A DNA stretch of 47,577 nucleotides, from positions 1 through 47,577 of IMG/VR virus record IMGVR_UViG_3300012948_000388; one strand, 5' to 3'. How positions within the stretch are numbered: position 1 is the first letter of the stretch; the number at the start of each line of letters is the position of its first letter. Source of the DNA: a virus. Lineage: Duplodnaviria; Caudoviricetes. Positions 1-47,577 of the stretch are shown one piece after another. Under the pieces are notes generated by a model. The model was not told the origin of the DNA. It saw only the letters and a list, made by a program, of their open reading frames with translations, and did no database searches. The position numbers and the translations under genes were made by a program.

Positions 1-2
1 CG

Positions 3-341
3 GCCGCCGAGCCTGGACGCTGGCCCGGCCACCTCGTCGCCGTCGTCCGTGGCGGCCGCCGCCCCCTGATCGTCGACCCGACGCTCGCGCAGGTCAACCG
101 GCCGCGGCACGGCATCGTCCTCGCCGCCGGCGTCGTCCCCGTCCCCTCGCTCGCCGCCTGGCGCGCGGGCGCGACGGCGGTGGCGGCCGAGCGGGCCGGC
201 TGCCTGCTCGTCTACCAGGCCGACGAGCGCGAGGACTACCGCGACGAGCGCGACTGGTCGGCGCCCACCCGCGCGCTCCTGCGCGACGCCGAGTGGCGCC
301 GGCGCTTCGACGCGTCGCGCCAAAAAGGTTGCATCCCGTAG
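3..341 (+). CDS. Partial (5'-truncated) protein with a transglutaminase/papain-like H..D motif
   Basis: Frame 3 is open from the window start to TAG 339-341: ...WPGHLVAVV...LIVDPTLAQ...; GC3-rich codons. Confidence 0.5.
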   Translation, partial: AAEPGRWPGHLVAVVRGGRRPLIVDPTLAQVNRPRHGIVLAAGVVPVPSLAAWRAGATAVAAERAGCLLVYQADEREDYRDERDWSAPTRALLRDAEWRRRFDASRQKGCIP

Positions 342-370
342 CGCTACGGACTACAATGAAGCCAGCACCA
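313..370 (+). promoter_or_regulatory. Repeated early promoter/operator, copy 1
   Basis: TTGCAT 329-334, N17 containing CCGTAGCGCTACGG, TACAAT 352-357, GCACCA 365-370. Confidence 0.9.
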
Positions 371-397
371 CTCAGTCCACAGGAGGACTCTTCAGCG

Positions 398-805
398 ATG
401 CACGACCCGATCAAGCTCCCCGTCGGTCACCCGCTCGTCAAGCGACTGCTGCGGGCGACGTTCCCCGACTACCGGGGGCGGCGGATCTACCTGCGGGCGG
501 CGACCCACCCGGTCGACGTCCGCTCCTACTGGGACGAGGGCAGCCGCAGCTACTTCGTGGCCGTCGACCTGCGCACGATGCGCGTGGTCGCGGTCCCGCA
601 GAACGGGACGCCCTGGGACGGCGGCCCGATCGCGCCCACGGGCGTCGTCGTCGGCCCCGGCGCCGCGATCGTCGAGCGCGCCCACCGGGGGACGTGGGAG
701 GCGATCTACGTCCACGTCGCGCCCCAGACGGCGCTGCCGGCCTCGCTCGCCCAGGCGGCCGGCCTGATGAGCTGGCCACCCGTGGCGTCCGGGGGTGCGG
801 CGTGA
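398..805 (+). CDS. Hypothetical phage protein
   Basis: AGGAGG upstream of ATG 398, first gene after promoter copy 1. Confidence 0.8.
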   Translation: MHDPIKLPVGHPLVKRLLRATFPDYRGRRIYLRAATHPVDVRSYWDEGSRSYFVAVDLRTMRVVAVPQNGTPWDGGPIAPTGVVVGPGAAIVERAHRGTWEAIYVHVAPQTALPASLAQAAGLMSWPPVASGGAA

Positions 806-1059
806 GCGCCCCGCGCGCGCCGGCGGCGCTTCCGCCGGCCGGGACGCCCTTCCCGCTGCGCCCGTCGCAGGAGCGCGTGCTCGAGCTGGTCGCGCGCGGC
901 CTCTCCGACCGCGAGATCGCGCGTCAGCTCGGCCTCAGTCACCGCACGGTGCGCACGCACCTCGACGACGTCTACGACGCGACCGGCGAGCGCGGGCGCG
1001 CCCGCTGCGCCGTGCTCTGGGCGCTCGCGCACGCCGGCGATCGGGGGGAGGAGCGATGA
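802..1059 (+). CDS. LuxR-type HTH DNA-binding protein (stand-alone)
   Basis: LRPSQERVLELVARGLSDREIARQLGLSHRTVRTHL; GTGA overlap with the upstream gene. Confidence 0.88.
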   Translation: MSAPRAPAALPPAGTPFPLRPSQERVLELVARGLSDREIARQLGLSHRTVRTHLDDVYDATGERGRARCAVLWALAHAGDRGEER

Positions 1060-1730
1060 GCTACCGCCTGGAGATGTGGGACCTGCGCCAGCCCGCCCCG
1101 CGCGATCCGATCTGCCTCGGCCTGCGCTTCCCGACCGCCGCCGTCGCGCGGACGCTGGCGCTCGTCTCGGCCCGCGCCTGCGTCGCGGCCGGCGACGGCG
1201 TCGCGCTACTCGGCGCCGACGGCGGCGCGACGCGCGATCTCTCCGTGGTCGACGCCGACGGCGCGACCGTGCTGCTGTACCGCGTGACGCCCAACGATCC
1301 GCCCGAGCCGCCGACGCGCCCGCTGCCCGGCGGCGGGATCGCGATCAGCGCGTTCGACCTGCTGCGCCACGCGACGCGCCTGGAGGGGGAGATGAGCGTC
1401 CCTGATCCGATCCACGCGCTCGCGATCCACCTGCGCGGCGACCCCGACCGGCCGATCACGTTCGAGGCCGACGAGGCGCGCGCGCTCCTGCACGCCGCCG
1501 TCGCCGGCGCGAGCCCGCGCGAGCGGGTGCGCGACGCCGAGCTGATCGAGGAGCTGGCCGCCGCCCTCGGCGTGCTGCTGTACGCCGCCAGCAACGAGGC
1601 CGGGATCGACCCGCAGGCGTGGCGCCAGGCCAACCGCGCGCTGCGCCACGCCGGCCGGCCGATCATCCACCCGCCCGAGGACCACGCGGCGAGCTGGCTC
1701 GCCACGCGACAGGAGATCGACAACCGATGA
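1056..1730 (+). CDS. Hypothetical protein (possible second start at ATG 1392)
   Basis: GGAGGAG RBS, ATGA overlaps at both ends. Confidence 0.7.
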   Translation: MSYRLEMWDLRQPAPRDPICLGLRFPTAAVARTLALVSARACVAAGDGVALLGADGGATRDLSVVDADGATVLLYRVTPNDPPEPPTRPLPGGGIAISAFDLLRHATRLEGEMSVPDPIHALAIHLRGDPDRPITFEADEARALLHAAVAGASPRERVRDAELIEELAAALGVLLYAASNEAGIDPQAWRQANRALRHAGRPIIHPPEDHAASWLATRQEIDNR

Positions 1731-1894
1731 GCAAGCACCAGCCCAAGACGTGGGTCTGTCCGACATGCGGCCAGCGCTTCACCTACGGGAGCGAGGCGAT
1801 CCGCCTGATCACACCCGCCGCCCATCTAGCGACCAACTGCCCCGGCGTCGGGACGCGCGAGATCGAGTCGCGACCGATCAGTGACGACCGATGA
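1727..1894 (+). CDS. Small Zn-finger protein
   Basis: WVCPTCGQRF...H...C; ATGA coupling. Confidence 0.65.
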   Translation: MSKHQPKTWVCPTCGQRFTYGSEAIRLITPAAHLATNCPGVGTREIESRPISDDR

Positions 1895-2106
1895 CCCGAT
1901 CCCAAGCGAACGAGATCCTCCACCTGATGGACGCCTGGGGCGAGGCGACCCGCGCCGCCGCCGGCAGCCGCGCCCACGCGGCGCACGCCTCGCCCGACGG
2001 CTCCGAGCGCGCGCTGCGCGACCGGCTGGCGGCCGAGAGCGAGCGCAACGAGGAGACGCTGCGCGTCCGCCTGCTCGCGCTCGTCGAGGGGATGATCGAC
2101 CGATGA
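1891..2106 (+). CDS. Hypothetical helical protein
   Basis: ATGA overlaps at both ends. Confidence 0.7.
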   Translation: MTRSQANEILHLMDAWGEATRAAAGSRAHAAHASPDGSERALRDRLAAESERNEETLRVRLLALVEGMIDR

Positions 2107-2975
2107 CGACGCGACGACGACGACGCGCGGGCCTGCGCCTGCTGTCCGTCGACTGGGACGCCTTTTTCCCCGGCGCCGCGACCGCCCCGCGCGAGCAGTT
2201 CCTGCTCTACGACTGGTCGATGAAGGAGACGCCCTTCTTCCTGAACGACGTCTGGACTGTTCGCGCGACGTCCTTCCTGATGGGCGGCTTGCCGCTGCCG
2301 ACGACCTCGGGCGACGAGACCGGCTTCTGGTCGCGCGTCCCGCTCGCGCCGAACGCGACGCTCGCGGTCGCCGAGTCGCACGCCTCGCTGGCGTCGGAGG
2401 CGCTGGTCGACGGCGTCGCCGAGGTCGTCAGCGTCGACGCGCACCACGACTGCGGCTACCGCGCCGAGACGGCGCTGCGCGACGCGGTCGCCGGGCGCTG
2501 GGCCTGCGACACCTGGGGGATGCTCTACCAGCTGCGCGGCGCGGCCGTCGACGTGCGCTACCCACCCTGGATGGCCGAGGAGGGCCGACCGCCCGGCGAC
2601 CGCGAGGCCGATCCGGTGATCGACACGTGGCTGACGCGCACGATCGACGCCGGCGGTCCGATCGACGGCCGGCCGTTCGATCGGGTCTTCGTCTGCCGCT
2701 CGGGCTGCTGGGTGCCGCCCTGGTGCGACGACGCCTTCGCGCGCTTCGTCGACGCCTGCCCGGTCCCGGCCGAGCGGCGCACCGTTCTCGCGCCGGGCAC
2801 CTGGCCGGCGCCGACACCGCGCGCGTTCGCGCTCGCCGAGGCCGAGGAGCGCGCCGAGCTGTTCCGGCAGCTGCAGGATCCCGACTCGGCCTTCAACCGC
2901 GTCCGGCGCGTCCATCAGGAGCAGGGCTGGGACGCGGCGCGGTCGCTCGCGGCCGACCTGGAGGGCGGGCAATGA
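2103..2975 (+). CDS. UPF0489/arginase-like fold metallohydrolase
   Basis: LLSVDWDAFF, ESH, VDAHHD and FVCRSGCWVPPWCD motifs. Confidence 0.6.
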   Translation: MTTRRRRRAGLRLLSVDWDAFFPGAATAPREQFLLYDWSMKETPFFLNDVWTVRATSFLMGGLPLPTTSGDETGFWSRVPLAPNATLAVAESHASLASEALVDGVAEVVSVDAHHDCGYRAETALRDAVAGRWACDTWGMLYQLRGAAVDVRYPPWMAEEGRPPGDREADPVIDTWLTRTIDAGGPIDGRPFDRVFVCRSGCWVPPWCDDAFARFVDACPVPAERRTVLAPGTWPAPTPRAFALAEAEERAELFRQLQDPDSAFNRVRRVHQEQGWDAARSLAADLEGGQ

Positions 2976-3343
2976 GCGAGCCGTCCCCTGCGGGGGGCCA
3001 ACTGAACCCCTCACGCGCCGCCGGGGGCGGAGCGATGACATCCGCGACGCGAAAGCTCTCCGTGCTCGCCCGGCGTGCGCGTGGCGCCGACGTGCGGGTG
3101 AACGAGATGGCCGAGCGCGCGCGCAACCTCCGCGAGACGCTGCTCCAGCTCGAGCAGGAGACCGGCCTCGACCTGAGCGCGGCCGTCGCCGCGCTGCGCG
3201 CGGTCGCGGAGCCGCTCAGCCAGGCCTGCTCGCTGCTGCTCGACGCGGCCGAGGCGATCGAGGCGGCCGGCGACCTGCCGCCGCAGCACCACTGGCGCGC
3301 CGACCGGACGCTCCCGGCCTGGCGGGACGGAGGAGAGCGATGA
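2972..3343 (+). CDS. Hypothetical coiled-coil protein (alternative start 3035)
   Basis: ATGA overlap, GC3 bias. Confidence 0.6.
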   Translation: MSEPSPAGGQLNPSRAAGGGAMTSATRKLSVLARRARGADVRVNEMAERARNLRETLLQLEQETGLDLSAAVAALRAVAEPLSQACSLLLDAAEAIEAAGDLPPQHHWRADRTLPAWRDGGER

Positions 3344-3380
3344 CGACGACGACGGCGCACGCGCCGCCGGGGGCCGAGCG

Positions 3381-3611
3381 ATGAGCGGGTACGTCACCCT
3401 GCACGCCGACTGCATCCTCTGCCGCCGGCCGTTCACCGCGAATCCGCTGCGCGTCCCGAGCGTGCGCGTTCGCGGCGTTCGCGAGCCCGTCTGCCGCTCG
3501 TGCGTCGAGCTGGTCAACGCCGCGCGCGCCGCGCGCGGGCTCTCGACGTGGCCGATCTACCCGGACAGCTACGAGCCGTGTCCGGAGGAGGAGCTACCCG
3601 ATGACGACTGA
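3381..3611 (+). CDS. Zn-finger protein
   Basis: CILC...CRSC pairs, acidic tail. Confidence 0.75.
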   Translation: MSGYVTLHADCILCRRPFTANPLRVPSVRVRGVREPVCRSCVELVNAARAARGLSTWPIYPDSYEPCPEEELPDDD

Positions 3612-3843
3612 GCGCTGCCGGCGCTGCCGGGGACCGCTCCTGCCGGTCGCGGAGGGGCTGTCCTGCCTGCTCTGCGGCCACGTCATCTACGGTGATCTGC
3701 CGCTCGTCGGACCGATCGCGTCGCCGCGTCCGATGCTCGTTACGCGCGGCCAGCGGCGCTGGTCGATCGCCGAGCGGAACGCCGGCCGGCAGCGCCACAC
3801 CCACGGCGGCCCGCTCGCCGAGCTGGACGGAGGCGATCAGTGA
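3601..3843 (+). CDS. Zn-ribbon protein
   Basis: CRRCRG...CLLCGH. Confidence 0.7.
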   Translation: MTTERCRRCRGPLLPVAEGLSCLLCGHVIYGDLPLVGPIASPRPMLVTRGQRRWSIAERNAGRQRHTHGGPLAELDGGDQ

Positions 3844-4655
3844 CGACGACGGCGCCGCTGCGGCCAGCTGGCCGCGTCGCCGCGCTGCTACGGCTCGTCG
3901 ACCGCGCGATCGAGGACGAGATCTCGCGCCTGGCCGCGCGCACCGGGCCGGGCGAGGAGTTGGCCTGCACGCGCGGGTGCGCGGCGTGCTGCACGTTCGC
4001 GGTCGGGACGACGACGCCCGAGGCGGTCCGCGTCGCCGACGCGGTCGAGCGGCTGCCGCGCGCCGTCAAGCGCGCGACGCTCGAGCGGCTGGCGGCCTGG
4101 GAGCGCGAGTGGCGCGTCTTCGAGACGGGCGCGGGCGATCAGCTCGCGGTCGCGTCGGCCGGCGGACACGACGCGCTCGTCGCGCGCGACACGCGCTGGA
4201 ACGCGCGGCGCAAGGCCTGCCCGTTCCTCGACCTGACGACCCACGTCTGCCGGGTCTACGACGCGCGGCCGACGGCGTGCCGGGCGCACCACGCCTGCCG
4301 CGTTCCGCCGGCCGTGATGGCGTTGGGCGTCGATCCGCGTGGCCGCGCGATCCGGCAGCCCGGCGACGGCTGCTTCACGACGGCCGAGGACGCGGCGCTC
4401 GGTCAGCCGCCTGGCGTCTGGCAGCTACGATCCGACCTGATGGACGCGAGCGGCGAGGCGCTGACGCGCGGCTACGCGGCGCTCGGCACGGTCTGGGCGC
4501 CCTGCGTCCTGCCGGTCGGCGTCGCCGCCGCCGGCCGCCGGCGCCACGGCTGGACGACGCCGACGACCCCCGCGTCGCGGGCGCCGGTCCCGACGCTGCG
4601 CGCGAGCTTCCCGCGCGGCGGCCGCCGCCGCGCGCAGGAGGCGCCGCGCCCCTGA
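3840..4655 (+). CDS. YkgJ-family (CxxCxxCC) cysteine-cluster protein
   Basis: CTRGCAACC...CPFLD...CRVYDARPTACR. Confidence 0.85.
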   Translation: MTTTAPLRPAGRVAALLRLVDRAIEDEISRLAARTGPGEELACTRGCAACCTFAVGTTTPEAVRVADAVERLPRAVKRATLERLAAWEREWRVFETGAGDQLAVASAGGHDALVARDTRWNARRKACPFLDLTTHVCRVYDARPTACRAHHACRVPPAVMALGVDPRGRAIRQPGDGCFTTAEDAALGQPPGVWQLRSDLMDASGEALTRGYAALGTVWAPCVLPVGVAAAGRRRHGWTTPTTPASRAPVPTLRASFPRGGRRRAQEAPRP

Positions 4656-4709
4656 CGCGCACCGCCCCGCGCGCATCCGCGAAAGCACCACTCGGGTAAG
4701 GAGAGACCA

Positions 4710-5189
4710 ATGGACACCGTCGCGTCGACCCGCCTGCCGGACGAGACCGAGCTGGCGAACGAGTCGTTCATCTTCAGCATCGCGCAGTTCTTCGCCTCGA
4801 CCCGGCTGCGGCTCACGAACCGCCGCCTGCTGACCCGCAAGCCGAGCCTCCTGCTCGGCCTGCTCCCGGTCGGCTCGGACCAGACCAGCCTGCCGCTCCG
4901 CAACATCGCCGGCGTCGGGACGTCCTTCCGCTTCGGCGTGATCAAGGTGCCGCTCGGCCTCTTCCTCGTCCTGGCCGGCGTGCTCGGCCTCGCGAGCCGC
5001 GAGACGTTCGTCGCCGGGCTGGCGATGGCGTTCGTCGGCCTGCTCTTCTTCTCGGCCGGCATGGCGACCCGCATCTGGATCGAGAACACCGCCGGCCGCC
5101 GGGTCGAGCTGCCGATCGTCTTCTGGGAGCGCGGGCGCGCCCAGGCGCTGGCCGAGCGCGTCAACGGCGCGATCGGCGCGCTCGACTAA
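4710..5189 (+). CDS. Membrane protein with a bacterial PH-like domain
   Basis: LRLTNRRL beta motif, two hydrophobic helices, strong RBS AAGGAGAG. Confidence 0.7.
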   Translation: MDTVASTRLPDETELANESFIFSIAQFFASTRLRLTNRRLLTRKPSLLLGLLPVGSDQTSLPLRNIAGVGTSFRFGVIKVPLGLFLVLAGVLGLASRETFVAGLAMAFVGLLFFSAGMATRIWIENTAGRRVELPIVFWERGRAQALAERVNGAIGALD

Positions 5190-5218
5190 CCACCGCGACG
5201 CGCGACTCTCCGCGACCA

Positions 5219-5277
5219 CGTAGCGCTGGAAATGCTTGCATTCCGTAGCGCTACGTGGTACAATGGTGCAAGCACCA
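5219..5277 (+). promoter_or_regulatory. Repeated early promoter/operator, copy 2
   Basis: TTGCAT 5236-5241, N17 with CGTAGCGCTACG, TACAAT 5259-5264, GCACCA 5272. Confidence 0.92.
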
Positions 5278-5302
5278 CACGAGAACGCAGGAGAGTCACA
5301 CG

Positions 5303-6001
5303 ATGGCCAGCACGTACCCCGCGACCGACAAGCAGATGGCGTTTCTGGCGCGGCTCGGCTACGCGCGCACGACGGACGTTCGGCCGACCAGCCGCGCGGC
5401 AAGCGAGCTGATCGACCTGGCGCTGGCGATGTCGATGGACGTCGCGCCCGCCGCGTTGCCCGTCTCGCGCGCGATGACCGAGTGGGAGACGGGACAGGAG
5501 CGCGCGTGGACGCGGGCCGACCTCGACCTGTTCGAGCGTCTGCAGGAGCGCGCGAGCCTCGACTGCTGCTGCGAAGATTACGACGGCGAGACGTGCTGCC
5601 CGCCCTGCCGGGCGCGGGCGCAGCTCGTCGACGAGGCGCGGCGCGGTTCCGTCGTCGCCGCCCCGGTCGCCGCGCGCGTCACCGAGCCGGGGATGTACCG
5701 GGTCGGCGAGCGGATCCTCAAGGTCCAGCGCGCCAAGCTCTCGGGCAACCTCTACGCGAAGGAGCTGAGCCCGATCGGCGGGCGGCGGCTGACCGAGACC
5801 GACGAGGTCGTCGGCTTCGAGTTCGTCTACGCGCCCGGCGCGCTGGCCGAGCTGAGCGCCGCCGACAAGCTGACGCTCGAGGAGGCGAAGGCCTTCGGCA
5901 TCCAGACGGGTGTCTGTTGTGTCTGCGGTACGCCCTTGAAAGACGCCGTCAGCGTCGCGAGCGGAATCGGACCCATCTGCGCGAAGCGGATGGCGGCCTA
6001 G
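5303..6001 (+). CDS. DUF6011-like Zn-binding protein
   Basis: C-terminal CCVCGTPLKDAVSVASGIGPICAK. Confidence 0.75.
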   Translation: MASTYPATDKQMAFLARLGYARTTDVRPTSRAASELIDLALAMSMDVAPAALPVSRAMTEWETGQERAWTRADLDLFERLQERASLDCCCEDYDGETCCPPCRARAQLVDEARRGSVVAAPVAARVTEPGMYRVGERILKVQRAKLSGNLYAKELSPIGGRRLTETDEVVGFEFVYAPGALAELSAADKLTLEEAKAFGIQTGVCCVCGTPLKDAVSVASGIGPICAKRMAA

Positions 6002-6012
6002 GAGGAGGAGCG

Positions 6013-6582
6013 ATGACGACGAGCCGACCGAGCGATCCGCCGACGCTCGACGAGATGCTCGAGCTGGCCGAGCGCGTGATCGCCGCGCGCGTCGGCGAGG
6101 TCGACCGCCTGCTGCCGGCCGCCTACGTCTACAGCCGGCTGCGCGGCGTCCAGGTGATCGGCTTCGCCGCGCACGAGGGACCGCAGCACGCCGCCGCGCT
6201 GCGCCGCGCCTGCCGCGACGCGCGCGCCGAGCTGGTCGTCACCTGGGCCGAGACGTGGTGGGCGAAGCCGCTGCACGAGCGCGACCCGCGCCTGGCGCGC
6301 ATCCTGCGCGGCGAGCTGCGGGTGCGCGACCTGCCGCCCGCCGACCGCGAGGACGGCGCGCTCGTCTACGCCGAGTCGGTCGCGCGCCTGCGCGCCGTGC
6401 GCCTCTACACGGTCGCGACGACCGACGGCCGCCGCCGCCTCGTCCCCGACCCGCGCGGCACGCTGCGCGTCAAGGGCAGCGAGCCGCCGCCGCCCGACTG
6501 GTTCCGCATCCACTTCTACCCGCTGCTCCCGTCGAACGCGCTCGCCGAGGCGGCGATGGCGCGGCTGGGCGGCGGCCGGTGA
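6013..6582 (+). CDS. Hypothetical protein
   Basis: GGAGGAGGAG RBS before ATG 6013. Confidence 0.8.
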   Translation: MTTSRPSDPPTLDEMLELAERVIAARVGEVDRLLPAAYVYSRLRGVQVIGFAAHEGPQHAAALRRACRDARAELVVTWAETWWAKPLHERDPRLARILRGELRVRDLPPADREDGALVYAESVARLRAVRLYTVATTDGRRRLVPDPRGTLRVKGSEPPPPDWFRIHFYPLLPSNALAEAAMARLGGGR

Positions 6583-6962
6583 GCGGCGTCGAGCGCTCGA
6601 CGCCGCCGCCGCCGCGCGTCCTGGTCACCGGCGCCCGCGACTGGCGCGACGCCGCCGCGATCCGGCGCGCGCTGTCGGCGCTCCCGCCCGGCTCGACCGT
6701 GATCACGGGCGCGGCCTCGGGCGCGGACCGGCTGGCGGCGCTGGTCGCGGCCGACCTGGGCCTCGGCGTCGAGGAGTACCCGGCGGACTGGCGCCGCTAC
6801 GGCCGCGCCGCCGGGCCGATCCGCAATCAGTGGATGCTCGACCACGCGCGGCCCGACCGCGTGATCGCCTTCCACGCCGACCTCGCCCGCTCGCGCGGCA
6901 CCGCCGACATGCTGCGCCGCGCGCGCCGCGCCGGCCTGCCCGTCACACTCGTAGCGCGGTAA
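6579..6962 (+). CDS. SLOG-family protein (DUF2493/YspA-like)
   Basis: RVLVTGARDW, GAASGAD, ADWRRYGRAAGPIRNQWM, SRGTADM. Confidence 0.88.
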   Translation: MSGVERSTPPPPRVLVTGARDWRDAAAIRRALSALPPGSTVITGAASGADRLAALVAADLGLGVEEYPADWRRYGRAAGPIRNQWMLDHARPDRVIAFHADLARSRGTADMLRRARRAGLPVTLVAR

Positions 6963-7008
6963 TGGTTGCATTCGGTAGCGCTACGTGGTACACTAGAGCC
7001 ATGCACCA
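6950..7008 (+). promoter_or_regulatory. Repeated early promoter/operator, copy 3
   Basis: TTGCAT 6966-6971, N17 with GTAGCGCTAC, TACACT 6989-6994, GCACCA 7003. Confidence 0.9.
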
Positions 7009-7051
7009 CGAACCGACCGGCGCCAACGGCCGGCGGGACAGGAGAGACTGG

Positions 7052-7309
7052 ATGCAGGAGCGGCAACTGATGGTGGCGGCGATCGCGTACCGCGCGGCCG
7101 TCACGGCGTGCGCCGCCGAGCTGACCGACTCGTCGCCGACGGTCGAGGCGGCGCGCGCCGTCCTGATCGACGCGACGAGCGACTACGCGGCGGCGGCCGG
7201 GCTGCGCTACGTCGACGCGCTGCGCGCCGTGCGCGCGGCGGCGGGCTACGGCGCCGCGCCCGTCACGCCGGCGACCTACGCCGACGGCGCCGATCGGATC
7301 GGCCGATGA
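7052..7309 (+). CDS. Hypothetical protein
   Basis: AGGAGAG RBS, first gene after promoter copy 3. Confidence 0.7.
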   Translation: MQERQLMVAAIAYRAAVTACAAELTDSSPTVEAARAVLIDATSDYAAAAGLRYVDALRAVRAAAGYGAAPVTPATYADGADRIGR

Positions 7310-7524
7310 GCGCGCGACCCCGGCGCGTCGTGCGCCTGACGATGTCCGAGGCGACGGTGATCGACGCCGCGCTGAACGCCTGGATCGGCCACCTGGAGGC
7401 CGGCGGCCGGGACGCCGACGACGACGAGGCGGTCCAGCTGGCGAACGCCCAGGCGGCGCGCCGGCTGATCGTCGCCGCGATCGTGCGCGCGCTGCCCATG
7501 CCGGGCGAGGCGGCGGCGCGATGA
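7306..7524 (+). CDS. Hypothetical protein
   Basis: ATGA overlaps. Confidence 0.7.
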   Translation: MSARPRRVVRLTMSEATVIDAALNAWIGHLEAGGRDADDDEAVQLANAQAARRLIVAAIVRALPMPGEAAAR

Positions 7525-7880
7525 GCGTGCGCTGCGTCGTCGTGCCGCCCGGCGAGGGGGCGCGCGAGATGACCGTCGCCGGTGAGCTGGCCGACTACCA
7601 GGACCTGGTGGGCGGCTACATCGCGACGCTGCCCTACCCCGGCGGCCTGGTCTGCGTCTACAACGACGAGGGGCTGCTCGACGACCTGCCGCGCAACCGG
7701 CGCGTCCCCGAGACGGGCGCGCTCACGGTCGACGGCTACCTGCGCGGGCCGCTCGTGTTCGTGCGCTCCGACCGCGCGGGCGAGTTCGTCTCGCTCGACG
7801 ACGACGACGTCGCGCGGCTGCTCTGGCGCTTCCGCGACCCGACCGACGACCCGGTCAGGCCGATCGTGCGGTGGGCGTGA
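7521..7880 (+). CDS. DUF3846-like protein
   Basis: LADYQDLVGGYI...YNDEGLLDDLPRNR...LRGPLVF. Confidence 0.8.
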   Translation: MSVRCVVVPPGEGAREMTVAGELADYQDLVGGYIATLPYPGGLVCVYNDEGLLDDLPRNRRVPETGALTVDGYLRGPLVFVRSDRAGEFVSLDDDDVARLLWRFRDPTDDPVRPIVRWA

Positions 7881-8116
7881 TGGGGCTCGGACACGCCTGC
7901 TCGCGCGCGCAGCTCGAGACGCTGCTGCGCGTCTGTGGCTGCGACACCGACCCCGACGGCCGCTTCGTCGTCGGCGGCACGATCGTCTCGTTCATGGGCG
8001 CCGGCGAGGAGTTCGTGGTCGGCGCCGACGCCGTCTTCTACCGCGCGGGGCGGCCCGTCTCGCTCGCGGTCGCGCTGCGCGGGACGTCCTACGGCCACGC
8101 CGTGGAGGTGATCTGA
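7877..8116 (+). CDS. Hypothetical protein
   Basis: GTGA overlap, GC3 bias. Confidence 0.65.
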   Translation: MMGLGHACSRAQLETLLRVCGCDTDPDGRFVVGGTIVSFMGAGEEFVVGADAVFYRAGRPVSLAVALRGTSYGHAVEVI

Positions 8117-8517
8117 TGCCGGCTCCCCGACCACTGACCGTGGCAGGGAGTCGCGCCGCCGCCGCCGCGACCGCGCGCGCGAACGGCCACGCCTTCGGCG
8201 GCGAGCCGATCTGGGACGCGGACCAGCTGGGCGCGCGGACCGCCTGCGCGCGCTGCGGCGCCGGTCTGTACGTCTACGACGACGCGCGCGACCCGCGCCC
8301 GCACGGGCCGGCGCTGCGCCGGACGTGCGGCGGGATCCTGCGCGAGCGCTACCAGCGCGCGGCCGAGCAGCTGGTGCGCTCGGCGCAGGATCTGGTCGCG
8401 CTCGAGCGGCTCGCGTCCGACGCGCCGATCGACGAGATCGAGCGCCAGCTCGACCGCGTGACGCGCGACCACACCGACCTCTGCGCGGCGGTCAGCCGGC
8501 TCGCGGGCGCGCCGTGA
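8116..8517 (+). CDS. Hypothetical protein with H/CxxC/C metal motif
   Basis: GGAGG RBS, TGATG coupling, CARCG. Confidence 0.7.
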   Translation: MPAPRPLTVAGSRAAAAATARANGHAFGGEPIWDADQLGARTACARCGAGLYVYDDARDPRPHGPALRRTCGGILRERYQRAAEQLVRSAQDLVALERLASDAPIDEIERQLDRVTRDHTDLCAAVSRLAGAP

Positions 8518-8550
8518 CACCCGAACAAACGAGCGAGCGAGCGTCGTTTA

Positions 8551-8568
8551 TGGTAAAGTCAACCCGTG
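8551..8568 (+). promoter_or_regulatory. Putative extended -10 promoter for a leaderless transcript
   Basis: TGgTAAAGT 8551-8559, 6 nt, GTG 8566. Confidence 0.5.
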
Positions 8569-8769
8569 ACACCACGAGATCGCGAGCCCGTCATGCTAGC
8601 CGCTGCGCGTCCCCAGCCGGCGCCACCGCGACCGCCGACCCGCTGCGCCGCCTGCGGCGCGGCGATCGGGGCGGGGGCGACGTTCTGCGGCGGGCGGTTC
8701 TTCTGCGACTTCGGCTGCCTCGAGCGCTACCGCGACGCGCTCGCGCGCGGGGCGTCGGACCCGACCTGA
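8566..8769 (+). CDS. Treble-clef (TRASH/FCS-like) Zn-finger protein
   Basis: CAACG...FFCDFGCL. Confidence 0.65.
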   Translation: MTPRDREPVMLAAARPQPAPPRPPTRCAACGAAIGAGATFCGGRFFCDFGCLERYRDALARGASDPT

Positions 8770-8785
8770 GAGGAGAGACCCAGCG

Positions 8786-9478
8786 ATGAACATCGACCCG
8801 AAATTCACGCGACCGGGGCGCGGGCCGTCCGCGCGCCCGATCGTTCTGTACGCCGGCCTGCTCGACACCGCGACGACGAACGGGCTGCGCTCGATCACGA
8901 CCAAGCTGCTGCACCTCGATCCCGAGCGCAAGCTCGCGGTCGCGCAGGCGACGGTCACGATCGAGTCGGACGGCGTCACCCGTCTCTTCGAGGGCATCGG
9001 CGACGCGACGCCCGAGAACGCCGGGCAGATGGCGCGCGACGCCTGGATCCGCATGGCCGAGACCCGCGCCAAGGCGCGGGCGCTGCGCGACGCGATCAAC
9101 GTCGGCGACTGCTCGGTGGAGGGTGAGGAGGAGGAGGGCTGGGACGACGTCCCGGTGAGCGCGCCGCCCCCGCGCCCGCCGGCGCCGACCCCGCTGCGGC
9201 CGTCCACCGAGACGACCTCCGCGCCGACCACGGTGACGCGCGCACCCGTCACCGAGACGGCCGGAAGCCCCGTCGCCGTCGTCGTCGAGGACGAGCTGGC
9301 CCAGCTGCGGCACCGCTACGCCGAGGTCGTTTTCGAGGCCGAGTCGTGGGGCATCCGCCCGCCGGCGTCGGCGCCCGACAACGTCGCCGGGCTGACGCGC
9401 GCGATCGCGAGCCTCGAGGGCCAGATCGCGCGCGCGCGCTCGACCTCGACCGGCGAGCGCCGGACGGCGCGGCGATGA
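8786..9478 (+). CDS. Putative Rad52/Rad22-like single-strand annealing protein
   Basis: AQATVTI...FEGIGDA...IRMAETRAKARALRDAINVG core, then an acidic/Pro-rich tail; the CDS is solid, the function is inferred. Confidence 0.5.
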   Translation: MNIDPKFTRPGRGPSARPIVLYAGLLDTATTNGLRSITTKLLHLDPERKLAVAQATVTIESDGVTRLFEGIGDATPENAGQMARDAWIRMAETRAKARALRDAINVGDCSVEGEEEEGWDDVPVSAPPPRPPAPTPLRPSTETTSAPTTVTRAPVTETAGSPVAVVVEDELAQLRHRYAEVVFEAESWGIRPPASAPDNVAGLTRAIASLEGQIARARSTSTGERRTARR

Positions 9479-9711
9479 GCGCCTCGGAGCGCTCCGGTGA
9501 GCAGCCGCCGCGCGAGACGAAGATCGCCGAGGTCTGCCAGACCGGCTACCGCTGCCACCACGCGACGCGGTCGATGACGGTCGCCGAGCTGAAGGCCGGC
9601 GGCTACACGCACGTTCGGGTCGTCGGCTACCTCGACGTCGACGACCTCTGCCCGGCGTGCAAGGCGACGCGGGCCGCCGCGCGGTCAGCGCGGAAGGCAG
9701 GCCGGCGATGA
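9475..9711 (+). CDS. Zn-binding hypothetical protein
   Basis: C..C..H / LCPAC. Confidence 0.65.
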   Translation: MSASERSGEQPPRETKIAEVCQTGYRCHHATRSMTVAELKAGGYTHVRVVGYLDVDDLCPACKATRAAARSARKAGRR

Positions 9712-10046
9712 GCCTGCCCGCCCGCCTGAACGGCCACCGCGTCTCGGGCTGGGTCTGCGCGTCCTGCGGCGTCGTCGCGAAGAGCGGCGGCGTCGTCCCG
9801 TCCTTCGAGCTGGAGCGGCGGCGCGACGGCGACATCGTCCCGATCCTGCGGCTCGCGGGTGAGGACGGGCACGCGCAGGTCGTGACGCTCGGCTTCGACA
9901 ACCTCGCCGTCCTGATCCGGGAGGCGCTCTCCTGCACGGTCGCCGACCCGGTGCGCGGACGGGTCATCCTGGCCGAGGCCGACGACGACGCGCAGCGCGC
10001 GTGGCTGCTCGATCAGATGCGCGAGCGGCTGGTCGACCGGCCGTGA
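9708..10046 (+). CDS. Hypothetical protein
   Basis: ATGA overlap; CASC. Confidence 0.65.
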   Translation: MSLPARLNGHRVSGWVCASCGVVAKSGGVVPSFELERRRDGDIVPILRLAGEDGHAQVVTLGFDNLAVLIREALSCTVADPVRGRVILAEADDDAQRAWLLDQMRERLVDRP

Positions 10047-10219
10047 CGCCCCCGACCTGCCTGCGCTGCCGGCCGCCGAAGCCGATGCAGCTCGCCTCGA
10101 GCCGGCCGAGCCCCCAGCGCGCGGGCCACGTCTGCCAGCGCTGGTTCTGCCCCGTCTGCCGCGACGGCTGGGTGGCGACCGTGCGCGCGCCCGCCCCGCC
10201 GAGGCCCGCCCCCGCCTAG
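10043..10219 (+). CDS. Zn-ribbon protein
   Basis: CLRC...WFCPVC. Confidence 0.6.
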   Translation: MTPPTCLRCRPPKPMQLASSRPSPQRAGHVCQRWFCPVCRDGWVATVRAPAPPRPAPA

Positions 10220-10276
10220 CCGCCCGTCCGCTCCGTCCTGGTGGCGGCCGCCACGAATCCGCGAATCTCCTCGCTT

Positions 10277-10334
10277 CGTCGCGTGAAAATACTTGCATCC
10301 TGTAGCGCTACGTGGTACAATGGTGTTACCACCA
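10277..10334 (+). promoter_or_regulatory. Repeated early promoter/operator, copy 4
   Basis: TTGCAT 10293-10298, N17 with GTAGCGCTAC, TACAAT 10316-10321, CCACCA 10329. Confidence 0.9.
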
Positions 10335-10354
10335 CACGAACAGGAGCACACCGG

Positions 10355-10642
10355 ATGGGTCACGCGAACGCGGCGTCGGCGGACAAGCGCAAGCGCTGGC
10401 GCGCGCGGAACGAAACGAAGGACCGCGCCCACCGGGCCGTCGAGAACCTCGTTCGGCGCTGGCGCCGGGCCGGGGTCGCGAAGCCGTCCTGCGCCTGTGG
10501 CCGGTCCGACACCCACGCGCACCACAGCGACTACAGTCGCCCGCTCGACGTCGAGTGGCTCTGCCCGAGCTGCCACATCGGCGAGGCTCACTGGAACGGC
10601 AGCTGGGCGCACCGACGGTCGGCCGCGACGATCGCGGCCTAG
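10355..10642 (+). CDS. Small HNH-like Zn-binding protein
   Basis: CACG...HAHHSDYSRPLDVEWLCPSCH. Confidence 0.75.
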   Translation: MGHANAASADKRKRWRARNETKDRAHRAVENLVRRWRRAGVAKPSCACGRSDTHAHHSDYSRPLDVEWLCPSCHIGEAHWNGSWAHRRSAATIAA

Positions 10643-10670
10643 CGCACGCGATCAAGAAGGAGCAACCACG

Positions 10671-10973
10671 ATGACGATCCTGATCCCCGCGACTGACCCC
10701 CGCTGGGCCGCCGAGCGCGCCGCCGCCGCGTCCGTCTCGACCGCCGAGAACGACGTGCTGCGTCGCGTCAACAGCGCGCACCAGCGCCAGGGCCTCGAGC
10801 GCGTCGAGATCACCGGCAGCATCCGCTACCAGTACGTCCGCGACGCCGCCTGCGCGCGCTACCTCGGGACGGTCGGCGCGCTCTCGCCGCTGTTCGCGAC
10901 CCGCGACGAGGCGGTCGCCTGGGCGACGGCCTGGCAGGCCGAGAAGCCGGCCTTCCGCGAGGTGATGGCCTGA
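10671..10973 (+). CDS. Hypothetical protein
   Basis: AAGGAG RBS. Confidence 0.75.
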   Translation: MTILIPATDPRWAAERAAAASVSTAENDVLRRVNSAHQRQGLERVEITGSIRYQYVRDAACARYLGTVGALSPLFATRDEAVAWATAWQAEKPAFREVMA

Positions 10974-11224
10974 TGAGCTGGACCCGCGGCAGCACCCCGA
11001 CCGGCGCGCCGGTCCACGCGCTCGACGGCACGCCCTACCGCGCGGTCGCGGTCATGAGCCGTTCGCGCGTCGTCGGTCAGCGCCTGGTCTTCGGCCAGGT
11101 GGTGAGCGAGTGCGACCACCGCGCGCGACCGACCGCGTGGGATCTCTACCGGGGCGAGCAGCTGATCGCGCTCGGCGTCCCGACGCTCGTTGAGGCGAAG
11201 CGGCGGCTCGAAGCGCGCGGCTGA
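10973..11224 (+). CDS. Hypothetical protein
   Basis: TGATG coupling. Confidence 0.7.
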   Translation: MSWTRGSTPTGAPVHALDGTPYRAVAVMSRSRVVGQRLVFGQVVSECDHRARPTAWDLYRGEQLIALGVPTLVEAKRRLEARG

Positions 11225-11235
11225 GGAGGACGACG

Positions 11236-11388
11236 ATGACCGAGAAGCAGATCCGCGCGACCGTGGCCGCGCTGACGAGTGGGAGCGCGCGCGCGCGGGA
11301 GGCGCTGCTCGCCCAGGCGCTGGCGGGCGATCCATCGGCGCTGGCGGCGCTGCGCTTCTGGGCGCGGCGCATGGGGATCGTGCGCTGA
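11236..11388 (+). CDS. 50-aa hypothetical protein (absent from the ORF track)
   Basis: GAGGAGG RBS; MTEKQIRATVAAL...RMGIVR. Confidence 0.65.
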   Translation: MTEKQIRATVAALTSGSARAREALLAQALAGDPSALAALRFWARRMGIVR

Positions 11389-11738
11389 GCGACGCGCACG
11401 CCGCCTTCCGCGCGATCGCGGGCACGAGCTGCCCGCGCTGCCGCGCGCCGATGAGCGTCTGGGCGCGCGCCGACGACACGGCGCCGGTCCTCTACTGCGT
11501 CGCGCACCCCGACTGCCCCGGCCGCCGGCCGCTCGGGCCGGCGCTGCGCGCCGCCTGGGACGCGGCGCACCCCGACGCCGGCCCGCGCACGCGCGAGCGA
11601 CTGCGCGCGCTCCTGCTCGCGGCGGGCATCCCGGCGAGCCAGCTCGACCGCCCGCGACGCGGCGCCGCGCCCGACGACGACGACGACGCGGACGCGCCGG
11701 ACGACGACGCGCGCGAGCGCCAGCTCCCGCTCTTCTGA
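11385..11738 (+). CDS. Topoisomerase-C4-like Zn-ribbon protein ending in QLPLF (start uncertain)
   Basis: CPRCRAPM...YCVAHPDC, acidic linker, C-terminal QLPLF; possible CTG start overlapping the upstream TGA. Confidence 0.6.
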   Translation: MSDAHAAFRAIAGTSCPRCRAPMSVWARADDTAPVLYCVAHPDCPGRRPLGPALRAAWDAAHPDAGPRTRERLRALLLAAGIPASQLDRPRRGAAPDDDDDADAPDDDARERQLPLF

Positions 11739-11751
11739 CGATCCGCGCGCT

Positions 11752-11809
11752 CGTCGCGCGGAAAAGGTTGCATTCCGTAGCGCTACGTGGTACAATGGTG
11801 CTAGCACCA
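11752..11809 (+). promoter_or_regulatory. Repeated early promoter/operator, copy 5
   Basis: TTGCAT 11768-11773, N17 with CGTAGCGCTACG, TACAAT 11791-11796, GCACCA 11804. Confidence 0.92.
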
Positions 11810-11827
11810 AACGCACAGGAGCAACCC

Positions 11828-12115
11828 ATGACCGAGGACATCCGCGCCGAGCGCGCCGCCGCCATCGCCCGCATGCGCGAGGAGAGCTTCACCGACCAGG
11901 TGAGCGTCGTCGTCCAGCGCCTCGAGCGCCTGGTCGCCGACGTCCAGGCGCTGCGCTTCCGCGAGCGCTACGGCGAGGAGCGCACGGCCGTCACCCGCGC
12001 GGCCGAGATCACGCACGAGCTGACCTGGGGCCTGGCCAACTGCGATCTGCAGGGGCTGATGAAGCGCGCCGCCGAGGCCGACGCCGCCGCCGCCGAGGAG
12101 GTGGCGTCGGCATGA
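11828..12115 (+). CDS. Hypothetical helical protein
   Basis: AGGAG RBS after promoter copy 5. Confidence 0.8.
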   Translation: MTEDIRAERAAAIARMREESFTDQVSVVVQRLERLVADVQALRFRERYGEERTAVTRAAEITHELTWGLANCDLQGLMKRAAEADAAAAEEVASA

Positions 12116-12336
12116 ACCGCCGCGAGTACCACGACCTCACGACCGGCGCGCGCACGCTCGACCGGGTGCTGGCTGACCGCGTGGTCGCCGCCCGCCAGGA
12201 CTGGACGCGCCTCTGCTGGTCGCGCGCCCCGCTCGGCGAGCGCCGCGCCGCCGCCGCCGTCCACGCCGCCGCCCGCGCCGCGCTGCGCGCCCACCGCGCA
12301 TCGACGACCACGCCGCGACGAGGAGACGACCGGTGA
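12112..12336 (+). CDS. Hypothetical protein
   Basis: GAGGAGG RBS, ATGA overlap. Confidence 0.7.
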   Translation: MNRREYHDLTTGARTLDRVLADRVVAARQDWTRLCWSRAPLGERRAAAAVHAAARAALRAHRASTTTPRRGDDR

Positions 12337-12569
12337 TCGAGATCATCGCCCGCGACGACCTGCCCGACCTTTTGCGCCGGCTACGCGACCAGCTCGCGAC
12401 CGAGGGCATCGCCCCCGACGACGACGACCTCCTGGCCGCCCTCTCGCCCGACGGTCGCGCGCTCTACTTCGCCGCCTTCGGCGCCTTCGTGATGACGCGG
12501 CTCGACGACGACGGGATCGGCGACGCGCTGATGGACTTCGAGGTCGCGCTGGCCGATCTCGCGTCGTAG
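12333..12569 (+). CDS. Small acidic hypothetical protein
   Basis: AGGAG RBS, GTGA overlap, Asp-rich. Confidence 0.75.
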   Translation: MIEIIARDDLPDLLRRLRDQLATEGIAPDDDDLLAALSPDGRALYFAAFGAFVMTRLDDDGIGDALMDFEVALADLAS

Positions 12570-12623
12570 CGCTGGAATGCTTGCGTTCCGTAGCGCTACG
12601 TGGTACACTGGAGCCAGGCACCA
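12565..12623 (+). promoter_or_regulatory. Repeated early promoter/operator, copy 6
   Basis: TTGCGT 12581-12586, N17 with CGTAGCGCTACG, TACACT 12604-12609, GCACCA 12618. Confidence 0.9.
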
Positions 12624-12645
12624 CGCGCACAGGAGAGACAGTCTG

Positions 12646-12972
12646 ATGATCGAGGTCACCAAGCTCGTCCACGGGACGACCGTCCGATCGCGCGTCGAGC
12701 GTGACGGCGAAGGCGTCTACCGTTGGACGTCCAACGGCGGCGTCGTCCCGCTCGACGCGGCCGACGAGTACGGCGTCACGGCGCTCGCGGGCTACGATCG
12801 CGTCGTCCAGGCGGCGGCGCGCGAGCGCGAGATCACCGCCGCCGTCGAGCGCTACCGCGCCGTCCGCGCCGCGCGCGGCTACTCGGCCGAGGAGCGCGCG
12901 GAGATGCGCGCCGCCTTCGGCCCCGGCGCCGACGTCGTCGACGTGCTGACGGGCAAGCGGGTGCGGCTGTGA
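12646..12972 (+). CDS. Hypothetical phage protein
   Basis: AGGAGAG RBS; C-terminal EERAEMRAAFGPGADVVDVLTG. Confidence 0.8.
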   Translation: MIEVTKLVHGTTVRSRVERDGEGVYRWTSNGGVVPLDAADEYGVTALAGYDRVVQAAAREREITAAVERYRAVRAARGYSAEERAEMRAAFGPGADVVDVLTGKRVRL

Positions 12973-13208
12973 CGGAGCGTCTCCTCTACCGCTCGGCCGA
13001 GCGCTGCTGGCGCTGCGCCGGCGCGCTGATCGAGGTCCGCCCGCCCTTCGACGAGGGCTGGCGCTTCTACTGCGACGGCTGCAAGCACCTGACGCTGACC
13101 AAGGACGAGGCCGACGACGCCTGGCGCGGTCTGAACGGCCGCGCGATCGGCGCCGTCGTGGCCGTCCACGTCGACCTGGCGATCGACTGGCGCCGGAGCG
13201 AGCGATGA
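12969..13208 (+). CDS. Zn-ribbon protein
   Basis: CWRC...YCDGC. Confidence 0.7.
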   Translation: MTERLLYRSAERCWRCAGALIEVRPPFDEGWRFYCDGCKHLTLTKDEADDAWRGLNGRAIGAVVAVHVDLAIDWRRSER

Positions 13209-13396
13209 GGCGCGTGGTCGGACGCGATCGTCAGCCCTGGCACCGCTCCAACGGCTCCTGGGGCACGCTCTGCGGCCTCGAGGACCACGGGCGCCGGGCG
13301 CTGCTGATCACCCGCTACGACGGCGAGGTGACGTGCAAGCGCTGCCGAGCCGCGATGGCGCGGCTGGTCACGCGGTACGGCTCGGTGGCGCCGTGA
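13205..13396 (+). CDS. Small Zn-binding protein
   Basis: H...LCG...VTCKRC. Confidence 0.7.
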   Translation: MRRVVGRDRQPWHRSNGSWGTLCGLEDHGRRALLITRYDGEVTCKRCRAAMARLVTRYGSVAP

Positions 13397-13629
13397 GCGC
13401 CGACCGCCCGACGATCGACGAGCTGATGCGCGAGGTCGCGCGACCGCTCGCGTCCGGTGATCGCGTGAGGTCGCGCTGGTCCGCGTGGACGGGCACCGTC
13501 GTCAAGGTCGTGAACGGCGCGACCGCCGGCTCGCGCTACGTCGTCGTCCGCTGGGACGTCAACGGCGCCGAGGGACGGCCGAGTCGCGCGAGCCTGGTCA
13601 AGATCGACCTCCCCGAGGACGCGCGATGA
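13393..13629 (+). CDS. SH3-like beta-barrel protein
   Basis: GDRVR...GTVVKV...VVVRWD. Confidence 0.6.
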   Translation: MSADRPTIDELMREVARPLASGDRVRSRWSAWTGTVVKVVNGATAGSRYVVVRWDVNGAEGRPSRASLVKIDLPEDAR

Positions 13630-13787
13630 GCCTCCTCGCCGCCCGTCCCGCGCTCGGCTGGATCGTCGTCGCCGTCCTGATCGCGCTCGCGCTCGTCGGC
13701 GTCGCGCCCGTCAGCGGGCTCGGGATCGGCTACCTCGTCGCGGCCTGCCTCTACCCGAGCCGGCCCGACGCGCCGCTCGTCTACTGA
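13626..13787 (+). CDS. Small membrane protein
   Basis: Two hydrophobic stretches; ATGA overlap. Confidence 0.65.
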   Translation: MSLLAARPALGWIVVAVLIALALVGVAPVSGLGIGYLVAACLYPSRPDAPLVY

Positions 13788-14071
13788 TGGTCCGGCTCGT
13801 GCGGATCACGCGCCCGCTACCGACGATGCGGCGGCTCGAGGACCTCCCGCCCGCCTACGCGGTGTACGACGACGACGGGCTCGCGCGCGGCGAGGTGACG
13901 CGCCACCCCGCCCGCGAGCGGGCACCCGGCACCCGACGCCGCTGGAGCGCCTGGCGCCGGCCGGCGCCGGGTGAGCTGGCGCGCGAGCCGAGCGCCTACG
14001 CGCTCGGCGACTACCCGACCCGGCGCGCGGCGGTCGCGGCCGTCCTGGCGCTGATCGAGCGCGAGCCCTGA
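13787..14071 (+). CDS. Hypothetical protein
   Basis: TGATG coupling. Confidence 0.7.
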   Translation: MVRLVRITRPLPTMRRLEDLPPAYAVYDDDGLARGEVTRHPARERAPGTRRRWSAWRRPAPGELAREPSAYALGDYPTRRAAVAAVLALIEREP

Positions 14072-14304
14072 TGCGCTCGGCGCGCTTCTACGCCGCGCTC
14101 GACGAGGCGACGATCGTCCGACTGATCGAGACCGGCCACGACGGCGATCCGCGCACGACGCTGCGCGACTGCGAGCGCTGCGGCGCGCCCTTCTGGGTCG
14201 CGCCGCTCGCCAGCGCGCGCCGCTTCTGCACCCCGGACTGCCGCTTCCGCGCCGCCAGCGCGCGCCGCTGGCGCCTCCACCACGGCCGCCGCGCCGCCGC
14301 CTGA
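14071..14304 (+). CDS. CGNR-type Zn-finger protein
   Basis: LRDCERCGAPF...RRFCTPDCRFRA..RRWR. Confidence 0.7.
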   Translation: MRSARFYAALDEATIVRLIETGHDGDPRTTLRDCERCGAPFWVAPLASARRFCTPDCRFRAASARRWRLHHGRRAAA

Positions 14305-14308
14305 GCGT

Positions 14309-14368
14309 TCGTGCTACGATCGCACCGAATCGCTGAGTCCGTAGCACGACGAGGGACGGAGGTCGTCG
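14309..14368 (+). promoter_or_regulatory. Inverted repeat plus overlapping RBS-enclosing hairpin
   Basis: TCGTGCTACG 14309-14318 / CGTAGCACGA 14340-14349; CGACGA 14347-14352 / TCGTCG 14363-14368 around GGAGG. Confidence 0.5.
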
Positions 14369-14369
14369 C

Positions 14370-14774
14370 GTGCGGGTGCCCGCCGAGCCGTTCTGCGAGC
14401 CCGCGCAGCGGGCGCTCCTGCGCACCATCCCCTGCGCCGCCGGCGTCAGCCGCGTCTGCTTCGACGCCGACGTCGTCGTCGTCGCGCCCCGCACCGGCCA
14501 CGTCGACAGCCCGAGTCTGCTGCTGACGCTGCGCCCGCGCGGGCTCAGCCTCGACGTCCACGCGCTGCGCCGCTACCTGAACGCCTTCGCCGCGCGCACG
14601 CTCGAGCACGAGGAGCTGGCGGTCGCCATCGCCTGCGACACCGCGACCGTCTGCCGCTGCCGCGTCTGGGTCGAGCTGACCTTCGTCGTCGACGAGACGA
14701 TGCAGCGCACCGTGCGCGCGCTCGGCCGCGTCGTCACCCACGACGGGCGCGCGAACGGCGGGCGCGCGCCGTGA
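14370..14774 (+). CDS. QueF-like T-fold protein lacking the catalytic Cys
   Basis: APRTGHVD (QueF CPxTGQPD), LRRYLNAF (LKLYLxSF), HEE. Confidence 0.7.
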   Translation: MRVPAEPFCEPAQRALLRTIPCAAGVSRVCFDADVVVVAPRTGHVDSPSLLLTLRPRGLSLDVHALRRYLNAFAARTLEHEELAVAIACDTATVCRCRVWVELTFVVDETMQRTVRALGRVVTHDGRANGGRAP

Positions 14775-15493
14775 CCGAGGAGATCGCGCTCCCGCTCGCG
14801 CGCGCCGTCGCGCTCGACGACCTGACGCCGCACCCCAGGAACTACCGATCCCACCCGCCGGACCAGCTCGCGCACCTGGCCGAGTCGCTGCGCGCCAACG
14901 GCCAGTACCGCAACATCGTGACCGCGCGCGACGGCACGATCCTGGCCGGCCACGGCGTCGCGCTCGCCGCGCGCCAGCTGGGCTGGACGACGGTCAGCGC
15001 GATCGCGCTCGACCTCGACGCGCACGAGCCGCGCGCGCTCAAGATCCTCGCCGGCGACAACGAGGTCGCGCACCTGGGCGAGATCGACGACCGCGCGCTC
15101 AGCGAGATCCTCAAGCAGATCCGCGACGAGGACGCCTCGGGCCTGCTCGGCACCGGCTACGACGACGCGATGCTCGCCAACCTCGTCATGATCACGCGGC
15201 CCGCCGCCGAGATCGCCGACTTCGACGCCGCCGCCGAGTGGGTCGGCATGCCCGAGTACGGCGACGGCGCGCGCGGCTCCGAGATCGTGCTGCACCTGCG
15301 CTTCGAGACGCGCGAGGACCACGCCCGCTGCCTCGAGCTGCTCGGCCTGCCGGCCTACAACCCGGCGCGCGGCCCGCGCCAGGTCGCGACCTCGACGTGG
15401 TGGCCGCCGCGCGCGCGGGCCGACGTCGGCGCGCTCGCCTTCGTCGAGGAGGACGACGACGACGATCCGTCATCCTCCGACGCCGCCGGGTGA
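14771..15493 (+). CDS. ParB/Srx N-terminal domain protein
   Basis: LTPHPRNYRSH...LAESLRANG...ILAGHG...DN. Confidence 0.88.
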   Translation: MTEEIALPLARAVALDDLTPHPRNYRSHPPDQLAHLAESLRANGQYRNIVTARDGTILAGHGVALAARQLGWTTVSAIALDLDAHEPRALKILAGDNEVAHLGEIDDRALSEILKQIRDEDASGLLGTGYDDAMLANLVMITRPAAEIADFDAAAEWVGMPEYGDGARGSEIVLHLRFETREDHARCLELLGLPAYNPARGPRQVATSTWWPPRARADVGALAFVEEDDDDDPSSSDAAG

Positions 15494-16410
15494 GCCGGCG
15501 GCTGCCGCGCTACCCCGTCTACGTCATCTCGAAGGGGCGCGCCGAGCCGGGGCTGACGGCCCGCTTCCTCGACCGCGACCGGGTGCCGTTCCGCCTCGTC
15601 GTCGAGCCGACCGAGCGCGACGAGTACGCCGCCCGCTTCGGCGCGGCGCGGCTGCACGTCCTGCCGTTCCACGACCTGGGCCAGGGCTCGATCCCGGCCC
15701 GGAACTGGGTCTGGGAGCACGCGCGCGCGAGCGGCGCGGCGCGGCACTGGATCCTCGACGACAACATCGTCGAGATCTACCGCCGCCTGCACGGCGAGCG
15801 CGTGCGCTGCCCGGCCGGGCCGGCGCTGGCGCTCGCGGAGGACTTCGCCGACCGCTACGTCAACGTCGCGATCCTCGGACTCAACTACTACTCGTTCGCC
15901 TTCGCGGCCGAGCTGCCGCCGTTCTACCTGAACCACCACGTCTACTCGTGCCTGCTGCTCGACAACGCGCTCGCGCCGCGCTGGCGTGGCCGCTACAACG
16001 AGGACACCGACCTCTGCCTGCAAGTCCTCGCCCGCGGCCTCTGCACCGTCCTCCTGAACGCCGTCGTGATCGACAAGGAGGGCACGATGACGAACAAGGG
16101 CGGCAACACGACCACGCTCTACCAGCACGACGGCCGGCTGAAGATGGCGCGCGCGCTCGAGCGCGTCTGGCCGCGCGTCGTCACCGTCGGCCGCCGCTTC
16201 GCGCGACCGCAGCACGTCGTCGCCCACGCCTGGCGCCGCTTCGACACCCCCCTGATCCCGCGCCCCGACCTGATCCGCCCGGTCGGCCACGACGAGTACG
16301 GGATGACGCTGCGCGCGCGCCGCGACGTCGCCGACGCCCACCTGCGCCGCCTGCTCGGCGAGGCGGTCCCCCCGCGCGCGCTCACCCTGGCCGGCGCGTC
16401 CGGTGGCTAA
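15490..16410 (+). CDS. TET-associated/GREB1-like glycosyltransferase, copy 1
   Basis: PVYVISKGR, RNWVW, HWILDDNI, YSCLL, WRGRYNEDTDL, KGGNT. Confidence 0.82.
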   Translation: MSRRLPRYPVYVISKGRAEPGLTARFLDRDRVPFRLVVEPTERDEYAARFGAARLHVLPFHDLGQGSIPARNWVWEHARASGAARHWILDDNIVEIYRRLHGERVRCPAGPALALAEDFADRYVNVAILGLNYYSFAFAAELPPFYLNHHVYSCLLLDNALAPRWRGRYNEDTDLCLQVLARGLCTVLLNAVVIDKEGTMTNKGGNTTTLYQHDGRLKMARALERVWPRVVTVGRRFARPQHVVAHAWRRFDTPLIPRPDLIRPVGHDEYGMTLRARRDVADAHLRRLLGEAVPPRALTLAGASGG

Positions 16411-17323
16411 GCTCCTGCCGCGCCACCCGGTCTACGTCATCTCGAAGGGACGCTGGGAGCACCCGCTGACGGCGCGCATCCTCGCGCGCGACGGCGTGCC
16501 CTTCCGCGTCGTCGTCGAGCCGCCCGAGCGCGACCGGTACGCCGCCGCCGTCGGCGCCGAGCGCCTGGCGGTCCTCCCCTTCCACGACCTGGGGCAGGGC
16601 TCGATCCCGGCGCGCAACTGGGTCTGGTCGGACGCGCTCGCGATCGGCGCGCGCCGCCACTGGATCCTCGACGACAACATCCGCGACGTCTACCGCTACT
16701 ACCGGGGCGAGCGGGTGCGCGCGCCCTGCGGCGCCGCGCTGGCGCTGATGGAGGCCTTCGTCGAGCGCTACGCCAACGTCGCGATCGCGGGGCCGAACTA
16801 CCGCTTCTTCCACGTCGGTCCCAAGCCGCCCTTCAACCTGAACCACCACGTCTACTCCTGCCTCCTGATCGACAACGCGCTCCCCTACCGCTGGCGCGGG
16901 CGCTACAACGAGGACACGGACCTGTGCCTGCAGGTGCTCGCGGGCGGGCTCTGCACGATCCTGTTCAACGCCTTCCTGATCGAGAAGGCGACGACGATGT
17001 CGATGAAGGGCGGCAACACGACGACGCTCTACCGGGGCGACGGCCGCCTCAAGATGGCGCGCAGCCTCGAGCGGATGTGGCCCGGCGTCGTGACCGTCGA
17101 CCGGCGCTGGAACCGCCCCCAGCACGTCGTCGCCCACACCTGGAAGCGCTTCGACACGCCGCTGATCCCGGCCGCCCCGCGCGCGCGCGCCGGCGACGTC
17201 GGCGCGAGCGACGAGCACGGGATGACGCTGCGCCAGCTCCGACCGTTCGACAGCGCGCGGCTGCGGCGCGTCCTCGACGGCGCGACCGAACGCCGGAACG
17301 ACGACGACGACGGAAACGCATGA
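16403..17323 (+). CDS. TET-associated/GREB1-like glycosyltransferase, copy 2
   Basis: Same motifs; collinear paralogue of 15490-16410. Confidence 0.82.
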   Translation: MAKLLPRHPVYVISKGRWEHPLTARILARDGVPFRVVVEPPERDRYAAAVGAERLAVLPFHDLGQGSIPARNWVWSDALAIGARRHWILDDNIRDVYRYYRGERVRAPCGAALALMEAFVERYANVAIAGPNYRFFHVGPKPPFNLNHHVYSCLLIDNALPYRWRGRYNEDTDLCLQVLAGGLCTILFNAFLIEKATTMSMKGGNTTTLYRGDGRLKMARSLERMWPGVVTVDRRWNRPQHVVAHTWKRFDTPLIPAAPRARAGDVGASDEHGMTLRQLRPFDSARLRRVLDGATERRNDDDDGNA

Positions 17324-17772
17324 GGCGGAAAAACGACCCGGTCCGCGCCGAGCTGCAGCGCCAGGCGCTGGCGCTGCGCGCCAACGGCGCGACCTACGAG
17401 GCGATCGCGCGACGGCTCGGCTTCAAGACCGCCTCGGCCGTCTACAAGATCGTCCGCGCGGCGCTGCTCGCGACCGTGCGCGAGCCGGCCGACGAGCTGC
17501 GCGCGCTCGAGGCGCTGCGGCTCGACCGGCTGATGCTGCCGCTCTGGCCGCTGCTGGCCGGCGACGACGCGACCGCGCACCCCGAGCGGCTACTGCGCGC
17601 CGTCGACCGGCTGCTCGCGGTCATGGCGCGCCGGGCCGAGCTGTTGGGGCTGGACGCCCCGCGCCGCATCGACGTCGAGGGCATGCTGCGCGCCGCCGCG
17701 CTGCGCGACGGGCTCGACCCCGACGAGATGGTGCGCGAGGCCGAGAGCTACCTGCGCGAGCAGCGCCGCTGA
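17320..17772 (+). CDS. terS: Terminase small subunit
   Basis: HTH (ALALRANGATYEAIARRLG), RRAELLGLDAP; directly before TerL. Confidence 0.8.
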   Translation: MRRKNDPVRAELQRQALALRANGATYEAIARRLGFKTASAVYKIVRAALLATVREPADELRALEALRLDRLMLPLWPLLAGDDATAHPERLLRAVDRLLAVMARRAELLGLDAPRRIDVEGMLRAAALRDGLDPDEMVREAESYLREQRR

Positions 17773-17776
17773 GCCC

Positions 17777-20101
17777 GTGCCGCTCTGGCTCGACACCGCC
17801 GCGACGCTGCCCGACGACCTGATCGACGCCGCGCGCCACCGCCTGGCGCTGCGCCACGCCCGCGAGCGCGCCGGCGCGCGCGGGCCGAGCGTCGGCCGCA
17901 GCTGGCACACCGGCGACCCGCGCGACCCGGACCGCCGCCGCCGACCGGGCCGGCCCGAGCAGAAGCTGCCGCCGCCCGTCACGCCGGCCGGCGTCGAGTG
18001 GCTGGTCTGGCTGATCCTGGCCGGGCGCGGCTTCGGCAAGACGCGCGCCGGGGCCGAGGCGACGATCGACCTCGTCCAGTCGGGCGAGTGGCGCCGGCCG
18101 GCGCTGGTCGGTCAGACCGCCGCCGACGTGCGCGACGTCATGGTGCTCGGCCCGTCGGGGATCCTGGCCTGCAGCCCGCCGGCCTTCACGCCGACCTACA
18201 TCCCCGGCCAGCGGCGGCTCGTCTGGCCCAACGGCGCCGAGGCGCTGCTCTACTCGGCCGAGCGTCCGGACCGGCTGCGCGGGCCGGGGCACGACGGCGC
18301 CTGGGTCGACGAGCTGGCGGCCTGGCGCTACCTCGACTCGTACGAGCAGGTCCAGTTCGTCTTGCGCGAGGGGCGCAACCCGCGCCTGATCGCGACGACG
18401 ACGCCGCGCCCGATCCGGCTGATCCGCGAGCTGGTGACCGAGCCGACGACCTACGTCACGCGCGGCACGACCTACGACAACCTCGAGAACCTGCCGCCCA
18501 GCTTCGCGCGCCGCGTCGTCGCCCGCTACGAGGGCACGCGCCTCGGCCGGCAGGAGCTGTACGCCGAGATCCTCGACGACCTCGAGGGCGCCTACTGGAC
18601 GCTCGCCCTGATCGACGCCGCGCGCGTGCGCGACGTCCCGCGCGCGATCGACGGCCGGCCGCTCCTGGCCCGCGTCGTCGTCGCGGTCGACCCGGCCGGT
18701 CGAAGCGGCGACGAGAACGACCAGACCGGCCTCGCGGTCGCGGGACGCGGCCTCGACGGCCACCTCTACGTGCTCGCGGCCGAGGGCGTGCGCCTCAGTC
18801 CGCGCGGCTGGGCGTCGCGCGCGCTCGACCTCTACGACGAGTGGGCGGCCGACAAGATCCTGGCCGAGCGCAACAACGGCGGCGACATGGTCGAGGCGAC
18901 GATCCGGTCGGTGCGCCTGACCGCCCCGGTCGAGACGATCCACGCCAGCCGGGGCAAGGTCGTGCGCGCCGAGCCGGTCGCGGCGCTCTACGAGCAGGGG
19001 CGCGTCAGCCACGTCGGCCGCCTCGACGCCCTCGAGCAGCAGCAGTGCTTCCCCGCCGAGACGGTCGTCGACGCGCCCGACCTCGTCGCCGCGTTACGCC
19101 GGCTCTACACGGGCGAGTTGATCGAGGTCGATACGACGCGCGGAACACTCGTCGGCACGCCCAATCATCCGGTGCTGACCGAGAACGGCTGGGATGCACT
19201 GGAGACTATCCGGCCGGGGTCTCGTCTATACTACGCCGATGCCCTCCCCGGTCGGGACGCGCCCGCACTTCGTCACCGACGACCAATTGGCGACGTTCAC
19301 GCGGCTCTACCGATCGGGCGCGACGCGCGAGGCGATCGCGGCCGAGACGGGATTGAGCCTGCCGTCCGTCAAGTACCTGGCCTACCGTGGTCGCGCGGGA
19401 TTCCGTCCGACCTACGGCGACCGCATCGCGCTCAAGCCGGTGCTCTTGACGCCGATGGAGCTGGCCTACGTGGCCGGGATCGTCGACGGCGAGGGCTCGG
19501 TCGGCTTCTGGCGGAACCGACGACGCAACAAGGTCAAGCCGATCGTTCGCGTCGCCAACACCTCGACGGAGCTACTCGATTGGCTGCGCCCGCGCCTGGG
19601 CGAGCGCGACGTCCTCGTGACGCGGCAGACGCGGCTGGCGAGCAATCGGTTGATGTGGACGCTCGCCGTTCAGGGGCTGGGCTACCTCCCGCTCTACGAG
19701 GCGCTGCTGCCGCTCCTGATCGTCAAGCGGCGGCAGATGACGCTCGTCGTCGAGTGGACGCGCCTGCGCCGAGCCGATCAGATCCCGCAGCCGACGACCC
19801 CGCGCGAGTGCGCGCTGGTCGAGGCGGTCGCGCTCCTGAACCAGCGCGCGTCACCGCTGTCCGACGACGCGCGGTCAGCGCTCTTCCGGTCTACAACCTG
19901 CGCACCGAGCGTGGCTGGTACGTCGCCGACGGCGTGATCGTCCACAACTGCTCGTTCCCCGTCGACCCCGACGCGGGCGACGACCTCGTCGACGCGGCCG
20001 TCTACGCCCTGACCGCGCTCGTCGAGCCGGCCGCGAACCCGCTCGCCGGCGTCGTCGCCGTCGGCCGCGCGCGCGGCTGGCAGCCCCGCCGCGCCGGCTA
20101 A
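17777..20101 (+). CDS. terL: Terminase large subunit with intein
   Basis: Walker A AGRGFGKT, Walker B AWVDE, TTTP, nuclease motifs VAVDP and DDLVDA. Confidence 0.96.
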   Translation: MPLWLDTAATLPDDLIDAARHRLALRHARERAGARGPSVGRSWHTGDPRDPDRRRRPGRPEQKLPPPVTPAGVEWLVWLILAGRGFGKTRAGAEATIDLVQSGEWRRPALVGQTAADVRDVMVLGPSGILACSPPAFTPTYIPGQRRLVWPNGAEALLYSAERPDRLRGPGHDGAWVDELAAWRYLDSYEQVQFVLREGRNPRLIATTTPRPIRLIRELVTEPTTYVTRGTTYDNLENLPPSFARRVVARYEGTRLGRQELYAEILDDLEGAYWTLALIDAARVRDVPRAIDGRPLLARVVVAVDPAGRSGDENDQTGLAVAGRGLDGHLYVLAAEGVRLSPRGWASRALDLYDEWAADKILAERNNGGDMVEATIRSVRLTAPVETIHASRGKVVRAEPVAALYEQGRVSHVGRLDALEQQQCFPAETVVDAPDLVAALRRLYTGELIEVDTTRGTLVGTPNHPVLTENGWDALETIRPGSRLYYADALPGRDAPALRHRRPIGDVHAALPIGRDARGDRGRDGIEPAVRQVPGLPWSRGIPSDLRRPHRAQAGALDADGAGLRGRDRRRRGLGRLLAEPTTQQGQADRSRRQHLDGATRLAAPAPGRARRPRDAADAAGEQSVDVDARRSGAGLPPALRGAAAAPDRQAAADDARRRVDAPAPSRSDPAADDPARVRAGRGGRAPEPARVTAVRRRAVSALPVYNLRTERGWYVADGVIVHNCSFPVDPDAGDDLVDAAVYALTALVEPAANPLAGVVAVGRARGWQPRRAG
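19227..19241 (+). promoter_or_regulatory. Putative internal leaderless promoter for the nested endonuclease
   Basis: TATACT 19227-19232, 6 nt, ATG 19239. Confidence 0.6.
19239..19937 (+). CDS. HTH + single-motif LAGLIDADG homing endonuclease nested in the +1 frame of the intein
   Basis: LYRSGATREAIAAETGLSLPSV (HTH), LAYVAGIVDGEGSV, VANTSTELLDWL, LLPLLIVKRRQ. Confidence 0.88.
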   Translation: MPSPVGTRPHFVTDDQLATFTRLYRSGATREAIAAETGLSLPSVKYLAYRGRAGFRPTYGDRIALKPVLLTPMELAYVAGIVDGEGSVGFWRNRRRNKVKPIVRVANTSTELLDWLRPRLGERDVLVTRQTRLASNRLMWTLAVQGLGYLPLYEALLPLLIVKRRQMTLVVEWTRLRRADQIPQPTTPRECALVEAVALLNQRASPLSDDARSALFRSTTCAPSVAGTSPTA

Positions 20102-20224
20102 ACCGTCGTGCCGGCGGGGCAACGATTCGTTGCGCACGGCGCGGCGCGAGCCGCTACCATAGGGACGCGGTGGGGCGGTGGCGCGCGCGCCACCCCCGCT
20201 GCTCGCCGGGGGGGAGCGCGGACG

Positions 20225-21919
20225 GTGGTCCTGACGGCGCGGTCGCTGGCGGGCGGCCGGCAGACGGTCGACGAAAGCTGGGCGCTGCGGCGGATGCCGT
20301 TCTCGATCGTGGCGCCGAACGCGATCGACCAGCGCTGGAAGCTGCTCGCGCTCGACGACGCGGCGCTGCGGCGGCTCGAGCCCTCGGCGCTGATGGACCT
20401 CCTGGCCGACACCGAGCCCGGCTACTCGCGCGCGCTCTACGACGCGCTGCGCCTGGGCAACCCCGGCTGGACGCTGACCGCCTACCGGATCGACGCGGAC
20501 GACCCCGAGCCGCGCGCCCAGGCGGTGCTCGACGCCTTCGTCGCCGAGCTGGAGCTGCTCTACGGCACGGCCGACGTCGTCTGGAACCGCCTGATCTTCG
20601 GCGCCTACCACCGGGGCGCGGTCTTCGCCGAGCTGGTGCTCGACGAGTCGGGGCGCGTCCCGATCGACCTCGCGACGCCCGACCCCGCGACCGTGCGCTT
20701 CAAGAAGGAGATCGACCCGGCGCGGCCGGCGCGCGGCCCGATCTGGCGCGCCGGGCAGTGGCAGGCGGGCGAGTTCGTGCTCTTCGACCGGCCGACGATC
20801 TGCTACGTCCCGGTCGACCCGTTCCCCGGCTCGCCCTACGGCCGGCCGCTCGGCGCGCCGGCGCTCTTCACCTCGCTCTTCCTGATGGGCATGCTCGCCG
20901 ACCTGCGCCGGGTCGTGCAGCAGCAGGGCTGGCCCAGGCTCGACATCATCCTGAAGTCGGAGCAGCTGGCGACGCAGATGCCGGCCGAGGTGCTGACCGG
21001 CACGCCGCAGCAGCGCGCCGACTGGGTGCAGTCCAAGCTCGACGAGGTCGCGTCGCAGTACGCGCAGCTCGAGCCGGACATGGCGTTCATCCACCTCGAC
21101 ACCGTCGAGATGGGCAGCCCCCAGGGCGTCGTCGACGCCTCGGCGCTGGGCTCGGTCGAGCCGATCGTGGCGCTGCTGCAGCGCCAGCAGGTCCAGGCGG
21201 TCAAGACGATGCCGCTCCTGCTCGGCCTGTCGGAGGGCGTCAGCGAGGCGAACGCGAACCGGCAGTGGGAGATCCACGCCGCCGGCGTCAAGGCGCTGCA
21301 GCACCTGATCGAGACGCCGCTCTCGCGGCTGCTCTCGGTCGCGCTGCAGGCCGGGGGACTGGCGGCGCGCGCCGAGCTGCGCTTCGCCGAGCTGCGCGCG
21401 GCCGAGATGATGCGCGACGAGCAGACCAGAGCCATCAAGGACGCCAACGTCGCCTTCGAGCGCGACCAGGGCTGGATCGACCAGGACGCGGCGGCGCAGG
21501 ACGCGGTCGGCCACCCGCCGGTCGGGCCGCCGAGCCCGTTCGCGCCGACCAAGCCGGGCGGGACGGGCGCCGGCGGCGGCGGATTCGGCGGCGGCGCCGG
21601 CGTCGACACCCAGACCAACCCCGAGCCCGGTTCGAGTAGGTCGCTGTCTCTCGATGAGCGGACGCGAAGCGACGTGGATCGCGCAGCGATGACGCAGCGA
21701 CTCGACACGGAGCAGCGACTGGAGCCGTTGGGGGCGGCGGCGGCGCTGCCGTCGATCACGCGCGAGCCCGTGCTCGCGGCCGGCGCGCTCGACGAGGCGC
21801 GGGGTGCCTGGGAGCGGCTGATCGCGCCGCCGCACGACGACCTGCTCGACGCGACGCTGGCCGAGCCGCCGCCGGCGCGCGCGAACGGCCACGCCGCCGC
21901 GTCCCTGCCGGCCGGCTGA
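20225..21919 (+). CDS. Portal protein (start uncertain: 20225 or 20294)
   Basis: Position after TerL, size, GAVFAELV, SPYGRP, GWIDQD motifs. Confidence 0.78.
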   Translation: MVLTARSLAGGRQTVDESWALRRMPFSIVAPNAIDQRWKLLALDDAALRRLEPSALMDLLADTEPGYSRALYDALRLGNPGWTLTAYRIDADDPEPRAQAVLDAFVAELELLYGTADVVWNRLIFGAYHRGAVFAELVLDESGRVPIDLATPDPATVRFKKEIDPARPARGPIWRAGQWQAGEFVLFDRPTICYVPVDPFPGSPYGRPLGAPALFTSLFLMGMLADLRRVVQQQGWPRLDIILKSEQLATQMPAEVLTGTPQQRADWVQSKLDEVASQYAQLEPDMAFIHLDTVEMGSPQGVVDASALGSVEPIVALLQRQQVQAVKTMPLLLGLSEGVSEANANRQWEIHAAGVKALQHLIETPLSRLLSVALQAGGLAARAELRFAELRAAEMMRDEQTRAIKDANVAFERDQGWIDQDAAAQDAVGHPPVGPPSPFAPTKPGGTGAGGGGFGGGAGVDTQTNPEPGSSRSLSLDERTRSDVDRAAMTQRLDTEQRLEPLGAAAALPSITREPVLAAGALDEARGAWERLIAPPHDDLLDATLAEPPPARANGHAAASLPAG

Positions 21920-22551
21920 TGGCGACGCCCTCGGCCTGGGAGTGGGTGCCCGAGGCGCGGCAGTACCGCTACAAGGCGTCGGGGCGGTTCCTCTCGCCGG
22001 CGGCGGTCGCGGGGCTGCGCGACGTCTTCGTCGAGGAGCACCGCGCCGACTACGACCGCCTCGCGCGCCGGCTCGCGACCGGCGACCTGACGGTTCAGGA
22101 GTGGGAGCTGGCGATGCGCCGCTCGGTGCGCGCCGCCTTCGTCGCGCAGTACGCGCTCGGCCGCGGCGGCGTCGACCGGCTGGGCGACGTCGACCGCATG
22201 CGCCTGGGCACGCTCGTCGGCGAGCAGTACGTCCACCTACACCGCTTCGCGGCCGACGTCGCGCGCGGCGATCTCTCCGAGAGCCAGGTCGCGGCGCGCA
22301 GCCAGCTCTACGCCGCCGCCTCGACGCGGGCGCAGGCCGAGGGCTACCAGCGCGCCTTTCGGGGACTCGAGCTGCCGGCCCATCCGGGGGACGGGGGCAC
22401 CAGCTGTAAGGCGAATTGCCGATGTAGATGGGATGTCATCGACGCCGGAACCGAGTGGCGGGCGACGTGGGTCGCGCTCGGCGGCGCCGAGACGTGCGAC
22501 GACTGCCGCGCGCGCGGCGCGCGCTGGTCGTCGCTGGTGATCGAGAAGTGA
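21919..22551 (+). CDS. Head morphogenesis/minor capsid protein (Mu gpF-like)
   Basis: After portal; PAHPGDG..CKANCRC, CDDC. Confidence 0.7.
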   Translation: MATPSAWEWVPEARQYRYKASGRFLSPAAVAGLRDVFVEEHRADYDRLARRLATGDLTVQEWELAMRRSVRAAFVAQYALGRGGVDRLGDVDRMRLGTLVGEQYVHLHRFAADVARGDLSESQVAARSQLYAAASTRAQAEGYQRAFRGLELPAHPGDGGTSCKANCRCRWDVIDAGTEWRATWVALGGAETCDDCRARGARWSSLVIEK

Positions 22552-22627
22552 GCGGGCTCGGCCGCCTGCTGCGCGCGCTCGTCGTCGTCGCGATCCCGTT
22601 CCTGGCCGGCGTCGCCGAGGCGCTGCG

Positions 22628-22918
22628 GTGACGGGCGGCGAGATGACGTGCCGCGAGGCGGGGCGGATCGGCGGTCTGAGCTGCCGCGACGCGCACGACG
22701 CCGACTACTACCGCCGCATCGGCCGGCTGACGCCGATCCGGTCGCGCGCTTTCTACGCCGCGATCGGCAAGCTGGGCGCGGCGGCGCAGCGCGAGACGCT
22801 CGGCGTCGACGGGATGACGGCGCTCTCGCGGCGCGGCGGCGAGGCGACGCGCGCGCGCCACGGCGTCGCGCTCTACGCGCGCGCCGGACGCGCGGCGCAC
22901 CCACGCGGCGCGCGATGA
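22628..22918 (+). CDS. KGG/GsiB-like repeat protein
   Basis: EAGRIGG..HDADYYRRIGR; FYAAIGKLG; SRRGGEAT..HG..LYARAGR. Confidence 0.6.
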   Translation: MTGGEMTCREAGRIGGLSCRDAHDADYYRRIGRLTPIRSRAFYAAIGKLGAAAQRETLGVDGMTALSRRGGEATRARHGVALYARAGRAAHPRGAR

Positions 22919-23121
22919 GCGGCCCGGTCTACTGCCCGATCTGCGGCCGGCGGGCGCGTCTGGGTCCGCGCGAGGCCGATCCGGCGAACCCATCCCGCGC
23001 GCGCGTCGTCTACTACGAGTGCAGCGGCGGCCACCGCTGGCGGCGCGTCGGCGTGGCGCTCGACGTCCCCGGTCCGCGCGCGGTCGAGCGCTTGGGCGCG
23101 CGCGAGGTGGATCCGGCGTGA
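22915..23121 (+). CDS. Zn-ribbon protein (Ogr/Delta-like pattern)
   Basis: CPICGRRA...YYECSGGHRW. Confidence 0.6.
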   Translation: MSGPVYCPICGRRARLGPREADPANPSRARVVYYECSGGHRWRRVGVALDVPGPRAVERLGAREVDPA

Positions 23122-23306
23122 CGACCGAGCAGCGACGCGCCCAGAGGGCACCCGCGACGACGACGCCGGCGTCGCGACCAGCGTCCACGCCCCCGGTCAC
23201 CGACTACGGGCCGCGCTGCACGTCCTGCGGCCGGACGCTGGCGGCGCACCTGACGCGGCCGTGGAGCCTGCGCTGCCGCAAGTGCCACGCGCCGAACAGC
23301 CGCTAG
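23118..23306 (+). CDS. Com-like Zn-ribbon regulator
   Basis: RCTSCGRTLA...LRCRKCHAPN. Confidence 0.65.
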   Translation: MTTEQRRAQRAPATTTPASRPASTPPVTDYGPRCTSCGRTLAAHLTRPWSLRCRKCHAPNSR

Positions 23307-23316
23307 GAGGGACGCG

Positions 23317-23466
23317 ATGCCGTCGGCGACCGGGAACCCCTACGCCGTCCCTGGCCTGACGGCCGGGAGCCCTAACCTGGCGATCATCGGCCTGATCGTC
23401 GGCTTCGGCTGGACGATCGGGGCGCAGATCGCGTCGTGGCTGATCCGCCTCGTCCGGCGGGGCTGA
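23317..23466 (+). CDS. 49-aa membrane protein (absent from the ORF track)
   Basis: AGGAGG RBS; LAIIGLIVGFGWTIGAQIASWLI. Confidence 0.65.
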   Translation: MPSATGNPYAVPGLTAGSPNLAIIGLIVGFGWTIGAQIASWLIRLVRRG

Positions 23467-23639
23467 GCGCGCGCCGGCGCGCCGAGATCGCGGGGCTGGT
23501 CGCGGCGCGGCTGATGACGGTCCCGCGCGCGTTCGCGCTCGTCGAGGCCTGCCGCGAGCTGCTGCGCCTGCACGACCGCGACCACCCGCCGCCATCGCCG
23601 CCCGTCGCGCCGCACCCCGACCAGCTCCCGCTCTTCTGA
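23436..23639 (+). CDS. Small protein ending in QLPLF (start uncertain)
   Basis: Helical segment, Pro linker, C-terminal DQLPLF. Confidence 0.55.
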   Translation: MADPPRPAGLSARRRAEIAGLVAARLMTVPRAFALVEACRELLRLHDRDHPPPSPPVAPHPDQLPLF

Positions 23640-23676
23640 TCCTGACGTGCCACGGGCGCATAGTAACGGTGCCCCC

Positions 23677-23705
23677 TTGACAACGCGCGCGCGAGGCGCG
23701 ACGAT
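23677..23705 (+). promoter_or_regulatory. Putative promoter for head genes
   Basis: TTGACA-N17-GACGAT in an intergenic gap. Confidence 0.5.
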
Positions 23706-23787
23706 AGCGCGCTAGCGGCCCCCTGCTCTCGTCAGCGGCCCTCGCGCCCGACGGCGCGGAAGACGAGCGCCCGGGGGGGCATGCGCC

Positions 23788-25497
23788 GTGGCTGATTACG
23801 CCGTCGGGGCCGCTCGTGACCTTCCGATCAACACCGACCGCGCGTGGGACGCCGGCGCGGCGCGCGCGCGCATCTGGGACTGGGCCGGCTGGGACGCCAA
23901 CACCGCGCCCGACGCCTCGGGCGGCAAGACCCGTCAGGCCTTCCTCGTCTACGACCGCGACGCCGCCGACCAGAAGGGCGCCTACCGCCTGCCGTTCGCC
24001 GACGTCCTCGACGGGCGGCTGACGGCGATCGCCGCCGGTCTGCGCGCCGCCGCGAGCCGCTTGCCGCAGACGCAGGGGCTCTCGACCGAGGTGCGCGACC
24101 GCGCGCGCGGCGTCCTCGACGGCTACTTCGCCCGCATCCAGGAGCAGCGCGCCCCCGCGCACCCGTTCGGCTACCGCGTCGCGCCCGTCTTCGCGCGCGC
24201 GACCTCGTCCGACGCCGCGCTGCTCGAGAAGATCCGCGCCCAGGCGGTCGTCCCCGACGCCGTCTCGGAGAGCCAGCTCCTGATCGTGCGCAGCGTCATC
24301 TCCAGCGGCGAGCCCGACTCCTACAAGACGCTGATGGACGAGACGACGCTGCGCAACTACGCCGCCGACGCGGCGGCCGGCGTCAGCGTCCTCTACGGGC
24401 ACGACCAGTGGGCGATCGTCGGGCGCAGCTTCTCGGGCGCCTACGTCCCGCGCGGCGGGCGCTGCGAGTCCGAGTGCTACATCCCCGGCGGCGTCACGCT
24501 CGGCGGGCAGTCGACCGACGAGGTGATCCGCGCCGTCGAGCTCGGCCTCCTGCGCGACGTCTCGGTCGGCTTCTCGGGCGGGCGCATGCAGTGCACGATC
24601 TGCGAGCGCAGCATCTGGGACTTCGAGTGCCCGCACGTCCCCGGCGTCGAGTACGCGGTCGACGGCAAGCGCAAGCCGGTCACCTGCTACGTCCGCGTCG
24701 TCGACGCCCACCTGGCCGAGTACTCGCTCGTCTACGCCGGCTCGACGCCGGACGCGAGCGTGCTCTCGGCCAAGGCGCTGCAGGAGTCGGAGGCCGGGCG
24801 GCTTCCGCCCGAGACGGCGCGCGCGCTCGAGACGAGCTACCGCGTGCGCCTCCCCGGTAGCCACCACGCCTGGCCGGCGCAGCGCGCCGACGACACGGGC
24901 ACGCACGGTCCCGAGCACGAGGAGGACGACGACGACGACGAGGCGACCGAGGCGCCGCCCGACGACGAGGAGACGGCGGACGACGAGGACGACGAGACCG
25001 GCGACGAGGAGGAGCCCGTGACCAGGCCAACCAACCCGGCTAGCCCGCCGCTCGAGGAGCGGCTGCGCACGCTGCTCTCGACCGTCGTCGAGGGCGAGAT
25101 CGCCGACCCGCTCGGCGCCACGACCGCCGTCTGCGCCGAGCTGGCGCGCCTGCGCCCGACGACGACCGCGCTCGAGGACGCGCTCGCGACGCTGCGGGAG
25201 CAAGTCGCGTCCGACGCGGCGCTGCTCGCCTACGGCAAGGCCTGCTTCGAGCGCGACGTCGCGCACGCGCTCGCCGAGGGCCAGCGCGCGCTCGGCGAGC
25301 GCTTCGAGCGCGAGCGCTGGGAGCGCACGCTGCGCACGCTCGACCCGGAGGCGATCGCGACGCTCGCCGCCGGCTGGACCGCCGCCGGCGACGCGCTCTT
25401 CCGGGGCGGGCGGCAGACGAGCGACGCGGCGCAGCAGCCGAGCGGGCGCGCCGAGACGCCGATCTCGCCCGCGTTCGCCAGCGGCTTCCGCATCTAG
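23788..25497 (+). CDS. Prohead protease/scaffold fusion
   Basis: N-terminal accessory domain, protease motifs GHD, DVSVGF, CTIC..CPH, EYSLV; acidic linker; helical C-terminus. Confidence 0.82.
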   Translation: MADYAVGAARDLPINTDRAWDAGAARARIWDWAGWDANTAPDASGGKTRQAFLVYDRDAADQKGAYRLPFADVLDGRLTAIAAGLRAAASRLPQTQGLSTEVRDRARGVLDGYFARIQEQRAPAHPFGYRVAPVFARATSSDAALLEKIRAQAVVPDAVSESQLLIVRSVISSGEPDSYKTLMDETTLRNYAADAAAGVSVLYGHDQWAIVGRSFSGAYVPRGGRCESECYIPGGVTLGGQSTDEVIRAVELGLLRDVSVGFSGGRMQCTICERSIWDFECPHVPGVEYAVDGKRKPVTCYVRVVDAHLAEYSLVYAGSTPDASVLSAKALQESEAGRLPPETARALETSYRVRLPGSHHAWPAQRADDTGTHGPEHEEDDDDDEATEAPPDDEETADDEDDETGDEEEPVTRPTNPASPPLEERLRTLLSTVVEGEIADPLGATTAVCAELARLRPTTTALEDALATLREQVASDAALLAYGKACFERDVAHALAEGQRALGERFERERWERTLRTLDPEAIATLAAGWTAAGDALFRGGRQTSDAAQQPSGRAETPISPAFASGFRI

Positions 25498-25510
25498 GTA
25501 GGAGGAGGAG

Positions 25511-25951
25511 ATGCCCGACGCTCGTCTGACCGGCACGAACCGACTCGGTGCCGAGCCGCAGCGCAACCTGACCTTCCGCATCGACGGGACGACGATCACC
25601 TACGACGGGACGCAGCCCAACGGCACGGCGGTCGCCGGCCGCGCCGTCGGCCTGAAGTCGGGCTCGCCCGGCATCGTCGAGCTGGTCGCCGACGCCCAGA
25701 TGGTCGTCGGCCTCCTGCGCCACGTCGAGCAGGACGGCGCCTGCATGGTCGTCACCGACGGAGTCGTCAACCTCCCGTCGGGGGACGCCGCCCCCGGCGT
25801 CGGCACGCGCATCGTCGGCGGGACGCTCGCGACCGCGCGCGGCTACGTGCGCGCCGCCTCCTCGGCCGTCGCGGCCGAGACCGTGGCCGCGCGCGGCATG
25901 GTGATCGACAACGCGGTCACGACCGCGCTCGAAGTGCTGCTGGCCGGCTAG
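25511..25951 (+). CDS. Head decoration protein
   Basis: Small beta-rich protein between protease and capsid genes. Confidence 0.65.
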   Translation: MPDARLTGTNRLGAEPQRNLTFRIDGTTITYDGTQPNGTAVAGRAVGLKSGSPGIVELVADAQMVVGLLRHVEQDGACMVVTDGVVNLPSGDAAPGVGTRIVGGTLATARGYVRAASSAVAAETVAARGMVIDNAVTTALEVLLAG

Positions 25952-25971
25952 GACGGAGGGGGGACACGACG

Positions 25972-27264
25972 ATGACGATGACCGAGATCCGCCCGGCGCA
26001 GACGCGGCCCGACGGCGCCGCCCGGCCGCGCCGGCCGACGATCGAGTCGATGCGCGCCCGCGTCGGCGACCTGCTCGTGCAGATGCCGACCCACAACCTG
26101 CAGGACGCGGTCGTCCGCGACGGCTGGGCCAACCTCTCCGACCTGCTCGAGGCCGAGGACCCGTCCGATCAGGGCGACGCCGCGCTCGGGCTCGACGCCT
26201 TCCAGCGCATGATGCTCGTCAAGGGCATCAACACCGCCAGCCGGCCGGGGCGCATGGCCGACGAGGTCGAGGCCTTCGGCCGCGACGCCGAGGCGCGCGC
26301 GCTCTTCCCCGAGTGGGCGCGGCGGCAGTGGGAGGCGGGTCGCGGCGCGGCGCCGGTCACGACGCGCGCGCCGGCGCTCTACCTCTCGGGCGACTACGTC
26401 GCGGGCACGATCCAGCGGCCCTACGACGACGACCGGACGCTGCGCTTCACCGAGACGCAGCCGGCCGTCCCGCTGGTCGAGATGATCGCGCGCACGCGCG
26501 GCAACGCCGGCCGCGACTACCGCGCCCGGCGCCTGGTCCAGCCCGCCGCCGCCGACGTGCGCATGCTGCGCGTCGCCGAGGCGGCCGAGCTGCCCGAGGC
26601 GGTGATCCGCGAGACGCAGTCGGTCATCCAGCTCTCGAAGTACGGCCGCAAGCTGACCGCGTCCTACGAGGCGCTGCGGCGGCTGCCGCTCGACGACTTC
26701 GCGGTCTACATCCGCCTGCTCGGCATCCAGACCGAGGTCGATCAGGTCGACGCCGCCCTCGACGTCATGATCAACGGCGACGGCAACCCCGGCACCGCCG
26801 CCACGACCTACAACCTGACGACGCTCGACCCCGGCACGACCGTCAACAACCTGAGCGTCGCCGGCTGGCTCGCCTTCCTGACGACCTGGCAGAACCCGTA
26901 CGCGATGTCGGCCGTCATCGGCCAGCAGGCCGCGATCATCAAGCTGCTCATGCTGGCGATGCCGTCGGTCAACCTGCTCGCGACGACGCTCCCGGTCTCC
27001 AGCGGCATCACCCAGGCGTTCACGCCGATGAACACCCGGCTGACGCAGGGCCAGCGCTACGGCATCACCGCCTCGGCGCCGGTCTCCAAGCTCGTCGGCT
27101 TCGACGGCCGCTTCGCGCTCGAGCAGGTGCGCGAGAACGGCTCGCAGATCTCGGAGTCCGAGCGCTGGATCACCCGGCAGACCGAGACGCTGACCTTCAG
27201 CTTCAACGAGGCCTTCGCGGTCTTCATCACCGGGCAGGCCCACATCCTCAACATTGCAGCCTAG
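25972..27264 (+). CDS. Major capsid protein
   Basis: 430 aa; RVAEAAELP, KYGRKLTASYEALRR, INGDGN; position. Confidence 0.88.
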   Translation: MTMTEIRPAQTRPDGAARPRRPTIESMRARVGDLLVQMPTHNLQDAVVRDGWANLSDLLEAEDPSDQGDAALGLDAFQRMMLVKGINTASRPGRMADEVEAFGRDAEARALFPEWARRQWEAGRGAAPVTTRAPALYLSGDYVAGTIQRPYDDDRTLRFTETQPAVPLVEMIARTRGNAGRDYRARRLVQPAAADVRMLRVAEAAELPEAVIRETQSVIQLSKYGRKLTASYEALRRLPLDDFAVYIRLLGIQTEVDQVDAALDVMINGDGNPGTAATTYNLTTLDPGTTVNNLSVAGWLAFLTTWQNPYAMSAVIGQQAAIIKLLMLAMPSVNLLATTLPVSSGITQAFTPMNTRLTQGQRYGITASAPVSKLVGFDGRFALEQVRENGSQISESERWITRQTETLTFSFNEAFAVFITGQAHILNIAA

Positions 27265-27303
27265 CCCTAGCTTGACGACCTGCTTTCCGATAGGAGGAAC
27301 GCG

Positions 27304-27567
27304 ATGAGCGAGGCGGCGGTCGAGACGACCTGGGTCAAGACGCACCCCGACGAGGGCGAGCGGGTCGGCCTCGCCGAGCGCGACCCGGCGCACCCCAAGT
27401 CGGCCGACTTCCCCGACGGCGGCGAGGTCTACGTCGCCGGCCAGGCGCAGGCGCCGCAGCTGGTCGCCAAGACCGTCGGCGTGCTGGCGGCGCTGGCGGC
27501 CAAGCGCCTCGTCGAGGTCGCGGCGCCGGCGCCGCCACCCGCGCCGGCGCCGCGCCGGACCGCCTAG
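27304..27567 (+). CDS. Small virion-associated protein
   Basis: AGGAGG RBS after the capsid gene. Confidence 0.7.
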   Translation: MSEAAVETTWVKTHPDEGERVGLAERDPAHPKSADFPDGGEVYVAGQAQAPQLVAKTVGVLAALAAKRLVEVAAPAPPPAPAPRRTA

Positions 27568-27568
27568 C

Positions 27569-28021
27569 GTGCCGACGCCGCTGCTCGGCGCGGCCGACTA
27601 CCCCGAGGTGCGCGCCGCGCTTGACACCAGCCTGACGGCCGAGCTATTGCCCGACGCGATCCTGGCGCTCCCGATCTACGTGCCGGCCGGGATCGCCGAC
27701 GTGCTCGCGATCGACCCCGGCGCCGAGGCGCGCACCGGCGCCGACGGCGCCGCCGTCCACCGGGCGGCGGTCTGCTTCTCGGCCGCGCGCCTGGCGGTCG
27801 CCGCCCCGGCGATCCAGTCCGAGGCCTTCGGCGACGTCACCTACGACCGGGGCACGGTCGACTACGCCGCGCGCGCGGCGACGCTGCGCGCGATCGCCAC
27901 GGCCGCGATCGGGGCGGTGGCGGCCGTCGCCGGCGTGGGCGCCAGCGCGCCGCTGCTCGTCGTCGCGCCGGCCGGCCGCCCGCTCGTCGGCGTCAACCGC
28001 ACGCGCTGGGCCCGCTGGTGA
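27569..28021 (+). CDS. Head-tail adaptor
   Basis: EVRAAL..LPD, IQSEAFGDVTY; position. Confidence 0.65.
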   Translation: MPTPLLGAADYPEVRAALDTSLTAELLPDAILALPIYVPAGIADVLAIDPGAEARTGADGAAVHRAAVCFSAARLAVAAPAIQSEAFGDVTYDRGTVDYAARAATLRAIATAAIGAVAAVAGVGASAPLLVVAPAGRPLVGVNRTRWARW

Positions 28022-28389
28022 CCCCGCGCAACACGGCGCTCGCGCGCGCGCTCGTCGCCCGGCAGCTGACGGGCCGCTGCCAGATCATCGCGCGCGCGTC
28101 GACCGAGCGCGATCCCTACGGCGGCACGCGCCCGGTCACGACGACCGTCCCGGTCGCCTGCGCCGTGCAGCCGGCGCGGGTGACGGGCGCGCGCGAGCTG
28201 GTCGAGGCCGGCGTCGCGGGCGCGACCTCGAACTGGCGGATCTACCTGCCGGCGCAGACGACGATCGACGCCGACGCCGAGATCGAGTGGCTCGACCCGA
28301 CGCCGACGCGCCGCTTCCGCGTCATCGAGGTCGACGGCGGCCAGACGGCCGAGGTGACGCGCCGCGCCTACTGCGTCGAGCGCGACTAG
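28018..28389 (+). CDS. Head closure (stopper) protein
   Basis: RDPYGG, WRIYLP, beta-rich. Confidence 0.7.
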   Translation: MTPRNTALARALVARQLTGRCQIIARASTERDPYGGTRPVTTTVPVACAVQPARVTGARELVEAGVAGATSNWRIYLPAQTTIDADAEIEWLDPTPTRRFRVIEVDGGQTAEVTRRAYCVERD

Positions 28390-28401
28390 CGAGGAGGGAC
28401 G

Positions 28402-28584
28402 ATGGAGGAGATGCCGGCCCCGATCCGACGGCTGATCATCGCCGACCCGACGACCGGGATCACCGTCGGCGTGACCGAGGCCGAGTACGCCGCGACGCCG
28501 GTCGGCCCGAACGGCGAGACGTACCAGGCGCTCGGCTGGCTGATCCTGCGCTGGACCGACAACACGCCCCACGCGCCGGCCTAG
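28402..28584 (+). CDS. Hypothetical protein
   Basis: GAGGAGG RBS. Confidence 0.7.
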   Translation: MEEMPAPIRRLIIADPTTGITVGVTEAEYAATPVGPNGETYQALGWLILRWTDNTPHAPA

Positions 28585-28586
28585 CC

Positions 28587-28943
28587 GTGGCGGGAGGGCT
28601 CGCGGTCGGCGTGCGGATCACCTACAACCGCGTCCCGACGCTCGGGCCGCGCGTCGCGGCGACGCTCGAGCGCGGGACGCAGGAGTCGGGGCAGCGCATC
28701 GCCGATCGCGCGCGCGACTACACGCCGCCGCGCGTCGCGACCGGCGCGATGATGGAGGGCTACCGCGTCGCGCCGGCGGGACGCCTCCGCTGGCGCGTCT
28801 TCAACACCCAGGACTACCACGTCTTCCAGGAGCTCGGCACGGCGACGATCAGCCCGCACCCGATGCTGATCCCGGCCGCCGCCGAGGAGGAGCACGCCTA
28901 CGCCGACCGCTGGGCGCGGGATCTCCGCGCGACGCTGGGCTAG
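28587..28943 (+). CDS. HK97 gp10-like neck protein
   Basis: P.VATGAM, YHVFQELGT..ISPHPMLIPA. Confidence 0.8.
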   Translation: MAGGLAVGVRITYNRVPTLGPRVAATLERGTQESGQRIADRARDYTPPRVATGAMMEGYRVAPAGRLRWRVFNTQDYHVFQELGTATISPHPMLIPAAAEEEHAYADRWARDLRATLG

Positions 28944-28946
28944 GGC

Positions 28947-29402
28947 GTGGCCGCCTGGACGCCGCCCCTGGTCGGCGAGCAGCGCCTCGTCGCGGTGCTG
29001 ATGGCGCGCGCGCTCGCCGACACGGTGCTCAACACCGACCTGGGCGTCGGCGGACGGATCTACCAGCAGCAGGCGCCGCCGGATACGCTCTACCCGCTCG
29101 TGACGATGACGGTCTTCTCGTCGATCGACGTGACGACGCTCGGCGGCCGCCACGTCTGGCAGGACGTGCGGCTCTTGCTGAAGGTGATCGGCCGCGAGGT
29201 CTACTACGCGCCGCTCGTTCCGATCGCCGAGCGGCTGGCCGTCCTCTTCGACGGCTACGCGGTCGCGAGCCAGGGCGTCGTCGTCGCGCGCCTGCGCCGC
29301 GCGCTCTCGCCTCCCGAGCCGCCCGAGACCGCGCCGGGCGGGCAGATCTACGCCTTCGTCAACCAGCTCTTCCGCAGCGAGGTCTGGCCGCTCGCCAGCT
29401 AG
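28947..29402 (+). CDS. Tail terminator
   Basis: GRIYQQQAPPDTLYPLV; position before the tail tube gene. Confidence 0.75.
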   Translation: MAAWTPPLVGEQRLVAVLMARALADTVLNTDLGVGGRIYQQQAPPDTLYPLVTMTVFSSIDVTTLGGRHVWQDVRLLLKVIGREVYYAPLVPIAERLAVLFDGYAVASQGVVVARLRRALSPPEPPETAPGGQIYAFVNQLFRSEVWPLAS

Positions 29403-29423
29403 CACCCGAGAGGAGGGACGCCC

Positions 29424-30737
29424 GTGGCCGCCACGGACATCGCGCTCGTCAGCCAGGTCGACCAGATCGGCGTCGAGGCCATCGGCTCCGAGGGCGTCGC
29501 CGTCACGACCAACCGCCTCCTGCAGGCGATGTCGCTCTCGGTCAACCCCGCCTACGAGATCCAGGTCTTCGGGCCGGCCGGGCAGAAGGCCGACACGCTC
29601 TCGATCATGAACAAGGAGTGGGCGACCGGCGACGTCGCCGGCGCGCCGACCTACGACGAGCTGGTCGTGCCGTTCTCGTCGATCTTCGGCAACGGCGTGA
29701 CCGACGTCCCGCCGGGCGGGACCGCCAGCCGCCGCTGGAGCTTCGCCCCCCGGCCGGTGCAGAAGGACGTCTGCCGCACGTTCACTCACCAGAAGGGCTC
29801 GCCCGGCGCGCAGAACGCGACCAAGTCGAGCGGGCTGATCTTCTCGGCCTTCGGCTTCTCGCTCTCGAAGTCGGGCGGGACCAGCCTCTCGGGCACCGTC
29901 ATCGCCGGCCGCCAGTCGCAGGACCAGTGGCTCGACGGCGGCGAGGTGCAGCGGATCACGATCACGGGCGCGCCGACCGGCGGGACGTTCACGCTCACGC
30001 TCGGCGCGAACACGACCAGCGCGATCGCCTACAACGCCGCCGCCGGCGTCGTCGAGGCGGCGCTGAACGCGCTCGCCTCGGTCGTCGCGCTCGGCGGCGT
30101 CAGCTGCGCCGGCGGGCCGCTGCCGGCGACCGCGATCGACGTCGCCTTCCCGTCGGCGACGAGCGACCCGGCGGCGATGACCGCGACCAGCTCCTTGACC
30201 GGCGGCTCGACGCCGGCGGTCACGATCAGCGTGCCGGCGCCCTACGCGGCGGTGACGAGCTTCCCGCTCGTGCCGATCGCGCCCGGGCAGGTCGACGTCT
30301 TCATGGACGACACCTACGCCGCGCTCGGGACGAGCCAGCTCCTGCGCGACTTCGTCGTCGAGTTCAGCTTCGGCGACCGGCGCAACCCGATCTGGCCGCT
30401 CAACACGGCGCTCAGCTCGTTCGACGGCACGGTCGAGATCAAGCCCAACCCGACGCTCAGCCTGAAGCTGGGCAACGACCCGAAGGGGCGCAGCCTCTAC
30501 ACGACGATCCGCACCGGCGGGCGCAAGTACGTGCGCGTCACGGCGACGGGGCCGACGATCGAGGCCGCGATCAGCTACAAGCTGACCTTCGACGCCTGCG
30601 TGATCGTCTCCGACAGCCCGTCGTCCGACGACGAGGACGGGCTGTCGACGCTGACGATCCCGTTCCGCTGCGTCTACGATCAGACGGCCAACCTGTGGAT
30701 GAAGGCCGAGCTGATCAATAAAACGCTTACTTTGTGA
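29424..30737 (+). CDS. Major tail tube protein with inserted accessory domain
   Basis: QIGVE N-terminus; internal EVQRITITGAPTGGTFTLT..TSAIAYNA module. Confidence 0.8.
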   Translation: MAATDIALVSQVDQIGVEAIGSEGVAVTTNRLLQAMSLSVNPAYEIQVFGPAGQKADTLSIMNKEWATGDVAGAPTYDELVVPFSSIFGNGVTDVPPGGTASRRWSFAPRPVQKDVCRTFTHQKGSPGAQNATKSSGLIFSAFGFSLSKSGGTSLSGTVIAGRQSQDQWLDGGEVQRITITGAPTGGTFTLTLGANTTSAIAYNAAAGVVEAALNALASVVALGGVSCAGGPLPATAIDVAFPSATSDPAAMTATSSLTGGSTPAVTISVPAPYAAVTSFPLVPIAPGQVDVFMDDTYAALGTSQLLRDFVVEFSFGDRRNPIWPLNTALSSFDGTVEIKPNPTLSLKLGNDPKGRSLYTTIRTGGRKYVRVTATGPTIEAAISYKLTFDACVIVSDSPSSDDEDGLSTLTIPFRCVYDQTANLWMKAELINKTLTL

Positions 30738-31203
30738 CGCGTCGTGGCTTGGCGACGTACGCGTGCTCGCGCTCGGGCAGGCCACCCTGTCGCAGCCGGC
30801 CACACTCGCGGCACTGTCGGTATCCGCGCGGGGTGATGTGCGTGTTCTCGGGCGTGAACGGATGGCCGTGGGGGCAGGCGTCGGCGCGCGAGCGCGCGAT
30901 CGAGGGTGCCACGCCGCGCCGGATGTTCGTGCGCGCCGAGACGGCCTCCAGGTGCGCGGGATTCACGCACAGCGTGTTGCGGCAGAGGTGATCGAGGTGC
31001 AGGCCAGCCGGAATCGGGCCGACGAGCAGTTCGTAGGCGACGCGGTGCGCGCCGATCATCCCGGTCCCGGCGCGCCCGCGCGCGATCTGCCCGTAGCCGA
31101 CGCCGTTGGTCGAGGCCAACCAGGGCCAGCACTCGTCGGATCCGCGCCGCGCGACCTTCGGCCAGAACCGATCCGCGAGCGGGCGAACGGCGCGCGGCTG
31201 CAC
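30727..31203 (-). CDS. HNH homing endonuclease, antisense within the tail operon
   Basis: RFWPKV..CWPW..GYG..AHRVAY..DHLCRN..CVNPAHLE; TATAAT (complement of 31210-31215) 6 nt before GTG 31203. Confidence 0.9.
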   Translation of the reverse strand: MQPRAVRPLADRFWPKVARRGSDECWPWLASTNGVGYGQIARGRAGTGMIGAHRVAYELLVGPIPAGLHLDHLCRNTLCVNPAHLEAVSARTNIRRGVAPSIARSRADACPHGHPFTPENTHITPRGYRQCRECGRLRQGGLPEREHAYVAKPRRVTK

Positions 31204-31249
31204 GCGCGCATTATAGCGACGATGGAGATATGTTGATGAGGAGGACGCG

Positions 31250-31642
31250 ATGCCGACGCTCGCCGACCTGATCGCCGACCGGCGCACGATCCGCGTCCCG
31301 GTCAACGGCAAGGCGCTCGCCGAGTGCCAGCCGGACGAGATCGTGACGCTCGTCTACCGGCCCTCGGCCGCCGACCTCGAGATGGAGCAGACGGGGCGCG
31401 CGCTGCGCGAGGCGTCGCGACCGCTCGCCGCCCTCTCCGAGACGCTGCACCACCTGCTCGTCAGCTGGGACGTCGAGCAGCCCAGGACCGACGCCAAGGG
31501 CAAGCCCGTCACCGGCGCCGACGGTCGGCCGGTGCTGGAGCCCTGCCCGCTGACGGTCGAGGCGCTCGGGCGCCTGGGCGTGCGCCGGCTGGGCGACTGG
31601 CACGAGGCGATCACGCGCGACCTCTTCCCGGACCGAGCGTAG
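31250..31642 (+). CDS. Tail assembly chaperone (gpG-like)
   Basis: GAGGAGG RBS; LLVSWDV; between tail tube and tape measure genes. Confidence 0.75.
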   Translation: MPTLADLIADRRTIRVPVNGKALAECQPDEIVTLVYRPSAADLEMEQTGRALREASRPLAALSETLHHLLVSWDVEQPRTDAKGKPVTGADGRPVLEPCPLTVEALGRLGVRRLGDWHEAITRDLFPDRA

Positions 31643-31899
31643 GCTGGCCCCTGCAGCAGTACCTCGTCAACGACGGGCTGCTGGGCGAGGCGCCAGCCTG
31701 GTACGCGGACTTCAGCATGCTGACGCGCGCGGCGCGCTACCTGAACTGCTCGCTGCTCGAGCTGGTGCCGGCCTTGCGCCCGCACTGGCGCGTGCTCGCG
31801 GCGATGGCGCGCATCGCCGAGATCGCCGAGGAGCGCGCCGCGCACGAGGTCGCCGTCACCCGCCGGCGGCAGGCCGAGCGGCGGCGGCGGCTGGGCTGA
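31630..31899 (+). CDS. Tail assembly chaperone extension (gpT-like, -1 frame; start approximate)
   Basis: Open -1 frame overlapping the chaperone end: PLQQYLVNDG...AARYLNCS; no clear RBS/start of its own. Confidence 0.6.
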   Translation, partial: GPSVGWPLQQYLVNDGLLGEAPAWYADFSMLTRAARYLNCSLLELVPALRPHWRVLAAMARIAEIAEERAAHEVAVTRRRQAERRRRLG

Positions 31900-32150
31900 T
31901 GACGCTCGACGAGCGCGCGGGGCTGCGCTACCGCGCGCCCGACCTGATCCGCTGCCCGCGCTGCCGGCGGGTGCTCGGCGAGCGGGTCGAGGGGCTCGCG
32001 CTCGTCAAGCACCGGGGCCGGCGCGCGCTCGCCGTCTGGGTCGGCTGCGACGCCTGCCCCGACGGCTGGACGAGCGATCAGCACCGCGCGCTCGTCGACC
32101 GCGCGCGCGGACTCTCCCGCTTGACAGACGAGACGGCGCGGGTAGACTGA
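31899..32150 (+). CDS. Com-like Zn-ribbon protein
   Basis: IRCPRCRRVLG...CDAC. Confidence 0.7.
   Translation: MTLDERAGLRYRAPDLIRCPRCRRVLGERVEGLALVKHRGRRALAVWVGCDACPDGWTSDQHRALVDRARGLSRLTDETARVD
32121..32148 (+). promoter_or_regulatory. Putative promoter upstream of the tape measure gene
   Basis: TTGACA-N16-TAGACT. Confidence 0.6.
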
Positions 32151-32210
32151 CGACGACGACGCGCGGGCTCCGCTGACCGCCGCCGCCCCCGGGGGAACGA
32201 GGGCGCCGGT

Positions 32211-35200
32211 TTGGTCCAGATCGCGCAGCTCGAGGCCAGCGTCACCGCCGACACGACGCAGTTCGACGCCGCGATGCGCTCGGTCGACCAGCAGCTCAAG
32301 AACGTCCCGCGCACGGCCGCCGACGCCTCCTCGCGCGCGTCGGGGTTCATGGACGGGATGACGCGCTCGGCCGGCGGCCTGGGCGGGGGGCTCTTGGCGG
32401 CGGCCTCGGGCGGTGTCGCCTTCGCGGCCGGCATGGCGGCGATGCAGGGGATCTCGGCGGCGGTGAGCGCGGTCGGCGACTCGGTCGTCGGCCTCAACCA
32501 GCGGCTGGAGCAGTCGCGGATCGCGTTCACGACGATGCTCGGGAGCGCGCAGCAGGCCGACGCCTTCTTGAAGGAGCTGGCCGACTTCGCGGCCAAGACC
32601 CCCTTCAACTTCCCCGAGCTGGTGACCGCCAGCCAGCAGATGCTGGCGATGGGCTTCGCGGCCCAGGAGATCGTGCCGATGCTGACGGCGGTCGGCAACG
32701 CCGCCGCCGCGCTCGGCGCCGGCAACGAGGGCATCGCGCGCATCACCTACGCGCTCGGCCAGATGCGGACCGCGACCAAGGTGACGGCCGGCGACATGCG
32801 CCAGCTGACCCAGGTCGGCGTGCCGGCCTGGCAGATCCTGGCCGACGCGATGGGCAAGTCGGTCTCCGAGGTGCAACGCCTGTCCGAGCAGGGGCAGATC
32901 TCGGCCGACGTCTTCATCAAGGCGTTCCAGGAGTTCTCGAAGCAGAAGTTCGGCGACCAGATGGGGCTGCAGTCGAAGACGTTCCTGGGGGCGATGTCGA
33001 CCGTGACCGACTCGGTCACGATGTGGCTCGCCAAGGCCGGCAAGCCGTTCTTCGACATGCTGACCCAGATCGCGGTCAAGGTCGCCGATCTGGTGCAGAC
33101 GAAGGAGTTCCAGGACTGGGCCGACCGGATCGCGACCTCGCTCGTCGTGATCGGCAAGGTCGCGGGCGGCGTCTTCTCGATCCTCGAGACGGCCGCGAAC
33201 CTGGCGGCGAAGGCGCTCGAGCCGATCGGGGCGGCGATCCAGGGGATCGGGGGCGTGCTCGCGCAGACGGCGCCGATCTGGCAGCGCTTCGGCGAGTACG
33301 TCGCGACCTGGGCCAAGACGCTGCTCGAGGGCATCCGCGCCGCGCTCGGCGGCCTGGACGCGCTCGGCAAGATCGCGGGCAAGGACCTGGGCCTGGTCAA
33401 GGCGTTCGACGACGCGACGGCGGCGGTGAGCGGCTTCGCGAGCGAGCTGGGCAAGACGATTAGCGCCGGCGCCGACGGCCAGAACGCGGCCGAGAAGGTC
33501 TACGGCCCCTTCAAGTCGGAGGGGCGCGACGCCGCCCAGGCGATCAAGCTGACCAACGACGACATCCTGGCGGCGATGGACTCGTTCCAGGGCGATCTCT
33601 TCAAGGACGCGGGCGAGGTCAAGAAGGCGATCCACGAGGGCTACACCGCCGCGGTCGAGGAGCAGCGGCAGGCGGCGCAGCGGCTGGCCGACGTCGAGAC
33701 GCGCGCCGGCGAGCAGCGGGCGCAGGCGGCGCAGGCGGCCCAGAAGGCGCTCGCGGCGGCGCAGCAGCGGTACGCCGACGCGGTCGCCTCGGCGGTCGAG
33801 GAGCGCGCCAAGGGGCTGGCGGCGGCCGAGAAGAACGCGGCCGACGCGACGGCGCAGGCGATCCAGGCGGCGCAGGAGCGGCTGGTCGAGATCGAGCAGC
33901 GGCACGGCGAGCGGGTCGCCGAGGCGGTCGCGGCGCGCGGCGCGACGATCGACGAGGCGCTCGACCTCTACAACCAGCGGATCGCCGAGATCGAGCAGTC
34001 CTCGGCCGAGAAGGTCGGCCAGGCGCAGGCGCAGGCGTCGGAGCAGATCGCGCAGGCGATCGCGCAGGCGGCCGAGCGGCACGCCCAGATCGAGAGCGAC
34101 GCGCGCGACCAGCAGGCCGCCGCCGTCGCCCAGGCGACCGAGCGGCTGGCGCAGCTGCAGCACGACGCGGCCGAGAAGCGGGCCGAGATCGTCGCGCGCG
34201 CCGCCGAGCGGATCGCCCAGGCCGAGCGCGACGCCGACGAGCAGCGGCGCGCGCTCGCGGCCGAGCGCACGTCGCGCATCGCCCAGGCCGAGCTGACCTA
34301 CGCCCAGGGCGTCGCCCAGGCGGTGCAGCGCGCCTCGGACCAGATCCTGGCGGCGCAGCAGCAGGCGGCCGACCGGATCGCGCAGGCGATCGAGGCGCTG
34401 CAGCAGCAGCGCTCCGACCGGTCGGCCGAGCAGGCCTTCGACCGGCGGCAGAGCGCCGAGGCGCGGGCGCGCCAGCAGTCGCGCGACGACGAGGAGGCGT
34501 ACTACCACTTCCAGCAGGACCTGGCGGGCGCGGCCGACGAGGCCGAGAAGCAGCGCATCACCGACCGCTTCGCGCGCGCCGAGGAGGAGCGGGCGCGCCA
34601 GCGCGCGCGGCAGGAGGAGGACCGGCTCTTCGCCGAGCAGCAGGCGGCCGAGCGCCAGGCGTTCATGGACAAGCTGGCCGACGACGCCCTGCAGCGCACG
34701 ATCGCGCAGGCGGCGGCCGAGCGCGACGCGCGCCTCGTCGCGGTCGAGCAGGAGCTGGCGGCGCGGCGGGACGCGCTCACCGCCGCGCGCGCGGCCGAGA
34801 TCGTCGCGGTCGACGCCGACAACGCGGCCAAGCTCGCGAAGCTGAACGATCGGCTGGTCGCCGAGAAGGCGGCGGCCGACGCGGCGCGGGCGGCCGATCT
34901 GGCGGCGGTCGACAAGAAGCTGGCCGACGAGACGGCGAAGACGAACCAGGCGCTCGCCGACCGGCAGGACGCGATCCGGCGCGCGGCCGAGAAGGCGCAG
35001 GCGGCGCTCGAGGCCGACCTCGTCAAGCGCGAGGCCGCGATCAACGCCAGCCTCGCGCGCGAGCTGGCCGCCAACGCGGCGGCGGTCGAGAAGCAGCGCG
35101 CCGAGGCGGCGAAGCAGCGCGACGAGCAGGTCGCGCGCGCCGAGGAGGCGTACCAGAAGTCGGTCGAGGCGGCGCAGAAGGCGGCCGACCAGGAGGTGGC

Positions 35201-35888
35201 GGCGACGGTCGACGCCGAGCAGAAGAAGCTCGCCGCGATCAACCAGAAGCTGGCCGACGAGACGGCCGCGCTCGACGCCGCCTACAACGAGCGGCTCGCC
35301 AAGGCCGCCCACGCCTACGCGATGGACGTGTACAACGCGAACCAGGCGCTCGCGCAGAAGGAGGCCGACGTCGCGGCCTCGGCCGAGAAGGAGCGCCAGA
35401 CGCTGCTGCGCAACTACGCCGACAAGATCCGCGACATCCGCGAGAAGTTCATCGCCCAGATCCCCAAGGGCGCCGAGGTGCCGGCCGACAACTACCTGCA
35501 GCGCCTGATCGACCTGCAGAACCAGCTCGCGTCCGGCAGCGTCGCCGCGCGCCCGCAGGCCGGGGTGGCGGCGCCGACGAGCGGGCCGGCGGCGCCGGCG
35601 GCGGTCGCGGGCCCGCTAACGGGCGGGGTCACGATCGTGCCGATCCGCGACGAGGGCGGGCCGGGCGCGGCCGGCGAGGTCTACCAGGTCGGGCGCGGGC
35701 CGTACAAGGAGTGGTTCGTGCCCGCGTCGTCGGGGCGCTTCGAGCCGATGGGGCCCGAGCCGTCGATGACGCAGACGATCCCGATCTACATCGGCGGCGA
35801 GCTTTTGACCACCGTCGTCGCGCGCGCGAACCAGCGCTACGCCGACCGGGGCGGGCGGCTGCCGCGCTCGGCGGTGCCGACGCCGTGA
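32211..35888 (+). CDS. Tape measure protein
   Basis: LEQSRIAFTTMLGS, FAAKTPFNF tape-measure domain; long Ala/Gln/Glu helical region; 1225 aa. Confidence 0.93.
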   Translation: MVQIAQLEASVTADTTQFDAAMRSVDQQLKNVPRTAADASSRASGFMDGMTRSAGGLGGGLLAAASGGVAFAAGMAAMQGISAAVSAVGDSVVGLNQRLEQSRIAFTTMLGSAQQADAFLKELADFAAKTPFNFPELVTASQQMLAMGFAAQEIVPMLTAVGNAAAALGAGNEGIARITYALGQMRTATKVTAGDMRQLTQVGVPAWQILADAMGKSVSEVQRLSEQGQISADVFIKAFQEFSKQKFGDQMGLQSKTFLGAMSTVTDSVTMWLAKAGKPFFDMLTQIAVKVADLVQTKEFQDWADRIATSLVVIGKVAGGVFSILETAANLAAKALEPIGAAIQGIGGVLAQTAPIWQRFGEYVATWAKTLLEGIRAALGGLDALGKIAGKDLGLVKAFDDATAAVSGFASELGKTISAGADGQNAAEKVYGPFKSEGRDAAQAIKLTNDDILAAMDSFQGDLFKDAGEVKKAIHEGYTAAVEEQRQAAQRLADVETRAGEQRAQAAQAAQKALAAAQQRYADAVASAVEERAKGLAAAEKNAADATAQAIQAAQERLVEIEQRHGERVAEAVAARGATIDEALDLYNQRIAEIEQSSAEKVGQAQAQASEQIAQAIAQAAERHAQIESDARDQQAAAVAQATERLAQLQHDAAEKRAEIVARAAERIAQAERDADEQRRALAAERTSRIAQAELTYAQGVAQAVQRASDQILAAQQQAADRIAQAIEALQQQRSDRSAEQAFDRRQSAEARARQQSRDDEEAYYHFQQDLAGAADEAEKQRITDRFARAEEERARQRARQEEDRLFAEQQAAERQAFMDKLADDALQRTIAQAAAERDARLVAVEQELAARRDALTAARAAEIVAVDADNAAKLAKLNDRLVAEKAAADAARAADLAAVDKKLADETAKTNQALADRQDAIRRAAEKAQAALEADLVKREAAINASLARELAANAAAVEKQRAEAAKQRDEQVARAEEAYQKSVEAAQKAADQEVAATVDAEQKKLAAINQKLADETAALDAAYNERLAKAAHAYAMDVYNANQALAQKEADVAASAEKERQTLLRNYADKIRDIREKFIAQIPKGAEVPADNYLQRLIDLQNQLASGSVAARPQAGVAAPTSGPAAPAAVAGPLTGGVTIVPIRDEGGPGAAGEVYQVGRGPYKEWFVPASSGRFEPMGPEPSMTQTIPIYIGGELLTTVVARANQRYADRGGRLPRSAVPTP

Positions 35889-35951
35889 GCGCGCCGACGA
35901 TCGCGCGCGGGCGGACGCCGTGACGATCGCTCTCAGGCGCGGGAGCGCGCC

Positions 35952-37604
35952 GTGACCGACGTCGCCTGGCCGGGCGTCGCCGCGACCGGGGCGAGCCCGC
36001 TCGTCGTCCACACCGTCCTGATGGACATGGACGGTGACGGCGTGATCGAGGGCGACGGGACGGTCGGCGCGCTGCAGGGTCGCACGGTCGGCTCGCTGGC
36101 CGGCCTGACGGTCGCGCAGCTCGACGCGGCGCACCTGCCGTCGCGCGAGATCATCACCGACGACGTGCGGCTCGAGCCGACGCCGCAGGCCGAGCGCGGA
36201 CGCGACCGCGTCGCCTCGGGCTCGCCGCCGATGGCCTCCGAGGTCAACCTCGCGGTCGACAACCGCTCGGGCAACTGGAGCCCCGGGAACCCGAACTCGC
36301 CGCTCTACCAGGCCGTCAAGATCGGGCGCATGGTCGACTGGCGGATCGTCGCCGGCGGGATCACCTACGGGGTCGTGCAGGGCCTGTGCAAGGAGATCGC
36401 GCCCGACAGCCACTTCGGCCAGGAGCTGGTCCACCTGCGGGGCTTGAGCCAGCTGAGCCGGCTCGTCGGTCTGTCGGGGCTCTCGAGCCCGCTCTACGGC
36501 GACGGCACGGTCGCGAACGGGGTCCGCACCGACCAGGCGCTCGGCTACGTCCTCGACGCGGCCGGGCTGACGAGCACGTCGCGGCGCAGCTTCGACGCCG
36601 GCGACACGAGGCTCCTGTACTTCTACATCAAGCCGTCGGATGACCTCTTCGACCTCGCCTTGCGGCTCTGGGGCGCCGAGGGGCCGGGGAGCCGCCTCTA
36701 CGACCGGGCCGACGGGGTGACGGTCTTCACGCGGCGCGGGCGCGAGATCACCGACAGTCGGGCGACGACGGTGCAGGCGACGTTCCGCGACACCGACGAC
36801 GGCTCGACGCCCTACTACAGCGCCTGGTCGCGCCGCTCGGGCGAGGAGTCGATGGTCAACAGCTGCGCCTTCTCGATCGTGCGGCGCGGCGCCGCCCAGG
36901 CGGTCGAGTGGCGCGCCGGCGCGGTGCTGACGCTGCAGGCGAACGAGCTGCGCGACACGCTCGTCGGCGTCACCGGCGACGACGTGGTCGCGAACGCCGC
37001 CGACCCGGTCGCCGGGACCGACTACACGGTCACGGGCGGGTCGCTGACGCTCGCGCCCGCGATCGTGGGACGGCGCTCGGGCGCGTTCGTGACGCTGCGC
37101 GCCCAGGCCGGCGCCGGCGGCGCGACGGTCGCGGGGCCGCCGGCCGACCAGGCGAACGGGCTGCGGGTCAACCTGAGCGTCGTGCGCGTGAGCGAGCGGG
37201 TGACGGTCGCCGACGCCGGGACGCAGACGGCGCAGTCGCACGCCGACTACGGGCTGCACGGCCTGAGCATCCCGGTCTACGAGGAGCTGGACAAGGGCTT
37301 CGCGCAGTCGCTCTGCGACGCCTGGGTCGCGCGCGGGATGGAGCCGCGTCCGACGGCGCTGATCGAGCTGCCGCTGGTCGAGGCGCGCCAGCTCGCGCCC
37401 GCGCTCGCGCGCGAGATCGGCGACCGGGTCGCGATCGTCTCCGACCGCGACTACTTCAACCGCTCGATGTGGGTCGAGTCGATCACGACGCTGGTCGACG
37501 CCGGCGGGACGACGACGATCCGGCTCGGCTGCGAGGCCGTCCACGAGACCGACTACCTGCGCTGGGGCGTCGGTCTCTGGGGCCGCCAGCGCTGGGGGTT
37601 GTAG
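35952..37604 (+). CDS. Tail tip/baseplate hub protein
   Basis: After the tape measure gene; VDNRSGNWSP.N..SPLY, REIGDRV. Confidence 0.75.
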   Translation: MTDVAWPGVAATGASPLVVHTVLMDMDGDGVIEGDGTVGALQGRTVGSLAGLTVAQLDAAHLPSREIITDDVRLEPTPQAERGRDRVASGSPPMASEVNLAVDNRSGNWSPGNPNSPLYQAVKIGRMVDWRIVAGGITYGVVQGLCKEIAPDSHFGQELVHLRGLSQLSRLVGLSGLSSPLYGDGTVANGVRTDQALGYVLDAAGLTSTSRRSFDAGDTRLLYFYIKPSDDLFDLALRLWGAEGPGSRLYDRADGVTVFTRRGREITDSRATTVQATFRDTDDGSTPYYSAWSRRSGEESMVNSCAFSIVRRGAAQAVEWRAGAVLTLQANELRDTLVGVTGDDVVANAADPVAGTDYTVTGGSLTLAPAIVGRRSGAFVTLRAQAGAGGATVAGPPADQANGLRVNLSVVRVSERVTVADAGTQTAQSHADYGLHGLSIPVYEELDKGFAQSLCDAWVARGMEPRPTALIELPLVEARQLAPALAREIGDRVAIVSDRDYFNRSMWVESITTLVDAGGTTTIRLGCEAVHETDYLRWGVGLWGRQRWGL

Positions 37605-37605
37605 G

Positions 37606-38580
37606 GTGCCGTACGCGCCGCTCGCGAGCGTGGTCGTCGACCAGATCGCGTCGGAGGCCTGGGCGAACCAGGTCAAGGCGAACTTCGACGCCGGGCCGAA
37701 CCCGCTCGCGCAGGCGGTCGGCGACCTCGTCTACGCCTCGGCGGTGCAGACGCTGGCGCGGCTGCCGGTCGGGGCGGCGGGCGCGCTGCTCGGCGTCTCG
37801 GGCGGCCTCCCCGCCTGGCTGACGACGATCGCGCTCGCGGGCGGCGGACTCACGATCGGGACCGACTGCAACCTCTACCGCTTGCAGGCCGACGTGCTGA
37901 AGACCGACGACAGCCTCTACGCCGGCGGGGGGCTGGCGTCGTCGCACGGGCTGACGGGCCAGATCTACCTGACGCACGTCAGCGGGACGCCGACGATCTA
38001 CTTCGGCTCGGCGATCGACACGATCCTGCAGCGCGCGGGTACCAACGCGCTCTCGACGCCGGGGGCGCTGACGGTCGGGGGCGCCTTCTCGGCCGGCGCG
38101 ATCACGGGCACGTTCGCCAACGGGTCGGTGCCGCTGGCGGCGCTGGCGGCGGCGCCCTCGGCGCGCGCGCGACGCACGACGACCTTGACGGTGACGGCGT
38201 CATGGACGCCGGTCAGCTACGACGCCGAGGACTGGGACAACGCGGCGCTGCACTCGGCCGGGACGCCGACGCGCTTCTCGGCGCCGGTCGCGGGCGTCTA
38301 CCACGCCTGGGCGACGGCGGCGATCCAGCAGGGCGCGTCGAACCTGAACCCGATCCTGGCCATCCGCGACTCGGCCGGCAACCACCTGGCGCGCCAGGAC
38401 GGCGTGCCGAACGCGACCAACAGCTTCGCCTACGTCTCGGTCGACTGCGAGGTCAAGCTGGCGGTGAACGACTGGGTCGACGTCGCGGTGATCGTGAACG
38501 GCTCGGGGACGGCGACGATGCTGGCCGATGGCGCGTCGAGCCCCTGCCGCGCCGGGCTGAGCTACCTGGGGCCGGGGTGA
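37606..38580 (+). CDS. Tail fibre/receptor-binding protein with C1q/TNF-like C-terminus
   Basis: GDLVYA..LARLPVG..G.LL..SGGLPAW; TRFSAPVAGVY, LAVNDWV. Confidence 0.72.
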   Translation: MPYAPLASVVVDQIASEAWANQVKANFDAGPNPLAQAVGDLVYASAVQTLARLPVGAAGALLGVSGGLPAWLTTIALAGGGLTIGTDCNLYRLQADVLKTDDSLYAGGGLASSHGLTGQIYLTHVSGTPTIYFGSAIDTILQRAGTNALSTPGALTVGGAFSAGAITGTFANGSVPLAALAAAPSARARRTTTLTVTASWTPVSYDAEDWDNAALHSAGTPTRFSAPVAGVYHAWATAAIQQGASNLNPILAIRDSAGNHLARQDGVPNATNSFAYVSVDCEVKLAVNDWVDVAVIVNGSGTATMLADGASSPCRAGLSYLGPG

Positions 38581-38584
38581 TGAC

Positions 38585-40237
38585 GTGAGCACGCTGACGC
38601 CGAAGCTGGGCTTGTACGTGATCGAGGACTCGGACGACGCCAACGCGGCCGTCAAGACGATGCACAACGCCGACGTCACCAAGCTCGACGAGGCGGTGCT
38701 CTTGACGGCGGCGCAGACCTTGACGAGCAAGACGCTGACGAGCCCGACGATCAACGGCGGGACGCTCGACGGTACGTTCGGCGGCACCTTCACGCTGACG
38801 TCGCCCACGCTGGCGTCGCCGATCATCACGGGCCGCGTCCTGGGCGACTTCTCGAACGCGACGATCGCGAACAGGGTGCTGTTCAAGACGACGACGGTCA
38901 ACGCCAACACGGCCGTCGGCGCGATCCCGGACGGCACCGGCACGGCCGCCTACGTCATCGTCTACGGATCGTCGAGCCCGGACAACGCCGCGTTCGTCCA
39001 GCTCGCCGGAACGCAGGCGGCCGGTCACTACATCAACTCGGACAGGCTCGGCACCGGCACCCTTCAGCCGTTCGACCTGCGGATGAGCGGCGGCGCGGCG
39101 CTGCGCGTGCAGACGAGCGGTGGCGTCACGCTGCTCGGCACGGCCGATCCGGGGGCGGGTCAGCTGCGGATCGAGGGCAACGTGGCGCTCACCGGCTCGA
39201 TTCCGGCCTGGGGCGCGGGCTACCGCACGATCGCGCTCAACAGCAACATCGGCCTGACGGCCAATCCGGCCGGCGGCGGCGCGTACGTGACCCGCAACGC
39301 CTACTGGGATGGGTCGTACTGGCGCTACATCTCGGCCGACACGGCCGAGATCTTCCAGCTGACGGGCGGCGTCCACTACTTCCTCTCCGCGACGTCGGGC
39401 TCGGCCGGCGCGCAGATGCTCGGCAACCTGGCGACGCGGATGCTGGTGAGCAACAACGGCACCGTCACCGTCGGCAGCGCCTCGTCGGGCTCCAGCTTCA
39501 TGACGATCGGCGTCTGCGTCGACCAGGGCACGGGCGGCAACGAGGTGCTCACGCTCAAGGGAACCGGCGGGGTCGCGCACGGGATGACCAACTACGCCGA
39601 CAGCGCGACGTTCCTCGCGATCTACAAGGCGGGGACCGGCGGCGGTGGCATGCTGCGCGGGGTCGCCAGCGGCGCGACCGGCGTCTTCTTGCAGACCTTC
39701 TGCGGGACCGACGACTCGTCGAAGTCGACCAGCTCGGCGGGCTGGGTCATGATGGACGGCTACAAGAACGCGCCGCCGACGATCGCGGCGCCGATCGCCA
39801 ACCAGAACGCCTTCGTCGTCAAGGCCAACTCGCTGACCCGCTTCATGGTCGACAACGAGGGCGACATCTACGCCGACGCGGGCTCGGGCACCGCCAACAG
39901 CGGGACGGGCTACTTCACCTACGACGAGCACGAGGACGCCGAACTGGTGCGCGCGCTCGACGTCGAGCGCCGCGCGCCGCGCCTGGTCCGCTCGCGCTTC
40001 GACGCCTTCCTGCGCTACGGCCGGCCGGCGCTGGAGGCGGCGCGGATCGCGACGTTCAACGACGGGCCGGGCGGCGACGGCTCGGTCTTCGTGAACTACT
40101 CGGCGCTGGCGCGTCTGCACTCGGGGGCGATCTGGCAGCAGCACACCCGGACGGTGGCGCTCGCCGAGCGCGTCGCCGCCCAGGCCGCCCGGATCGACGC
40201 GCTCGAGGCGCGGCTCGCGCTGCAAGGAGGGAGCTAG
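38585..40237 (+). CDS. Tail fibre with C-terminal intramolecular-chaperone-like coiled coil
   Basis: QTLTSKTLTSPTI, Gly/Thr-rich; VNYSAL...IDALEARL. Confidence 0.75.
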   Translation: MSTLTPKLGLYVIEDSDDANAAVKTMHNADVTKLDEAVLLTAAQTLTSKTLTSPTINGGTLDGTFGGTFTLTSPTLASPIITGRVLGDFSNATIANRVLFKTTTVNANTAVGAIPDGTGTAAYVIVYGSSSPDNAAFVQLAGTQAAGHYINSDRLGTGTLQPFDLRMSGGAALRVQTSGGVTLLGTADPGAGQLRIEGNVALTGSIPAWGAGYRTIALNSNIGLTANPAGGGAYVTRNAYWDGSYWRYISADTAEIFQLTGGVHYFLSATSGSAGAQMLGNLATRMLVSNNGTVTVGSASSGSSFMTIGVCVDQGTGGNEVLTLKGTGGVAHGMTNYADSATFLAIYKAGTGGGGMLRGVASGATGVFLQTFCGTDDSSKSTSSAGWVMMDGYKNAPPTIAAPIANQNAFVVKANSLTRFMVDNEGDIYADAGSGTANSGTGYFTYDEHEDAELVRALDVERRAPRLVRSRFDAFLRYGRPALEAARIATFNDGPGGDGSVFVNYSALARLHSGAIWQQHTRTVALAERVAAQAARIDALEARLALQGGS

Positions 40238-40549
40238 ATGACCGTCGGCTACAACGCCCAGCTGACCAAGGGGACCATCGACGCGCAGCTCGGCTCGATC
40301 AGCCAGCGGCTGAACATCGTGCTGGAGGACGTGAACGACTTCAAGTACTTCATCGACGGCATCCTGGACGCGCAGCTCACCGGCATGGGCTACGACGCGA
40401 ACGACGTCGCCCTGATCCGCACGGCCGCGTCCGACATGGACCAGCTGCGCGAGATCTACCAGGGACTCGCCGCGCTCGCCGCCGTCAAGGACTTCCGCAC
40501 CTTCATCAGACGCGTGTGGGGCACGGGCTACAGCGGCGTCGGCGTCTAG
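40238..40549 (+). CDS. Hypothetical protein (tail-associated)
   Basis: AGGAGG RBS. Confidence 0.75.
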   Translation: MTVGYNAQLTKGTIDAQLGSISQRLNIVLEDVNDFKYFIDGILDAQLTGMGYDANDVALIRTAASDMDQLREIYQGLAALAAVKDFRTFIRRVWGTGYSGVGV

Positions 40550-40560
40550 GAGGCGAGGCG

Positions 40561-40899
40561 ATGGGCGAGGCGAACGGGCGGCGGCGTCAGACGGCCGCGG
40601 CGGTCGCGGCGGGACAGCCCGCCGAGGTGGCGCTCGGCGAGCGGAGCGCGCGGCGCCTCTCGGCCTTCCTCAGCGCGGCGCAGGGCGCCGAGATCGTGGC
40701 GCAGGCGGCGGCGCAGCAGGCGAAGGCGGTGGCCGAGAAGTACCAGGAGGCGGTCGCGGCCGTGCTCGACGTCCACGGCGTCGTCCTCACGCCCGAGATC
40801 GAGGTGCGCTTCGACCCGGACCGGGGGCTGCTCGTCGTCGGGCGGCGGGAGTCGGCGCCGCCGCCGCCGGCCGTCGTCGCGCCGGCGCCGGTCGGCTAG
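40561..40899 (+). CDS. Hypothetical coiled-coil protein
   Basis: GAGG RBS. Confidence 0.7.
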   Translation: MGEANGRRRQTAAAVAAGQPAEVALGERSARRLSAFLSAAQGAEIVAQAAAQQAKAVAEKYQEAVAAVLDVHGVVLTPEIEVRFDPDRGLLVVGRRESAPPPPAVVAPAPVG

Positions 40900-40910
40900 G
40901 GAGGGACGCC

Positions 40911-41078
40911 GTGAGCGCGACCGAGATGGACTTCTGGCGCGCGCTCTCGGACGCGTGGCTGCCCGTCGTCGTCGTCGTCGCCGGGCTGATCGCCGCCGCG
41001 CTCGGGCTGCGCGGACAGCGGCGCAAGCGGCGGCGCCGGCGCACGACGACGACGACGCCACCGTCGCGCGAGAACTGA
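40911..41078 (+). CDS. 55-aa single-TM protein with basic tail (holin-like; absent from the ORF track)
   Basis: GGAGG RBS; WLPVVVVVAGLIAAALGL-RGQRRKRRRR; directly before the endolysin. Confidence 0.6.
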   Translation: MSATEMDFWRALSDAWLPVVVVVAGLIAAALGLRGQRRKRRRRRTTTTTPPSREN

Positions 41079-41081
41079 GCC

Positions 41082-42635
41082 GTGCTGAGTCAGGGCTTCG
41101 TGCTGCTCTCGGATCAGGACAGCGACGCGCCGGCGACGCCGTGCGTCGCGACCGTCTCGAAGGACGACGCCTGGGACCACGGCGCGCTCGCGCTCGGCCA
41201 GGCGGCGGCGGCCGACGGGCGGCTCTGGTGCGACCGGCCGTACTTCACCGGCAACCCCGAGCCGAGCTGGCTGGTGCTTCGGCTCGATCGCTGCACCGGC
41301 GTCGGCGGCCTGGCCCAGGTCGGCAATGAGCAGAACCTGCCGCTCGAGGGCTGGGTCGGCGGGCGCGACGAGTGGTTCGCGTTCGAGGACACGGTGCGGC
41401 GGCAGGCGCGCCACCCCGAGCGGCTGCTCGCGATGCCGCCGAGCCCGGGCATGCCCGACTGGACGTCGTGGGTGCGCGACGTGGGCGCCGACGGGCGCCC
41501 GCTCGATCACGCGGTCCACGCCTACGGGTCGTTCGCCGAGATGCGCGACGTCGTCGCGTGGTACCTGGCGCGCACGTCGGGGCGGATCGCGGTCACCGAG
41601 TGCAACTTCGCCGCCGGCCGGACGGTCGACCGCGACGCCTGGGCGAACGCCGAGCTTTTGCCCTTCCTCGACTGGTGCGCCGGCGAGGCGCGGATCGTCG
41701 TCGTGAGCTACTTCGCCTGGCGGTGGCGCAGCCCCGACGCGGCGCTGGCGACGCCGCTCGACGCGGCCGGGACGGCGATCGAGACGGTGATCCGGGACTG
41801 GCGGCCGCCACCGGACGGCGGCGAGGAGGTCGCGGTGCTCGAGGGCGTGGACGCCTCGAACTGGCAGGGAGCGGTCGACTGGGGCGCGGTCGCGGGCGCG
41901 GGGCGCCGCTTCGCGATCGTCAAGGCGAGCGAGGACGGCGGCTACCGCGACCCGACCTTCGCGACGAACTGGGCCGCGATCAAGGAGAGCGGGTTGACGC
42001 GCGGGGCGTACCACTTCGCGCGGCCGAGCCGGGTCGAGCCGGCGGCGAGCGTCGCGCTCCTGCGCGAGCAGCTGGCGGCGGCGGGCGGGCTCGCGAGCGG
42101 CGATCTGGTCGCGCTCGACTTCGAGGACACCGAGGTCGCGCCGACGGCCCAGCTGGAGCGGTGGGCGCTCGACTGGCTCGCGGCGGCCGAGGCGGCGCTG
42201 GGCGTGCGCCCGCTCTTCTACTCGGGGACGTGGTACACCGGGCCGCACGGCTGCGACACGCCGGCGCTGGCGACCTACCCGCTCTGGCTGGCGGCCTACC
42301 AGGAGGCGCGGCCGGACCCGCCGCCGAGCTGGTCGTCGATCGCGATCTGGCAGTACAGCGCCCACGGGAGCGTCCCCGGCGTCTCGGGCGACTGCGACCT
42401 GAACCGCTTCCTGGGCGACGCGGCGGCGCTGGCGGCGCTCGGCTACGCCGGGGGTGCGGCGCCGCCGGCGTCGGACGTCGCGGCGCTGCAGGACACGACC
42501 TGGGGGCTGGCCGATCAGCTGCAGGCGGTCGCGGGTGACTGGCACGCCGCCGGCTGGCCCTCGATGGGGAGCGGGGTCGCGGCGGCGGCCGAGGCGGTCA
42601 AGACGATGGTGCGGTCGAGCAAGGGCGAGCGCTAG
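41082..42635 (+). CDS. Endolysin: GH-A-clan-like domain + GH25 muramidase
   Basis: GNEQN/VHAYG/VTECN; GVDASNWQG, VKASE, GAYHF, LDFE, WQYS, DCDLN. Confidence 0.88.
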   Translation: MLSQGFVLLSDQDSDAPATPCVATVSKDDAWDHGALALGQAAAADGRLWCDRPYFTGNPEPSWLVLRLDRCTGVGGLAQVGNEQNLPLEGWVGGRDEWFAFEDTVRRQARHPERLLAMPPSPGMPDWTSWVRDVGADGRPLDHAVHAYGSFAEMRDVVAWYLARTSGRIAVTECNFAAGRTVDRDAWANAELLPFLDWCAGEARIVVVSYFAWRWRSPDAALATPLDAAGTAIETVIRDWRPPPDGGEEVAVLEGVDASNWQGAVDWGAVAGAGRRFAIVKASEDGGYRDPTFATNWAAIKESGLTRGAYHFARPSRVEPAASVALLREQLAAAGGLASGDLVALDFEDTEVAPTAQLERWALDWLAAAEAALGVRPLFYSGTWYTGPHGCDTPALATYPLWLAAYQEARPDPPPSWSSIAIWQYSAHGSVPGVSGDCDLNRFLGDAAALAALGYAGGAAPPASDVAALQDTTWGLADQLQAVAGDWHAAGWPSMGSGVAAAAEAVKTMVRSSKGER

Positions 42636-42644
42636 AGTCGAGCG

Positions 42645-43523
42645 ATGGCGCGGACGCGCGGCGTGGCGGGTGCCCTCGGGACGGCGCTGGTCGACGAGCC
42701 GGCGACCCACGTCGTCGCCGGCGGCGTGCTCGCGGTCGCGCTCTGGCTGCTGCTGGTCGCCTCGGCCCAGGTGCCGGCCGTGCGCGCCGTGATCGGTCCG
42801 GCGCCGAGCGACGACTGGTGGCGTCGGGAGGGCGCGGCCGAGGAGGAGACGCGGATCGCCGCGTCGGCGGAATCGGTCCGCGACGACTGGATGCGGGAGG
42901 CGACGACGGCGGCGACGCTGCTCGCGCCCGTGGTCGAGGGGCGGCTGATGCCGGACCACGACGACGAGACGACGGGCACCACCAGCGATCCCGCGACGCG
43001 CGCGCCGACGCTCGCGGGCGGTGCCGGGACGGCGACGCTGGCGGCGCCGATCGTCGCGTCGTCGTCGTCGGTCCCAGCGGGCGGTCAGCCGTCGGCGCTC
43101 GGCGTGGCACCGGGCGCGGGCTCGGTCACGGGAAGCGTCGTCCAGCGCGCACCCGACGCGTTCGCGCCGGTCGTCTCTCAGCCGATCGTGACGGCGACGC
43201 CCTGGCCGTCGACGAACGCGCCGCCGCCGATCGCGACGCCCGTCGTCGTCCCGGCGGTCCCGGTCGTCGTCCCGCCACCGGCGCCGCCCGCGCAGCCGCT
43301 CCCCGTTCCGGCGGTCGGCACGCCGCCCGCGCCGACCGCCGCGCCAGCACCACCGACGCGGGCGTCGCCACCGGCGCCACGACCGCCCCCGACCGCGCGA
43401 CCGCCACCGGCGCCGACGCCCGCGCCGCCGCCCGCGAGCGGACCGGGCAAGAGCAAGAACGGCCCGCCCGGGCCGACGGGCAACCCCAACCACGGCCGCG
43501 CGCCGCCCGGCAAGGGCAGGTGA
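42645..43523 (+). CDS. Membrane-anchored Pro-rich protein
   Basis: N-terminal TM helix, long P/A/T-rich tail. Confidence 0.6.
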   Translation: MARTRGVAGALGTALVDEPATHVVAGGVLAVALWLLLVASAQVPAVRAVIGPAPSDDWWRREGAAEEETRIAASAESVRDDWMREATTAATLLAPVVEGRLMPDHDDETTGTTSDPATRAPTLAGGAGTATLAAPIVASSSSVPAGGQPSALGVAPGAGSVTGSVVQRAPDAFAPVVSQPIVTATPWPSTNAPPPIATPVVVPAVPVVVPPPAPPAQPLPVPAVGTPPAPTAAPAPPTRASPPAPRPPPTARPPPAPTPAPPPASGPGKSKNGPPGPTGNPNHGRAPPGKGR

Positions 43524-43526
43524 GAC

Positions 43527-43841
43527 GTGGAGGGGGTGCAGCTGACCGGCACGACGATGACGGTCGTGGTCGCCGTGATCGGCAGCCTGGCGGGCGCGAT
43601 CTCGTACCTCCTGAAGGCGCTCCTGGCGGCCAAGGACGTCCAGATCGCCTCGGTGACGCGCGAGATGGAGCAGCAGCGCGCGGTGATGATCGCCCAGATC
43701 GAGACGCTGAAGCTCGACCGCGACTACTTCCGCGAGCTGGTGATGGGCGAGCGCGCCGCGCGGTCGCGGCGCCGGCCGACGGCCGAGGAGGACGACGACG
43801 ACGCGACGCCGGGCGGTCCGCGCCGCCTCGACCGTCGATAA
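43527..43841 (+). CDS. Holin-like TM + coiled-coil protein
   Basis: TVVVAVIGSLAGAISYLL then coiled coil; end of the lysis block. Confidence 0.65.
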   Translation: MEGVQLTGTTMTVVVAVIGSLAGAISYLLKALLAAKDVQIASVTREMEQQRAVMIAQIETLKLDRDYFRELVMGERAARSRRRPTAEEDDDDATPGGPRRLDRR

Positions 43842-43884
43842 CGCGGACTCGTCAGCCGGGGCGCGCGTGCGCTAGTATCGGTGC

Positions 43885-44065
43885 TGCCTGCGTGGTGCTG
43901 GTGCGCCGCGTCGGGACGCCACGGGCTTTAGGCGTGGCCGACGCGCCGCGACGGGCCGGACGGTTCCGCAGCTCCTGTCGGGACCGCGCCGGCCCGTCGA
44001 ACGCCCGGGGCTTGACGATAAGTCAGCGCCGACGCGCCAGGATCGCGCCAGGACGTCGCCAGGCG
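43885..44065 (+). ncRNA. Candidate structured small RNA (3' end approximate)
   Basis: TAGTAT -10 at 43873-43878; stems 43907-43914/43938-43945 and 43949-43959/43989-43999 with nested stems; sits in a convergent gap. Confidence 0.5.
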
Positions 44066-44102
44066 CGGAACGTCTGATTTGGTGTCCCCGCGCGCGGGAT
44101 CG

Positions 44103-44360
44103 TCAGATCCCGCGCGAACGTCGTCCACGCGACGGCGGGCGCGATCTGGCACGAGGGCGCGGCTCGACGAGGACCGAGAGGTCGAGCGTCAAGAGGCAGC
44201 CGTCGAAGGCGTACGGAATCGGCTGATCGGCGACGCCGGCGACGGCGAGGTAGCCCTCGTCGTCGATCGCGACGAGCGCGATGACGGTCGGCTTGATCTC
44301 GCTGAGGAGCGCGCGCAGGCGCGGGTCGACGTCGGACGCGCTCACCAGGCGCGCCACCAC
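44103..44360 (-). CDS. Hypothetical protein
   Basis: GC3-biased ORF continuing the leftward operon. Confidence 0.6.
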   Translation of the reverse strand: MVARLVSASDVDPRLRALLSEIKPTVIALVAIDDEGYLAVAGVADQPIPYAFDGCLLTLDLSVLVEPRPRARSRPPSRGRRSRGI

Positions 44361-44860
44361 GGACGGGCGCGGCGCGCGGTTCGTAGCGTCTCGAGCGCGG
44401 CGCGCAGCTGATCGCGCTCGGCGCGCAGCTGGTCGCGCTCGCTCTCGGCGCGGACGGCGCGCTCGGCGGTCGCGCGGCTCTCGGCGGCGACGCGCTCGAT
44501 CGCGGCGCCGACCTCGCGCGCGAGCACGAGCGCGGGGGCCGACGCGCGAGCCGCCAGGTCAGCGACCGTCACGTCACCGGGCGTTACGTCACACGCGCGG
44601 TCGATCGCCGTCACGTCACCGGGCGTCACGTCACCGACGCCGTTCAGCGCCGTCACGACACGCGCCGTCACGTCGTCGTCGACCCAGACCTCGAACGTCA
44701 TGCCCTGCGGGCGCTCGACGACGCGGAACGCCGTCAGCTCGCCGCGATGGATCGCGCGCCGCAGCTGGTGCGCCGGCCGGCCGAGGTAGGGCGCGGCCTG
44801 ACGCAGCGGCAGGTAGCGTCCGGCGCGCGCGCCGTCGGAACGCGGACTCGTCTCGGTCAT
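44342..44860 (-). CDS. HTH + coiled-coil protein with C-terminal RPWW motif (partition-like)
   Basis: YLPLRQAAPYLG..LRRAIHRGEL; AESERDQLRAERDQLRAALE; RPWWRAW; TGcTACACT promoter at 44889-44881. Confidence 0.75.
   Translation of the reverse strand: MTETSPRSDGARAGRYLPLRQAAPYLGRPAHQLRRAIHRGELTAFRVVERPQGMTFEVWVDDDVTARVVTALNGVGDVTPGDVTAIDRACDVTPGDVTVADLAARASAPALVLAREVGAAIERVAAESRATAERAVRAESERDQLRAERDQLRAALETLRTARRARPWWRAW
44568..44671. repeat. Intragenic GTCAC repeat array
   Basis: About nine GTCAC units, several as CGTCACGTCACCG. Confidence 0.75.
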
Positions 44861-44890
44861 CGGCGGGGAGGAGCGCGGCGAGTGTAGCAC

Positions 44891-44962
44891 GTCACCGGCG
44901 GTCACCTGTGACGTGACGTCACCTCCGTCGCGTGCGGTGACGTGACGTGACGTCACCGTCAC
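44891..44962. repeat. Intergenic GTCAC/GTGAC array (10 units in 72 bp)
   Basis: Units at 44891, 44901, 44908, 44913, 44918, 44937, 44942, 44947, 44952, 44958. Confidence 0.85.
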
Positions 44963-44972
44963 GTGGCGCGCC

Positions 44973-45173
44973 TCAGATCAGGCGCGGACCGCGCGCCGAC
45001 CAGCCGACGACGATCCAGACGCGACCGCAGCGTGGCGTCGTGCAGATGAAGCGGTCGGCGGCGCGCGGATCGGTCACGCGCCGCAGCGGGTGACGGCAGT
45101 CGGGGCACTGCCAGGGCGTGGGTTCCCAGTCGCGCGCGAGCGCGGCGCGCTCGTCGGGGCGCAGCGCGCTCAC
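44973..45173 (-). CDS. Zn-ribbon protein
   Basis: CPDC...FICTTPRCG; GTGA overlap. Confidence 0.65.
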   Translation of the reverse strand: MSALRPDERAALARDWEPTPWQCPDCRHPLRRVTDPRAADRFICTTPRCGRVWIVVGWSARGPRLI

Positions 45174-45604
45174 CGCCGCCGTTCCTTTCGACGAGCGACG
45201 GCAGCGCGATTGCACGCGCGGCAGTGGCGCACGAGATGACCACGTCTAAGACAGACGTAGGTGTTGTCGTCGTCGAACGGATGCCCGTTGACGCAGTGCG
45301 TCTTCTTGGCGTTCAGGGCCGGAAGTCCATTGCTTCGCAGCGTGTTGAGACGAGGGGTAACCGCTTCGAGATGGGCCGGATTGACGCAGGCTCGGTTGCG
45401 GCATAGATGATCGATCTCCAGCCCTTCCGGAATCGGCCCGAACGCGAGCTCGTACGCAATGCGGTGGGCCCCTAGTACGCGACGACCGACGCCGACCTGT
45501 CCGTATCCCCCGCTATCGAGCTTTCGTCGCCACTCCCAGCATCCCGACGGCATGCGCTCGCTGTTGTCGGTCAGACGCTCGGACAGCGGCTTGAAGGGAG
45601 GCAT
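45170..45604 (-). CDS. HNH homing endonuclease
   Basis: GCWEW..GYG..AHRIAY..DHLCRNRACVNPAHLE..KTHCVNGH; lower GC than its neighbours. Confidence 0.92.
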   Translation of the reverse strand: MPPFKPLSERLTDNSERMPSGCWEWRRKLDSGGYGQVGVGRRVLGAHRIAYELAFGPIPEGLEIDHLCRNRACVNPAHLEAVTPRLNTLRSNGLPALNAKKTHCVNGHPFDDDNTYVCLRRGHLVRHCRACNRAAVARRKERRR

Positions 45605-45837
45605 TAGCGTCGCCAGCCGAGCAGGCGGCGCGCGCGGACGACGGCCGTCTCGAGCGCGTCCAGATCGGCGGCCAGGTGGGCGGCCGTGATCGTGCGTCGA
45701 ACGCCGTCGATCGACGCCTCGACGTCGGGCAGCGGGATCCGCTCCTGGACCGCGACGCGCTGCAGGGCGCAGAACGCGGTCGCGGCCGAGGTCAGCCGCT
45801 CGAGGTCGTCGCGGTCGACCCGGACGGCGCGGCTCAC
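45604..45837 (-). CDS. Hypothetical helical protein
   Basis: GTGA overlap with the repressor, TAATG coupling to the HNH. Confidence 0.7.
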   Translation of the reverse strand: MSRAVRVDRDDLERLTSAATAFCALQRVAVQERIPLPDVEASIDGVRRTITAAHLAADLDALETAVVRARRLLGWRR

Positions 45838-46625
45838 CCGGCGCGGACCGCGATCTCGGGCCGGGGGTTGCCGGATCGGCGGGTCGCGTCGGCGGCGGCG
45901 AGCAGCTCGGCGACCGGGGTCGCGCCGCGCGCGACGCGCTGGCGCCGCTCGACGACGACGCCGACGACGCGCGAGGTCACCGCCCGGTCGACGGCGCCGT
46001 CGGGGTCGGCGATCACGGGGCGGCCGTCGCGGGCGCCGACGACGCGGCGCACGAAGAGCGTGCCGCGCCCGCGCACGAGCACGAGGTCGCCCAGGCGCGG
46101 GGCGGCGTCCTGGTCGACGACGGCGTCGTCGCCGTCGCGCAGCTGGGGCGCGAAGCCGTCGCCGGCGACCGCGACGACGAGCAGCTTGTGCCCCTCCTCG
46201 CCCGGCTGCGGGGCGTAGATCCAGAAGGTGGGCGCGGCCTCGCCGGCGCGGCGGATCGAGGCCGCCGTCGTCGAGGCCGGCGTCGGCGGTCGCGGCAGCG
46301 CGACGGGCAGGTGGTGGCGCACGAGCAGCGCCAGCTCGCTGAGCAGCGCGCGCGGGTCGGGGCCGCGCGCCGGGCCGGCGGCGTTCATCAGCGCCCAGAC
46401 CGGGACGTCCAGCTCGGCGGCGATGCGGTGGACGAAGCTCGCGCGCGGGTCGGCGATCTGACCGGACTCGAGCCGGCTCATGACGCTCGGGCTGACGCCG
46501 ACCCGGTGGGCGAGCAGCGCCTGGGACAGGCCGCGCTCCTCGCGCCAGCGCTTGACCTCGGCGCCGATGCGCGCCGTCGGACCGGGCTCGGTCGTGCTGG
46601 GGATCGACTCCTTGCGCGTGGACAC
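45834..46625 (-). CDS. CI-like repressor (XRE HTH + degenerate S24 domain)
   Basis: VKRWREERGLSQALLAHRVGVSPSVMSRLESG; VAGDGFAP.LRDGD..VVD..GDLVLV..FVRR; GGAGGAGG RBS. Confidence 0.85.
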   Translation of the reverse strand: MSTRKESIPSTTEPGPTARIGAEVKRWREERGLSQALLAHRVGVSPSVMSRLESGQIADPRASFVHRIAAELDVPVWALMNAAGPARGPDPRALLSELALLVRHHLPVALPRPPTPASTTAASIRRAGEAAPTFWIYAPQPGEEGHKLLVVAVAGDGFAPQLRDGDDAVVDQDAAPRLGDLVLVRGRGTLFVRRVVGARDGRPVIADPDGAVDRAVTSRVVGVVVERRQRVARGATPVAELLAAADATRRSGNPRPEIAVRAG

Positions 46626-46739
46626 GACGACGGTGACCTCCTCCTCCGCGCTCCCGTGCCGCGAGCGCACGACCGCGTTGGCGGCCGGCATCCCGCGCGC
46701 CGGCCGGACAGTCACGCGCCGCGACGCCGCGACGAGGCG

Positions 46740-46811
46740 ATGGTAACAGCGCCGCGCCGTGCGGGGCAATACTGCGCGCGCTGTCAAGTAGTTGACGGAA
46801 CGACGTATAAT
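46740..46811. promoter_or_regulatory. Divergent switch control region
   Basis: TATAAT 46806-46811 (+); TTGCCC-N18-TACCAT (-); inverted repeat GTCAA-gtag-TTGAC 46783-46796. Confidence 0.6.
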
Positions 46812-46855
46812 ACGCTCGGCCTTTGACGGCGCCCGACGAAGGAGGACCAACGATC

Positions 46856-47119
46856 GTGCCCCCATCCACGCTCACCATGCGGACCCGGCGCATGCTCGCG
46901 ATCGAGCAGGCGCACGGGCAGCCGATCGACAAGCTGCTGGTCGCGCTGGTCAACCGGACCGGCTCGCTCGCCGGCGCGGCGGCCGAGCTGGGGATCCCGA
47001 CCTCGACGGCGCGGCTCTGGTGCTGGCGCCTGGGGATCCTGCTCTCGACGCGGCGCTCGGTGACGGCGGCGATGACGCTGCGCGAGCGGGCGCGGCAGGA
47101 GCGGGCGCGATCGGCGTAG
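46856..47119 (+). CDS. Cro-like HTH protein
   Basis: AAGGAGG RBS; SLAGAAAELGIPTSTARLW; divergent from the CI-like gene. Confidence 0.75.
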   Translation: MPPSTLTMRTRRMLAIEQAHGQPIDKLLVALVNRTGSLAGAAAELGIPTSTARLWCWRLGILLSTRRSVTAAMTLRERARQERARSA

Positions 47120-47256
47120 GATCGGCGTAGACTAGGCGACCGCGCCGCCGCCCGTGCGGCGCGCCGCCGAGCATTCCCGGACACCAACGGGACGTTGCGG
47201 GCAAGACACGGGGCCGGGGGGGCGGCCACCACGACGGACGAATAGGAGCACCACGG

Positions 47257-47577
47257 ATGCAGGACGAGACGAAACGGTTCTGGATGAGACCCAGCGTCGG
47301 ACCGATGACGGACGGCGCGATCACGCGGGGCGGCTGGTGGTTACGCGACGGACCGCCGGCTGACCGCGATCCGGGAGAGACCTGGATCGGCGACGACGAG
47401 ATGGCGCACACGAGCGCGCTGGGGTTCAAGCTGCTGATGTCGCTGCGCAGCGACTTCGTCACCGGGCGCGTCTCGCCGGCGACACCGGAGGAGGTCGCGG
47501 CGCGCTTGACCATCCCCGGTGACCGCGTGAGCGTCGCGCACGCTCGACGCGCCGTCGCCGAGCTGATCGCGAGCGGC
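47257..47577 (+). CDS. Partial winged-HTH protein, possible replication initiator
   Basis: AGGAG RBS; open to the window end; SPATPEEVAARL..ARRAVAELIASG. Confidence 0.5.
   Translation, partial: MQDETKRFWMRPSVGPMTDGAITRGGWWLRDGPPADRDPGETWIGDDEMAHTSALGFKLLMSLRSDFVTGRVSPATPEEVAARLTIPGDRVSVAHARRAVAELIASG

Follow-up and report, generated by a model that had tools for sequence, protein, structure and literature searches.

A terminase intein of a soil phage encloses a predicted LAGLIDADG endonuclease gene in its +1 reading frame

Introduction

An intein in the large terminase gene of a soil phage raises the question of how one stretch of DNA can keep a splicing domain open in one reading frame and an endonuclease gene intact in another. 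The window analyzed here is the whole stretch of 47,577 bases, in which genes for terminase, portal, head protease, major head protein, major tail protein, tape measure protein and endolysin follow one another in that order. A preliminary description of this DNA had proposed a third intein architecture, a contiguous intein that shelters an overprinted and independently transcribed homing endonuclease gene.

Inteins whose endonuclease lies in a separate frame have been described before. Phillips, DeSimone and Gogarten report a DnaX intein of cyanobacteria whose LAGLIDADG endonuclease, the '+2 ORF', is out of frame, and give credit to Gorbalenya 1998 (bioRxiv 10.64898/2026.09.14.751524). Non-canonical actinobacteriophage inteins, contiguous, many of them in terminase and each with a separate-frame endonuclease, are the subject of a preprint by Gosselin, Arsenault and Gogarten (10.1101/2025.01.02.630785), the available part of which distinguishes antisense LAGLIDADG, antisense VSR-like and same-strand frame-3 endonuclease VII types. 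Finally, the available part of Arsenault et al. 2025 (PMC11855218) proposes leaderless initiation for an HNH endonuclease that lies out of frame within an open host frame, the ShiLan insertion. The layout had thus already been published (10.64898/2026.09.14.751524 and, in its available part, 10.1101/2025.01.02.630785), and the claim of a third architecture has to be withdrawn.

Here, we describe a computational analysis of the terminase locus and of its relatives. We argue that the middle of this contiguous intein is probably an intact +1 gene for an HTH and single-motif LAGLIDADG protein, a predicted homing endonuclease whose translation likely starts separately, at its own ATG. We further present evidence on which frame is conserved, on which signal may start its expression, and on why the +1 register is used.

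Results

The terminase gene contains a contiguous intein. The large terminase subunit (TerL) is encoded at 17777..20101 on the plus strand by an ORF of 774 amino acids with the first GTG as putative start; it matches Terminase_6N (E 2.7e-23) and Terminase_6C (E 2.6e-9) in Pfam, and the portal gene lies downstream. Within this ORF, 19046..19948 (+) encodes a class 1-type intein of 903 nt and 301 amino acids, in frame with TerL and free of stops. It has the features of class 1, namely C1 (CFPAET), a block B with T38-P-N-H41, the terminal H300-N301 (VHN) and a Cys at +1, so that the intact splicing blocks and single open frame of the preliminary description are borne out. The N-terminal splicing region, comprising C1 and T38-P-N-H41 (19046..19237, +), is of the compact type common to antisense VSR-like inteins, and the C-terminal blocks (PVYNL...VHN) occupy 19886..19948 (+). 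The host ORF is a single open frame throughout, not broken in two as in a split intein. The C-extein (19949..20101, +) begins with Cys and holds the nuclease motif DDLVDA, the DxxDA motif of intein-less terminase relatives; the intein lies within the TerL nuclease domain, just ahead of this motif and before a Cys. Eighteen terminase relatives were fetched, and in all 11 that were readable at the insertion site the site is empty, with Cys as +1 residue in nine and Thr in two. Searches for a plasmid match found none, and no RNA holder was listed.

The intein frame encodes a predicted splicing domain and an apparently unstructured linker. The sole Pfam match on the intein is a weak one to Intein_splicing (E 0.083), and both Pfam and NCBIfam scores lie under the cut-off; our own Hint N and Hint C profiles match its ends at E 4e-22 and 2e-13. 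An AlphaFold model built with 55 related inteins supplied has a pLDDT of 91-98 at residues 1-60 and 261-301, is mostly below 50 at residues ~96-258, and finds only Hint domains as top fold matches, all weak (best E 8.5e-3, none below 0.001). Arg, Gly, Ala and Pro make up 63% of the 196-residue middle, in agreement with the composition first described, and neither Pfam nor the model places a nuclease in the intein frame, including the two-motif LAGLIDADG domain of a canonical full intein.

The +1 frame encodes a predicted single-motif endonuclease. The nested ORF (19239..19937, +) runs from ATG to TGA at offset 1 and encodes 232 amino acids. Its GC content by codon position is 0.67/0.53/0.90, and the high-GC third position leaves the host frame for the +1 frame at ~19226 and returns at ~19886. 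A three-helix HTH is predicted at residues 14-52 (19278..19394, +), with model helices at 14-25, 30-37 and 41-52, and a LAGLIDADG core at residues 72-200 (19452..19838, +), in which E85 occupies the metal-binding position and K163 is conserved. Pfam matches are weak (HTH, E 0.007-0.05; LAGLIDADG_3, E 0.021). The protein model (pLDDT 82) matches I-MsoI, I-CvuI and I-CreI at E ~1e-7, however, and a family profile recovers the same three enzymes by sequence too. The features of a single-motif homing endonuclease are present: the motif helix with its acidic residue, the alpha-beta-beta-alpha-beta-beta-alpha core and the conserved Lys. Profiles applied to both frames give splicing-domain matches in one and LAGLIDADG and HTH matches in the other, GC3-biased one, those from Pfam being weak. 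Atlas features point, at 0.86-0.91, toward LAGLIDADG clusters and unnamed ones, which we record as a lead only. An in-frame ATG lies upstream at 19194, but the starts of relatives align with 19239 instead. The ORF had also been described as running on through the C-terminal intein block; the overlap exists, but it consists of an unconserved 3' tail of ~17 codons in which the host frame holds the codon signal and the endonuclease model is of low confidence, and we regard this tail as passive.

Similarly nested genes occur at other loci. Locus searches with the single endonuclease or intein sequence returned no confirmed relative, and alignments were required. Searches with endonuclease alignments, the best 80 being kept per scan, gathered 236 loci, and at least 10 of those listed, the window (L256) included, have Hint blocks adjoining the gene. 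Each of these has an open host frame, with the endonuclease on the sense strand at offset +1; ten is a lower bound because each scan kept its best 80. Of 57 loci (L412-L468), those whose core passed a length and no-stop filter entered the open-host-frame check, which listed none; the Hint-profile scan covered the other loci. Three loci with an open +1-equivalent frame and no Hint blocks (L262, L367, L373) were left out of the family, as were two in which another frame is briefly open (L271, L272). Apart from the terminase of the window, the hosts are family 4 glycosyltransferases (L200, L257, L264, L267, L346 and L352, the last two in archaeal MAGs) and DUF2201 metallopeptidase/vWA proteins (L265, L266, L270). 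The nested members thus occupy seven insertion sites in three types of host protein, in phages and in two archaeal MAGs. GC content of the ten loci ranges from 0.41 to 0.74, and from 41 to 63% in the nine apart from the window. The ATG falls in every member at intein codon 65-110, just past the N-terminal splicing blocks; a +1 ATG is found in a comparable 15-codon stretch of 26 of 73 control inteins. A close relative of the window locus, with or without intein, was not found, and hence there is no sign of recent homing.

The wider relationships of the enzyme bear on where the nested gene came from. Among the 236 loci listed there is no in-frame fusion of the enzyme to a Hint domain. The remaining relatives are free-standing genes of ~135 amino acids or lie inside interrupted capsid genes; one of five relatives tested (L201) has a sub-threshold Rfam match to a group I intron, and another relative lies inside an annotated spliced methylase. 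The endonuclease gene, whose relatives are free-standing or borne by introns, is the older of the two, and the linker in the intein frame is its by-product, the reverse of what the term 'overprinted' had implied. All ten nested enzymes fall in one 16-row subtree (support 86, in weak trees), and a clade of these ten with P0049 and P0096 is not rejected (p-AU 0.775), so that the sequences are compatible with a single clade of nested enzymes. The splicing domain of the window is nearest to the antisense VSR-like intein family (identity up to 52%), and with those of L257 and L264 it clusters with that family at a support of 97, whereas the seven remaining nested members stand apart. The splicing-domain tree is unrooted and fits two readings: a single enzyme lineage in splicing domains of two kinds, or the replacement of one cassette by the other, in either order.

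Both frames are maintained. In 45 of 45 pairs of nested members, the +1 frame exceeds the host-frame linker in amino acid identity (mean 0.27 vs 0.145; the pairs are non-independent), and nucleotide identity is lowest at third positions of the +1 frame. In the closest pair, L265 and L266, pN/pS is 0.51 in the +1 frame and 1.45 in the host frame; the other five of six pairs tested, which are near saturation, give 0.73-0.95 in the +1 frame. This evidence of purifying selection holds at the level of the family, the window allele having no close relatives in the set, and at that level it upholds the notion of an intein that shelters an intact +1 gene. Host-frame stops in the overlap number zero in all ten members, whereas permutation of synonymous codons leads one to expect 2.4-12.4, and the probability of zero stops is at most 0.007 in nine of the ten; for the window alone, 2.4 stops are expected and the result is non-significant (P 0.06-0.13). 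Among the non-nested cores, 0 of 121 are open in the host-equivalent frame. The absence of host-frame stops and the conservation of the +1 frame indicate, therefore, that both frames are maintained. High GC3 had been thought to keep the host frame open, but it is open too in members whose endonuclease GC3 is 0.38-0.42 and for which 8-12 stops are expected; GC richness aids the arrangement and is not required for it.

The genetic code offers a possible reason for the shared register. In this register a host-frame stop arises from a wobble T of one endonuclease codon ahead of an AA, AG or GA that begins the next. The other sense frame contains 7-31 stops, of which 0-2 are unavoidable; the frame in use contains no unavoidable stop. 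The +1 register would thus be favored because each host-frame stop starts on an endonuclease wobble T and is silently removable, an account that is apparently new.

Expression of the nested gene. A -10-like hexamer, TATACT (19227..19232, +), lies 6 nt before the ATG within the Leu-Tyr-Tyr codons of the intein and is a putative promoter element. It is built with the rare codon CTA, which across seven long ORFs of the window accounts for 2 of 340 Leu codons. No -35 element, extended -10 or Shine-Dalgarno (SD) sequence was found upstream of 19239. The same layout, TANNNT, 6 nt and GTG, had been noted at 8566 (+) and 31203 (-), and is indeed present there; as a count, however, it is not enriched, the window containing six TANNNT-6/7-RTG sites vs 4.9 +/- 2.1 in shuffled sequences. 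Five of the six open ORFs with a GC3 of at least 0.87, and one of these ORFs, an HNH gene (Pfam E 1e-13) that stands free on the antisense strand, requires its own promoter. A leaderless promoter at 19239 is our preferred reading for the window, held with some reserve, and it is not universal in the family. A TANNNT stands 6-7 nt ahead of the ATG in only three of the ten nested members, among them L264, with TATACT at 7 nt and a G-rich SD-like run in addition, and L346, where the DNA is AT-rich and the TANNNT lies at 6 nt. G-rich SD-like runs occur in three members (L200, L264 and L265), and five of the ten have neither signal; because of this mixture the start signal is not uniform across the family.

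The best-surviving alternative, which we nevertheless consider unlikely, is that the endonuclease is made separately yet lacks an own promoter, and that ribosomes initiate internally on the late-operon mRNA of the terminase, TATACT being a by-product of Leu-Tyr-Tyr. The missing -35 and the unenriched TANNNT count are in keeping with this, as are the SD-like runs of L200, L264 and L265 and the SD motifs reported for the dnaX case. Ahead of 19239, however, there is no SD-like run, the hexamer depends on the rare CTA codon, and like spacing recurs at L264 and at four other genes of the window.

Alternatively, the nested gene could be a silent relic, with splicing of the intein all that matters. 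Homodimeric enzymes usually prefer a pseudo-palindromic target. The intein-less site of the window reaches at best 5 of 9 two-fold symmetric pairs, a level attained by 98% of background positions, and symmetry exceeds background in one of ten members (L267, 8 of 9 pairs), both in a test of low power. The want of a symmetric target in the window and the weak Pfam scores would suit a relic. A full-length ORF with E85 and K163 intact, a phage-like GC3 of 0.90 and a confidently predicted fold make such decay distinctly improbable.

Slightly less probable still is programmed +1 frameshifting of ribosomes in the vicinity of 19239, which would fuse the terminase N-terminus and the N-terminal part of the intein to the endonuclease. 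All ten members share the +1 offset, and the ORF starts right past the N-terminal blocks, where a shift site would lie. Yet an ATG stands at the aligned start in all ten, inspection by eye finds no homopolymer or slippery run at 19181-19260, and the close relatives P0049 and P0096 are called as stand-alone proteins.

An ordinary in-frame intein disrupted by two compensating indels, whether these arose in assembly or by recent mutation, or an RNA intron with the endonuclease inside it, might account for the twofold change of frame of the codon signal and would recall the enzyme relatives in probable group I introns (L201, sub-threshold) and in the annotated spliced methylase, but this is largely refuted by a second assembly of identical sequence, by nine other loci with the same offset and by the lack of any Hint-fused in-frame form among the 236 loci listed. 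The second assembly is a Logan contig of 13.5 kb (depth 11.1) that spans 18500-20500 with no differing letter and no gap; it probably derives from the same sample and is a second assembly rather than a second sample. Comparison with this contig, and the search for out-of-frame endonucleases in other inteins that the preliminary description had proposed, both favor the nested layout, the latter with at least nine further loci, all +1. An RNA intron is rejected since 18800-20300 has no credible Rfam match, nor is there non-coding room for a ribozyme; seven other nested loci likewise gave no group I match at the gathering score.

Discussion

The terminase locus is well supported as a dual-coded mobile element. 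We propose that the intein folds around a disordered linker of ~195 amino acids and splices out, which would restore the terminase, and that the endonuclease would be produced apart, most likely from a leaderless transcript beginning at the ATG behind TATACT. It may homodimerize in the manner of I-CreI and I-MsoI and cut intein-less terminase alleles during mixed infection, whereupon repair would copy the whole intein. A separate gene suits such an enzyme, because a single-motif enzyme requires free dimerization. The element may have originated when a gene, either free-standing or carried in an intron, inserted into a mini-intein at the position that endonucleases usually occupy.

The window intein shows the features of the non-canonical separate-frame class: it is contiguous, its middle is unstructured and a nuclease ORF lies in another frame. 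We assign it to this class and not to the DnaX lineage, its enzyme having one motif; the two enzymes are set apart here by description. The DnaX and window inteins are alike in being contiguous, in a disordered in-frame middle, in a LAGLIDADG enzyme with its own start in an overlapping frame, in purifying selection on the endonuclease frame, and in the proposed secondary invasion of a mini-intein. The DnaX enzyme, however, is described with two motifs and an I-WcaI-like model, is led by an SD sequence and is found in one host gene, whereas that of the window has one motif and an HTH, resembles I-CreI and I-MsoI, lacks an SD sequence and belongs to a family in three types of host protein. The antisense LAGLIDADG of Gosselin et al., according to the available part of that preprint, has an I-CreI-like core at residues 40-185 and is given the same origin model as proposed here; unlike the window enzyme, a sense-strand frame-2 LAGLIDADG is absent from the available main text. 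The ShiLan insertion, as described in the part of its report available, differs in its HNH enzyme and in having no splicing domain. I-CreI, I-MsoI and I-CvuI have the fold and motif of the window enzyme at ~20-24% identity, but introns encode them and they have no N-terminal HTH.

To all appearance, what is new is a lineage of sense-strand, +1, single-motif HTH-LAGLIDADG genes that occupies seven insertion sites, the general layout being already published; no such intein lineage was found in a literature search that lay outside most subscription papers and preprint supplements. The likely leaderless promoter written into intein codons also looks new; no nested intein endonuclease with such a promoter was found in the literature, again outside most subscription papers. 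With these loci, a distinct and widespread lineage joins a class of elements overlooked by annotation because gene callers output the host frame alone. They support the model in which inteins gain endonucleases through invasion by free-standing genes, provide a testable rule on which register survives, and indicate that an intein tolerates ~195 amino acids of unconstrained linker inside a packaging enzyme that is essential. The ten enzymes would target seven sites between them and are candidate single-motif meganucleases with an added HTH.

More tentatively, and with somewhat less than even confidence, we suggest that an HTH and single-motif LAGLIDADG lineage has specialized for +1 life in inteins. 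It would travel with splicing domains and swap them, and retarget to unrelated host genes of phages and archaea; some members would build a leaderless promoter from intein codons and so time the nuclease apart from the late terminase. The register would be set by the code, only +1 always allowing silent removal of every host-frame stop. If true, this would be a route by which homodimeric enzymes become partners of inteins, and the nested state a living intermediate before in-frame fusion.

The closest splicing domains to that of the window belong to the antisense VSR-like family, which includes inteins of Gordonia phages Angelicage and Vivi2 and the MuF inteins of Salmonella jerseyviruses. The nuclease of this family is unrelated to that of the window and lies on the opposite strand, and the antisense frames of the window are full of stops. 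An origin of the window gene by inversion of the antisense VSR-like cassette was considered and rejected, similarity being limited to weak HTH scores (best E 0.004). From 97 intein loci of the family, 5 without the anchor motif and 19 without a parsed C-terminus were set aside, and all 73 contiguous loci that remained (68 distinct) contain a long antisense ORF. From weak Pfam hits, these ORFs are predicted to encode an HTH and a VSR-like (MTES_1575/DUF559-like) domain, MTES_1575 being listed, always under the cut-off, in 27 of the 56 scanned.

Relatives of the enzyme and of its host intein

A single-motif LAGLIDADG ORF related to the enzyme encoded in the +1 frame of the TerL intein lies in Mycobacterium phage DotProduct gp64 (L475:1507-1962), where it is nested at +1 within an open DNA methyltransferase frame. 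No splicing domain was seen around this ORF, which carries no annotation, belongs to a cultured phage and is not named in either of two papers on the methylase that we searched. Many other relatives of this enzyme are found as insertions within major capsid genes of phages, in either the sense or antisense orientation (loci L176-L232, L259 and L353). These relatives probably reside in group I introns, mostly missed by Rfam, which returned a weak group I intron match for one of five such loci. An HTH and LAGLIDADG relative (L328:1392-1900) is inserted close to where a capsid-like gene starts, within the frame region of that gene; this insertion is not an intein by our own profiles.

Inteins that carry a compact splicing domain of the GTPNHPVL type occur frequently (L019-L175). 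They have MuF and many others as hosts, Salmonella jerseyviruses among them, and every contiguous example (73/73) contains an antisense HTH and VSR-like ORF, often overlapping both splicing blocks. At L257, where the family 4 glycosyltransferase gene hosts a nested member, a second intein upstream in the same gene (L257:3-1230) carries an ordinary in-frame LAGLIDADG.

Promoters and neighboring genes in the window

Directly upstream of the terminase subunits are a ParB-like gene and two tandem glucosyltransferase-like genes (phrog_842), together spanning 14771-17323. Six near-identical σ70-type promoters (TTGCAT/TTGCGT, 17 nt, TACAAT/TACACT) lie in the left arm at 352, 5259, 6989, 10316, 11791 and 12604 (+); all six share a spacer of about 30 nt, and a leaderless ORF begins at the promoter at 6989 (+). 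A free-standing HNH endonuclease gene (30727-31203, minus strand; Pfam HNH_3, E 1e-13) lies in antisense orientation, flanked by the major tail gene and the gene that follows it; a perfect TATAAT precedes the GTG of the HNH gene at 6 nt.

Follow-up and report, generated by a model that had tools for sequence, protein, structure and literature searches.

The window, i.e. the whole stretch of 47,577 nucleotides analysed here, is a 47.6-kb part of the genome of an uncultured soil phage with 74% GC. Its genes run from small early genes through terminase, portal, capsid, tail and endolysin to a holin-like gene (stop at 43841), and a leftward operon begins with a CI-like HTH/S24 repressor gene and ends at 44103. 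The 260-bp gap between the late operon and the leftward operon is occupied by the candidate unit discussed below, which begins 45 nt past the holin-like stop, on the late strand and just after the lysis genes. A metagenome scan with the repeated early promoter retrieved a second contig (L126), whose final 100 bases are identical to positions 1-100 of the window and which is therefore treated as the adjoining piece of the same phage; L126 was covered without its first 1.8 kb, and the motif counts given below refer to 60.8 kb. The two integrase-family genes on L126 indicate that the phage is temperate, and the CI-like repressor in the window further supports this lifestyle. The capsid protein of the window is also found on a 64,375-nt contig. 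Across the unit, no variants were seen in one DNA sequencing run, possibly the source run; the listing of sequencing runs showed no RNA run that contains this phage. In the cI/cro control region (46716-46912) the source run carries a second version with 23 differences over 196 nt, pointing to a related phage in the sample.

Other parts of the window have features of their own. Ahead of the terminase gene, positions 14370-17323 hold a QueF-like gene, a ParB-N gene and two tandem genes, 81% identical to each other, that match a glycosyltransferase-annotated PHROG; this is likely a DNA-modification cluster. The terminase large subunit (17777-20101, 774 aa) has no match to G001, the nearest relative, over roughly residues 423-691, which suggests an inserted element, e.g. 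an intein. On the minus strand, positions 44342-44960 encode a 172-aa protein with an HTH-like N-terminus and a coiled-coil-like C-terminus, which has no close homologue and a short match in G001. Repeats of GTGAC/GTCAC are numerous within this gene and also surround its promoter, which is of the extended -10 type (44886); gene and repeats resemble an autoregulated single-protein partition module. The pattern TGAC-N5-GTCA is found twice in or around the gene and once in hairpin H3 of the unit.

The unit is preceded by a putative promoter on the plus strand (43849..43878), in which the -35-like hexamer TCGTCA (a 4/6 match) stands 18 bp upstream of the -10 hexamer TAGTAT. The match is weak: the promoter scan made no call at TAGTAT, which is one of 22 TAnnnT hexamers (at least 4/6) on the plus strand, and the GTAGCGCTAC box of the early promoters is missing. 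The -10 box named by the sequence-only reading is indeed found at 43873-78 and is followed by GCCTGCGTGGTGCTGG at 43886-901 (plus strand), referred to here as seed A, which is rich in G and U and mirrors the leader tag (A)GCACCAC. Further along the plus strand, folding predicts hairpins H1 (43907..43945, with alternative folds), H2 (43949..43999, present in every fold computed) and H3 (44006..44031, with the core TGAC-GATAA-GTCA). The perfect 11-bp stem described earlier for H2 was recovered at 43949-59/43989-99, as was the nested 8-bp stem, one pair of which is G.U. The tip of H2 carries a second mirror, seed B (GCTCCTGT, 43971..43978, plus strand). Three CGCCAGG repeats (44033..44064, plus strand) are predicted to base-pair with seed A and so hide it, and a terminator-like hairpin with a U-containing tail was found by the terminator scan at 44060..44086. 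The hairpin itself (44060-76) is the sole plus-strand terminator call within 40000-47577, and TAGTAT and this hairpin bracket a possible RNA, about 195 nt long (43886..44081, plus strand, presumed ends), between the holin-like stop at 43841 and the leftward-operon stop at 44103. An 11-bp hairpin predicted over the stop of the leftward gene (44090..44117) probably signals the end of the two convergent operons. The sequence-only reading had missed that TAGTAT can also serve as 5′ arm in a G.U-rich stem with seed A (43867..43906, plus strand; 14 bp, of which 6 are G.U pairs), formable only in a read-through RNA.

Folding of 43873-44075 is more stable than that of shuffled sequences (z -3.9), in agreement with the structured RNA proposed earlier, and 43842-44135 scores z -4.4 on the plus strand against -2.9 on the minus strand. 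In a coarse genome scan with 12 shuffles per window the region ranks 8th of 791 windows; it is therefore strongly but not uniquely structured. Hairpins H1-H3 have no U tract, and the features of an intrinsic terminator (a GC hairpin plus a U tract) are found only at 44060-76. Such a layout could arguably be read as a cluster of terminator or stability elements between convergent operons, in which the mirrors would be relics or chance (seed A being either an inverted remnant of a leader cassette or a promoter-proximal GGTGC(T) motif in triplicate) and the tags would have been kept as C/A-rich translation enhancers. The site does lie between two convergent stops, it holds the terminator-like 44060-76 and the hairpin at 44090-117, its folding is not unique in the genome, and ACA motifs by themselves enhance translation, as described in a part of PMC3879156. 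We regard this explanation as unlikely; 290 nt of hairpins would far exceed what termination needs.

The sequences mirrored by the unit belong to a family of early promoters, six of which lie in the window (338, 5245, 6975, 10302, 11777 and 12590), with the form TTGCRT-17-TACAMT and GTAGCGCTAC in the spacer; three of them have a second GTAGCGC upstream of the -35. Three more early-type promoters, unseen by the sequence-only reading, lie on L126 and two of these carry GTAGCGCTAC, giving 8/9 overall. An Arc-like gene on L126 (5540-6172; phrog_582, a weak match at E 0.05), with a copy of GTAGCGC over its own -10-like site, is likely to encode the reader, or repressor, of the GTAGCGCTAC box. G001 has six similar repeated early promoters with no common leader tag (reverse orientation; 690, 6375, 10697, 11865, 13861 and 16243; TTGCAY..ACAC(C/G)TGC-TA(T/C)ACT), and a further similar -10 context just past its lysis genes, at about 45638.

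The leader matches to seed A that had been listed at 362, 5271, 7003, 11803, 12618, 4684 and 47247 were all verified. The target leaders, all on the plus strand, are those of genes 398 (364..386, with A and B tags), 5303 (5271..5293), 7052 (7003..7044), 10355 (10328..10347), 11828 (11803..11822) and 12646 (12618..12635). The leader of gene 10355 has an A tag of only 6 bp and a B tag of 8 bp; the corresponding sixth promoter (10316), with CACCAC only, had been omitted from the earlier list. A promoterless start with A-like and B tags precedes gene 1727 (1699..1715, plus strand), and tags are also found at four other starts without a promoter box, namely gene 4710 (A tag, 4684..4691, plus strand), gene 47257 (47242..47263, plus strand, a B tag and then an A tag reaching to the start codon), L126 1397 and L126 12122, the last with A-B-A within 25 nt. 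The tags at promoterless starts point to a role in RNA rather than in promoter DNA. Most of the predicted target genes have no family assigned.

Among 46,872 16-mers from both strands of the window, 43886-43901 is the top locus against the 5′ ends of the six leaders, and seed A ranks first or second among 12-mers, according to where +1 is placed, in a ranking that is partly circular because the unit had been picked for that very match. The full 15-mer, at up to 3 mismatches, has 7 matches, which is borderline above chance (6 of 100 shuffles reach 7). GTGGTGC occurs once on the plus strand of the 60.8 kb versus 20 occurrences of GCACCAC, and 11 of these 20 fall inside the start windows, which cover 11% of the sequence. 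At least seven Watson-Crick pairs to seed A are found at 14 of the 65 early or other starts versus none of the 30 late starts (p 0.003).

The strand count bears on a reading at the DNA level. Short dyads lie across the predicted start site at window positions 5264-5277, 10321-10334 and 11796-11809 and at L126 10029-10043; they amount to 5-7 bp over +1 at four of the nine promoters, one of them very different in sequence (TGCTTG/CAAGCA), with a 4-bp dyad at a fifth promoter and dyads of similar kind in G001. Accordingly, GCACCA might be one half of a dyad TGGTGC-N-GCACCA over the start site to which a protein binds or which initiation requires, and the TGGTGC copies after TAGTAT might be half-sites under the same control. 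This is very improbable given that no left half accompanies the tags at promoterless starts, that the strand bias is 20 to 1, that the separate palindrome GTAGCGCTAC is already operator-like, and that seed B would be left unexplained.

Seed B had escaped the sequence-only reading. It complements ACAGGAG(C), the Shine-Dalgarno variant that forms the ribosome-binding tag of the early leaders, and although recognised after the fact in a unit that had itself been chosen for seed A, it ranks 3 among window 12-mers; CTCCTGT has two occurrences on the plus strand of the 60.8 kb. At least seven Watson-Crick pairs to seed B are made by 11/65 early or other starts and 0/30 late starts (p 0.011), but this contrast is lost once G.U pairs are allowed (18/65 versus 6/30, p 0.30). 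Both tags are present at 10 of 95 starts, with B counted with G.U pairs; in these tag counts, as in the whole-RNA ranking below, a few gene starts are off by 1-2 nt and their windows slightly shifted. As far as sequence is concerned, the two tags are confined to the starts of early or other non-late genes, and late gene starts carry neither.

With the three L126 leaders held out as targets, seed A ranks 2 and seed B ranks 7 of 119,554 12-mers; each is first among plus-strand 12-mers, and three of the six loci ahead of seed B are target sites read backwards. One of the three held-out leaders has no A tag and one has a G.U change. Because the nine leaders are copies of one cassette, they are not independent, and the held-out test speaks for conservation of the tags rather than for full independence. 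When dinucleotide shuffles of the unit were compared with the nine leaders, seed A was matched in 5 of 2684, seed B in 4 and both in none. The complementarity of the unit to the early leaders is not chance, and the unit is a real, non-random feature. For a mere cluster of terminators, the reverse of 43873-906 does align with the leader cassettes slightly above background (scores 28-29 versus 26), as a leftover cassette might; such a cluster would nevertheless need two mirrors within 196 nt, one of them exactly at a hairpin tip, a combination that occurred in 0/2684 shuffles.

Predicted structure complicates the use of seed A. It is paired in all eight transcript models, at a cost of 8-19 kcal/mol to open, and its partner differs between models: the CGCCAGG repeats on the 3′ side, an arm close by, or the -10 region. 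Opening seed B costs 4.4 kcal/mol in every model, read-through included. The ranking of targets depends on the measure used. Raw duplex energy shows no enrichment of leaders for seed A (p 0.50) or for a 16-nt seed B (p 0.54). When only the seed is scored, together with the accessibility of the target, the six leaders rank 2, 4, 5, 6, 8 and 13 of 69 for seed A, with the start of 47257 first, and 1, 3, 4, 6, 7 and 16 for seed B. With the whole RNA and both accessibilities, nine leaders rank 8-78 of 95 (p 0.19; read-through form p 0.43), in a calculation that scores one contact at a time and cannot represent two-site binding; as it does not favour leaders, this ranking sits well with the terminator cluster. 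The earlier expectation that the GCACCA leaders would rank above background targets is thus borne out when only the seed and the accessibility of the target are scored, and not with raw duplex energy or whole-RNA accessibility. Likewise, of the proposal that a small RNA silences the early regulon by seed pairing, the non-chance complementarity holds and has been joined by a second, anti-Shine-Dalgarno seed, but a simple free 5′ seed is not supported, seed A being paired in all predicted folds.

The same antisense action may also be timed differently, if the late (lysis) transcript supplies the RNA, as its 3′ end or through cleavage, and early genes are shut off late in infection; seed B would then do the work and seed A would be masked by the upstream arm. 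The location of the unit on the late strand, 45 nt from the holin-like stop, the weakness of the promoter and the low cost of opening seed B even in the read-through form are in line with such an origin. It is nonetheless a distinctly unlikely one, since seed A would be hidden in a 14-bp stem and left unexplained, and an intergenic TAGTAT stands 7-8 nt ahead of seed A.

On balance, it is probable, by a modest measure, that 43886-44081 encodes a trans-acting antisense RNA of about 195 nt which lowers the translation of early genes and is C4- or GcvB-like in action without being an Rfam member; the case is built on one genome and on an RNA predicted from its sequence. Transcription of this antisense RNA would be driven by TAGTAT and stop at the 44060-76 hairpin. 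Seed B, which is lightly paired, would contact the Shine-Dalgarno sequence first; seed A, once unmasked, would then invade, and ribosome loading would be blocked. Seed A precedes seed B in the unit, just as the A tag precedes the B tag in the targets, and this parallel order makes a single continuous duplex impossible. Because the putative promoter has no GTAGCGCTAC box, it would escape early repression and be active in the lysogen. The RNA would therefore be made while the early promoters are repressed, mopping up leaky or incoming early transcripts, and may keep early and replication genes shut by a second route, in addition to the protein repressors. A stronger version holds that this is a regulon-wide two-seed RNA that reads the 5′ bases of transcripts together with a private Shine-Dalgarno variant, silences at least ten early or replication starts and is switched by its origin, i.e. 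armed when made from its own promoter and masked by the -10 arm in read-through from the lysis operon; this version is speculative and we hold it to be unlikely.

Searches for relatives of the unit have returned little. The structured RNA put forward by the sequence-only reading fell into no Rfam family at gathering score, with 7 weak matches at E up to 10 and none of the C4 type. A blastn search against 50,697 phage records gave 12 short matches and no true homologue, a plasmid blastn search with the unit gave no match, and pattern scans of viral sequences gave 0, 0, 50 (none folding or looking alike) and 2 matches (inside coding DNA). The metagenome scan returned only the window contig and L126. 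The closest capsid relatives are 65-68% identical, 10 of 21 new capsid loci were examined at whole-record level, and 11 capsid-related phage records had no DNA match to the unit beyond short ones. A single-sequence covariance model, a tool of low sensitivity, run over 852,830 bases recovered the source only, and a holin alignment led to one phage, an unrelated one. In the 11 relatives, a generic tag-and-mirror scan found only Shine-Dalgarno-like 7-mers; it is an insensitive scan, which in the present phage found seed B and not GCACCAC. In the literature covered, which includes few subscription papers, no description was found of a regulon-wide phage antisense RNA of this kind.

Several other identities were considered and set aside. 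Neither ARAGORN nor Rfam made a tRNA or tmRNA call on the unit, and a tRNA reading was dropped for want of an ARAGORN call. An attP site was rejected, as the integrase genes are on L126, far from the unit. C4 antisense RNA is processed by RNase P at a tRNA-like stem, and in the unit a 7-bp stem followed by GCCA (43908-14/44029-39) might suggest an RNase P substrate; its probability over the full transcript is 0.014, however, and comparable stems accompany 16 of the 331 RCCA sites of the window, which is not above chance. A resemblance to an HDV-like ribozyme was also set aside; H2 is nested and Rfam gave nothing. The start of a minus-strand gene was rejected because no start codon follows, and the loop of H1 as a third seed (pairing with the starts at 8593 and 17777) was set aside as post hoc. 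A VIPR guide was rejected on the spacing of GGT, which is 14 and 6 and not 5.

A VIPR-like locus does occur on L126 (1397-3620), with a 178-aa gene followed by a 253-aa protein that has a RAMP-type glycine loop near its end and whose nearest Atlas clusters are unnamed viral proteins. These are followed by about 900 bp of non-coding DNA with a 5-nt periodicity and units starting CCGAC. This layout fits VIPR systems as presented in part of bioRxiv 10.64898/2026.04.26.720920, although on the plus strand the pentamer does not have the GGY/NN form. The start of this operon bears both tags of the candidate RNA.

Known phage RNAs offer partial parallels. C4 of P1/P7 (Rfam C4) and the related P4 CI RNA, as outlined in sections of PMC5320573 and PMC12197685, resemble the RNA proposed for the unit in being phage RNAs that act in trans on phage mRNA through two short complementary segments, directed at the ribosome site and upstream of it. 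Specifically, in C4 the b′ segment covers the ribosome site, and a′ binds upstream and gives specificity (in the same section of PMC5320573); the P4 CI RNA is also treated in part of PMC3632133. C4 is about 77 nt with three stem-loops, exposes its segments in loops, targets an antirepressor mRNA and confers immunity, whereas the unit has no Rfam match, three predicted arms over about 135-195 nt, a seed B predicted to be lightly paired at a hairpin tip, a seed A predicted to be paired, and ten or more early starts as predicted targets. Among host RNAs, GcvB has a seed that is G/U-rich, like seed A. Like the predicted RNA of the unit, GcvB is a single RNA with many mRNA targets, where it pairs with a C/A-rich motif that lies directly 5′ of the Shine-Dalgarno sequence (in the portion of PMC3879156 concerned with it). 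GcvB is an enteric host RNA to which the unit has no sequence or Rfam match; in the unit, the seed complementary to C/A-rich leaders is predicted to be buried, there is an extra anti-Shine-Dalgarno loop, and the predicted targets belong to the phage itself. P22 sar and lambda OOP are cis-encoded, with one target each (ant and cII). Both are phage antisense RNAs that tune lysis-lysogeny genes, and the phage antisense RNAs acting on phage genes that are reviewed in the relevant part of PMC12197685 have one target each. The unit differs from sar and OOP in its short seeds and its many distant predicted targets. If the proposal is true, an RNA reading a tag built into many early starts would constitute a master switch made of RNA, on top of the protein repressors, and would account for phages conserving start-associated tags.
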